64,000 nt of DNA, taken from assembly GCA_964016885.1 (NCBI GenBank), contig OZ024743.1, positions 65,968,001-66,032,000 on the forward strand, read 5' to 3'. A program made the translations under genes and the position numbers. Shown here one piece after another: positions 1-64,000 of the stretch. Within the stretch, counting starts at the first letter, position 1. Each line of letters starts with the position of its first letter. Source of the stretch: Eledone cirrhosa. Its lineage: Eukaryota. The notes beneath the pieces are model-generated. The model made no database searches, had not been told where the DNA came from, and saw only the letters and a list, made by a program, of their open reading frames with translations.

Positions 1-2
1 CC

Positions 3-701
3 CAGGCGCTCACGGCTATCTGGCAAGCGGACCCGACTGTCAGTGGAGAATCCACCTCGACATTCTATAGAGGGTTGGTGGCTAGCAGGGGCGACGACAC
101 CCTTGGAGAGTCGCTAGGCATGGAGGAGGACGAACTGGCCAGCCTGTTCGGTAGAACTTTCGGCCCGGGACCCATGGACAACTTCCAGAGGTCCCTAGCC
201 TGGCAGTGTTACCGGGGGGCTCTGCCCGTTCGAGAAAAGCTCTACAGACACGGGCGCCCGGGCAGGGATCCCGCGAAAAAGATCTGTCCCAGATGCGTGC
301 GCGACGAGGAAACCGTTGCGCATGCACTGGTACACTGCCCGGGCGTTGCCGATCTGTGGGGCTACGTCGAACGACTGCTGTCGCGTGTGGCGCCGATTCG
401 ATTAACCGCCGAGTCTGTGGTGAACATCAAGCCGCCTCCTCCCTTCAGAAATGAAGCAGAGGCGGTCTTTCTGTGCGTAATAGCCATGATGAAAGAGGTT
501 GTGTGGTGGACGCGCCTGAAAGGTCTGAGGTCGGGTGACTTTCTCTCCGGCCATCACCTGGTTTACTTCTTCCGATACCACTTCGGAAGAAGAATCAGGA
601 TGGAGAGAGAAGTGCTTGGTCCCAGACAGTTTTATGAAAGGTGGGTGAAAGAAGCGAGAATGGCCCGTGTAAATGGGCCTTCTCTCTACATTGTTCTGTA
701 G
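3..701 (+). CDS. 3' part of Tx1/L1-like non-LTR retrotransposon ORF2 (C-terminal zf-RVT/CCHC region), partial at window edge
   Basis: Frame open from position 3 to TAG at 699-701. Contains W..YRGALPVREKL and CPRC-x7-AHALVHC..V..LW, typical of the L1/Tx1 C-terminal zinc knuckle. GC-rich compared with the flanks. Confidence 0.85.
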   Translation, partial: QALTAIWQADPTVSGESTSTFYRGLVASRGDDTLGESLGMEEDELASLFGRTFGPGPMDNFQRSLAWQCYRGALPVREKLYRHGRPGRDPAKKICPRCVRDEETVAHALVHCPGVADLWGYVERLLSRVAPIRLTAESVVNIKPPPPFRNEAEAVFLCVIAMMKEVVWWTRLKGLRSGDFLSGHHLVYFFRYHFGRRIRMEREVLGPRQFYERWVKEARMARVNGPSLYIVL

Positions 702-935
702 GTGAAGAAGTGAAGAGGAAAGGGGGAGCGCCTCCTCTCTGGGCTTCCCCCGCGAAAAGAGTTGCACACTTTTCGGGGGTATGTGCAATCCCCAACACGC
801 CCCCTCCCTTTTGAGGACTTTTTATTGTTATATTATTATTGTTATTCCTTTTTTCTTTACTCGATTTATGTAAACTCCCCCACTGTGTAAATGTCCCCTT
901 CTTTTGTGCCCTCGTGGCAAATAAATAGAAATTTA
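702..935 (+). mobile_element. 3' UTR of the Tx1-like element with AATAAA
   Basis: T-rich UTR ending in gcaaataaatagaaa (~917-931). Confidence 0.65.
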
Positions 936-1147
936 TCTTAGAGACTCATTAACGTCCTTGTATGTCTATATTCCATAGTACAGCTAAACTAAACTAGACT
1001 GTTCAGGTAAACTAAACTGACGGCATGTCGTCGTCTTTAATGTTGTTCACCTGTAGACTAATAGGATTAGAGAACATATCAAATTAGATATGTTTTACAT
1101 CATTTAGGCCAAGGATTCGTCTTTCATTGATTCAGTTAATTTTTCAT

Positions 1148-1415
1148 GCATGTTTGCGTGTGAGCGTGTGTGAAAGAGTGTGTGTGTGAGTGAGTGTGAA
1201 TGTATGAAGGTGTGTATTTGTTCGTAAATGTCTGTGTGTGAGCGTATATATTTGTTTGTGAATGTGTGAAGGTGTGTTTTTGTTCGTGAATATATGTGTG
1301 TGTGTATTTGTTCGTGAATATATATATATATGTGTGTGTGTATGTATGTGTGCGTGCGTGCGTGAGAGTGTATAGATGTCTGTGTGAATGTGTGAAGATG
1401 TGTATTTGTTCGTGA

Positions 1416-1450
<35 letters not shown>

Positions 1451-2680
1451 TGTATATATTTGTTCGTGAATGTATGTGAGTATGTGCCTGTGTGTGTGTG
1501 AAGTGTATATATGTTTTTGTGAATGTGTGGAGGTGTGTATTTGTTCGTGAATGTGTGTGTGTGTATTTGTTTGTGAATGTGTATGTGTGTCTGAGTGTGT
1601 GTATTTGTTTGAGAATGTGTGTCTGTGTGTGTGTCTGAGTGTGTGTATTTGTTTGTGAATGTGTGTATGTGTCTGAGTGTGTGTATTTGTTTGTGAATGA
1701 GTGTGTGTGTGTATGTGTGTGAATGTCTGTGTGTATGAATGTGTGTGTTGTTGTTGTTGTGTGTGTGTATAAATTTATGTATGTGTGTATGTGTGTGTGT
1801 TAGTGTGAGTGTGTGTATGTGAATGTGTGTCCATGTATGTGTATGTGTATGAGTGTGTGTGAATGTGTGTGCGTGAATGTGTGTGTGTGAATTTGTGTGT
1901 GTATATGTGTATGTGTATGTATAAGAGTGTGTTAGTGTGTGTATGTGAATGTATGTGTATGTATGTGAGTGTGTGTATGTATGTGTATGTTTATTTGAGT
2001 GTGTGTGTATGTATGTGTATGTGTATGTGTGTATGTATGTATGTGAGTGTATGTATTTGAATGAGTATGTATGTATGTGAGTGTATGTATGTGTATGTGA
2101 ATGTGTGTATGTATGTGTATGTGTGTATGTGAGTGTATGTATGTGTATGTGTATGTGTGTATGTGAGTGTGTGTATGTATATGTATGTGTGTATGTGAGT
2201 GTGTGTATGTGTGTGTATGTGTATGTGTGTATGTGAGTGTGTATGTATGTGTATGTGTGTATGTGAGTGTGTGTATGTATGTATATGGGGGCGTGTGTGT
2301 TTGTGTATATGGGAGCGTGTGTGTGTGTATGGGAGCGTGTTTGTGTATATATGGGAGCGTGTGTGTGTATACATGGGAGCGTGTGTGTGTGTGTGTATGG
2401 GAGCGTGTGTGTGTGTGTGTATGGGGGCGTGTGTGTGTATATGGGAGCGTGTGTGTTTGTGTATATGGGATCGTCTGTGTGTGTGTGTGTGTGTGTATGG
2501 GGGCGTGTGTGTGTGTATGGGAGCGTGTGTGTGTGTATGGAAGCGTGTGTGTGTATATATATGGGAGCGTGTGTGTGTGTGTATATGGGGGCGTGTGTGT
2601 GTAGTTGTATGTGTTTGTGTACGAGCATGTGTGTATGTGAATATATATATATATGTGTGTGTGTGAGTGTGTGTGTGCAT
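1148..2680. repeat. Compound (TG)n-derived micro/minisatellite (tgtatttgttcgtgaatgtg, atgtgt and tatgggagcgtgtg sub-arrays)
   Basis: Degenerate TG-based units visible directly; the overlapping HT/VC ORFs are artefacts. Confidence 0.95.
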
Positions 2681-2685
2681 ATAAT

Positions 2686-3130
2686 CCTACCTTTATCTAT
2701 GGTCATGAATCTTGGGTAATGATCTAAAGAATACGATTACGAATTCAAGCGACCGAAATAGGGGTTCCTCCGAAGGGTCTATGGCGCAACGTTACTCGAT
2801 AGAGTGCGTAGCTCGGAGATCAGAGAGTCACTCCAGGTAGAGCGACTACTTCTCCGAATTGAGAGATCGCAGCTCTGATACTATGGACATGTGGTTAGAA
2901 TGTCTCAGGAATGAATTGCTGAACAGATTTTACAGGCAAAACCAACCGGTGGGAGACCCAGGGGTAGACCCCGAGAAAGATGGTTGGATAACATCCACAA
3001 GCTTGGCTGGTCTCTCTTGGGGATCCAGTCGGATCAGTTGGAAACGGTTGCTTCTGACAGGACCTGCTGCAAGGAGTGTTTAAGGACTCTGCCCCCACGA
3101 CACACTCCGGAATAAGTGGGGAATGAAGAA
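2686..3130 (+). mobile_element. RTE-clade LINE 3' fragment (decayed)
   Basis: Translates PTFIYGHESWVM*..GFLRRVYGATLLDRVRSSEIRESLQVERLLLRIERSQL*YYGHVVRMSQE, which is an RTE C-terminal region. Paralogous to 52748-53470. Confidence 0.85.
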
Positions 3131-3337
3131 TTTTGTTGGACTTTGTCGTTTATATTTTGAAAAAACCTACATATCCCTATATATACCTTTTATACCTTGA
3201 AAAGGGAGTTGATCCTCCAACGATTTCTAACTATTTCAGTTGTTTAACTGATCTACAAACTCATTGAATTATCCTACATACATACCTATACACACATACA
3301 TATGCACACAAGCACCCATGCATACACACACACTCTG

Positions 3338-3374
<37 letters not shown>

Positions 3375-3540
3375 CGCAAATAAGACCGTTGTTGCCCAAT
3401 TTGTCTACTCCAGGAAACAGAAAGCACGCACACAAACGCCTGCGCAAAGAGAGACAACAATAAATGAGAGACAAGTAAATAGATAAATAGAATAGAAAAA
3501 GAAAACATTACAGCAATACAACGGGAGGAAACATAATAGT

Positions 3541-3582
3541 ATCACTGACGATGTCACAGGTGTGTGACGAAAGAACTCTGAG
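3541..3582 (+). ncRNA. Minimal type I hammerhead ribozyme (PLE-type)
   Basis: tca-CTGACGA-t-gtcaca(ggtg)tgtgac-GAAA-gaac-TC-tga. Same family as 28704-28746. Confidence 0.7.
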
Positions 3583-3762
3583 TGACTATATTTATATATT
3601 TTTATATGTTTTTAACTGTTGGTCAATCAATGATAAACATTGATTGCCAGCTGAATTAATTATAGAAGTATAAAATATACGGAAACGAAAACCAACGAAA
3701 CAGTGAGTGTGTTATTATATATTTCTTTGTAGTATAATATTATATATTTCTTTGCGCTTAAC

Positions 3763-3952
3763 GAGCGGTGGATTGGCAGTATCGGTAGAGGGTCGGACGC
3801 CATGCTTTCCAGCATAGTTACGTCCCTTTACGATCTGAGTTCAAATCCCGCCGAGGTTGACTTTGCCTTTCATCCTTACGGGGTCGATAAAATAAAGTAC
3901 CAGTAATGAACAGGTAATTGCTGGCCTTGTGCCTATATAAGAAACCAATATT
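3763..3952 (+). mobile_element. tRNA-derived SINE, family S1
   Basis: A-box-like tggcagtatcgg, B-box gagttcaaatcc, body gcctttcatccttacggggtcgataaaataaagtacc, tail ggccttgtgcc..gaaac. More than 20 copies in the window. Confidence 0.9.
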
Positions 3953-3969
3953 ATAACATGACCTTCCCC

Positions 3970-4000
<31 letters not shown>

Positions 4001-4088
4001 CATACATATACATACATATATATATATATATATACATACATATACATACATATATATACATACATATACATATATATATATACAAATA

Positions 4089-4120
<32 letters not shown>

Positions 4121-4243
4121 GACGTAGTTACACATCAGTTAGTTCACCGTACCAAACTTCTACCAAACTCGTCCCTTGGACTGAGTGCTCTACTACTACG
4201 GATATAACCCACCAATATTCTACTATTATATACACACACACAA

Positions 4244-4274
<31 letters not shown>

Positions 4275-4527
4275 ATTATATACACACACAAAGAGACGAA
4301 GAAGGGGAAGATGAAGGAGGAGGAGAAACAGATAGTGATGGCAAATGTGATATTAATGTTTGATTAATGTTTAATGTAAATTAATATCATAATATTGAGA
4401 AGTGCAGGGGCGTCGTTGCTTAGTCATCTTGCTGGATGCAAGTAGTTAAAATGACAACAATTCCAATAATAGCAACAATTTCTTCTCCTCTATTCAAATA
4501 CAGTCATATCCTTTTAGTCTCCTTCAA

Positions 4528-4808
4528 CAACGCCAGGATACTGACACGGAACATAACCCAACGCCAGGATACTGGCACTGGACATAACACAACGCCAGGA
4601 TACTGGCACTGGACATAACACAACGCCAGGATACTGGCACTGGACATAACACAACGCCAGGATACTGGCACTGGACATAACCCAACGCCAGGATACTGGC
4701 ACTGGACATAACCCAACGCCAGGATAGTGACACTGGACATAACACAACGCCAGGATACTGGCACTGGACATAACACAACGCCAGGATACTGGCACTGAAC
4801 ATAACACA
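4528..4808. repeat. 31-bp tandem minisatellite, ~9 copies
   Basis: Unit acgccaggatactggcactggacataacaca; period 31 (4561, 4592...); no spacers. Confidence 0.95.
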
Positions 4809-5574
4809 AATATTCACGTAGACACCTCCACCAGTCCTGAAGTCCCAAAGAACATGCAACTAAAATCCTTTACGTAACTACAAATTCTAGGCCCCACAAT
4901 CAATAAATATTCTTGACGGCGATCTCACATCATCATCATCTTCTTCTTCTTCTTCTTCTTCTTCTTGAGAGGGTCACTCGTGAGGGTCACCAAACATGCT
5001 TTCTAGCTGCTCCTATCGGAGGCAACTATCACCAACTTATCCGGGTGGATTCCCGAGCAATACCAAATCAGGTTATGTATATTATCCAATTATCATACTC
5101 ATGAACCACCCATGGATCTCTTGCCGGTAGGTTTTGCCCGTAAAAATCCGTCCTGAGATTTTTATCTTAGATTCTTTTCTAATCAACTAAGATGTTAGCC
5201 TGAGAGGAATGCAAAATATTCACAATTCAACGAATTGTGTTTATCACAGGAACAAACATTGCGTTCAGTATTGACAATATGGCGTAAGAACCTTGGATAA
5301 TTATTTCAGGTCTCTGCGTTCTGAGTTCAAATCCCGCCGAATCTCGTTTATCTTTCATCCTGTCACAAACATTAAAGAAATGACCAGCTCAGTGATGGTA
5401 TGGCTCACTTTATCCCCTTCCATCCTTCCAGCTGTTAAATCTTGGATGTTTCGCTGGACCAAGGATGTGAGCTTCTCGCGGATATCTATGTGTGCTCACA
5501 ATTTCATGGGACACTTAAAACCCTTAGGGAAAGCATGGTATATACTACCAAGTTATACTAGATTTAGAGTGAAC

Positions 5575-6130
5575 ACCCATCATCATCATTGACAGCTCAG
5601 TCTCGGAAGACCATCCTTAATATGCCTGGAGTTATGTCTAGTCACTGGCATCGCCTGCTTTGACTGTGCGCACCGATGTATGAGTGACAGTCTTTGTTGC
5701 ACTTGGTGCAGATATATGTAGAGTCCTGGGTTATTGTTATGTCTGCGATGCGCTTTTTTCTGTCCCTCTTTTTTGCCGCAAGTTGACCTCTCATCGCATC
5801 TGCATCTCCGATGCCCTTGCGGAAAGTCTGACGCCAGACATCACCGTCCCCAGCCTGTCTCTCCCGAATGAAAAAAAGGGATGTTGCAGGCTTTCATGTC
5901 TGTCTTGCATGTATCCCTGAAACGGAGCGATGGGCGATCCACTCGACTGGTGTCAGTGGCCAGCTGTCCGTACAGGATGCCTCTTGGCAACCTCCCATCC
6001 TCCATACACCGAATATGTCCTAACAAACAAAGACTGCGATGGGTCAGCAGAGAATACATGCTGGGAGTCCTAACACGTTGTAGCATGTCATTGTGTGGGA
6101 TATGGTCCTGTCAGCTGACACCGCATGTAG
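5575..6130 (-). mobile_element. RTE/BovB-like LINE 3' fragment with terminal C2H2-like finger and (TGA)n tail
   Basis: Minus strand reads LGHIRCMEDGRLPRGILYGQLA..RPSLRFRDTCKTDMK, then TYICTKCNKDCHSYIGAHSQSRRCQ*, then gtcttccgagac..tgatgatgatg. Confidence 0.85.
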
Positions 6131-6501
6131 AAGGCAAAATAGGTTCTCATCTACCTCCAAAATCTCTCACGTGATGGCTCATAGCTCTGCAACCCAGTAC
6201 ACCACTTCAGCTGGCGGGATAAACCATGTGAGGGGGTAATGTTTACACTGCACCACTGGGCGGAAGAGCTGCACCTGACAGCCAGGACGGAAAAAGTCCA
6301 TGTTTGACTCAACGACCACGTCAACACCCACTACCAGATAGAATGACGAATTTTCATTTCGTGACTTACCATGTAGGAAGTAACATTCTGAAGTAGGTGT
6401 ATTATTACATAACCAAGTTAATGATATAAGGGGCCTTCATTTATATAACCCATCATCATTTAGTTACTTTGGTCTTTTCAAGTTCTCACATGCCGTATTC
6501 A

Positions 6502-6556
<55 letters not shown>

Positions 6557-6560
6557 TTAT

Positions 6561-6594
<34 letters not shown>

Positions 6595-6624
6595 ATCTAT
6601 CCATGTATCATTAACATTATACCA

Positions 6625-7007
6625 GCGGGGCGGTGGATTGGCAGTATCGGTAGAGAGTCAGACACCATGCTTTGAAGCTTAGAGTTACGTCCCTTTATGA
6701 TCTGAGTTCAAATCCAGCCGAGGTTAACTTTACCTTTCATCCTTACGGGTTCGATAAAATAAAGTACCAATAATATACTGGGTAATTGCTGGCCTTGTGC
6801 CAAAAATAGAAACAATTATCATTATACCAGCGGGGGGATTGGCAGCATTGGTAGAGCAGCATAGAGTTATGGCCCTTTACGATCTGATTTCAAATCCCGC
6901 CGAGGTTAACTTTGCCGTTCATCCATACGGGGTCGATTAAATAAAGTACCAGTAATGCACTGGGGTAATTGGAAGCCTTGTGCCAAAAGTAGGAACAATT
7001 ATCATTA
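6625..7007 (+). mobile_element. Two head-to-tail S1 SINE copies
   Basis: 6625-6822 and 6828-7007, each with A/B boxes and body. Confidence 0.9.
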
Positions 7008-7249
7008 TTTCAGCTATTCTTTTATTTTTCTTTCTTTGGTTTATTAATTAATTAATTAATTAATTAATTTGGTAAATCCATATTTATATTTGAAAGTTTG
7101 CAAGACAATCTCCAAATTGACAAGATTTAATATTAATGTCAAGAAGAATTTGTATCGTAAACTATGGCTTCCGGGCAGGAGTTATGTGTGCGTATGTATA
7201 CATAATTTGATTTTTTTTATACACCCTCTTTCTCTTTCTATATATATGT

Positions 7250-7326
<77 letters not shown>

Positions 7327-7412
7327 AATATCTATACATAAATCCCCCCGCACTCACTCTTTTTCTTTCCTTCTCTCTCTCTCTCTGTATATATATATAT
7401 ATATATATATAT

Positions 7413-7468
<56 letters not shown>

Positions 7469-7530
7469 GTATGTGGTTGACGGCTGAGAGAAAGGTGTAC
7501 TGAAAACCCAAGTACAGTTTTAATATTCAA

Positions 7531-7583
7531 GTTCTTGTCAAATGACCCTGTGATAAACAGGCGAAATTCCAGAGTAACAAGAC
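7531..7583 (+). pseudogene. Decayed hammerhead (core CAAATGA), paralog of 13156-13205
   Basis: tcttgt-caaatga-c-cctg..cagg-c-GAAA-ttccagag-TA-acaaga. Confidence 0.6.
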
Positions 7584-7598
7584 TCTCTATTTAGCCTT

Positions 7599-7667
<69 letters not shown>

Positions 7668-7819
7668 CTATTTATAGTTATGTATATACTATAAACAACT
7701 ATAAACAGGAAAGGTCAGGAATTTATTACTACCTTATTACCAGTAAGAGAAATAGCTCAATGTAAGAACATCAGGTGTTTTACGGAGCAGGAATATAAAA
7801 TATAAAATTAAGTAATACT

Positions 7820-8075
7820 TGCTTAATCTAAGACATCATTTACTCCTACAAGGTCAACATAAACAACTCTTCTAAAACATATATTTTGCTCTACTTCGAA
7901 CTGCTTCAAGCGAGATACAACTCGCACCTCCACTCTTTCAAAAAACACAATCTAGCCAACTCCACTTCACTATCTAGCTACGTACACTCTCTGAAAACTA
8001 GGAATAGAACATATACACTTCAATGGGATGACTCCAAACTAAGATGTTTGGAAGAAACAATTGTCAGCGATTAAA
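7820..8075 (+). mobile_element. Penelope-like element GIY-YIG endonuclease fragment
   Basis: Frameshifted YKVNINNSSKTY..ARYNSHLHSFKKHNLANSTSLSSYVHSLKTRNRTYTLQW, similar to the PLE ORF at 49856-50586. Confidence 0.75.
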
Positions 8076-8103
8076 TGATTTGAACATAACTTTGATACTT
8101 GTG

Positions 8104-8169
<66 letters not shown>

Positions 8170-8175
<6 letters not shown>

Positions 8176-9820
8176 TATAAACTTTCGGAACGGCACCAAA
8201 TTTGCACCATAGATGTAACTTTTTCCAAGTAAAAAAGTGAGGGTATTTTTGTCTACTGAATTTTGTTAAAAGATTAAAGACATAATTTAAATATTCACTT
8301 CCTTAAAATTTTCAAATGTCAACACTTCCGGTTATACGACATTCCTAACGTCTTCACGAACCAAAGTATCATCTTCCTGTTTTCTTTCGGTTGCAACGTT
8401 TTTCGAAATATTTACTTCTGCGTTCAAAGATTTATTTTTTTAGTTTCAGAAGATCCCGTTAAGGGTGAAAGCAGCGATTCTTTGCTTAAACTTTAATCTG
8501 TTATTTTAATATATATATATATAATTATATATTCGTGTACAGATATTTTTGAATACACGAAAACAAAATATAAACAAACGTATTTATTTCACGAAAGCAC
8601 AGACGGCTTATCCTCATTGTTACTGCCGATATGCCACCCAAAAAGTCCTAGCCTGGCCGCAAGATCAGCTTTTCCAGAAGAAAAAATGTTACTAGAGCAA
8701 CAGAGAGACTAAGCTTCGCGATTACCATCAAGAAAGCTCAGGGTCAAACCCTAAATGTGGCTGGCCTTCATCTGGGAAAACCATGGTCAATTGTATGTAG
8801 GATGCTCTAGGGTGAGCTCGCCAAACAATCTCTTCATCTTTGCTCCCGAGAGCCGAACAAAAAATATTGTATACTCTGAGGCTCTAACAATGTAATTTAT
8901 GTATTTTCTGTTACTTGGAATTTCCATTATGGTTGTACAAATTATTGTAAAGTTTCTTAAAAAATGTGTTCTCTGTTCAACCTTTATTGTTGTAACTATC
9001 AATTTTCTTTAACGTACTGGCTGAGAAAAGAAACCTACAATGAAAGAACATCTTAAAGTTTACCCAAGCCAAATGTATTTATTAACATTTCTATCTGCAG
9101 GTTCTTAGCAAGCTTACTGGCGCTTTAGTATGGTATTCAATTCTCATATCGTTTTTGATTGATATGGCGCATATATCGCAGCTATTCATATGTTTTAAAC
9201 ATTAGATAACGATTGCTGATGTATATTGTACGACAGAATTTGATGAAAAATATTTTGAATGAACAAATAAAAGAGATATAAAAGAGAAATGTTTGTTAGT
9301 TGGTTCCTTCGCTTATCACACGAAAAAAAATCGAAGTGACAATATAAAATATGTACAGAATTGGGATACAAGTATATCCAGGAAAGTTTATTTATACTAA
9401 TTTTATAACACCAAAGAAGAAGAAAGACATACCACGTATGTTAACCAACCTGACTGCTATTTCTAGCAGGTTGGGAATCAACCATAAGGATTCTTTCTCG
9501 AGTTCGTCGTCAATGATGATCGTGTTTCGCCGCCTATGTCTCCGATTCCAACGGTGGTTTACACAAGCACACACGCACACGCACACGCACACGCACACGC
9601 ACACGCACACGCACACGCACACACAGGAACACTCACACAGGCACACACTCACACACACATATATATATATATACACACACAAACACATATATACACAAAC
9701 ACACACACATATACACACACACACAATACACACACACACTGTAAACAAGACAATGCATTCAATACAGACGGTCTTCTCTTATCATTTGTTAACCTTGGCG
9801 AAGCTGGGTACCTCATCTAG
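8170..9820 (+). mobile_element. Non-autonomous, internally deleted Helitron
   Basis: 8706-8895 encodes the Pif1-helicase C-terminus RLSFAITIKKAQGQTLNVAGLHLGKP/HGQLYVGCSRVSSPNNLFIFAPESRTKNIVYSEAL*. The 3' end has a hairpin (ccttggcgaagctggg) and CTAG at 9817-9820 followed by T. The 5' end merges into (TA)n and is approximate. Confidence 0.8.
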
Positions 9821-9902
9821 TATATATATATATATATATATATAATTATATATATACGGGCGTGAGTGTATGTGTGTATGTATTTATGTATGTATGTTCT
9901 TC

Positions 9903-9942
<40 letters not shown>

Positions 9943-10199
9943 TTCTAACATAGACACAAGACTCTCTCATTGGAATTTACACAAAATTCAACTAGGTAGA
10001 TATGTATGCATGTCTGCATGCTTGCATTTGTAGATATGGATCTTATTGTATGTGTGGATGTGGATGTTTTGAGTTGTATGTGTGCATGTGCATATGCTTT
10101 GTATCTGTACAAGTGTATATGCAGTTATTAGATGCAGAACTTTTGGAATGTTTTACATATTTTACTGTTCCATTAATGGATTGTACTTGTAATTTCCTA

Positions 10200-10783
10200 A
10201 CTAACAGACTTGCTCAATAGATGGGCTCCTACGCTTCGAGGTCCGTGTTGGAGGGATATGATGCGACATTGAAATGTTGTCTGGACGGATGTGAGGCATC
10301 TGCCCCCCTGCTTACCTTTCAAGTAGAGGCGGTTTATGTGACTGTTGATGTGGAAGTTTCCGGTGTTGTTTAGAATTTTTTTGGAGTTTAACATCAATTG
10401 CTCGTCTATCGTCCAATCGAGTATTCCAAACGTTGGTGTTAGGACAGACACAGCAAAGACATTGTGATCCTTTGTTTTATTGTGCGCAGAGAGTTCCAAT
10501 GACCATATTTTTCTTAATCGGATGTAATATTCCCTGGTTACGCATCCTTATTATAAATACCATTATAGGATATATTCTCATTCATCCACAGGTATCTATA
10601 GCAGTCCTCATCAGATATCGGTGAAACAGTTAGGCCATTGATAAAAATGTTGCTAGCTTAGGTTGTAATTTTTCCTTGCTTTACAGGCATATATGAATAT
10701 TTATCTTGGCCAAACTCCATTCCTATATCCTTTGAGAATGTTGTAACCCGGTCAAAAATGTTCTTAATCCCATTTATGTAATG
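10200..10783 (-). mobile_element. R4/Dong-like (restriction-endonuclease-type) non-LTR retrotransposon RT fragment
   Basis: FSKDIGMEFGQDK, YRYLWMNENISYNG, NVFAVSVLTPTFGILDWT, INRLYLKGKQGGRCL. Confidence 0.8.
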
Positions 10784-10806
10784 GCAATGTATGTATGTAT
10801 GTATGT

Positions 10807-11280
10807 ACAAAGGGCGGAAGAACTCATAAGAGTCAACGGCCATCCAAAAGTGTGTAAATATGTATATACACGTGCACATATGTATGTATATGTATATGCG
10901 TATATACATGGGCGCATGTGTATGAATATGCGCGGGGACATAGAAAAAGTCGGGCTGGAAACCCAATTGCGCAGTTAAACCACTGGGAGTGAAGGACCCC
11001 TAGCTTGGTCAGGTCATTCTTCTAGGAGAAGGCAACTCAGGAAACTGGGACAACTCCGATATAAACATGCGGCTCAGTAGTTAGCGATGATGTTGATCTT
11101 TTCTTCATTTCGGGTTATAGCTACTGTCGCTCAGAGAGTGGGATTGGCTCAGTGCACAGTCTCTCCTCACTTAAAAAAGGATCTTCACATACAGGCATTG
11201 CACGGTAGCATTAATTAATAATTATTAATAATGGTATAACGTGCAATGGTCATACTCGATAAGGAGGGGGCAGCCATCAT
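10807..11280 (+). mobile_element. RTE-derived non-autonomous element, subfamily B (5'-truncated)
   Basis: Matches 14405-15030 and 19760-20312; contains the RTE-5'UTR-like ctaggagaaggcaactc; tail ctcgataaggagggggcagccatc(ATGT)n. Confidence 0.8.
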
Positions 11281-11392
11281 GTATGTATGTATGTATGTAT
11301 GTATGTATGTATGTATGTATGTATGTATGTATGTATGTATGTATGTATGTATGTATCAAAGTATGTATGTATGTATGTATCAATGTATGTAT

Positions 11393-11967
11393 CCTAGTAC
11401 AACCTGTCTCATGGTCGGGTTGTTGGCGATTAAACTGGCAACGCCACCAAGGTTTCTTGGTGAGGAGGGTGACTTTGGACATCCTGCAGGACTAAAAACA
11501 AAACCTGTCAAAGGGCAAAGGAGCTCTTAAGAGTCAATGGCCATCCAAAATCACCGGAAGAGATGACCCCTTAGCCTTTGTCAAGGCAGAATTCTAGGAA
11601 AAGGAAAACTCTGATATAACACCTGCAACCCTGATGGTATCCAATGATGTTGACTTGTTCTTCTTTTTGGTAAATATCATATTGGTTAAGAGAGTGGGAC
11701 TGGCTTTGTGCAGTGCCTTTGTTCACTATAAAAGCTTCACGGCACAGGCATTGCTTTATATCTGGAGATTTCTCTGCACTTGTCGTCACATGGTACCATG
11801 GGCCCAGCACTATGTGTAAATAATTGTCACAAGTGTAGTGTTTGTACCAGAGTTTTCAAGTCGCTGGCTGGACTAAAAAGTCACACTCGTTCAGCCCATC
11901 GGTAGGGCTTCTCCTACATGGATATAAAGTAGTGGCCGTACTCGAAAACGAGTTGGCAGCCACCATC
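11393..11967 (+). mobile_element. RTE-derived non-autonomous element, subfamily A
   Basis: Near-identical to 26448-27017 and 62467-62977. 3' part encodes the remnant [25 protein letters not shown] finger; (ATGT)n on both sides. Confidence 0.85.
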
Positions 11968-12033
11968 AATGTATGTATATATGTATCAATGTATGTATGT
12001 ATGTTTCAATGTATGTATGTATATCTCGTATTA

Positions 12034-12112
12034 CTATCTGATGAATTCAAGCCGTTGGCAATGCAGAAATCACACCACCTAATCGCCGAGCCTAGCGAAA
12101 TATCTATAATAG
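12034..12112 (+). ncRNA. Type I hammerhead ribozyme with long, degenerate stem II
   Basis: ctat-CTGATGA-...ttggcaat..atcgccga..c-GAAA-tatcta-TA-atag, followed by gaataaa. Confidence 0.6.
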
Positions 12113-12305
12113 CTGAATAAATTAGTGCACAACTGCATATGGCCTTCGATAATATTTACTGATCCCCCCTCTCTCTCCCTCTTTTTTTCTTTCTCTATCC
12201 CCTTATCTCTCCCTCTCTCTTTATCTGTCCCTCTCTCTCTCTCTTCCTCTCTCCCCCCTCTCTCTCTCACTCTCTCTTTATATATATATATATATATATA
12301 TATCG

Positions 12306-12387
12306 AAAACACACATATAAATATATTCGGGTATGTTCAAAGCTGGTGAGGGGAAGGGCTTCCCCAGGTATAATGTGTCTATATCTG

Positions 12388-12427
<40 letters not shown>

Positions 12428-12495
12428 CATATCTGTGGAAGCTCTTCCCCTCACCAGCTTCGAACGCACCCTAATATATCTATATGGGTGTGTTT

Positions 12496-12498
<3 letters not shown>
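12306..12498. repeat. Inverted repeat (~65-bp arms) around a (TA)n core; MITE or fold-back
   Basis: gttcaaagctggtgaggggaagggcttcc vs ggaagctcttcccctcaccagcttcgaac. Confidence 0.75.
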
Positions 12499-12554
<56 letters not shown>

Positions 12555-13049
12555 TACATATACATACATACCTATATATACCCACTCACACATAACACGC
12601 ACTACACCTTAATGAAAGGCGTGGGTGGATTGTATTGGATTGGTTTGGTGAAACAACATGACACTTTGAGTATGTAAATTCTCGTACCTGTCACTATGCT
12701 TCAGCCTGCATACATATATCCTCCTGCGTGCTGATGTATGCTTGGTCTAAATCTCAACGAGTGTTTACTTACTAATTTACGCTTTAAGAATAATATAACT
12801 AAAACTATAATTACAGCAACCTACCAGTATCAAAAGAAAAACTAAATGAAATTGAAATGAGAAACTAAAATAAGAAAAGCCGATATGGTGCGATGTCTTT
12901 GGCATCCATCTTGTCCCGTGTTATTTTTATATGTATTGAAATACGCCAATGTCTGTGTACGTGTGTATACATGCGAAACAAATACATCCGTATATATGTA
13001 TTATATGTATACACAACAAGCACAGACATTCTCACACACATACACACAC

Positions 13050-13137
<88 letters not shown>

Positions 13138-13155
13138 TGCTATTGAAACGTTGCT

Positions 13156-13205
13156 TCTTGTCTGATGACCCTGGCATAAACAGGCGAAACTCCAGAGTAT
13201 CAAGA
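13156..13205 (+). ncRNA. Type I hammerhead ribozyme
   Basis: tcttgt-CTGATGA-c-cctg(gcataaa)cagg-c-GAAAC-tc(ca)ga-GTA-tcaaga. The downstream tail is repeated in inverted orientation at ~13340-13375. Confidence 0.8.
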
Positions 13206-13231
13206 CTCACTATTTAACCTTAATAAAACGA

Positions 13232-13283
<52 letters not shown>

Positions 13284-13288
13284 TGTGA

Positions 13289-13335
<47 letters not shown>

Positions 13336-13407
13336 TGTGTGTGTGTTCGTTTTATTAAGTTTAAATAGTGAGTCCTTAATAAAGCGAACACACACACAGA
13401 CACACAG

Positions 13408-13479
<72 letters not shown>

Positions 13480-13524
13480 GAAAGGTATAGAAATTGTTGT
13501 AGCGAGAAGCTAACAGTATTCCAT

Positions 13525-13584
<60 letters not shown>

Positions 13585-13662
13585 CCTATTTTACATATCT
13601 CCATAGCTACTCTGCATCTCCCCATTCATTGAGTAATGACTGTCCTGGGTCTCAGTTCCGCA

Positions 13663-13781
<119 letters not shown>

Positions 13782-13905
13782 ATCTGAGTTTTTCGAATAT
13801 TAATAATAACATTCTATTCGTTTGCAATTATGCAAACAAGCCTCATTTAAAGCCATGTCAGTAGAATGAACCCTTCATTCTTGTTCTTGTGTTGGCATGT
13901 GAACA

Positions 13906-13955
13906 GAACTGCAAACACTAATGTTTCTGGGTATCACTCTTCATCAGTACAGCTC
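13906..13955 (-). ncRNA. Type I hammerhead ribozyme inside an inverted-repeat element (13778-14140)
   Basis: Minus strand: gagctgta-CTGATGA-agagtgataccca-GAAAC-a(ttag)t-GTT-tgcagttc; stem II has a mismatch. Confidence 0.65.
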
Positions 13956-14169
13956 ACTGTCCAACTGCCAGAGCTGGTGAAAATATATGTTATTTTCTAA
14001 AATATAAAGTGACTGTTCGGCCTGATTTGCATATTAGCTATTAACATCTTTACATGCCAACACAAGAGCAAGAATGAAGGGTTCATGGCTTTAAAAACGA
14101 ATCGAATGTTATTATTAATATTCGAAAAACTCAGATTACATTTATTGTATTCAGCCATGTTCAGCGAAC

Positions 14170-14223
<54 letters not shown>

Positions 14224-14404
14224 ATGTTTTTTTCAACTTTCCAGCCAACCTTCTCTCATAAATAATACTCTATCATAATGAAAGAGTGACGTCTGTTAGG
14301 TTGAGATATTCTTTTGCTTTCTCTCTTAAGCATGGAACTAATAAGAATTTGGACCTGTTTATTTAATCTTGAATTATATATATATGTAGGCTTACATAGA
14401 TATA

Positions 14405-15030
14405 TGTTGGCTGCACCCTCGTTATCGAGTATGGCCATTTTACGATATACCATTATTAATAATTATTAATCAATTCCATCGTGCACTGCCTGTGCGTGAA
14501 GATATTTTTTAAAGTAAGGAAAGACTGTGCACTGAGCCAATCCCACTCTCTGAGCGACAGTAGCTATAACCCGATAAGAAGAAAAGATCAACATCATCGG
14601 TAACTACTGAGCCGCAGGTTTTATATCGGAGTTATCCCAGTTTCCTGAGTTGCCTTCTCCTAGAAGAATGCCCTGACAAAGGCTAGGGGGTCCTTCACGC
14701 CCAATGGTTTAACCGCGCGATCGGGTCTCCATCCCGACTATTTCTATGTTCCCATGCATATACATACACATGCACCCATGCATATACACATATACATATA
14801 CACACATATGTACATGTATATACATATTTACACACTTTTAGATGGCCGTTGACTCTTATGAGTTCTTCCATCCTTTGTCAGGTTTTGTTTTTTGTCCTGC
14901 AGGGTGTCCAAAATCACCCTCCTCACCAAGTAAACTTGGTGGGGTTGCCGGTTTAGTCGCCGACATCCCGACCCTGTGACAGGTTGTACTCGGTTACATG
15001 TTACCAGTAGCACTCAAGAGTGACCCGACA
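14405..15030 (-). mobile_element. RTE-derived non-autonomous element, subfamily B (longest 5' end)
   Basis: Reverse complement of 19760-20312 with an internal TG/TA microsatellite. Confidence 0.85.
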
Positions 15031-15240
15031 TAACATACATACATATATACAAATACATATACATTGAAACTTATGTATATTCCATATTGAAACCACTTCG
15101 AATTTTGGTCTTCATAATTATCATTACTATATATATATATATATATATATATAACGAAGGAAATGTGGTAAGGAACCAGGTGGACCATAACGCACCAAAG
15201 TACTCAATACTTAGTAGAGTGGGTAATAGGAACAAGTAAG

Positions 15241-15334
15241 ACCCCGACGGCTGAGCTCAAGCCGTTTCGACGGCTAATTCTGGACTGAATGAAAATTTAT
15301 TCTGGTATTTAAATAGCCGAGCTTATCAAGGGGT
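15241..15334 (-). ncRNA. Hammerhead with mutated core (TTGATAA) in a repeated PLE-like terminal family
   Basis: acccc-ttgataa-g..cggcta...tagccg-tc-GAAAC-ggc(ttgagctca)gcc-GTC-ggggt. Family copies at 48067, 57893 and 59150. Confidence 0.6.
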
Positions 15335-15460
15335 AATTCCATATATGGTCAAAGAGATAAACACCAGGATTGGTCACATCACAAGTTAGTAGTAAATCTG
15401 TGATGGCAAAATGGTGGGGGAAGGGGTAGCTGAACCTGCCGGTAGGAGAAAAAGGGAGAG

Positions 15461-15501
<41 letters not shown>

Positions 15502-15739
15502 TTGTCTATGTGTTGGTTGGTGGCCGACACTTCAATATGCAGGGTAGAGCACTCAATGAAGTGCGCAGGTGGGTCTGTTTACTCTGGAGTAATTGCGGTC
15601 ATTTGATATGCCCTGTATGGTGTTTTTTTTTTGATGAAGCAGCTCCATACTTCGGGACAGGGCATATCGAAGCACCGAAATGACGGAGGTAAACTTTGTT
15701 ACATCATTATGTTTTTCTGCTTTTTCTGTTCAAGTTCTA

Positions 15740-15800
15740 GCTGGCTGATGAAGTAATAACTGTTGAATAATGGTTATCATCGAAATATATATATAACAGC
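15740..15800 (+). ncRNA. Type I hammerhead ribozyme
   Basis: gctgg-CTGATGA-agta-ataactgtt(gaat)aatggttat-catc-GAAA-tatatata-TA-acagc, then gaataaa. Confidence 0.7.
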
Positions 15801-16318
15801 GAATATGAATAAACGAAGTTAATTTTAACCTATTGACTTACACGTCTTGTTTTTGTATATATATATATAAAACGTCCTGAAATACTTTGCCTCCTCACAA
15901 TATTTTATAGCATTACTACCAACTGCAGTCCTGCACAAGAGGACTGAAGCTTGACGACAAGCTTGCTCTGTCGTTTCTGTCGTTTTCGGCCCACAAATCC
16001 CGATAAAATGACTCTCGAGAACATATATATAATATGTTAATATCCAAGATTTAATATCACGTAATTGTCTAAGCACTCCTTCATCTCATCATATACATAT
16101 CTTGCACGTACAGAAATTTTGTTCGTAATATTTAACAGAAAACTCTGTATCTGCAGACAAACGGCCGTGGATTGGCAGAATTAGTTTGGAGCAGTCAATA
16201 AATCATTTTGCGTCATTTAATTACGACTTTCTAACTTCTGAATTCAAATCTTATCGATAAATTCTTCCTCTATAACTTTCTTATTTCTCCTCCCTCTCTC
16301 GCTCTTTCTCTCTTTTCT

Positions 16319-16377
<59 letters not shown>

Positions 16378-16498
16378 TACTTTCTTTCTTTCTTTCTTTC
16401 ATTCTCTCTCTCCCTCACTCTTAGTCTTTTGCTCTCCTTTTCTGTAACTAATCGGTTATGTTCTGACCTGAAGAGACGTTGGGCTCCACCAGGTTTAA

Positions 16499-16717
16499 CC
16501 CTTTAGCAGTTACATTACTCTATATTTACTGTTTTATTTTCACAGTAAAGGCCTTACCTCACATAATTATTTCGCATAATATTGAATCTATGACACTTTG
16601 ATATCATTTATTTTGAGAACAATACCTTAACATCAGTATGAGGGCTGGTTATGGGCAGTTTGAACAGAAAGAGGTGGATAATTCTGGCCGGATACGGCCA
16701 GTTTAAATGCTAAAGGG
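16499..16717. mobile_element. piggyBac-type MITE
   Basis: TTAA at 16495-98 and 16718-21; TIRs ccctttagca / tgctaaaggg. Confidence 0.8.
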
Positions 16718-17221
16718 TTAAAGTGTTCAGTTCACGCCGTATTTCACGACGGCAAACGTACGATGGTGCCAGTTACATACTAAGGTAGATATAACCCGAC
16801 TCTCCCTCCCCTCTCTACTGACCCCCACCCCTATAAACTGCTGGCCTTGTGTCTATGTTTGAAACCATTATTAAGGGCGTTTCATTGTCGGAATCGTTAC
16901 ACCGCCGGATAAAATACTCTGCAGTATTTGCTTACAGTTCTTTATCTCCTGAATTCAAATCTCATCATGGTCAACTTTGCGTTTCATCCTTCCGATGTCG
17001 ATAGAGGTACCAGTTAACGACTGGGGTTGCTATAAACTATTCGCCACTGCTTTCAAACTACAGGTTTTCTATTCATAAAAAAATGAGAAAACTCAACGTT
17101 GTTAAAACAGCCAAATGCTGTTGATGACAGCGATGGGCAAAAATGCCCCAGGGGACATAGACCAGCAGTCAACAGAGACAATGTACAAGGTGGGTGAGAA
17201 GCAGATGAAATATAGAAAATA

Positions 17222-17950
17222 AATGTTTCTACTATTGGGACAAGGCCAGCAATTATCCAGTGCATTACTGGTACTTTATTTTATCGACCCCGTAGGGATG
17301 AAAGGCAAAGTTAACCTCGACGGGATTTGAACTCAGACCGTAAAGGGACGTAACTATGCTGGAAAGCATGGCGTCCGACCCTCTATCGATACTGCCAATT
17401 CACCGACCTGAGGAATAGAAAATAATGAGAAAGGAGAAGGACAACCAAAAGTGTGTTGGCGCGTAGAAGTGACTGGCAGAAGGAAATAAAGAAAGGCGAT
17501 GTACAAAACAAGTTTGCACTCACATCTACACCCTAATTCAGCTCTCAAACCAGCAAAATGGTTTTGTGTCTAAATTAGAAATAATTACAGGTCAGCAATC
17601 CTAAGCATCAATAAGGATTATACAACAATAATAATTATTATTTCTGATTTAGGCAGAAGACCAACAATTTTCTTTGTAGGGGAAGGTCGATTAAACCGAC
17701 CCCAATGCTTTATTTTATCGACCCCCGTAAGGATGAAAGGCGAAGATAACTTCGGCGGGATTTGAACTCAGAACGTAAAGGGCCGTAACTCTATGCTGAA
17801 AAGCATGTTGTCCGATGCCCAACCATCAATAATAATGATGATTTCTACTAGAGGCACAAGGCCAGCAATTTGGGGAAGGGAAAGTCGATTATGTCGGCTC
17901 CAGTGCATTACTGGTACTTTATTTCATTGATCTCTTAGGCAAAGCTAACC
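17222..17950 (-). mobile_element. Cluster of three S1 SINE copies
   Basis: 17222-17405, 17632-17822 and 17835-17950 are reverse complements of S1. Confidence 0.8.
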
Positions 17951-18119
17951 TAACACTGATAAGAACAACAAGGTCCCTATACATAGTAAAGACAACCTAC
18001 TAGAAATGAAGGACATATTGAATAAAGACCGGAATACACTATTTTTGAAGAGATAAGATGAGATGGTCATGGCTGGAATGTCTTTCACCATAGACTTGCT
18101 AAATCAAATAATTGCAATA

Positions 18120-18541
18120 ACAAAGACGACTTCGACGCAGACGACAACAAACATTCTCACCAACCTGACCACCACTACCACCATCACCACCACTAACTCT
18201 ACTAACACCAATACCACTACCACCACCACCACCACCGCCACCACTACCACTACCACCATCACTTCCACCACTACTACCACTACCACCACCACCACTTCCA
18301 CAGCCATCTCCACTACCACCACCACTTCCACAACAACCTCCACCACCACCACCACCACCACCACCACCACCACTACCACCACCACCACGACTACCTACAC
18401 CACAACCACCCCCACCACATCCTCCACCAACAACGACAAAAACAGCAACAGCAGCAGCAGCAGCAGCACCACCACCACCACCATAAACAATAACACATAC
18501 TACTACTACTACTACTACTATTGCTGCTGCTGCTACTACTG

Positions 18542-18602
<61 letters not shown>

Positions 18603-18644
18603 AGTTACTACTACTACTATTACTGCTACTGCTGCCACTACTGG

Positions 18645-18720
<76 letters not shown>

Positions 18721-18816
18721 GCTACTAACACAGCCACCATCAACGCCGCCGCCGCTGTCGCGCCACCACCACCACCACCACCACCACCACCACAACAACA
18801 ACAACAACAACCAGCA

Positions 18817-18863
<47 letters not shown>

Positions 18864-18879
18864 TACTACCACCACCACC

Positions 18880-18923
<44 letters not shown>

Positions 18924-18943
18924 AACAACAGCAACAACAATAA
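18120..18943. repeat. Compound trinucleotide microsatellite (ACC/ACT/AGC/AAC)
   Basis: Seen directly. Confidence 0.95.
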
Positions 18944-19334
18944 TGTGATTAGAAATGTCATAGAAATTTCTATGTAGAAAGACACTTCTAGAAAATGAAA
19001 ACCGTTTTCAGTTGGAGGTGGAATGGAAAGGAATGTGGTTGAACGAGATTAAACCGGAGGCGCCGACAAATCTAAGATACGCACGTTTTGTCAACATGAC
19101 GAACAATAACTACGTACTCTGTGTAATTTTAACTCGTCCGGGTGGGGAGTGAATGTAGAGCAGGAGGTACGGTGGTAATGGTGGGGGATGTGAGGTGCAA
19201 GGGTACGATTGCTTGATGGTAAAAGGAAAGTCCTTAGTTTCATTATGTATAAGTGTGTTTGTATATGTACTCACGCATATATACATGTACACACAAACAT
19301 ACAAATATATATACATACATATATTCTTTTATAT

Positions 19335-19375
<41 letters not shown>

Positions 19376-19377
19376 AT

Positions 19378-19414
<37 letters not shown>

Positions 19415-19425
19415 ATATATATATG

Positions 19426-19457
<32 letters not shown>

Positions 19458-19759
19458 TTGTGTACATGTAATTACATATAAATACCCATATAAACATACA
19501 CACTCACATACATGCACACATATATATGTATATGTATATATTGAAAAAGGTCCTCAATACGTTTGTAGTGTAAAGGTATATTCATTTTACTATAGAAATG
19601 ATTTCTAAATCACTAGAAATGTTTCATTCGTAAGAAATCACGAGAAAGGTCAGTGAATTCTCATGATTTCTTACGAATGTAACATGTCTAGTCCAGTAGA
19701 CGTTATTTCTATAATAATAAAAATAGTTGTATATATATATATAAATCTATATATATATA

Positions 19760-20312
19760 ACCCAGTACAACCTGTCGCATGGTCGGGTCGTCGGTGACTA
19801 AACCGGCAACCCCACCAAGTTTATTTGGTGAGGAGGGTAATTTTGGACACCCTGCAGGACAAAAAACAAAACCTGACAAAGAGCAGAAGAACTCATAAGA
19901 GTCAACGGCCATATGTAAATATGTATATACACATGTACATATGTATGTATATGTATATGTGTATATACATATGTACATATGTATGTATATGTATATGTGT
20001 ATATACACATGTACATATGTATGTATATGCGCGGGGACATAGAAATAATCGGGCTGGACACCCGATCGCGCAGTAAAACCACTGGGAGTGAAGGACTCCT
20101 AGCCTTAGTCAGGTTACCGGTGATGTTGATCTTTTCTTCTTTTCGGGTTATAGCTACTGTCGCTCAGAGAGTGGGATTGGCTCAGTGCACAGTCTTTCTT
20201 CACTTTAAAAAATATCTTCACGCACAAGCATTGCACAATAGAATTAATTAATAATTATTAATAATGGTATATCGTGCAATGGCCATACTCGATAACGAGG
20301 GTGCAGCCATCA
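19760..20312 (+). mobile_element. RTE-derived non-autonomous element, subfamily B
   Basis: cccagtacaacctgtcgcatgg... to gataacgagggtgcagccatc. Confidence 0.85.
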
Positions 20313-20524
20313 TATATAAATATAATTTCAGTGAGATGTATTTCGGCGGCTGCGAAAACAAAACGAAACACAATTTTTGAGATATGCCGGCAAGGGCTCA
20401 ATGGGCTAGGAAGAAGCTAGAGCAATTAACATACGTTATAAGGGTCAGACACATTATAAAAATGGTTGTGAATCGACAAGCCAGGCAGCCGAAAAGACGA
20501 GCAAGCATATATATATATATATAT

Positions 20525-20888
20525 TTTTAAGTAAAAAGAAATTCAAACACTCATATATGACCCCCCCCCCCCTGTTTGAAGAACTTTGCAACGTGAACTG
20601 GCGCGAAATTTATTATACTTATTGACCAAATACGGGCGCGAAATGTATTACTCTTATTGACCAACCAATCAAATTACTTCTCTAAAAACCTAGCGTTTCC
20701 AGCCACTTTTTTCCATATAAAACAAGTAATATTCAAAGACCAACCAGATGTGAGAAAAACCACAGACCCTCCATCTCAACTCTACTTTTGAAAAGCAGAA
20801 GAACTGTGAAACCGGTAAAGGAACCAAATAAATATATATATTTAAAAAAATATAAGACTCCAGTTGCATTTTCGATTTCAACTTTTTT

Positions 20889-20890
<2 letters not shown>
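20525..20890. repeat. Unclassified dispersed repeat family U
   Basis: Reverse complement of 25290-25620; same orientation as 31120-31450; recurrent gaactggcgcgaaat and aaccaatcaaattac. Confidence 0.8.
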
Positions 20891-20940
<50 letters not shown>

Positions 20941-21239
20941 CTCTGATTATTTAATTTATTAATTTCTTCATTGACCCACATCGTGAATGGTTGCCAAAAC
21001 ATATATATCTGTGACTTTGTTTAGTTTGTGTATATGTAAATCTTTACATTTAAAAATCTCTCATTAGGTTGAGATGCAATTTGGGCAATATTGGGCTGCG
21101 CTTTCTAGCAACCAGCCCACTCGCCGTAAGCAACCAATCACATTCTTTCTAACTTGACCACTGCCACGTCACGATTCTTAGCCATTTTGAATCTGTTTCT
21201 GGCGGGGATCGCTTTGGAAAATTACCTGTCCTATGAGTT

Positions 21240-21318
21240 TGTTTCCTGACGAGTTCGAAACTCGAGATTATCCTTAATAGGATATCTCAAAACGCGACGA
21301 AACCCGAGGGTAGAGACA
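21240..21318 (+). ncRNA. Type I hammerhead ribozyme with extended stem II
   Basis: tgtttc-CTGACGA-g...gagattatcct(taat)aggatatctc...c-GAAAC-cc(ga)gg-GTA-gagaca; 6-bp stem I. Confidence 0.8.
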
Positions 21319-21594
21319 TGATCCTGGTAAGAGTGTATGCATTTCTTCTAACTTTAATTTTATACCTAATTGTGTATGGTTGACGGCATATTTAGTCAAT
21401 TTCCACGTGCTGTTGAAATGTTGGGTAAATAATCTTGCGGTCGGCCGCGAAGAGGCTGCGGTCGTTTATTTATCAAATATTTCTTCATAGGAGCCTTTTA
21501 ATCTTATAGCCTGGTCTAATTTATTTTTTATGTGGTTAATTATGCTAATTGGGAGAGGAAATGGTGTATATTTTTATCAAATGGACATACTTTA

Positions 21595-21641
<47 letters not shown>

Positions 21642-21784
21642 TATATACATCGTTGTTGTGGTTATAAACTATGGCCACGTACACTTAGTCCTTCTTTTTC
21701 ATGGTGCAACAATTTCTTAACTTTGTTTTTACTCTGAAAGAAAATGTACATACTTTATGATATATATATAAATGATATACTTTA

Positions 21785-21818
<34 letters not shown>

Positions 21819-22079
21819 GGAAAAAATGAAACGAAATTTCATTTCCTAGTCTTAGTACAGCTGTTACTTAAATATAAGTATGTACACGTACATACATATA
21901 TGTATACAGACGTACAGTAGTATGTATATATATATACATACATGCACACATATATATATGTACGTATGGATTCACTGAACATTTATTATAATGCTCGGTG
22001 TGTTTGTAAAGAAACATCCCGTATTAAGCCGTAGTGTTCAGCAACCATCGTTGCTCGTTTGTTCAACACTGACAAAGGA

Positions 22080-22122
22080 ACGCTGTACTAGTTTCAAGCT
22101 TATTAGCTATCGTCAGCAACGT
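22080..22122 (-). ncRNA. Minimal type I hammerhead ribozyme with palindromic stem III
   Basis: acgttg-CTGACGA-t-agct(aata)agct-t-GAAAC-ta-GTA-cagcgt. Confidence 0.8.
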
Positions 22123-22259
22123 ATACCTTCCTGCCAGATTGTTGAACGTATATACTTACCTTATGCATATTAACGGCTGAGTAGCCCAATTTGCATATCG
22201 AGTGGGTTAATCGGCCGGGTGCACCGAAAACGATAAACGGAAAAAATGAAACGAAATTT

Positions 22260-22693
22260 TATTTCCCACGAAAAAACAGTGATTTTGATACCGGGCCATA
22301 CAGATATTAGAGGAAATAAGAAAGCAGACGAATTAGCAAAAGAGGGATCGCTAAGGGAAATAATAGATATAGACTCTATCCCAAATCGTTCACAGGTAAA
22401 GTCATTTAGCAAACATATAATTAGTCAAGGGTGGGAAACATTTTGGGAAGAATCCAGAGATAAGCTCACAAATTTCAATCCCCAACTTTCTCAACCAGAT
22501 TTGACAACATACAAAACTTATCGATCATTGAGTAATGCAAATAAAGAAATACTAAGCTGGCTTCGAACATGACATAAATCTGTGAATTACATTCTACCAA
22601 AAACAGGTCGTTGAGATTCATCTCTGTGTTCTTGTGGTGACTCTCCAGGAACTCTTTGGCATATGTCTGTTCCAAAGTAGAATCTATCAGTCT

Positions 22694-22727
<34 letters not shown>

Positions 22728-23165
22728 GAGAGAGAGGAGAGAGAGGGAGAGAGAGAGGCCATGCTGAAATCAATCTTTAAAAATCTACCAAAATTGGAAG
22801 TTCAATACATGATAACAGGTCTACCAAATATAAACAAAATCCTTGAGTACATGGAAGCTACAACAATATTCAACAAGAGAAACTTCTGTTTTGCAGCTTC
22901 CCTTGTTTCCTATTTTCTTTTTCGTTTTCTTAGTCATAATCTGCCCCCCCCCCCATTGACCTCCTTCAATATTTGAAATGTTATTTTTATTTATTTATTT
23001 ATTTTTTATTTTTTTTAAATTTTTTAAAAATTATTATTACTTGTCTCGCCAGCTCTTTTTGATTACCAACTGTAAGGAGTACTCGATACTTACTCGACTT
23101 TGTCATGGCTTACTAGCTCTATACGGACGTTTAAATTGATTAAATACATAAGTAAGTAAGAAAGT
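22260..23165 (+). mobile_element. 3' fragment of an RNase H-bearing non-LTR retrotransposon (I/R1-group-like)
   Basis: IPGHTDIRGNKKADELAKEG (RNase H C-terminal motif), WLRT*H, CSCGDSPGTLWH knuckle, ends in (TAAG)n. Confidence 0.75.
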
Positions 23166-23374
23166 ATGTATGTAGTGGTCACCAATTCAGTAACCCATAT
23201 ATGGGTGTCAGGATAGACAAAGCCTTTTGCGAGCGATATGTCTGAGAGTTCCGGTAACTTTATTTTCTCAAATTACTTGTGACATTTTATTTGCCTACTC
23301 CTGAGTGATATCTCCATCATTTACAAAATTCTAATCGTATTCAAGATTCCAAAAGTTTTCACCCGAATTTGTAT

Positions 23375-23935
23375 GATAATGGTTTCTGATTTTAGGCACA
23401 AGGTCAAACAATTTTGGGGGAAAGTGAAAGTCGATTAATTCACCCCTGTGCATTACTGGTACTTTATTTTATCGACCCTGTAAAGATGAAAGGCAAAGCT
23501 AACCTCGGCGGGATTTGAACTAATAACGTAAAAGGATCGATCGACTTTTGTCAAATCGGACCGAGGAAACAATATTTCCGTTGGTCTTTCCAGTTGCTAG
23601 AACTATCTATCGGTCGCAACTCCAGGTAGAAGGAGCAACTTGAAATAAAGTGTCTTGCAAGGACATAACGCATCACTCACAACCTCAAGATTGTGAACCC
23701 AATTCTCTAACCACTCAGCCACACGACTTCACTAAAGTCGATCGATCCTTTTACGTTCTTAGTTCAAATCCTGCCGAGGTTAACTTTGTCTTTCATCCTT
23801 ACGGGGTAGATAAAATAAGGTACCAGTAATACACTGAGATAATTGCTGGCCTTGTGCCAAAAGTAGAAACAATTATAATTGACTTTCCTCTTCACACAAA
23901 TTGTTGGCCTTGTGCCTAATTTAGAAACCATCATG
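23375..23935. mobile_element. Inverted S1 SINE pair enclosing a second-family tRNA SINE (23549-23732, minus)
   Basis: S1(-) 23375-23548 and S1(+) 23733-23935 share the junction aaaaggatcgatcgacttt. Confidence 0.75.
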
Positions 23936-23942
23936 ACGTTTT

Positions 23943-23990
<48 letters not shown>

Positions 23991-24141
23991 TCACTCTTTC
24001 GTTCATCCTTTCTTTTTTCTTTCTTTCGTTTTTTTCCTCCTTCCTTTCTTTTTCTTTCTTTTTTTCTTTCTTTCTTTCTTTCTTTTCTTCTTTCTTTCTT
24101 TCCTTCTTTCTTCCTCCATTCCTTCCTCCCTTTCTTCTTCT

Positions 24142-24236
<95 letters not shown>

Positions 24237-24713
24237 ATATCATGTTGTTGCCACGGTAAGAATCATCCTCGTTTTACCACCAAAAATGCACATTTCGATT
24301 CAGAAAATTTAATTCTAATGTCTTTGGAATGACATTCAATCGTTTTTTGATGTGGTTAATATTTGGCCGATAAAGTTACCAAAGAACCCCTCCAAAAAAC
24401 ATCAGAGATGCTTCTGGATTGTGGGTATCAATTTCTGTAAATAGCATGTTTTGAGGGTAAATTAGATTTTAACGAGATGTCAGTGAGCAGTCCTGACAAG
24501 CTGTCGCTATGCAGGATGCTTTTTTGAGAAAATATGATGTCAATTTCGTTGGTTTGTTCTCACCTCAGAAGAGTAAAACCTGTGTAACAAGACTTGGTTA
24601 CAGCGTATGTATGTATGTGTATATGTATGCATGCATTGATACATCTATGTACGTATCTATGTATGCATGTATAAGTAAGTATGTATTTATGTCTGTCTGT
24701 CTGTATATATATA

Positions 24714-25135
24714 TATAACTGAACAAAAAAGAGAAACGAACTCAGACATGTACATATATGTGTTCAAATCGTAAGGGACCTGATTCCCTAAGGTGAAAAG
24801 AATACCAACTATAGACAATAGGGTTTGCCTCTTCACAATTAATATTGCGAAACAGCATTATGAAAGTTGTCCGGGTGATTGGTAGTTACCACAATTCCGG
24901 TTTGTATTTACTTTCTTGGTTTATGCTTAAATTGAGTCTGGCAAACGCTATTGTCTATAGTTAGTATTCTTATGACCTTAGCGAATCAGGTCCCTGACGA
25001 TTTGAACACATATATGTATATGTCTGTGTTCGTGTTTCTTTTTTGTTCAGTCATAATATACGGCTCTGAAAAATCTCTTTCTTAGAGCTAATTTATTGTA
25101 AGAGACTATTTTGAGTTTCTAACTCAATATATACC
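24714..25135 (+). mobile_element. PLE-like fold-back element (~115-bp arms) with decayed hammerhead at 25066-25130
   Basis: Arms 24714-24829 and 24940-25056; ctgaaaaa-tctctt..aagaga-ctatt-ttgagtt(tct)aactcaa-TA. Confidence 0.6.
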
Positions 25136-25138
25136 TTT

Positions 25139-25214
<76 letters not shown>

Positions 25215-25221
<7 letters not shown>

Positions 25222-26152
25222 GTGAGGTTTTTTTTAACAAAATGAAAAATAACCGAGGTGTCCTACACGAGTGAAAATATAAAGAAAAAAAGATGAAATC
25301 GAAAATGCAACTGGAGTCTTATTTAAAAAAATATATATATTTATTTGGTTCCTTTACCGGTTTCGCAGTTCTTCTGCTTTTCAAAAGTAGAGTTGAGATG
25401 GAGGGTCTATGGTTTTTCTCACATCTGGTTGGTCTCTGAATGTTACTTGTTTTATATGGAAAAAAGTGGCTAGAAATGCCAGGTTTTTAGAGAAGTAATT
25501 TGATTGGTTGGTCAATAATTATAATAAATTTCGCGCCAGTTCGCGTTACAAAGTTCTTCAGACAAGGTTGTTTTTTCATATATGAGTGTTTGAATTTCTT
25601 TTTTCTTAAAAAAAGGGGGGGGGGGAGGTTTCTCACGAAGGCTGTTTTTAATAAACGTAATTTGATTGGTTATAAATGAAATTATGGCTGTCACGTGGAC
25701 AAGTTTTCATTAAATTTTCGCGCCCTTATTTGGAAATCTATTCTGTAGCCTTTTTAGAGAATTTTATGACAAGCAAAAGATAATGGTCAAGAGAAATTGG
25801 ATGGGAGAATTGTTCTGGTTCAGTGAATATGGTTAGTTCACTGGGGTGTCAGAATTCAGATTTTCTATTGAATAAAGAAAGTAAAGATATGTATGTTTAT
25901 TTGTGTGCTTGTGTGTGTGTGTGTGTGTGTGTGTTTGAATTTCTTTTTACTTAAAAAAGGTGGCTCACGAAGGCTTTTTGTTAATAAACGTAATTTGATT
26001 GGTTATAAATTAAATTATGGCTGGGACAATTTAATGAAAACTTGTTTACGTGACAGCCATAATTTCATTTATAACCAATCAAATTACGTTTATTAAAAAA
26101 AAGCCTTCGTGAGCCTCTTTTTTTAAGTAAAAAGAAATTCAAACACACACAC
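25215..26152. repeat. Family U copy plus a derived inverted repeat (25920-26152)
   Basis: tttgaatttctttttacttaaaaaagg..ggctg / cagcc..ttttaagtaaaaagaaattcaaa. Confidence 0.75.
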
Positions 26153-26447
26153 TTTGGATTTGTACGTGTGTTATATAGTTATAGAGGTACTTATTTATGC
26201 TTTAATTTATATTTTTAATTATCGTGTCTATTCTCTGCCTTTCATAGGTTATAGATTCCATACACTGGTGGTTTTTCCCTGTTTAATTGATAGCGCACTG
26301 TATCTCTCTCTAGTGTGTTACCTTTTCAACATATTGTATATATGCGTATAAGTATGTATGTATGTATGTATGTATGTATGTATGTATGTATGTATGTATG
26401 TATGTATGTATGTATGTATGTATGTATGTATGTATGTATGTATGTAT

Positions 26448-27017
26448 TCCAGTACAACCTGTCCCATGGTCGGGTCGTTGGCGACTAAACTGGCAACGCC
26501 ACCAAGGTTTCTTGGTGAGGAGGGTGACTTTGGACATCCTGCAGGACTAAAAACAAAACCTGTCAAAGGGCAAAGGAGCTCTTAAGAGTCAATGGCCATC
26601 CAAAATCACCGGGAGAGATGACCCCTTAGCCTTTGTCAAGGCAGAATTCTAGGAGAAGGAAAACTCTGATATAACACCTGCAACTCTGATGGTATCCAAT
26701 GATGTTGACTTGTTCTTCTTTTTGGTAAATATCATATTGGTTAAGAGAGTGGGACTGGCTTTGTGCAGTGCCTTTGCTCACTATAAAAGCTTCACGGCAC
26801 AGGCATTGCTTCATATCTGGAGATATCTCTGCACTTGTCACATGGTACCATGGGCCCAGCACTATGTGTCAATAATTGTCACAAGTGTAGTGTTTGTACC
26901 AGAGTTTTCAAGTCGCTGGCTGGACTAAAAAGTCACACTTGTTTAGCGCATCGGTAGGGGTTCTCCTACATGGATATAAGGTAGTGGCCGTACTCGAAAA
27001 CGAGTTGGCAGCCACCA
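26448..27017 (+). mobile_element. RTE-derived non-autonomous element, subfamily A
   Basis: Near-identical to 11393-11967; flanked by (ATGT)n. Confidence 0.85.
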
Positions 27018-27624
27018 TGTATGTATGTATGTAACCTATATATGTATGCATGTGTGTGAAACTAGTACGTAGTAATGCATCGACAAATGTATTAGAATTG
27101 TTGTTGTTGTTGAGGGCTAGGTCAGATCAGATCACATAGAATTATGGCACTAGATCTATGCTCAAACGATTAGAAGGGGAGTGCTAACAGTTGCAGCTAT
27201 ATCATGTTTCCATCTGACTGAAGATCAACTGCGTTTTCTGGCATGTAGTGTATGTAGTGTTTACGTTTACGGGATACATTTTGCAACTCTAGTCTTCGGC
27301 TCTTGTTTTTCATGCCACTGATTGCGATATAGTCTAGAAAATAATATATATGCTAATATGCCAGTGTTAATATCCCGTAATCGTTTAAACTCTCTTTCTC
27401 ATCCATTACCAAACTTGCACACACAGTATTTAATCTTATAGTATATATATTATGTAACTCTAGTTTTATTTTATTTTTAATGATGGACCCTCTACATAGC
27501 CACTCGACTTGCTAGAAATAGTAAACAAATCTCTCTAAATTTCACACTATTATCTTAAAATGTTCATAAATATTCTCAATATTAAATCTATACCAAAATA
27601 CTAAATATAGTAACTCCAGTACGG

Positions 27625-27885
27625 CTTTGATGTAAGGGTGTTGGACCTACGATCATAATATTGTCAGTTTATATTCCCCAGCTAGTTTGTGTGTTGTATT
27701 CTTGAGCAAAACACATCATTTCACGTTGCTCCAGTATTATCAGCTAAAAATGAATATTTAGGGTTTAACCCTGCGATAGACTGGCATCTTGTCCAGGGGG
27801 AGTCTTGTACTCTCAGTCACTTCATGCTACGGAACCAGGATAGGCACCAGCCTGATGAACCTTGTGGTTTGAGCCAGACTTTAGA
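27625..27885 (+). mobile_element. tRNA-derived SINE, family S2 (decayed)
   Basis: cttgagcaaaacac..tttcacgttgctcc and aaccctgcgatagactggcatc..ccaggggg. Confidence 0.65.
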
Positions 27886-28303
27886 CAGTTCTGGGGATGA
27901 TATAATCAATTTTGCCCTTTCCTCTAAATTTGCTGGATTTGTGCCTGAATTGGAAATAAAATATTTATGTCATTTGCCAAAAGAGAAGGCAGAATAATCA
28001 TCCCTAGAAAAAGGGTTGACCGATAAAAATACGATGATTAAAAGCCTGGGCAAAATGCTTTGCAATATTTTTTTCACGCTTTATTTATTATTCTGAGATC
28101 AAATCCCGTCACGATCAACTTTGCTTTTCATACTGGTTTTGTGCTAATGATAGAAATAATTATTGAAGGCATAACATGGCAGTGAATTGGCAGAATTATA
28201 GGTGCGTAGTACAAAATAGCTTGCACCATTTATTTGCATTCAATTTAGTTCTGAATTCAAATTCTACCCCAATCGTATTTAAACTGTATCATTCAAGTAC
28301 TTG

Positions 28304-28361
<58 letters not shown>

Positions 28362-28570
28362 GTATAGTCGATTATATATATATATAATTTGTTTTTGAAT
28401 TTATTTTGCAAGATTTCTTAACTGAAAACGTGTGTTGAAACAGATATTGTTATACTTTGGGAGGGTCATGCTGCCAATAAAAACACACGCACCCGTTGGT
28501 TTTCACTCCAATTTATTATACGTTTCCGGTTTGTTAGTTAGTTCGATAACCAGAAGGTTATTTATATATT

Positions 28571-28613
28571 GTCAAAGCTCTTTCGTCACACATTTTGTGA
28601 CCTCCTCAGTGAT
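28571..28613 (-). ncRNA. Minimal type I hammerhead (left arm of fold-back 28451-28860)
   Basis: atca-CTGAGGA-g-gtcaca(aaatg)tgtgac-GAAA-gagc-TT-tgac. Confidence 0.7.
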
Positions 28614-28703
28614 TAGGTTTTTATTTTCTGTCTCCCCACTGTTCTGTCCTATACCATCTTGTTTTTATGTGCTGTGTGACACAGCACACAACATAAAAAG
28701 CTA

Positions 28704-28746
28704 GTCACTGAGGAGGTCACAGAATGTGTGACGAAAGAGCTTTGAC
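28704..28746 (+). ncRNA. Minimal type I hammerhead (right arm of fold-back 28451-28860)
   Basis: gtca-CTGAGGA-g-gtcaca(gaatg)tgtgac-GAAA-gagc-TT-tgac. Confidence 0.75.
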
Positions 28747-29058
28747 AATATACAAACAACTTTCCGATTATTGAACCAACCGGAAACTTATGATAAATTG
28801 AAATAAAAACGAACAGGTACGTGTGCTTTTATTAACAGCATCACCCTCCCAAAGGATATATGTCGACTATACCGCACCTGTAAAAAAATGTGAGGCACTG
28901 TAACTCAGGTAAATGTCATTATTTACGTAGGAAGTTATTTTAAACTGGAAAAGTTAAACAATTTTTTTAATGGATTCATTAATGCATACAAATAATCGTG
29001 ACAGAAATATGTGATAGCATTTGAAAAAATACGAGACATTTAGATACTCGGTGTGTGA

Positions 29059-29103
<45 letters not shown>

Positions 29104-29363
29104 CACACACACATATATATATATATATACATATACATTTATATATATATATATATATATAGACATACATAAAATACACGCATACCTAATGTAAATATAT
29201 TTACTTAATTATACTCAACCAGACAAACACGCATATCTATCTATCTCTCCCACTCTCTCTCTCTATATATATATCTACATATATATACATATATATGCAT
29301 ATATTATATGTATGTGTCTATATATGTAAGTGTGAAAATGTTTGCGCGTATATATATGCATAC

Positions 29364-29437
<74 letters not shown>

Positions 29438-29739
29438 ATGTGTGCATGTACGTGTGTGCATGTGTATGCGTGTGTGTGTGTGTTTGTATATATAGTCCTA
29501 GGGAAAATAAGTCTTTTGTGTGGGAGAAGAATTATAATGATTTACAAATGGCTAAGAGAAGGCACAAATAAGTCAGTTTGACTCTAAAATAAATAATTGC
29601 AGACTTAATCATTGCCTAGTTGAAATATGTTGCTAGAAACATTTGAAATGGCAATTTATAAATAGATTTTCAAACGTATTTGTTATTTATTAAAGAGCAA
29701 ATGATAAACGTTGGTAGAGTGGAGCAAATAGGTAAAGAC

Positions 29740-30445
29740 TTCACTGTAGATCTGGAGCAGACTGTTTCGTACAGTAGAGAATGAGTGAAATATAAGGATT
29801 GTGGTGTAAGAGGTAACGTTTTCGGACCGTAGAGAATGAGGTAAATATAAAGACTGCAGTGTAAAAGGTAACGTTTTGGGACCGTAAAAAATGAGGTAAA
29901 TATTAGGAGTGTAGTGTATGAAGTAAACCTTTCGGACCGTAGAGAATGAGGTAAATATTAGGGCTGCGTGTAGGAGGTAACGTTTTCGTAAAGCAGAGAA
30001 TAAGGTAAATATTAGAACTGCAGTGTCAGAGGTAATTTATTGTACAGAAGAGAATGAGGTAAATATTACGAAAGCAGTGTAAGAGGTAACTCATCATAAA
30101 GTAGGAAATAGGATTGCACTGTAAAGGGTAACGTTTTCGGACCGTAGAGTGAGGTAAATGTTAAGAGAGCAGTGTAGGAGGTAACATTTACGGACCGTAC
30201 AGAGTGAGGTAAATATTGGGACAGCGGTGTACGAGGTAAATTATTGTGCAGTAGAGAATGAGGTAATTATTAGGACTGTGGTGTAGAAGGTAAACATTTC
30301 TGACCGTAGAGAATGAGGTAAATATTAAGCCTGCAGGGTAGGGGTAACTTATTGTAGAGTATAGAATGAGGTAAGCATTTAGACTACAGTGTAGAATGTA
30401 ATATTTTGGGACCGTAAAGACAGGGGTAAATATTAGGACTGTGTA
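29740..30445. repeat. ~55-bp diverged tandem minisatellite, ~12-13 copies
   Basis: Unit approx. accgtagagaatgaggtaaatattaggactgcagtgtaagaggtaacgttttcgg; period 55 (29829, 29884, 29939). Confidence 0.9.
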
Positions 30446-30849
30446 TGTGGACGCCACCTGCTAGAAATAGCAGTCAATTATGCTACAAATCATCCCCTTG
30501 TATCTTAAATATGGAAGTGTACAATAGAAAATTCAGTTAGGGTTATACAAAACGTCTGGACCGTCATTGTTCATAGGTCTGAACTATTAGAGCAGATTTA
30601 GGACTGGATAACAAGAACAAGGATAATCGAAACCTTAGCACCAACAGAAGCAGTACAATCACCACCAACAATAACAACAACACTATTTTTTGATGAGCAA
30701 GTGAAGTGATTTTTTACAACAAAATTTTGTCCTGATTGAAATGTATACATGTTGCGAGAGAGCACAGTTTTGACAGTTGGTTGTGGGTTTGTGGTAGGTA
30801 ATTTGGCACAAAACTCTCTATGACAAATCATGTGACTGTGAAAACGGCT

Positions 30850-31452
30850 ACAAAGAAACCCCAAATACGAACTGGCACGAAATTTAATGTACTTATTCAC
30901 GTAACAGTCATAACCAATCAAATTACATTTATAAAAAAAACAATATTTTTGAGTCACTTTTTAAATTGAAAATGACAATAAAGAACCCTCAAACACGAAC
31001 TGGTGCGAAAGTTGATGTGCTTATTCACGTGACTGCATCAACCAACCAAATTTCACTCAAATATGAATAAAAATATCTGAACACGCCGTTTTTTTTAAAG
31101 GCAAATACAATTTGAACTTTGTAACGCGAACTGGCGCGAAATCTATTATACTTATTCACGTGACAATCATCAACCAACCAAATTACTTTTCTAAAAAAAC
31201 CTAGCATTTTGAGCCATTTTTTTCCACATAAAACTGAAGTAACATTCGAACACCAACCAGACGCGAGAAAAACCACAAAACCTCCATCTCAATTCTACTT
31301 TTGAAAAGCATATGAACTGTGAAACCGGTAAAGGAAACAAATAAATATTCTTAAAAAGACTCCAGTTGCATTTCGATTTCATCTTTTTTCCTTATACTTT
31401 CACTCGTGTAGGACATCTCGTATTTTTTTATGTAAAACAAAACTCATTTTCT
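30850..31452. repeat. Family U copy with internal tandem sub-repeats
   Basis: Three cgaactgg(c/t)(a/g)cgaaa..cttattcacgt..aaccaa units, then sequence shared with 20690-20890. Confidence 0.75.
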
Positions 31453-31493
31453 TATATATATATAAATTAAAAGATGGTTAAAGAAGTTCCATA

Positions 31494-31563
31494 TATTTTA
31501 TTATGCGCATTTCGAAAACAACATCATCCTGGGACAAAAATTGTGTTCTCATCAGATAAAATA
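31494..31563 (-). ncRNA. Type I hammerhead (left arm of perfect palindrome 31464-31699)
   Basis: Exact reverse complement of 31600-31669. Confidence 0.8.
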
Positions 31564-31599
31564 AGGTAACATGATATGAGGCCTCATATCATGTTACCT

Positions 31600-31669
31600 T
31601 ATTTTATCTGATGAGAACACAATTTTTGTCCCAGGATGATGTTGTTTTCGAAATGCGCATAATAAAATA
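31600..31669 (+). ncRNA. Type I hammerhead (right arm of perfect palindrome)
   Basis: tattttat-CTGATGA-gaaca...tgttttc-GAAA-tgcgca-TA-ataaaata; 8-bp stem I, palindromic stem III. Confidence 0.85.
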
Positions 31670-31793
31670 TATGGAACTTCTTAAACCATCTTTTAATTTC
31701 TTCTTTAATATATACTCCAGTTCTACCAACTGTTGAGTGCTACTTATCTGATATATGCATAGTTTTATTGTTCTACAATATTACTCACCTTCT

Positions 31794-31874
<81 letters not shown>

Positions 31875-31882
<8 letters not shown>

Positions 31883-32105
31883 GTAGTTTAGAAAGCCACA
31901 ACAATGCAGATGGGAAATCTCGAGGTAGGAAGTGAGTGAGAAATAGGAGAAAAGTGAAAATTGAGAGAAACGAAAAAACGAAAACAAAACAAAGGTAGAA
32001 GGGTTACCGTAGTGGAGATTTAATCCCAATATTTCGGGCTCACGCCCATCAACGGGGGTAAATTTCCCATCTGCATTGTTGTGGCTTTCTAAACTACATA
32101 TTTTA
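31875..32105 (-). mobile_element. PLE-like fold-back element (~43-bp arms) with decayed hammerhead at 32004-32060
   Basis: Arms taaaatatgtagtttagaaagccacaacaatgcagatgggaaat and its reverse complement; minus strand ccg-ttgat-gggc(gtga)gccc-GAAA-..-TA-cgg. Confidence 0.65.
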
Positions 32106-32190
32106 CATATTTCACAATGCTTCAAGCAAACTTTAACACCCATATATATATATATATATATATCTACACAAACACACACATATTTGTATA

Positions 32191-32388
32191 CGAAGTTCGG
32201 CTAAAAAGGTTATAGACTGACCAAGATACTCTCATGGAATGACCAAATGAGGTTCATTTTTCAACATAGTCCATGGAAAGAGACAATGCAGTTATTAATA
32301 GGAAAAGTTGAAATTAACGCATACACGATTTCACAGCTCTAGCATCACTTCCTCACAGACAGTCAATGAACTTTTCCACAAACCCTCG
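32191..32388. mobile_element. Tc1/mariner-type MITE (diverged)
   Basis: TA on both sides; imperfect TIRs cgaagttcggctaaaaaggttatagactg / cagtcaatgaacttttccacaaaccctcg. Confidence 0.6.
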
Positions 32389-32484
32389 TATGTCAAAGCT
32401 GCTCAAACAGGATTAGTATCAGAGGCATTCAAGCCATGACCATCCCGTCTTTTTACTATATATGTAATGTATTATTTCAGTTTA

Positions 32485-35400
32485 GAATGGCGGCAGCGGC
32501 GGCGGTGATGGTGATGGTGTTGACGGTGGTGGTGGTGGAAATGGTGGCGTGGTGGTGGTAGTGTTGGCAATACAAGCTGTGGTGGTGGAAATAGCGGTGG
32601 TGGTGGTGGCATTGGTGCTACTAGTAGTGGTGGTGGAAATGGCGGTGATGGTGGTAGTGGTGTTGACGGTGGTGCTGGTGTAAATGGCGGTGGTGGTGGT
32701 GTTGGCGATACTGGTCGAAATGGCAGTGGTGGTAATGGTGGTAGTGGTGGTGGTGGTTGTGATGGTGTTGGTGGTAGTACAGGTAGTGGTGGTGTTACTG
32801 GTAGTGCTGGTGTCGTGGTAGTAATGGTGGTAGTGGTGTTGGTGGTTGTGATGGTGTTGGTGGTAGTACAGGTAGTGGTTGTGTTACTGGTAGTGCTGGT
32901 GATGGTGGTGGTAATGGTGGTGGTGGTGGTGGTTGTGGTGGTTTTGGTGGTAGTACAGGTAGTGGTTGTGTTACTGGTAGTGCTGGTGTCGTGGTGGTAA
33001 TGGTGGTGTGGTGGTGGTGGTGGTTGTGATGGCGTTGGTGGTAGTACAGGTAGTGGTGGTGTTACTGGTAGTGCTGGTGATGGTGGTGGTAATGGTGGTG
33101 GTGGTGGTTGTGGTGGTTTTGGTGGTAGTACAGGTAGTGGTGGTATTACTGGTAGTGCTGGTGTCGTGGTGGTAATGGTGGTAGTGGTGGTGATGGTTGT
33201 GATGGTGTTGGTGGTAGTACAGGTAGTGGTGGTGTTACTGGTAGTGCTGGTGATGGTGGTGGTTATGGTGGTGGTGGTGGTAGTTGTGATGGTGGTAGTA
33301 CAGGTAGTGGTGATGTTACTGGTAGTGCTGGTGATGGTGGTGGTTATGGTGGTGGTGGTGGTGGTGGTGGTGTTGGTGGTAGTACAGGTAGTGGTGGTGT
33401 TACTGGTAGTGCTGGTGATGGTGGTGGTTATGGTGGTAGTGGTGGTGGTGGTGTTGGTGGTAGTACATGTAGTGGTGGTGTTACTGGTAGTGCTGGTGAT
33501 GGTGGTGGTTATGGTGGTGGTAATGGCGGTGTGGTGGTGTTGGTGGTTGTGATGGTGTTGGTGGTAGTACAGGTAGTGGTTGTGTTACTGGTAGTGCTGG
33601 TGATCGTGGTGGTAATGGTGGTGGTGGTGGTGGTGGTGGTGGTGGTGGTGGTGGTGGTGTTGGTGGTAGTACAGGTAGTGGTGGTGTTACTGGTAGTGCT
33701 GGTGATGGTGGTGGTTATGGTGGTGGTGGTGGTGGTGGTGGTGGTGGTGTTGGTGGTAGTACAGGTAGTGGTGGTGTTACTGGTAGTGCTGGTGATAGTG
33801 GTGGTAATGGTGGTGGTGGTAGTGGTAGTACAGGTAGTGGTGGTGTTACTGGTAGTGCTGGTGGTCGTGGTGGTAATGGTGGTGGTGGTGGTGGTAGTAC
33901 AGGTAGTGGTGGTGTTACTGGTAGTGCTGGTGGTCGTGGTGGTAATGGTGGTGGTGGTGGTGGCTGTGATGGTGTTGGTGGTAGTAAAGGTAGTGGTGGT
34001 GTTACTGGTAGTGCTGGTGATAGTGGTGGTAATGGTGGTAATGGTGGTGGTGGTAGTGGTAGTACAGGTAGTGGTGGTGTTACTGGTAGTGCTGGTGATA
34101 GTGGTGGTAATGGTGGTGGTGGTGGTGGTAGTACAGGTAGTGGTGGTGTTACTGGTAGTGCTGGTGGTCTTGGTGGTAATGGTGGTGGTGGTGGTGGTAG
34201 TACAGGTAGTGGTGGTGTTACTGGTAGTGCTGGTGATAGTGGTGGTAATGGTGGTGGTGGTGGTGGTAGTACAGGTAGTGGTGGTGTTACTGGTAGTGCT
34301 GGTGATAGTGGTGGTAATGATGGTGGTGTTGGTGGTAGTACAGGTAGTGGTGGTGTTACTGGTAGTGCTGGTGATAGTGGTGGTAATGGTGGTGGTGGTG
34401 GTGGTAGTACAGGTAGTGGTGGTGTTACTGGTAGTGCTGGTGATAGTGGTGGTAATGGTGGTGGTGGTGGTGGTAGTACAGGTAGTGGTGGTGTTACTGG
34501 TAGTGCTGGTGATAGTGGTGGTAATGGTGGTGGTGGTGGTGGTAGTACAGGTAGTGGTGGTGTTACTGGTAGTGCTGGTGGTCTTGGTGGTAATGGTGGT
34601 GGTAATGGTGGTGGTGGTGGTGGCTGTGATAGTGTTGGTGGTAGTAAAGGTAGTGGTGGTGTTACTGGTAGTGCTGGTGGTCGTGGTGGTAATGGTGGTA
34701 ATGGTGGTGGTGGTAGTACAGGTAGTGGTGGTGTTACTGGTAGTGCTGGTGGTCTTGGTGGTAATGGTGGTGGTGGTGGTGGCTGTGATGGTGTTGGTGG
34801 TAGTAAATGTAGTGGTGGTGTTACTGGTAGTGCTGGTGGTCTTGGTTGTAATGGTGGTGGTGGTGGTGGCTGTGATGGTGTTGGTGGTAGTAAAGGTAGT
34901 GGTGGTGTTACTGGTAGTGCTGGTGATAGTGGTGGTAATGGTGGTAATGGTGGTGGTGGTAGTGGTAGTACAGGTAGTGGTGGTGTTACTGGTAGTGCTG
35001 GTGGTCTTGGTGGTAATGGTGGTGGTGGTGGTGGCTGTGATGGTGTTGGTGGTAGTACAGGTAGTGGTGGTGTTACTGGTAGTGCTGGTGGTCTTGGTGG
35101 TAATGGTGGTGGTGGTGGTGGCTGTGATGGTGTTGGTGGTAGTAAATGTAGTGGTGGTGTTACTGGTAGTGCTGGTGATAGTGGTGGTAATGGTGGTAAT
35201 GGTGGTGGTGGTAGTGGTAGTACAGGTAGTGGTGGTGTTACTGGTAGTGCTGGTGATAGTGGTGGTAATGGTGGTGGTAATGGTGGTGGTGGTGGTGGCT
35301 GTGATGGTGTTGGTGGTAGTAAAGGTAGTGGTGGTGTTACTGGTAGTGCTGGTGATAGTGGTGGTAATGGTGGTAATGGTAGTACAGGTAGTGGTGGTGT

Positions 35401-37870
35401 TACTGGTAGTGCTGGTGATAGTGGTGGTAATGGTGGTGGTGGTAGTGGTAGTACAGGTAGTGGTGGTGTTACTGGTAGTGCTGGTGATAGTGGTGGTAAT
35501 GGTGGTGGTGGTAGTGGTAGTACAGGTAGTGGTGGTGTTACTGGTAGTGCTGGTGATAGTGGTGGTAATGATGGTGGTGTTGGTGGTAGTGGTGGTGTTA
35601 CTGGTAGTGCTGGTGATAGTGGTGGTAATGGTGGTGGTGGTAGTGGTAGTACAGGTAGTGGTGGTGTTACTGGTAGTGCTGGTGATAGTGGTGGTAATGG
35701 TGGTGGTGGTGGTGGTAGTACAGGTAGTGGTGGTGTTACTGGTAGTGCTGGTGATAGTGGTGGTAATGATGGTGGTGTTGGTGGTAGTAAAGGTAGTGGT
35801 GGTGTTACTGGTAGTGCTGGTGGTCGTGGTGGTAATGGTGGTGGTAATGGTGGTGGTGGTGGTGGCTGTGATGGTGTTGGTGGTAGTAAAGGTAGTGGTG
35901 GTGTTACTGGTAGTGCTGGTGATAGTGGTGGTAATGGTGGTGGTGGTAGTGGTAGTACAGGTAGTGGTGGTGTTACTGGTAGTGCTGGTGATAGTGGTGG
36001 TAATGGTGGTGGTGTTGGTGGTAGTAAAGGTAGTGGTGGTGTTACTGGTAGTGCTGGTGATAGTGGTGGTAATGGTGGTAATGGTGGTGGTGGTAGTGGT
36101 AGTACAGGTAGTGGTGGTGTTACTGGTAGTGCTGGTGGTCGTGGTGGTAATGGTGGTGGTGGTGGTGGTAGTGGTAGTACAGGTAGTGGTGGTGTTACTG
36201 GTAGTGCTGGTGATAGTGGTGGTAATGGTGGTGGTGGTGGTGGTAGTACAGGTAGTGGTGGTGTTACTGGTAGTGCTGGTGGTCGTGGTGGTAATGGTGG
36301 TGGTGGTAGTGGTAGTACAGGTAGTGGTGGTGTTACTGGTAGTGCTGGTGATAGTGGTGGTAATGGTGGTGGTGGTAGTGGTAGTACAGGTAGTGGTGGT
36401 GTTACTGGTAGTGCTGGTGGTCGTGGTGGTAATGGTGGTGGTGGTGGTGGCTGTGATGGTGTTGGTGGTAGTACAGGTAGTGGTGGTGTTACTGGTAGTG
36501 CTGGTGATAGTGGTGGTAATGGTGGTAATGGTGGTGGTGGTAGTGGTAGTACAGGTAGTGGTGGTGTTACTGGTAGTGCTGGTGATAGTGGTGGAAATGG
36601 TGGTGGTAATGGTGGTGGTGGTGGTGGCTGTGATGGTGTTGGTGGTAGTAAAGGTAGTGGTGGTGTTACTGGTAGTGCTGGTGATAGTGGTGGTAATGGT
36701 GGTGGTAATGGTGGTGGTGGTGGTGGCTGTGATGGTGTTGGTGGTAGTAAACGTAGTGGTGGTGTTACTGGTAGTGCTGGTGATAGTGGTGGAAATGGTG
36801 GTGGTAATGGTGGTGGTGGTGGTGGCTGTGATGGTGTTGGTGGTAGTAAAGGTAGTGGTGGTGTTACTGGTAGTGCTGGTGATAGTGGTGGTAATGGTGG
36901 TGGTAATGGTGGTGGTGGTGGTGGCTGTGATGGTGTTGGTGGTAGTAAACGTAGTGGTGGTGTTACTGGTAGTGCTGGTGATAGTGGTGGTAATGGTGGT
37001 AATGGTGGTGGTGGTAGTGGGAGTACAGGTAGTGGTGGTGTTACTGGTAGTGCTGGTGATAGTGGTGGTAATGGTGGTGGTAATGGTGGTGGTGGTGGTG
37101 GCTGTGATGGTGTTGGTGGTAGTAAAGGTAGTGGTGGTGTTACTGGTAGTGCTGGTGATAGTGGTGGTAATGGTGGTGGTAATGGTGGTGGTGGTGGTGG
37201 CTGTGATGGTGTTGGTGGTAGTACAGGTAGTGGTGGTGTTACTGGTAGTGCTGGTGATAGTGGTGGTAATGGTGGTAATGGTGGTGGTGGTAGTGGTAGT
37301 ACAGGTAGTGGTGGTGTTACTGGTAGTGCTGGTGGTCGTGGTGGTAATGGTGGTGGTGGTGGTGGCTGTGATGGTGTTGGTGGTAGTACAGGTAGTGGTG
37401 GTGTTACTGGTAGTGCTGGTGATAGTGGTGGTAATGGTGGTAATGGTGGTGGTGGTAGTGGTAGTACAGGTAGTGGTGGTGTTACTGGTAGTGCTGGTGG
37501 TCGTGGTGGTAATGGTGGTGGTGGTGGTGGCTGTGATGGTGTTGGTGGTAGTACAGGTAGTGGTGGTGTTACTGGTAGTGCTGGTGATAGTGGTGGTAAT
37601 GGTGGTAATGGTGGTGGTGGTAGTGGTAGTACAGGTAGTGGTGGTGTTACTGGTAGTGCTGGTGGTCGTGGTGGTAATGGTGGTGGTGGTGGTGGCTGTG
37701 ATGGTGTTGGTGGTAGTAAAGGTAGTGGTGGTGTTACTGGTAGTGCTGGTGATAGTGGTGGTAATGGTGGTAATGGTGGTGGTGGTAGTGGTAGTACAGG
37801 TAGTGGTGGTGTTACTGGTAGTGCTGGTGGTCGTGGTGGTAATGGTGGTGGTGGTGGTGGTACTAGTAGT
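32485..37870. repeat. (GGT)n-derived minisatellite array A (~63-90-bp units)
   Basis: Core ggtagtacaggtagtggtggtgttactggtagtgctggtgatagtggtggtaat plus a variable number of ggt. Confidence 0.95.
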
Positions 37871-37999
37871 TAGTAGTGGGGTAATTGTGGTGGTGGTGGT
37901 GTTGGAGGAGAGGGTGGTATTGGTGGTTATGTGTTTGTTTTCTTATTGTTTAGGTTGTAGTAATGGTGGTAGTAATGGTGGTAGTGGTAGTTAGTAGTT

Positions 38000-38030
<31 letters not shown>

Positions 38031-38219
38031 CAGTAGTAGTAGTAGTAGTAGAAGTAGCAATGAGGGTGGTGGTGGTTGTGATAATATGTTCTGGAGTTGC
38101 TACAATTGTTATTGTTGTTGTTCTTGCTGGTGGTGGCGGTGTTGTGTTTGTTGTAGTTGTCTTTGTTGTTGGAGGTGATGGCAGTGGCGGTGTTGTTGTT
38201 GTTGTTGCTGGTTGTGTTA

Positions 38220-38538
38220 TTAGTGGTGGTGGTGGTGTTGGTGTTGGTGTTGTTAGTGGTGGTGGTGGTGCTGGTGGTGGTGGTGTTAGTGGTGGTGGTG
38301 GTGGTGGTGGTGTTAGTGGTGGTGGTGGTGCTGGTGTTGGTGTTGTTAGTGGTGGTGGTGGTGCTGGTGTTGGTGTTGTTAGTGGTGGTGGTGGTGTTGG
38401 TGGTGGTGGTGTTGGTGGTGGTGTTGTTAGTGGTGGTGGTGGTGCTGGTGTTGGTGTTGTTAGTGGTGGTGGTGGTGCTGGTGTTGGTGTTGTTAGTGGT
38501 GGTGGTGGTGCTGGTGGTGGTGGTGTTAGTGGTGGTGG

Positions 38539-38569
<31 letters not shown>

Positions 38570-38604
38570 GTTGGTGTTGTTAGTGGTGGTGCTGGTGCTG
38601 GTGT

Positions 38605-38635
<31 letters not shown>

Positions 38636-38703
38636 GTTGGTGTTGTTAGTGGTGGTGGTGGTGCTGGTGTTGGTGTTGTTAGTGGTGGTGCTGGTGCTGG
38701 TGT

Positions 38704-38734
<31 letters not shown>

Positions 38735-38769
38735 GTTGATGTTGTTAGTGGTGGTGGCGGTGTTATTGT

Positions 38770-38800
<31 letters not shown>

Positions 38801-41800
38801 GTTGGTGTTGTTAGAGGTGGTGGTGGTGCTGGTGGTGGTGTTGTTAGTGGTGGTGGTGGTGCTGGTGTTGGTGTTGTTAGTGGTGGTGGTGGTGCTGGTG
38901 TTGGTGTTGTTAGTGGTGGTGGTGGTGTTGGTGGTGGTGTTGTTAGTGGTGGTGGTGGTGCTGGTGTTGGTGTTGTTAGTGGTGGTGGTGGTGCTGGTGT
39001 TGGTGTTGTTAGTGGTGGTGGTGGTGTTGGTGGTGGTGGTGTTGGTGGTGGTGTAGTTAGTGGTGGTGGTGGTGCTGGTGTTGGTGTTGTTAGTGGTGGT
39101 GGTGGTGCTGGTGTTGGTGTTGTTAGTGGTGGTGGTGGTGTTGGTGGTGGTGGTGCTGGTGTTGGTGTTGTTAGTGGTGGTGGTGGTGTTGGTGGTGGTG
39201 TTGTTAGTGGTGGTGGTGGTGCTGGTGTTTGTGTTGTTAATGGTGGTGGTGGTGTTGGTGTTGGTGTTGTTAGTGGTGGTGGTGGTGCTGGTGTTGGTGT
39301 TGTTAGTGGTGGTGGTGGTGTTGGTGTTGGTGTTGTTAGTGGTGGTGGTGGTGCTGGTGTTGGTGTTGTTAGTGGTGGTGGTGGTGTTGGTGGTGGTGGT
39401 GCTGGTGTTGGTGTTGTTAGTGGTGGTGGTGGTGTTGGTGGTGGTGTTGTTAGTGGTGGTGGTGGTGCTGGTGTTGGTGTTGTTAGTGGTGGTGGTGGTG
39501 CTGGTGTTGGTGTTGTTAGTGGTGCTGGTGGTGTTGGTGTTGGTGTTGTTAGTGGTGGTGGTGGTGCTGGTGTTGGTGTTGTTAGTGGTGGTGGTGGTGT
39601 TGGTGGTGGTGGTGCTGGTGTTGGTGTTGTTAGTGGTGGTGGTGGTGTTGGTGGTGGTGTTGTTAGTGGTGGTGGTGGTGCTGGTGTTGGTGTTGTTAGT
39701 GGTGGTGGTGGTGCTGGTGTTGGTGTTGTTAGTGATGGTGGTGGTGCTGGTGTTGGTGTTGTTAGTGGTGGTGGTGGTGTTGGTGGTTGTGGTGCTGGTG
39801 TTGGTGTTGCTAGTGGTGGTGGTGGTGTTGTAGGTGGTGTTGTTAGTGGTGGTGGTGGTGCTGGTGTTGGTGTTGTTAGTGGTGGTGGTGGTGCTGGTGT
39901 TGGTGTTGTTAGTGATGGTGGTGGTGCTGGTGTTGGTGTTGTTAGTGGTGGTGGTGGTGCTGGTGGTGGTGTTGTTAGTGGTGGTGATGGTGTTGGTGTT
40001 GGTGTTGTTAGTGATGGTGGTGGTGCTGGTGTTGGTGTTGTTAGTGGTGGTGGTGGTGGTGGTGGTGGTGTTGTTAGTGGTGGTGGTGGTGTTGGTTGTG
40101 GTGTTGTTAGAGGTGGTGGTGGTGCTGGTGTTGGTGTTGTTAGTGGTGGTGGTGGTGCTGGTGTTGGTGTTGTTAGTGGTGGTGGTGGTGTTGGTGTTGG
40201 TGTTGTTAGTGGTGGTGGTGGTGTTGGTTGTGGTGTTGTTAGTGGTGGTGGTGGTGCTGGTGTTGGTGTTGTTAGTGGTGGTGGTGGTGCTGGTGTTGGT
40301 GTTGTTAGTGGTGGTGGTGGTGCTGGTGTTGGTGTTGTTAGTGGTGGTGGTGGTGTTGGTTGTGGTGGTGTTAGTGGTGGTGGTGGTGTTGGTGTTGGTG
40401 TTGTTAGTGGTGGTGGTGGTGCTGGTGTTGGTGTTGTTAGTGGTGGTGGTGGTGCTGGTGTTGGTGTTGTTAGTGGTGCTGGTGGTGCTGGTGTTGGTGT
40501 TGTTAGTGGTGGTGGTGGTGTTGGTGGTGGTGTTGTTAGTGGTGGTGGTGGTGCTGGTGTTGGTGTTGTTAGTGGTGGTGGTGGTGCTGGTGGTGGTGGT
40601 GTTGGTGGTGGTGTTGTTAGTGGTGGTGGTGGTGCTGGTGTTGGTGTTGTTAGTGGTGGTGGTGGTGCTGGTGTTGGTGTTGTTAGTGGTGGTGGTGGTG
40701 TTGGTGGTGGTGGTGTTGGTGTTGGTGTTGTTAGTGGTGGTGGTGGTGTTGGTGGTGGTGTTGTTAGTGGTGGTGGTGGTGCTGGTGTTGGTGTTGTTAG
40801 TGGTGGTGGTGGTGCTGGTGTTGGTGTTGTTAGTGGTGGTGGTGGTGCTGGTGGTGGTGTTGTTAGTGGTGGTGATGGTGTTGGTGTTGGTGTTGTTAGT
40901 GGTGGTGGTGGTGCTGGTGTTGGTGTTGTTAGTGGTGGTGGTGGTGGTGGTGGTGGTGTTGTTAGTGGTGGTGGTGGTGTTGGTTGTGGTGTTGTTAGTG
41001 GTGGTGGTGGTGCTGGTGTTGGTGTTGTTAGTGGTGGTGGTGGTGTTGGTGTTGGTGTTGTTAGTGGTGCTGGTGGTGTTGGTTGTGGTGTTGTTAGTGG
41101 TGGTGGTGGTGTTGGTTGTGGTGTTGTTAGTGGTGGTGGTGGTGCTGGTGTTGGTGTTGTTAGTGGTGGTGGTGGTGCTGGTGTTGGTGTTGTTAGTGGT
41201 GGTGGTGGTGTTGGTGGTGGTGTTGTTAGTGGTGGTGGTGGTGTTGGTGTTGGTGTTGTTAGTGGTGGTGGTGGTGCTGGTGTTGGTGTTGTTAGTGGTG
41301 GTGGTGGTGCTGGTGTTGGTGTTGTTAGTGGTGCTGGTGGTGCTGGTGTTGGTGTTGTTAGTGGTGGTGGTGGTGTTGGTGGTGGTGTTGTTAGTGGTGG
41401 TGGTGGTGCTGGTGTTGGTGTTGTTAGTGGTGGTGGTGGTGTTGGTGTTGATGTTGTTAGTGGTGGTGGTGGTGCTGGTGTTGGTGTTGTTAGTGGTGGT
41501 GGTGGTGCTGGTGTTGGTGTTGTTAGTGGTGGTGGTGGTGTTGGTGTTGGTGTTGTTAGTGGTGGTGGTGGTGCTGGTGTTGGTGTTGTTAGTGGTGGTG
41601 GTGGTGTTGGTGTTGGTGTTGTTAGTGGTGGTGGTGGTGCTGGTGTTGGTGTTGTTAGTGGTGGTGGTGGTGCTGGTGTTGGTGGTGCTGGTGTTGGTGT
41701 TGTTAGTGGTGGTGGTGGTGTTGGTGTTGGTGTTGTTAGTGGTGGTGGTGGTGCTGGTGTTGGTGTTGTTAGTGGTGCTGGTGGTGCTGGTGTTGGTGTT

Positions 41801-42963
41801 GTTAGTGGTGGTGGTGGTGCTGGTGTTGGTGTTGTTAGTGGTGCTGGTGGTGCTGGTGTTGGTGTTGTTAGTGGTGGTGGTGGTGCTGGTGTTGGTGTTG
41901 TTAGTGGTGGTGGTGGTGTTGGTGTTGGTGTTGTTAGTGGTGGTGGTGGTGTTGGTTGTGGTGTTGTTAGTGGTGGTGGTGGTGCTGGTGGTGGTGTTGT
42001 TAGTGGTGGTGGTGGTGGTGCTGGTGGTGTTGTTAGTGGTGGTGGTGGTGTTGGTGGTGGTGTTGTTAGTGGTGGTGGTGGTGCTGGTGTTGGTGTTGTT
42101 AGTGGTGGTGGTGGTGCTGGTGTTGGTGTTGTTAGTGGTGGTGGCGGTGTTATTGTTGGTGGTGGTGTTGGTGGTGCTGGTGCTGGTGTTGGTGTTGTTA
42201 GAGGTGGTGGTGGTGCTGGTGGTGGTGTTGTTAGTGGTGGTGGTGGTGCTGGTGGTGGTGTTGTTAGTGGTTGTGGTGGTCCTGGTGTTGGTGTTGTTAG
42301 TGGTGGTGGTGGTGTTGGTGGTGGTGTTGTTAGTGGTGGTGGTGGTGCTGGTGTTGGTGTTGTTAGTGGTGGTGGTGGTGCTGGTGTTGGCGTTGTTAGT
42401 GGTGGTGGTGGTGTTGGTGGTGGTGGTGTTGGTGTTGGTGTTGTTAGTGGTGGTGGTGGTGTTGGTGGTGGTGTTGTTAGTGGTGGTGGTGGTGCTGGTG
42501 TTGGTGTTGTTAGTGGTGGTGGTGGTGCTGGTGTTGGTGTTGTTAGTGGTGGTGGTGGCGCTGGTGGTGGTGTTGTTAGTGGTGGTGATGGTGTTGGTGT
42601 TGGTGTTGTTAGTAGTGGTGGTGGTGCTGGTGTTGGTGTTGTTAGTGGTGGTGGTGGTGGTGGTGGTGGTGTTGTTAGTGGTGGTGGTGGTGTTGGTTGT
42701 GGTGTTGTTAGTGGTGGTGGTGGTGCTGGTGTTGGTGTTGTTAGTGGTGGTGGTGGTGCTGGTGTTGGTGTTGTTAGTGGTGGTGGTGGTGTTGGTGTTG
42801 GTGTTGTTAGTGGTGGTGGTGGTGTTGGTTGTGGTGTTGTTAGTGGTGGTGGTGGTGCTGGTGTTGGTGTTGTTAGTGGTGGTGGTGGTGCTGGTGTTGG
42901 TGTTGTTAGTGGTGGTGGTGGTGCTGGTGTTGGTGTTGTTAGTGGTGGTGGCGGTGTTATTGT

Positions 42964-42994
<31 letters not shown>

Positions 42995-44814
42995 GTTGGT
43001 GTTGTTAGAGGTGGTGGTGTTGCTGGTGGTGGTGTTGTTAGTGGTGGTGGTGGTGCTGGTGGTGGTGTTGTTAGTGGTGGTGGTGGTCCTGGTGTTGGTG
43101 TTGTTAGTGGTGGTCGTGGTGTTGGTGGTGGTGTTGTTAGTGGTGGTGGTGGTGCTGGTGTTGGTGTTGTTAGTGGTGGTGGTGGTGCTGGTGTTGGTGT
43201 TGTTAGTGGTGGTGGTGGTGTTGGTGGTGGTGGTGTTGGTGTTGGTGTTGTTAGTGGTGGTGGTGGTGTTGGTGGTGGTGTTGTTAGTGGTAGTGGTGGT
43301 GCTGGTGTTGGTGTTGTTAGTGGTGGTGGTGGTGCTGGTGTTGGTGTTGTTAGTGGTGGTGGTGGTGCTGGTGTTGGTGTTGTTAGTGGTGGTGGTGGTG
43401 TTGGTGGTGGTGTTGTTAGTGGTGGTGGTGGTGCTGGTGTTGGTGTTGTTAGTGGTGGTGGTGGTGTTGGTGTTGGTGTTGTTAGTGGTGGTGGTGGTGC
43501 TGGTGTTGGTGTTGTTAGTGGTGGTGGTGGTGCTGGTGTTGGTGTTGTTAGTGGTGGTGGTGGTGCTGGTGTTGGTGTTGTTAGTGGTGGTGGTGGTGCT
43601 GGTGTTGGTGTTGTTAGTGGTGCTGGTGGTGCTGGTGTTGGTGTTGTTAGTGGTGGTGGTGGTGCTGGTGTTGGTGTTGTTAGTGGTGGTGGTGGTGCTG
43701 GTGTTGGTGTTGTTAGTGGTGGTGGTGGTGCTGGTGTTGGTGTTGTTAGTGGTGGTGGTGGTGCTGGTGTTGGTGTTGTTAGTGGTGGTGGTGGTGTTGG
43801 TGGTGGTGTTGTTAGTGGTGGTGGTGGTGTTGGTGTAGGTGTTGTTAGTGGTGGTGGTGGTGCTGGTGTTGGTGTTGTTAGTGGTGGTGGTGGTGCTGGT
43901 GTTGGTGTTGTTAGTGGTGCTGGTGGTGCTGGTGTTGGTGTTGTTAGTGGTGGTGGTGGTGTTGGTGGTGGTGTTGTTAGTGGTGGTGGTGGTGCTGGTG
44001 TTGGTGTTGTTAGTGGTGGTGGTGGTGTTGGTGTTGGTGTTGTTAGTGGTGGTGGTGGTGCTGGTGTTGGTGTTGTTAGTGGTGGTGGTGGTGCTGGTGT
44101 TGGTGTTGTTAGTGGTGGTGGTGGTGGTGGTGTTGGTGTTGTTAGTGGTGGTGGTGGTGCTGGTGTTGGTTTTGTTAGTGGTGCTGGTGGTGCTGGTGTT
44201 GGTGTTGTTAGTGGTGCTGGTGGTGCTGGTGTTGGTGTTGTTAGTGGTGGTGGTGGTGCTGGTGTTGGTGTTGTTAGTGGTGGTGGTGGTGCTGGTGTTG
44301 GTGTTGTTAGTGGTGGTGGTGGTGCTGGTGTTGGTGTTGTTAGTGGTGGTGGTGGTGCTGGTGTTGGTGTTGTTAGTGGTGGTGGTGGTGCTGGTGTTGG
44401 TGTTGTTAGTGGTGCTGGTGGTGCTGGTGTTGGTGTTGTTAGTGGTGGTGGTGGTGTTGTTAGTGGTGGTGGTGGTGCTGGTGTTGGTGTTGTTAGTGGT
44501 GCTGGTGGTGCTGGTGTTGGTGTTGTTAGTGGTGGTGGTGGTGCTGGTGTTGGTGTTGTTAGTGGTGGTGGTGGTGTTGGTGTTGGTGTTGTTAGTGGTG
44601 GTGGTGGTGTTGGTTGTGGTGTTGTTAGTGGTGGTGGTGGTGCTGGTGGTGGTGTTGTTAGTGGTGGTGGTGGTGGTGCTGGTGGTGTTGTTAGTGGTGG
44701 TGGTGGTGTTGGTGGTGGTGTTGTTAGTGGTGGTGGTGGTGCTGGTGTTGGTGTTGTTAGTGGTGGTGGTGGTGCTGGTGTTGGTGTTGTTAGTGGTGGT
44801 GGCGGTGTTATTGT

Positions 44815-44845
<31 letters not shown>

Positions 44846-46240
44846 GTTGGTGTTGTTAGAGGTGGTGGTGGTGCTGGTGGTGGTGTTGTTAGTGGTGGTG
44901 GTGGTGCTGGTGGTGGTGTTGTTAGTGGTGGTGGTGGTCCTGGTGTTGGTGTTGTTAGTGGTGGTGGTGGTGTTGGTGGTGGTGTTGTTAGTGGTGGTGG
45001 TGGTGCTGGTGTTGGTGTTGTTAGTGGTGGTGGTGGTGCTGGTGTTGGTGTTGTTAGTGGTGGTGGTGGTGTTGGTGGTGGTGGTGTTGGTGTTGGTGTT
45101 GTTAGTGGTGGTGGTGGTGTTGGTGGTGGTGTTGTTAGTGGTGGTGGTGGTGCTGGTGTTGGTGTTGTTAGTGGTGGTGGTGGTGCTGGTGTTGGTGTTG
45201 TTAGTGGTGGTGGTGGTGCTGGTGGTGGTGTTGTTAGTGGTGGTGATGGTGTTGGTGTTGGTGTTGTTAGTGTTGGTGGTGGTGCTGGTGTTGGTGTTGT
45301 TAGTGGTGGTGGTGGTGGTGGTGGTGGTGTTGTTAGTGGTGGTGGTGGTGTTGGTGGTGGTGGTGTTGGTGTTGGTGTTGTTAGTGGTGGTGGTGGTGTT
45401 GGTGGTGGTGTTGTTAGTGGTGGTGGTGGTGCTGGTGTTGGTGTTGTTAGTGGTGGTGGTGGTGCTGGTGTTGGTGTTGTTAGTGGTGGTGGTGGTGCTG
45501 GTGGTGGTGTTGTTAGTGGTGGTGATGGTGTTGGTGTTGGTGTTGTTAGTGGTGGTGGTGGTGCTGGTGTTGGTGTTGTTAGTGGTGGTGGTGGTGGTGG
45601 TGGTGGTGTTGTTAGTGGTGGTGGTGGTGGTGGTGGTGGTGTTGTTAGTGGTGGTGGTGGTGCTGGTGTTGGTGTTGTTAGTGGTGGTGGTGGTGCTGGT
45701 GTTGGTGTTGTTAGTGGTGGTGGTGGTGTTGGTTGTGGTGGTGTTAGTGGTGGTGGTGGTGTTGGTGTTGGTGTTGTTAGTGGTGGTGGTAGTGCTGGTG
45801 TTGGTGTTGTTAGTGGTGGTGGCGGTGTTGGTTGTGGTGTTGTTAGTGGTGGTGGTGGTGCTGGTGGTGGTGTTGTTAGTGGTGGTGTTGGTGTTGGTGT
45901 TGTTAGTGGTGGTGGTGGTGTTGGTTGTGGTGTTGTTAGTGGTGGTGGTGGTGCTGGTGTTGGTGTTGTTAGTGGTGGTGGTGGTGTTGGTGGTGGTGTT
46001 GTTAGTGGTGGTGGTGGTGCTGGTGTTGGTGTTGTTAGTGGTGGTGGTGGTGCTGGTGGTGGTGTTGTTAGTGGTGGTGGTGGTGTTGGTGGTGGTGTTG
46101 TTAGTGGTGGTGGTGGTGCTGGTGGTGGTGTTGTTAGTGGTGGTGGTGGTGTTGGTGGTGGTGTTGTTAGTGGTGGTGGTGGTGTTGGTGGTGGTGTTGT
46201 TAGTGGTGGTGGCGGTGTTATTATTGGTGGTGGTGTTGTT
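38220..46240. repeat. (GGT)n-derived minisatellite array B (33-bp unit, ~8 kb)
   Basis: Unit agtggtggtggtggtgctggtgttggtgttgtt; reads SGGGGAGVGVV on + and PPPPLTTPTPA on -. Confidence 0.95.
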
Positions 46241-47049
46241 AGTGATGGAGGTGGTGGTTTCCTTATTGGTGGTGGTGTCAGCGACAGTGTGGCTGTTGCT
46301 GCTGTTGGTGGTGGTGTCAGCGGTAGTGCTAGTGTTGCTGTTGGTGGTGGTGTAGCTGTTGTTGTTGATGAAGGTGTTGCTGTTGTTGTTGGTGGTGGTG
46401 TTGTAAGTGGTGGTGGTGTTGTCAGCGGTTGTGTTGTCGTTACTATCACTATAGTATGTCTCAAACTCTATTCAGACCATGCAACAGAACGTCTAACATA
46501 TTCTAAACCGGAGCTGTTTTTTTTTCTATGTAGAGAGACACACACATATATGCAAACACATATACACAGACACACACAAATACACACATACACACATATA
46601 CTCACAAACATACAAACCATATACACTAATGCTCACACATACAAACAAACTAGACGCGTAGCCACATATACATGCATACACGAATGTTTGTATGTATATA
46701 TTAAAGTATGTGGCGTATGTATGTATGAATGTATGAATGTATGAATGTATGTATGTATGCATGCATGTGTGAATGTATGTAGGTAGGTATGCATATGAGT
46801 ATGAATATACGTACGTACGTATGGTATGTATGTATGTTCGTATGTATGTATTATGTATGTATGTATGCATGTATTTGTATCTATATATATGGACATAGAA
46901 TATATGAAATGTAAGACCCAAACTCACTTTGTAGGGGAATACAAGTCAAACTGGCTAAAATAGGCCAATTTTGACTTATATAATGCCCCAACCATGGTTT
47001 CTGAAACTCAACTTACAGCATCTGGACTCCCAAGACATTGGAATAACTA

Positions 47050-47220
47050 ATAATTGTTTCTACTTTTGGCACAAGTCCAGCAATTATTCCAGTGCATTAC
47101 TGGTACTTTATTTTATCGACCCCGTAAGGATGAAAGGCAAAGTTAACCTCGGCGGGATTTGAACTCAGATTGGAAAGGGCCGTAACTCTATGCGTCAAAG
47201 CATGGCGTCCGACCCTCTAC
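47050..47220 (-). mobile_element. S1 SINE
   Basis: Reverse complement of the S1 body and B box. Confidence 0.85.
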
Positions 47221-47956
47221 TGGCATAACTAATAATGGAAGAAGTGAAGCTTCTTCACCAGGGACGAATTCTTCATAAGAATAAAGGGACAAGTATCAAA
47301 TTTATCATACATACCAATTCACTGCTAGATCTTATATGTGAACAAGGTTTTGTATCATTGAATTGTCGCAAGAATATGTTCTACCCAAAGGTACTAGCTG
47401 AATAATATATCATATGATATATACCAATTATATAGCAGAGGGTACAGCAGCAATGACGCCACATTGAAATACTGTATGAAAATGTTCTACTCAGTATATA
47501 AGGATAGTATGACAGGCTTATATCGACGATCTATATATTCATCTCTGTATATTTGATAAATTCAATCTGTAAATGGAAGACACAACTTAGTTTCAATTCC
47601 TGATTCCTGGATAGTTTATCGTCATTCCATTTACATTGCTTATTTCCAACAGAACACATTGTCCAGTACTTGAATCAATACTATCGACTGTTCATACCCG
47701 AGTACCAATCAATACGTCGATTACTCGTCAATTGATAGCTCTGATTACTGCAAAAGAAGCAGATGGGCAGAGCCGATACAACGTCAGGTATAATACTTTA
47801 CAGTATTCTGTCAGGTTCTCTGTGCTCTGAGTTCAAATCCCACCGAGCTCAAATTTGTTTTCATCCTTTCGCGTTCGGTAAAAAAAATGTACCAGTTCAC
47901 TTCTTGGGCCGATACGTCCAGTCTATTTCCTTCTCAAATCCTCTCTCTCAAACTCT

Positions 47957-48050
<94 letters not shown>

Positions 48051-48066
48051 CATAGATATATATATA

Positions 48067-48270
48067 ACGAAGGAAGTGTGGTAAGGAACCAGGTGGACCA
48101 CAACGCACCAGAGTAGTCGATACTTTGGGAAGTAGAGTGGGTAATAGGAAAAGGTACAGGACCCCGACGGCAGAGCTCAAACCGTTTCGACGGCTATTTC
48201 TGGACTCTGAGTCCAGAAATAGCCGTCGAAACGGCTTGATCTCTGCCGTCGGAGTCCTAAACCTTCTCTT
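48067..48270 (-). mobile_element. PLE-like terminal family copy folded back at 48208 (half-hammerhead palindrome)
   Basis: Matches 15153-15287; arms 48150-48207 and 48209-48266 each carry GAAAC-gg..ccGTC. Confidence 0.7.
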
Positions 48271-48275
48271 ATACA

Positions 48276-48306
<31 letters not shown>

Positions 48307-48437
48307 GCAAAAGTTCTATTTAAAGTTGTTGGGATACAACAAGTAAATATTTTTATAACTGATATAAAGCACTCGACACATTTTTGGAGTAGATATACGA
48401 TATTAATAAATGGAAACTATATTTATAAAACCATATT

Positions 48438-48502
48438 TATTTCATTATACATATTTCAGGGATACCACATTAAATTATGGTATGCCTTCATCAGACAAAA
48501 TA
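48438..48502 (-). ncRNA. Type I hammerhead at the PLE 3' end (sense to the ORF)
   Basis: Reverse complement of 51424-51488 with one difference. Confidence 0.85.
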
Positions 48503-49855
48503 CAATATATAACAGTTTTACAAATAGGTTTGACGTACCCTTTAAAATACAACCATTACTTTTGGAGGCTGTCTGGATAGTGATTTGTTTATATAATAAG
48601 TCATAGTGTTAAGCACAATTAGAAAAAGACGGAGAGAAAGAAAGAGAAAAGAACAAAGACAGAGAGAGAGAAAGAAAAGAGAAAGAAAACCTGGAGATAT
48701 ATCGGTGAGAGAGAGAAATGAATAATAAAAATATAAATATAAGTATCAATATTCATGAATGGGACATAGATATATAATATGAGAAATTAAACATTGTTCA
48801 ATAATGACCATATGTTTAGTTCAGAAACTTGAGATCAATATACCAAAATCTGAGTTCAAAATGTACTCTTGCTATAGAGATTAGTATTTTATGCAAAGAC
48901 ATACAAATATATATGTATATATACATACATATAGATACGCACGTCCTGAAAATAGAAATTATGTTTACTCAAGCCAACAATATAGACATACAAAACGTAA
49001 ATGATTTCTCTTAATCACTGCTATACACTCATTGTGTTATAAAAATTTCACAGTATATATATACAAATATATACGATTAACAATCATGTCCTCATATATA
49101 CGATTACCATTCATGTGTTTAATATTATGCACATCTGCAACATACTTCTCAACCACATAGATATATACACATACATATATACACATACATATGTATAAAT
49201 AAATATTTGCGTGCGTCCTCATGCATCACTCATGTATATATACAGACACATATACAAACACAAAAAATCTATAACACTTTCTATGCATGTTAATACACAC
49301 ATATGCATTTGTATAGAGATAATCCAATATCAATAAATTACCAAAGGATTATAATTTGTAAACATAACCATAACAATATAAATTTAAAATACCAAAGGAA
49401 TATATTTTGGAAATGCAACTATATAGTCAAAAGAAATCTAGAAATATCAAAGCATTAAATATCAATAAAACACTATAGAGTATCTTAAGTTAAAATAATA
49501 TGTTTTATATATTTAGTATAGAAATTTATCCTACGTATATCTCAATCAAGATATTGAGAGGGTAGACTTGTGAAAGTTATGAGAAGCTATCATAATCAAA
49601 ACAAATAAATAAAAATAATTTAAAAGATTTAAAAAATTTAAAAAACCCAATGATTCTACAGATAACCTTATATTTAATATAGAAATTTACCTTACGTATA
49701 TTTTATTTAATACATTGAAAGTATAGACATTTTAAAGTAGTTTATTATATCCATGTTTATATTTAGGAAGAAAGTTTAAAAAGAAAAAAGGTGAAGGAAT
49801 CTAATGGATTATCGACAGGTTCTATATATTAACTAAAATTACTTAATTAATTATA

Positions 49856-50586
49856 CTACATTTTAAATTTATATTTATATTTAAACGTTGAGTTCAATCT
49901 ATGTCTGCAGCAAGTGAATAAATTGTTCCTCAGATTAAGGGAATTTTTGGACTTTAATATAAAGAATATTTCTTCAATACAAAGATCACAATTTTCTGAA
50001 GAGGAATTAAAAGGAGTACCCTGTGAGATAATATTCCAATTCATCGAATATTTAATATTATCTCGTTTTAGGTCCCATAGTAGGCTAGATAGCGAAGTTG
50101 AAGATTTTTTTGTTTGGATCTGTGAAAGAATTCTTATGATTATTGAAGCGAAATTTAAATTATGTAGAGGTGGAACCAACATAGTTAAATGAATTTAAAT
50201 TAGTTTTAACATTACAATTATACACTACATTTTTAGCTAAGCAGTTGTTACTTAACGGACAGTTAGATTTATTTCTACAGTTACAGTTATTTAATTGAAT
50301 ATTGTTTGGGTTATTATTGGTATTTTGGTTAGGTTTTAAATTCCTATTATTAATTCTATTAATATTTTGTGCTAAATTTTTGGTGGACGAGTAAGTTAAT
50401 TTTATAGTGTGTCTATTAAAAATTGAGTGATATTTCTGTGTTCTAGGGAAGCGTGTGTCAAGAGCTTTAAAGAATAGTTTAGCAATAGGGGTTTTAATAT
50501 TTAGCGAGAAAGGGGGAGCAAACCATAATATATTTCTAGTTCTATTTCTTTTTCGGCTTTTGGAATTATTGTAATGTTTTCTATTA
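49856..50586 (-). pseudogene. PLE ORF C-terminus: linker, Cys-rich motif and GIY-YIG endonuclease (1 stop, 1 frameshift)
   Basis: RNILWFAPPFS..IFNRHTIKLTYS..NCNCRNKSNCPLSNNCLAKNVVY..YVGSTST*FKFRFNNHKNSF../STSLSSLLWDLK..CDLCIEE..CCRH. Confidence 0.9.
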
Positions 50587-50797
50587 CAGTGATTAAGAGA
50601 AATCATTTACGTTTTGTATGGCTATATTGTTGGCTTGAGTAAACATAATTTCTATTTTCAGGACGTGCGTATCTATATGTATGTATATATACATATATAT
50701 TTGTATGTCTTTGCATAAAATACTAATCTCTATAGCAAGGGTACATGTTGAACTCAGATTTTGGTATATTGATCTCAAGTTTCTGAACTAAACATAT

Positions 50798-50912
50798 GAG
50801 TTCAAATCCCGCTGAGGTTGACTTTGCCTTTCATCCTTACGGGGTCGATAAAATAAAGTACCAGTAATGCACTGGATAATTGCTGGCCTTGTGCCTAAAG
50901 TAGAAACAATTA
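50798..50912 (+). mobile_element. 5'-truncated S1 SINE inserted in the PLE inverted arm
   Basis: Absent from the other arm; replaces 3 bp (gtc); no TSD visible. Confidence 0.85.
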
Positions 50913-51423
50913 TTGAACAATGTTTAATTTCTCATATTATATATCTATGTCCCATTCATGAATATTGATACTTATATTTATATTTTTATTATTCATTTCA
51001 TATAAATTGTTAACTGAACTTAATATGACATGACGTAAAGTTGTCACTGTCCCCCCTCTCTCTATATAGTATTTCTCTCTCTTGAGTTTCTCTTTCTGTA
51101 TGATGACTTGATATCTCTCTGTTGCTTTCCTCTGTTTTTCTTATTCCTTCCTTTTCTTTCTTTTTTATTTCCTCCTATCTTTATCTATCTCTTTCTTTTC
51201 TCCATACATTTCTCTCTCTCTCCGATATATCTCCAGGTTTTCTTCTCTTTTCTTTCTCTCTCTCTGTCTTTGTTCTTTTCTCTTTCTTTCTCTCCGTCTT
51301 TTTCTAATTGTGCTTAACACTATGACTTATTATATAAACAAATCACTATCCAGACAGCCTCCAAAAGTAATGGTTGTATTTTAAAGGGTACGTCAAACCT
51401 ATTTGTAAAACTGTTATATATTG

Positions 51424-51488
51424 TATTTTGTCTGATGAAGGCATACCATAATTTAATGTGGTATCCTTGAAATATGTATAATGAAATA
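51424..51488 (+). ncRNA. Type I hammerhead in the PLE inverted arm
   Basis: tattttgt-CTGATGA-agg-c-atacca..tggtat-cct-t-GAAA-tatgta-TA-atgaaata. Confidence 0.85.
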
Positions 51489-51527
51489 AATATGGTTTTA
51501 TAAATATAGTTTCCATTTATTAATATC

Positions 51528-51570
<43 letters not shown>

Positions 51571-51914
51571 CTCACTCTCACGCTATCTCTTTCCTCCTCT
51601 TCAAGCAAGCAGCTGTCTGCAAGCATAAAAAGGGGATGGACTCAACCAGATTTAAAATGCTCAAAATGTGTCGTATGTCCCTATGGCGCACCTAGGCTCC
51701 ATCAGGAGTTGCGGGTCCACATACATGTAGAAACAGAATGTATGTTTGCATTATTATCGTTGCACTACTAGTAGTATCCTACTCCATAGTATTTATTTTT
51801 TACTGAGTTCTTCCTATCATTGTAATTCCCCTGTGTATCATGTATAGACCTGTAATTCCCGATTTAGTTGTAAGGTGACCGAAGTGACATGCAGCACCTC
51901 TTGGGTCCCTTTTT

Positions 51915-52740
51915 ATTTATCGACGTCGAAATGATGAACGGCAAAGTTGACCTCGGCGTGATTTGAGCTCAAAGCTCAGAGACCCCGAACAAATGCCACA
52001 AAACCTTCTATTTGACGTTCTAACGATTCTGCCCATTCTCCACTTTAGATAGCTTGATATATCGATAACTAGAGCTATCCAATAACGAATTATCAGCGTC
52101 AATTCATTGAAAACGAAAGGATGAAAGGCAAGTTTGACATCGGTAGGATTTGAACTCAGAACGTAGAAAGATGTTATAAAATTCCGCAAAACATTTGGAC
52201 CGACGATTTGACGACTCTTGTCAATCCACCGAGGACTAATAATTGTTTCTACTTTTGGCACAAGGCCAGCAATTATCCCAGTGCATTACTGGTACTTTAT
52301 TTTATCGACCCCGTAAGGATGAAAGGCAAAGTTAACCTCGGCGGGATTTGAACTCAGACCATAAAGGGCCGTAACTCTTTGCTGCAAAGCATGGCGCCAG
52401 ACCCTTGGTTTCTTATTTAGGCACAAGTGCAAAAATCTTGGTGGAAGAGAAAGTCAATTAAATCAACCTCAGTGTGTTACTGGTACTTTATTCTATTGAC
52501 CCTGTAAGGATGAAAGGCAAAGTTAATCTCACGGGGATTTGAATTCAGAACGTAAAGGGCTGAAACACTATGCCGCTAAGCATATTGTCCGATCTCTACC
52601 GATTCTGCCAATCCATCACTCTTCACCGAGAGCTAATAATGATTTTTAATCTAGGTTTATGGCGAGCAACTTTATGGTGAGGGTAAAGCCAAACACATCA
52701 ACGTAATAATAGATGTGTGGGATTTTATTTTATCAACCCC
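51915..52740 (-). mobile_element. Tandem cluster of ~5 S1 SINE copies
   Basis: Repeated ggatgaaaggcaaagtt..gatttgaactcaga units at ~51915, 52090, 52238, 52406 and 52630. Confidence 0.8.
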
Positions 52741-52747
52741 TAATGCT

Positions 52748-53470
52748 GCATGTTTGGCATAAAAATCAGTTCTGCGAAAACAGAGATGGTCGTTCTCTCA
52801 AGAAAGCCTGCGCAGTACACTCTACATATGAATGGAGTTCAACTGAAGCAGGTAAAGAAGTTCAAGTATCTCGGGGCCGTGTTCACGAATGATAGAATGC
52901 AGGAGGCTGAATTAAGTGCAAGAATTACAGGAGCTGGTGCAGTAATGTGTCAGTCTCAGCATTCGACAATCAGAAGAAGAGGAGGCAGGTGTAAAAGCCG
53001 AACTCGCTATCTTCAATTCAGTATTCGTGTCAACCCTTACCTATCGTCATGCATTTTGGGTAATGATTGAAAGAAGAGGATCGCGAATAAAACCAGCCGA
53101 AATGGGGTCCCTCTAAAGGGTCTTTAGAGTAACGTTACTCAATAGAGTGCGTAGCTCGGAGATCAGAGAGGCACTGCAGGTAGAGCCGCTACTTCTCCAA
53201 ATTGAGAGATTACAGCTTCGATACTATAGCCATGTGGTTATAATGTCTCAAGAAAGAATCGCTGGACAGATTTTACGGGCAGGAGACCAAGGGGTAGACC
53301 CCGAGCAATATTGTTGGATAACATCCATGAGAGCGGATGGTTACGCTTAAAAATCCTACTGGATCAGTTGAGGACGGTTGTTTCTGACCGGACCCACTGG
53401 AAGAAGTGTTTGGGGACTCTGCCTCCACGACCCTCTCAGGAAGAAATGGTCGAAGAAGAAGAAAAAATGA
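52748..53470 (+). mobile_element. RTE-clade LINE 3' fragment with (GAA)n tail
   Basis: GIKISSAKTEMVV..LKQVKKFKYLGAVFT..; RSSEIREALQVEPLLLQIERLQLRYYSHVVIMSQER. Confidence 0.9.
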
Positions 53471-53489
53471 AGTGAAAACCCCGGAATAA

Positions 53490-53825
53490 TTCAATTCAAA
53501 GTTGAACTCAGTGAGATTTGAACGCTGATCGTAGAAAGTATTACCTAGATATCGCAAAACATTTTGTCCAGCGCTCTAACAATTCGTAAAAATCTGCCGA
53601 GGAGCAATAATTGTTTCTACATTAGGCACAAGGCCAACAATTTGAGGAGAGGAGAAAAGTGATTAAATAGACCCCCAATGCATTACTGGTACTTTATTAT
53701 ATCGACCCCGTAAGGATGAAAGGCAAAGCCAACACTAGCGGGATTTGAATGCAGAACGTAAAAGGCCATAACTCTATGCTGCAAAGCATGTTGTCCGACG
53801 CGCTACCGATACTGCCCATCCACCG
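53490..53825 (-). mobile_element. S1 SINE copies
   Basis: Full copy at 53605-53825 plus a head fragment. Confidence 0.8.
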
Positions 53826-54591
53826 CCCTCCACCGAGGAGTAATAATGAGTCTACAATGTTTGTCCTCTTCTGTGTACACACCACTTAAAGATTATAACA
53901 TGACAAAAATCTTGTTAACAGTTGTTGTCCAACGTTTGTACTAGATAACAGTTCAAAACCTTCCCAGAAATAAATTTGAAGCTTTTTTCTTTAATATTAG
54001 TTTTTGTTATTTTATTCATCTATTTTTCTTTTCTTTTCTCAAAGAGAAGAAAACTGAACAAGGGGAGAAAGATTTCTTCGCCTTTCTATGTCATGTATTT
54101 TTATGGCTAATGTTTGTACAACCTTAGTTTGTATCCATCTTATAACATTTCATATATCTACATTATTTCGATAAGCTTACGAGGTTGTGTGTACTTTTCT
54201 AGAACCATCTAGCTCTTTTATATTTGTAGTTTGTTTTATTTCCTTTACATTTCATTTCTTTTGTTACCGCATAATAACATTACGACTTGATATCAATATA
54301 GGTAGAGGAATAGAAGAACATTAGGGGCCAACAATTGACCAATCAAAATGAGAACTCAGCAACATCTGAGGTGAGAGTAAGAAAAAAAAAAAACCTATTT
54401 ATTCGGCTTCATCGTAATCATTCATTACACAAAGAGCAGCCAATGGACAAAGGTTCCCTCAAAACCCTAGTGTAGCTAAGCTCGAATAATAATACGTCTT
54501 GAGAAAAGAAAAATATCTCCGATTCAAAGCATATAAAAGCTGTATCAATTAGGATCTGTAGAATTTCCATAGGGTGTACACGTTAACTGTA

Positions 54592-54815
54592 AAGGCAGGT
54601 GGCTTCGTCGTTAGGGTGCTCGATTCACGATCTTAAGGTCGTAAGTTCGATCTCAGGTAGCGCATTGTGTCCTTGAGCAAAACACTTTATTTCACGTTGT
54701 TCAGGCACGGCCACGTTATGGAATGCTCAGGCACTACCACGTTAATTTAATGAGCAGGTAGTTTCGTTGTACGAATAAGTGGAACACTCATCGTTGGAAC
54801 AGACGAAGATCCTAC
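54592..54815 (+). mobile_element. S2 tRNA-derived SINE
   Basis: tggcttcgtcgttaggg..agttcgatctc..gtccttgagcaaaacactttatttcacgttg. Confidence 0.75.
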
Positions 54816-55286
54816 ACACAAGTCAATGATTGCTAAACTTATTCAGGAGAAATGAAGAATATACTTACTATAGCAGAAGCGGGATGTCCAGATGACTTAA
54901 AAGGTTGCTTGGCATTCATAATGACCCATGTCTAATCCCACTGCGTGGTATATTGGGCAAGCATTTACTCTCGGGTCCCAAATAATAGGGGGCTTGGAAT
55001 AAGGAGGCTGGCGGGGTGGAATACTTAGGGTAGGGGTGGTAAAAAATCGGTAATTGTTCTATGTGGTCTCCATTGATTAAAAACACAAAAAAACAACAAC
55101 AGAATTAGTCGTCTAGTTTACATATTCAGCCCCAACCTATCAAATTTATTTTATAACGTATGGCATTTCTAGGAACGTTCTTTTTTGTCATTTATAAAAT
55201 GTTTTTTGAAAGTATATAGAAAATAGATTGTCACAGGAATGTTACCACTTGAAATAAAATTTCGCCGGAGATAGGTTAGTAAAATT

Positions 55287-56056
55287 TAATTGTTTCTACA
55301 TTTGGCACAAGGCCAGCAATTACGCTAGCGAATTACTGGTACTTTATTTTATCGACCCCGTAAGGATGAGAAGCAAAGTTGACCTCGGCGGGATTTGAAC
55401 TCAGAACATAAAGGTCCGTAACTCTATGCTGCGGACATGGCGTCTGACGCTCTACCGATAATGGTTTCTTATATAGGCACAAGGCCAGCAATTTTGTGGG
55501 AGGGGAAAATCGATTAAATGATTCCCAGTGCATGACTGGTACTTTATTTTATCGACCCCGTAAGGATGAAAGGCAAAATTAACCTCGGCGGGATTTGAAC
55601 TCAGAACGTAAAGGGCCATAATTCTATGCTGCAAAGCAGGGCGTCTCACTCTCTACTGATACTGCCAATCCATCGCCTATCATACCATCATAGATTAGCA
55701 AAATTTAATAAGCTGGGGTTGGGGTGGAAAAAATCTGAATATTTAATAAGTGCGGAGGGGGGAGGGGGCATTATTGGAGAACTGAGCGTACGGGAAAGAT
55801 GATGACTGAGAGGAGAGGGAGAAAGAGAGAGAGAGAGAGGGAGAGAGAGAGAGAGAGCAAGGAGTAAATATGATATATATCTACTTTTGGCACAAGGCCG
55901 GCAATTATCCAGTGCATTACTGGTACTTTATTTTATCGACCCCGTAAGGATGAAAGGCAAAGTCAACCTCGGCGGGATTTGAACTCAGATCGTGTAGGGA
56001 CGTAACTATGCTGGAAAGCATGGTGTCCGACCCTCTACCGATACTGCCAATCCACC
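55287..56056 (-). mobile_element. Three S1 SINE copies (55287-55458 and 55459-55675 in tandem; 55879-56056)
   Basis: Reverse complements of S1. Confidence 0.85.
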
Positions 56057-56411
56057 GAGGGCTAAATAATGTTGCTAAATAATAGGAGTTACGGCAGCAT
56101 GACGATTCTGGTGATACGGAATGGTGGACGAGGAGAATCGTATTAGAAATGACGACATAAAGACTGACATACCGTGGTAGCATCAATACAGTTTGACACT
56201 GATGGGGAGGGTGATTATGTCGGGTGGTATCGAAATCATAAAGATCTCCGGTTAACATACATATAAGTATGTCTGTCAATGATAGCCACTGTAACGTATG
56301 ATATACAAATAATTGGTAAAAGTTGTTTAAGTTTAATATACAAATAAAAAAGAATTTCTGTGTATTCGACACTCGGTCTAGAGCAACGCCAGGAGTACAG
56401 GAAATATACAA

Positions 56412-56503
<92 letters not shown>

Positions 56504-56583
56504 GTGAAATCCCGACCACGGCGCCAAGCGGTTTCAGCTTGTGTGGTCTCCTCCTTCTCAGCACTACTATTTATATATATACA

Positions 56584-56650
<67 letters not shown>

Positions 56651-56717
56651 CATATATACATAAATATGTATATAAAGTCTATACACAATAATACCAATAT
56701 TGTTATTATTATGTTAT

Positions 56718-56860
56718 ATCCCGACGAGGTTAACTTTGCCTTTCATCCTTACGCGGTCGATAAAATAAAGTACCAGTCACGCACTGGGGTCGATTTATTC
56801 GACTTTCCCCTCCCCCCACAAATTGCAGGCCTTCTGCCTATATAAAAAAACCATTATTTA
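56718..56860 (+). mobile_element. 5'-truncated S1 SINE
   Basis: S1 body and tail. Confidence 0.8.
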
Positions 56861-56951
56861 AATTATAAATACGTATATGTATATATAAACATATATATAT
56901 GCATAATATATATATATATATATATGCACACACACATTTATATAGATATAT

Positions 56952-57043
<92 letters not shown>

Positions 57044-57466
57044 TTATATACATACATACATGTATGTATATGTATATATGTATTTGTATCTATGCATGCA
57101 TGTATCTTATAATATATTTGTATATATTATAGTAAACAGATACCTATGATAATATAGCTATGTGGCAATGAAGAATTCACCCAAATGTTTGCAACCGATA
57201 TGAATTTAAATAGCCGACAGATGTGTGTTTTAGAAGCCAACTTTACCATTTTCTGCTGACTTGGCATTTCATTTAGATTTAATCGTAAAGAATTAAAAAA
57301 ATGCCCCCTTTTGCCATTTAATTTTTAAAGGCATCGTTTATGTTTCCACGTTGGGAATATAATAGTATAATATACATAATTATATATATACAAATGGATT
57401 CCTATAAATACACATGCTGGCACATAATCACACATACACACACACATACACACATACACACACACA

Positions 57467-57559
<93 letters not shown>

Positions 57560-57599
57560 TTAGACACACACAGGCGCGAGCGCACATATGCACACACTC

Positions 57600-57630
<31 letters not shown>

Positions 57631-57763
57631 TCTCTCTTTCTTATTTTCTCTCTCCTTATCTATCAATCTATCTATTCATCTATCTATCTATCTACCTATC
57701 AATCTATCAATCTATCTATCCATCTCTTCCACTCTATCTATCTACTAACAATCTGTCTGTATG

Positions 57764-57795
<32 letters not shown>

Positions 57796-57970
57796 ACTTA
57801 TTATCTATCACAAACACAAATTTATACAAGCAATCATCTCTGTCTCTCTCTCCAACACTACCCCATCTCTCTATCACTTTATATATATATACATTACCCA
57901 CTCTACTACCTCAAGTATTGAGTACTTTGGTGCGTTATGGTCCACCTGGTTCCTTACCACATTTCCTTCG

Positions 57971-58007
<37 letters not shown>

Positions 58008-58321
58008 TATACATATATATACATACATACGTGCATATATATTGCTCGGTTTGTTGTTCTTTTTCGCTGTTTTTTCAGTTTTCTCTTTTCTTCCATTTTG
58101 CTTCCCCCCCCCCTTCCGTTTTCCCAATAACTTATCCAGTTATTGACACCCTGGGCGGTAGATATATTGTCTTTAAAGCGTAGAAATATCCGAGACACCC
58201 AGTAGACAACTGATGAGGAACCGCCCCCCCCCCCCCATCTTGCATTCTTCTTATTCCCACTCCATTTTAAGGTACCTCAAATAGCAACTACACAGCCATT
58301 TCTATTCTCCATTTATTTCAT

Positions 58322-58461
<140 letters not shown>

Positions 58462-58640
58462 GAAACAGCAGAAAGCCAGACTGGAGATATCTCTTTAAAG
58501 TTTTAATGTTGCAAAAAACACTATATATATATTTCAATGGTTAACTGTATAGTTAACCAAACAGAATGAGCAGTTCTAGCCATTGGTCACCACACAACGC
58601 ACGCACTCTCTCTCTCTCTCACACACACATATATATATAT

Positions 58641-58865
<225 letters not shown>

Positions 58866-58868
58866 CAT

Positions 58869-59130
58869 GAAGGCGCATGGCTTAGTGGTTAGAGCATTGG
58901 GATTGCAATCGAAAGGTTGTGAGTTCAATTCTCGGACCGGGTGATGTGTTGTTTCCTTGAGCAAGACACTTTATTTCACGTTGCTCCAGTTTACTCAGCT
59001 GTAGAAATGAGTACCGGCCAGCCCGCTCAGCCAGTGGGATGGCGTTATCTTATGGCTAATACAGCAGGACGTGCTGTGACCAACGGCGCCGATTGGGGCC
59101 CGACAGACTGGTCGGTCAAGGTGATCAAGG
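58869..59130 (+). mobile_element. S2 tRNA-derived SINE
   Basis: tggcttagtggttagagc (A box), gagttcaattc (B box), ccttgagcaagacactttatttcacgttgctcc. Confidence 0.85.
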
Positions 59131-59149
59131 TGATATATATATATATATG

Positions 59150-59300
59150 AAAAAATTCAGGACTCCAACGGCTGAGTTCCGGCCGTTTCAACAGCTAAAT
59201 CCATCGAGGTCCTGAACTTTTTCCTATTGCCAACACTACTACCCCAAGTATTGAGTATTATGGTGAGTAATGGTCTAACTGGTTTTTAACGCCTCCATTC
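59150..59300. mobile_element. Diverged, rearranged copy of the 15153 HHR-bearing family
   Basis: Minus strand ttcaggacctc-gatg..GAAAC-ggc..gccGTT-ggagtcctgaa; tail matches 57893-57972. Confidence 0.6.
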
Positions 59301-59368
59301 TGATGCACACACAGACACACACACACACGCACACACACACACACATACACACACACATACACACACAC

Positions 59369-59405
<37 letters not shown>

Positions 59406-59780
59406 GCCAATGATGAACAAACAGGTGACGATCGCCACCGCACGGCACAGCTTCGTTTGTTAACAAACGAATCAAACATTCTTAATGTTCGATATAACCC
59501 ATACGTACATATATATATATATATATGTATATATGTGTATGTGTGTATATATATATGTGTGTATATATGCGTGTGTGTATGTATATTTATATATATATGT
59601 GTATGTGTGTATATATGTGTGTACGTGTGCATACTTACATTTATGTATCAGCTGTGCTAGGGCGAGAAATAAAAGTCTAATTTTATATATACATATACTG
59701 GGTCGTCAGGTAAGAAATTTCTAGAAAAAAAAAGAAATTTCTACAAATTTCCCACTTACCTACCCAATATACATATATAC

Positions 59781-59837
<57 letters not shown>

Positions 59838-59918
59838 CTGATGGTAGCTAAGATGCTTCCATAGGCGGTATGCCAGTTGAGCACTCTATGCTCTTACAGA
59901 GCAGAGTATGATAGAATA

Positions 59919-60234
59919 GAAAACGAAAAATCAGTGATGCATCTGAACTCAATTTATTGTGTGTGACAACTGTTTCGCCGATGGACTGTTTCGTCGAGAC
60001 GCGATCATTTTGTGGATCTGTCTGATTCTGGACCCGCAGGTTCGACGGACACGTCTAATGATTTCGGAGCATATATGAGAGAATATGCTTCGAAATCATT
60101 AGACGTGTCCGTCGAAACTGCGGCTCCAGAATCAGACGGATCAACAAAATGACCGCGTCTCGAGCTGTCCGCCGGCGAAACAGTTGTCACACACAATAAA
60201 TTGAGTTCAGATGCATCACTGATTTTTCGTTTCT
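59919..60234. mobile_element. Fold-back element (~155-bp arms, 8-bp spacer) with hammerhead 3' half
   Basis: Arms 59919-60074 and 60083-60234; c-GAAAC-a(gt)t-GTC-acacac then aataaa; abuts (TA)n. Confidence 0.75.
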
Positions 60235-60239
60235 ATCTA

Positions 60240-60322
<83 letters not shown>

Positions 60323-60470
60323 CCCCTCACAACAAAGGTGTAACAATCCTTCTTATCTGTTGTTCTTCACAAGACATTATAGTTTCATCCACTTCACCAA
60401 AAGATTGTGTTTGATCAGAATGGTATGTGTGATGATAAATCTGGTATTAACCAGGATATAGACGATATAG

Positions 60471-60501
<31 letters not shown>

Positions 60502-60549
60502 CTATCTATGTATTTCTTTCTATCTTCTTCCTTCCCAACTCCTCTCTCA

Positions 60550-60591
<42 letters not shown>

Positions 60592-60593
<2 letters not shown>

Positions 60594-60884
60594 CTCTTTT
60601 ACTCTTTTACCTGTTCCAACCATCCGGCTGAGGCCATGCTGGAGCACCGCCCTTGTGATATATATATATATCAGTTGATCGACAAGATCCCAGGCTTCAT
60701 TTGCTTAATGAGTGGGGTAGAGCTCGTCAAATCGGACCGAGGAAACAATGTTTCCATTGGTCGCAAATCCAGGCAGAAGGAGCAACGTGAAATAATGACA
60801 TAACGCAGTGCTCGGTCAGGGAATCGAACTCATATCCTCACGTTTGCGAATAAAATTCTCTAACCATTCAGCCAAGCGTCTTCA

Positions 60885-60885
<1 letters not shown>
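60592..60885 (-). mobile_element. SINE tail (gcggtgctccagcatggcc..gtaaaagagtaaaagagta) plus an S2-type SINE
   Basis: 60675-60885 matches 23549-23732. Confidence 0.7.
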
Positions 60886-60931
<46 letters not shown>

Positions 60932-60991
60932 GCATATATACAGGGTATCCTGCAGAAATGTATACACATATTTACTAGAATGCTATTGAAG

Positions 60992-61178
<187 letters not shown>

Positions 61179-61383
61179 ATCTATATATATATATTGGTAA
61201 ACGGAATAGAAAATGCTGACAAATTGTTCACAGTTCAAAAATGGTTTAATTAGGAATAAAAGAGTATTAGTAATTGTATGGGTTAGTATTCAGTTGTGGT
61301 TTTAAGTTTTTAAGTTTTTACCGGTTGCGCATTTCTAAATGCTTTTCAAAAATAATTTTGAGATAGAGTGTCCGTGCTGTTTG

Positions 61384-61427
<44 letters not shown>

Positions 61428-61430
61428 TAT

Positions 61431-61559
<129 letters not shown>

Positions 61560-61676
61560 TATATACATTCATATATATTTATATTCATATATATATATAT
61601 ATTCATATATATATACATATATATATATATTTATATATATATATATATAGAGATATACACACGCACACACACGCAG

Positions 61677-61744
<68 letters not shown>

Positions 61745-62038
61745 AATATAGTAAGCAATATATATATATATTGTCTACCATTTTGTTTATTTTATATTTT
61801 CGCTCCATACATCTGAAATCGTCCATTGATCTACAATGTTGACTTTGTTTCCCTATTCTACAATAAAGTATTTCTTCAGTGTCCCCTTCAGTTATCTCCC
61901 CCTCCCTAACACCATATTAAAGTTACTTTCTGACCTCATTCCGATTAAACTCTTTTATTACTTCATTAACCGATTTTTACAAAGTCTTATTTCGTATAAT
62001 TCAAATCAAGAATACATTACCCCATCTATCCTTACATG

Positions 62039-62096
<58 letters not shown>

Positions 62097-62107
62097 GACA
62101 CACACAC

Positions 62108-62144
<37 letters not shown>

Positions 62145-62202
62145 GACACACACATACATATAATATATATATATACATACATATTATATATATATATTTA
62201 TA

Positions 62203-62307
<105 letters not shown>

Positions 62308-62466
62308 TTGTAGTAAGGTTGCTTGGATGCGTCCATAGGCGGTATATACATATATATATATATATGCATACACACGTACATACTTACAAACATACGTACA
62401 TACAGGCATATATACGTACATATATACATACATGCATATACATACATAGATACATACATACATACA

Positions 62467-62977
62467 TGGTGGCTGCCAACTCGTTTTCGAGTACGGCCAC
62501 TACTTTATATCCATGTAGGAGAACCCCTACCGATGCGCTGAACGAGTGTGGCTTTTTAGTCCAGCCAGCGACTTGAAAACTCTGGTACAAACACTACACT
62601 TGTGACAATTATTGACAGTGCAGGGCCCATGGTTCCATGTGACAACAAGTGCAGAGAGATCTCCAGATATAAAGCAATGCCTGTGCTGTGAAGCTTTTAT
62701 AGTGAGCAAAGGCACTGCACAAAGCCAGTCCCACTCTCTTAACCAAGATGATATTTACCAAAAAGAAGAGCAAGTCAACATCATTGGATACCATCAGGGT
62801 TGCAGGTGTTATATCAGAGTTTTCCTTCTCCTAGAATTCTGCCTTGACAAAGGCTAAGGGGTCATCTCTCCCGGTGATTTTGGATGGCCATTGACTCTTA
62901 AGAGCTCCTTTGCCCTTTGACAGGTTTTGTTTTTAGTCCTGCAGGATGTCCAAAGTCACCCTCCTCACCAAGAAACC
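62467..62977 (-). mobile_element. RTE-derived non-autonomous element, subfamily A (5'-truncated)
   Basis: Reverse complement of 26507-27017; (ATAC)n on both sides. Confidence 0.85.
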
Positions 62978-63099
62978 TACATACATACATACATACATAC
63001 ATACATGCATACATACATACATACATACATGCATAAATACATACATACATACATACATACATACATACATACATACATACATACATACATACATACATG

Positions 63100-63830
63100 C
63101 ATGAGACCTAAAACACAGACCATAGAGGGGATAAACCACTCTAAAAGCCTGGCATGGAGTTCCGACAAGTTTATAACATCACACCATGAGGGATACCTCT
63201 ATGCAATACAGGAACAAGAACTCCCTACCAAATATCTGCTGCACAAAAGGGGAGGGCCATCAGCTGACAATAAATGTAGGTCATGTAAAACAAAAATCGA
63301 GGATGTAAGCCACATTGTTGCCAGCTGCGAAAGAATGTCATCTCGCTACTACCTCCCCATGAGACACGATGGGATAGCTAGAACCATCTGGAATGCACTT
63401 CGGAAAACAAAATTAACATCAAACGAGGAAGAATATATTGAGACAGATGGCACTAAGGAATAATGGTGGAACCTGAAAATAAAAACTGCCACCAAATTAA
63501 AGCACAACCGGCCTGATATTGTTGTTTGGGACCACACATTGAAAACGTGTTCTGTTGTGGAGATCAGCTGCCCACTTTATGTAAACGTTGTCAGAAAATA
63601 CAGGAGAAGGAGGACATCTACGGACCATTGATGAGGAGTTTGCAAATCCAGTATCCAAGATACACCTTTAGCTTCATACCCATCATTATTGGAACTACGG
63701 GTTATATACCAACCCGTTTGAACGAAAGTATGACTGAACTTGGATTTGCGGATAACGAGCGCAGCACCCTAATTCATAGTCTACAAATGGCTGCGATAGC
63801 TGGCACCTTCAAAATTTGCGATTCAAGGGA
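63100..63830 (+). mobile_element. R4/Dong-like non-LTR retrotransposon 3' fragment (CCHC finger plus restriction-like endonuclease)
   Basis: EGYLYAIQEQELPTK..KCRSCKTKIEDVSHIVASC..MRHD; *WWNLKIKT..KHNRPDIVVWD..VVEISCP; EKEDIY..IPIIIGTTG. Confidence 0.9.
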
Positions 63831-64000
63831 TGACAATTTCTTTTCTTTTACAACCTTGCCACCAGGAAGGTGGCCGGTCAAAAAAATATACTCGAAACTA
63901 AGAGAAAGAGATAACATACATACGATCTGAAATCTGAAACTCTATGCCAAGAACATGGATGGGATGAAGAAAAATCTTGACCTGGTTACAACGTTCTCAA

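Follow-up and report, generated by a model that had tools for sequence, protein, structure and literature searches.

Inverted pLTRs, junction palindromes and one-sided tails have already been described for endonuclease-positive PLEs, and in the accessible portions of the two reports concerned (PMC3846280, PMC8557442) the junction between the inverted copies is read as a product of self-priming. PLEs also carry hammerheads, which are portrayed in the available part of PMC4209133 as type I motifs with a long helix II and a palindromic helix III that needs a dimer, and for which pairs of motifs lying 100-700 bp apart on opposite strands have been reported; according to the same part, dimer-type hammerheads of such a kind cleave poorly alone. 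A further group, the non-LTR retrozymes, is depicted in the accessible text of 10.64898/2026.07.22.740005 as small, non-coding, PLE-derived units in head-to-tail tandem with a type I hammerhead.

The locus analysed here is located in a 64,000-nt stretch of Eledone cirrhosa DNA, which is termed the window throughout. It resembles the published PLE units in its head-to-head inverted pLTRs, its junction palindrome, its one-sided tail and its (TA)n target, whereas it differs from those units, as far as the accessible portions of PMC3846280 and PMC8557442 describe them, in the length of the tail (~90 nt against 30-40 nt), in that both arms are pLTR stumps without an ORF, and in the exactly spacerless junction; moreover, the arm geometry found here favours two independent cDNAs over self-priming. 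Type I architecture, a long helix II and a palindromic helix III needing a dimer are shared with the hammerheads in the available part of PMC4209133, from which the present motif departs by a stem I of 8 bp and by the absence of an unpaired base before G10.1, and the two motifs are here contained in one perfect hairpin, so that a transcript comprises one ribozyme together with its own antisense. Identity with a non-LTR retrozyme, to which the small, non-coding, PLE-derived locus with its type I hammerhead is similar, was rejected because the arms are arranged head-to-head and not in head-to-tail tandem; unlike the retrozymes of the accessible text, the palindrome does not propagate as a unit, each insertion assembling it afresh out of different source variants. 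In a literature search covering mainly papers outside subscription, neither twin priming in PLEs nor palindromes of this kind in cephalopods came up.

Structure of the locus and its parent family

The original prediction of a 236-bp spacerless palindrome was borne out, since two arms of 118 nt each (31464-31581 and 31582-31699) are joined with a 0-nt spacer and disagree at a single site (31480/31683). Complementarity ends immediately outside the arms, where the flanks are unrelated. The palindrome is the longest and most perfect of 573 inverted pairs in the 26-37 kb part of the window, and, of the inverted pairs listed across the whole window, no other is near-spacerless with 99% identity. The predicted extent is correct for the 236-nt core but not for the end of the element at 31699, since the plus-strand arm is element sequence up to ~31795. 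In the same manner, the expectation that transcription from either side gives the same RNA is valid over the core and fails beyond it, where a tail is present on the right arm only. The whole unit spans 31464-31795 and is asymmetric, with a tailed and a tail-less arm placed head-to-head (Table 1), and dinucleotide repeats were found at both flanks when a target-site duplication was sought. The recent origin that had been proposed agrees with one mismatch in 113 aligned columns, against a family mean of 4.9% between arms. The locus is a young, ordinary PLE stump and a routine product of its family.

Table 1. Features of the head-to-head insertion and its flanks, in window coordinates
Feature	Position	Strand	Remarks
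Left flank, (TA)n target remnant	31453..31463
Tail-less arm, PLE 3' end (pLTR)	31464..31581	-	Element positions 1-118; stops in (TA)n, ~7 nt before the end customary for tail-less arms
Type I hammerhead motif, identical to the plus-strand copy	31494..31563	-	C3 at 31555; predicted cut after 31502; mirror of the plus-strand copy
Junction, native self-complementary hexamer AGGCCT	31579..31584		Common to both arms, 6-nt microhomology; recurs as a centre at G000:C6:55091249
Tailed arm, same pLTR in opposite orientation	31582..31795	+	Element positions 1-214
Type I hammerhead motif	31600..31669	+	C3 at 31608; A17 at 31661, with the predicted cut following it; 1-bp stem III, palindromic loop, dimer type
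Stem III / loop 3 palindrome AUGCGCAU	31653..31660	+	Predicted intermolecular pairing -10.5 kcal/mol
PLE tail, ~90 nt	31707..31795	+	Element ~126-214; confined to the tailed arm; in copies of full length, the first part of the 5' UTR toward the ORF
Right flank, (CA)n(TA)n target remnant	31796..31876		No target-site duplication readable

The derivation from a PLE was confirmed, in that the arm is the pLTR of a PLE family whose ORF contains RT together with GIY-YIG at the C-terminus. The arm closes an ORF with RT and GIY-YIG motifs and in one copy (L046) also precedes it, and in near-full-length copies the extra ~90 nt of the tailed arm leads to the ORF. The search of the genome for further copies and for the parent PLE, which had been suggested as a check, yielded both a high-copy repeat and this RT/GIY-YIG-encoding family: at least 52 matches to the arm are listed among 1520 candidates in the 3.0-Gb genome, of which the window occupies part of contig C4, and a hammerhead 25-mer and a tail 27-mer of the locus's own family occur in 799 and 729 exact copies genome-wide, respectively.

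The ORF harbors the motifs YRDD, DKT, CxCX5C and GIY-YIG. DKT is present as HSDKTNN in four copies (L054, L074, L138, L287) and in the ORF of a sister family, while the linker before the C-terminal GIY-YIG carries CxCX5C as CNCPIRTNC and CNCRIKNKC. The GIY-YIG region reads LIYECKV...YIGST with one cysteine, CCHH is absent, and CNLC..E and CxH are found at the C-terminus; at the position of the RWK motif, RRLRWI or RRLRWT is observed, in which RW is kept and K is not. Searches of Pfam and of PDB sequences with the ORF gave no significant match, and in the nearest Atlas clusters a minority of the members bears HTH_animal, GIY-YIG or RVT_1. No full-length open frame of the own family occurs among the matches listed, 92 out of 91,858 candidates having been scored.

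Judged from these motifs, the insertion is a 5'-truncated head-to-head copy of a Hydra-like PLE in (TA)n; the (TA)n insertion and the canonical hammerhead motif, both traits of the Hydra clade, are present. With that clade as characterized in the accessible text of PMC8557442, the locus and its family share DKT, the CxCX5C linker, the absence of CCHH, and CxxC and CxH around a conserved E and N, in addition to the canonical hammerhead and the (TA)n insertion. The differences concern the residue after RW, which is I or T here and K in the Hydra clade, and the size of the unit, which is <3 kb there against ~3.7-3.9 kb between hammerheads here, the clade placement being one by motifs. The sister family, with a pLTR ~84% alike and 12,797 exact tail copies, retains intact 821-codon frames at C5:28067066, C2:65980896 and C17:44286187, and this Hydra-like PLE family has likely been active recently.

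Head-to-head insertions across the genome

The sample consisted of the first 100 of the 729 exact tail matches, all on contig C1, and was selected by exact-match patterns, hence leaning to young copies. Sixty-eight of these tailed copies stand head-to-head with a tail-less arm, and removal of a duplicate (L209, identical to L208) left 67 distinct pairs; 25, out of 93 that terminate in the tail, have no partner within 5 kb, and seven are direct copies continuing into the body, among which L162-L165 are duplicates. The tail-less ends run into (TA)n with n of at least 4 in 60 of the 67 pairs, and 88 of the 93 tail ends lie beside a dinucleotide repeat. A head-to-head insertion of a tailed and a tail-less arm is the normal product of this family. 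The hammerhead is spanned on both arms in 24 of the 67 pairs, and in 15, which are short fold-backs, the gap at the junction does not exceed 14 nt, L216 having been removed from 16 short two-hammerhead pairs on account of an internal deletion. Only one of the 67, L206, is spacerless, with its centre on ATGCGCAT.

Across the genome, exact spacerless centres were found at AGGCCT in two places, the second of which (G000:C6:55091249) is older and shows 5 differences between its arms as well as symmetric variants of its own, and at ATGCGCAT in 32 places, with exactly one tail in 31. An own-family pattern for centres at CATATG, taken from one subfamily, matched 3 places, comprising a palindrome with 163-bp arms and 2 mismatches (L227) and two interrupted cases. 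The sister family contains 716 exact spacerless centres at CATATG, which corresponds to 5.6% of its 12,797 tails. In the 10 that were sampled, one tail was observed in every case (10/10) and the arms share locus-specific variants; both hammerheads are retained in 7, with 0-6 mismatches in 160 nt, and 3 are interrupted. With at least 716 spacerless centres in the sister family, rarity of the palindrome is not supported, and it is neither unique nor special. Descent of the 716 centres from one palindromic master was considered and rejected, as the sampled ones bear different symmetric variants, though L297 and L302 are alike.

Arm geometry and the origin of the palindrome

The tail-less arm extends more than 10 nt further 5' in 48 of the 67 pairs and the tailed arm does so in 8; there are also 8 pairs in which the tailed arm starts at position 126 or later and has no sequence in common with its partner. 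Flush junctions with an overlap of at least 3 nt amount to 12 of 28, against 6.4% by chance (p=5e-8), and 31 other junctions contain inserts of 1-30 nt, several of which resemble, by eye, copies of nearby element sequence. The arms are truncated independently, the junctions are enriched for microhomology, and insertion into (TA)n takes place as diverging tailed and tail-less arms.

On balance, we consider it probable that the locus is a short head-to-head PLE-end insertion in (TA)n, likely composed of two separately primed cDNAs joined 3' to 3', and that it is probably inert as a ribozyme. The endonuclease would nick both target strands, and RT would start at RNA position ~214 on one of them, giving the tailed arm, and at ~125 on the other, giving the tail-less arm. 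Each cDNA would end at the drop-off of RT, the commonest stop being a fixed 5' terminus of the RNA (-41), after which the two cDNA 3' ends would anneal by a few bases and be filled in. Equal stops at a self-complementary word (CATATG, ATGCGCAT; here AGGCCT) would give rise to a spacerless palindrome; at the present locus both cDNAs would have stopped early, at AGGCCT, and the template would likely have been uncleaved RNA. In the twin priming of LINE-1, two primers from the two target strands generate two cDNAs which are joined by microhomology, with inversion of the 5' end. Two-strand priming and joining by microhomology are common to both systems, whereas LINE-1 cDNAs copy non-overlapping parts of one RNA and the arms here represent overlapping parts copied from two fixed start sites, which leads to inverted repeats.

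The joining of two cDNAs agrees with the behaviour of an anole PLE protein, which, in the accessible part of PMC11167929, cuts and extends both target strands in vitro, starts RT at two sites bounding the tail, uses uncleaved RNA and is a predicted dimer. Some observations speak against it. No tailed + tailed pair occurs among the 93 tail-terminated copies, though the same part of the anole study records no strand bias in the start site (PMC11167929), 25 of these 93 stand without a partner in the surrounding 5 kb, and the arms are closer to each other within than between loci, as fold-back or gene conversion would give. Arm divergence amounts to 4.9% within a locus against 9.1% between loci, with 0.34 against 0.03 shared rare variants per pair, yet an arm's own partner is its best match in only 11 of 38 cases, and in four loci (L152, L160, L167, L137) the arms differ more than the cross-locus median.

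These resemblances between arms bear on the snap-back by PLE reverse transcription that was originally proposed; here, one cDNA from the tail end would stop at AGGCCT, fold or switch onto itself, copy back to ~118 and then join the target. Rare variants shared ~11 times more often within than across loci, arms that differ here at 1 of 118 sites, and a native stem-loop at about -29..-12 which coincides with some junctions (L011/L012) speak for such a fold-back, and the symmetric locus taken alone is fitted equally well by snap-back from a tailed cDNA. Simple snap-back nevertheless fails for most head-to-head copies because the second arm must be nested in the first: it cannot yield the 48 of 67 pairs with a tail-less arm further 5', nor the 8 without shared sequence. 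In addition, reverse copying could not create the tail, a fold-back would need a loop, yet the centres are spacerless, and the stop near 125 is left unexplained. As the origin of this family's head-to-head copies, snap-back was not sustained, and for the present locus we regard it as unlikely.

Another mechanism would have self-priming take place on antisense template, or would let the endonuclease resolve, at TA words, an intermediate that is double-stranded or circular; it follows the accessible portions of PMC3846280 and, for the formation of the tail, PMC8557442, and is judged here to be quite unlikely. The preferred ends at -41, ~125 and ~214 all lie at TA-containing words like the target, and tailed arms in two copies (L172, L050) reach >2 kb upstream, for which reason their template should be tandem or circular; both observations suit this mechanism. 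Scattered independent truncation, microhomology and short inserts are, on the other side, features which look as though a pair of free 3' ends had undergone end-joining.

Given the instability of long inverted repeats and the internal deletions in some copies (L216, L226), a head-to-head insertion that was once longer might have undergone a microhomology-mediated deletion of its centre at AGGCCT, whether or not gene conversion also acted on the arms. This secondary origin is very improbable, given that a single arm mismatch leaves little time, that an AGGCCT centre arose twice and that hundreds of longer spacerless palindromes persist. An assembly or fold-back read artefact was also weighed: four public runs searched with 31100-31775 gave a depth that derives from other family copies, and no read, contig or other piece in them passes across the centre with unique flank. 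The palindrome, however, stops at the element ends, its flanks differ, its tail is one-sided and its arms differ at one site; an older palindrome has the same centre with 5 arm differences and shared private variants, and hundreds of analogues obey the family rules, unlike assembly error. Because the structure follows these rules, an artefact is exceedingly improbable.

In both families, arm 5' ends pile up behind a pyrimidine tract at element position -41 (CATATG/ATATG), which lies upstream of the ribozyme. The interval -43..-40 holds 13 of 100 ends in the own family (p=7e-7) and 15 of 23 in the sister family (p=4e-20), and position -41 is likely the transcription start of the pLTR, while this end could also mark where RT stops or where the endonuclease cuts ATAT. 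Ribozyme-cut RNA as template was rejected, there being no peak of arm ends at the ribozyme cut (80-82, 1/100 against 1.8 expected). Steering of junctions to stem III by hammerhead dimers was likewise rejected: 31 sister centres in 12,797 tails (0.24%) are close to the own-family AGGCCT rate (2/729), the count at CATATG being 716 (5.6%), and these are rough ratios of exact patterns.

More generally, and only tentatively, PLE integration may be two-sided, such that RTs from the tail and tail-less ends on opposite target strands run off at the fixed RNA 5' end and their self-complementary 3' ends anneal, generating hundreds of ~330-bp hairpin cassettes (about 5% of the sister insertions). If this were true, inverted pLTRs would have their source in two-sided integration and no longer in self-priming, the transcription start of PLEs would be mappable from DNA alone, and the element would seed its own double-stranded RNA triggers genome-wide. 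What makes the locus valuable is the access it gives to a large natural data set bearing on the way PLEs form inverted ends and tails. The family statistics make the origin of inverted PLE ends testable, and arm geometry, microhomology and the -41 end lead to predictions testable in vitro. Transcription of hundreds of perfect 240-340-bp palindromes, should it occur, would make them strong sources of double-stranded RNA and possibly fragile sites.

The hammerhead motif, predicted folds and neighbouring repeats

The intact hammerhead that had been expected on each strand was recovered by pattern match and covariation as one type I motif per strand, situated in the downstream arm. The motif is composed of a stem I of 8 bp, CUGAUGA, a stem II region (35 nt, with a closing G-C pair), GAAA, A-UGCGCA-U and A17, and the type I core CUGANGA / GAAA / UH with three helices is present. 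Rfam searches listed no hammerhead family either among 150 of 217 rows for the whole window or for the single arm at E<=10; what they did list were microRNA and snoRNA matches attributable to chance. In an alignment of 15 natural variants, hand-picked from this genome, related to one another and set against a structure drawn by hand, pairing holds in 95.8% of cells, both partners change in 9 pairs, and 0 of 500 shuffles match the paired share or the covariation score. Apart from the variable position, the core columns do not vary, and self-complementarity of the stem III loop persists through a G-C to A-U change. The covariation supports a hammerhead fold, falling short of proof.

The single arm is, by fold prediction, a dimer-type hammerhead motif, with a stem III pair probability of 0.002 in the monomer and a dimer duplex of -10.5 kcal/mol. 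In agreement with the long hairpin foreseen for the transcript, the full RNA is predicted to fold at -183.9 kcal/mol, against a minimum of -8.8 for the hammerhead region and -3.6 for the active monomer fold, and the predicted energy of the DNA hairpin is -130 kcal/mol. The antisense arm is transcribed ahead of the hammerhead, and a read-through RNA contains one hammerhead with its full antisense upstream. The suggested conformational switch was discarded because the hairpin at -183.9 kcal/mol and the hammerhead at about -9 are not comparable in energy, stem I has a predicted probability of 0 in the full RNA, and the antisense arm comes first. Since read-through RNA is predicted to form the long hairpin, the palindrome is probably inert as a ribozyme, and the hammerhead would be a passenger of the pLTR. 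Such a hairpin RNA would be a plausible substrate of Dicer or ADAR. Among the public sequencing runs listed for the sequence, none is of RNA.

A very long Pro/Thr-rich open frame on the minus strand ends ~700 nt to the right of the palindrome, on account of which read-through into the palindrome is possible. GGT-rich repeats extend over ~14 kb (32472-46467, minus strand); their open frames of 370, 1477 and 2846 codons read as Pro/Thr-rich, mucin- or extensin-like protein, and the stretch could represent giant exon(s) or satellite DNA.

Several other inverted repeats occur in the window. The same (TA)n tract contains, at 31870-32150, an inverted pair with 49-nt arms at 98% identity, a 143-nt spacer and ~35 nt extra on one arm before (TA)n, which has the appearance of another PLE family inserted head-to-head. 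A near-spacerless inverted repeat of ~330 bp (88%) at 59910-60241 ends in (TA)n and is centred on CATATATG. Older inverted repeats lie beside dinucleotide repeats at 28451-28858 (75%) and 25925-26152 (88%), the former with a hammerhead-like pattern CUGAGGAG..GAAA near 28609 on the minus strand, and a further hammerhead-core pattern was noticed near 21246 on the plus strand, within 21240-21320. Decayed ORF fragments of a related PLE are present at 49886-50588 on the minus strand (tblastn with the sister protein, E 1e-9 to 1e-11), together with a 127-nt piece of the sister family 3' region at 4156-4282. Outside the window, less closely related hammerhead families, whose stem III is A-UAUGUA-U and whose stem II shows compensatory changes, were observed at L167:1052-1118, L042:3139-3206, L116:784-851, L226:1855-1921 and L248:221-289.
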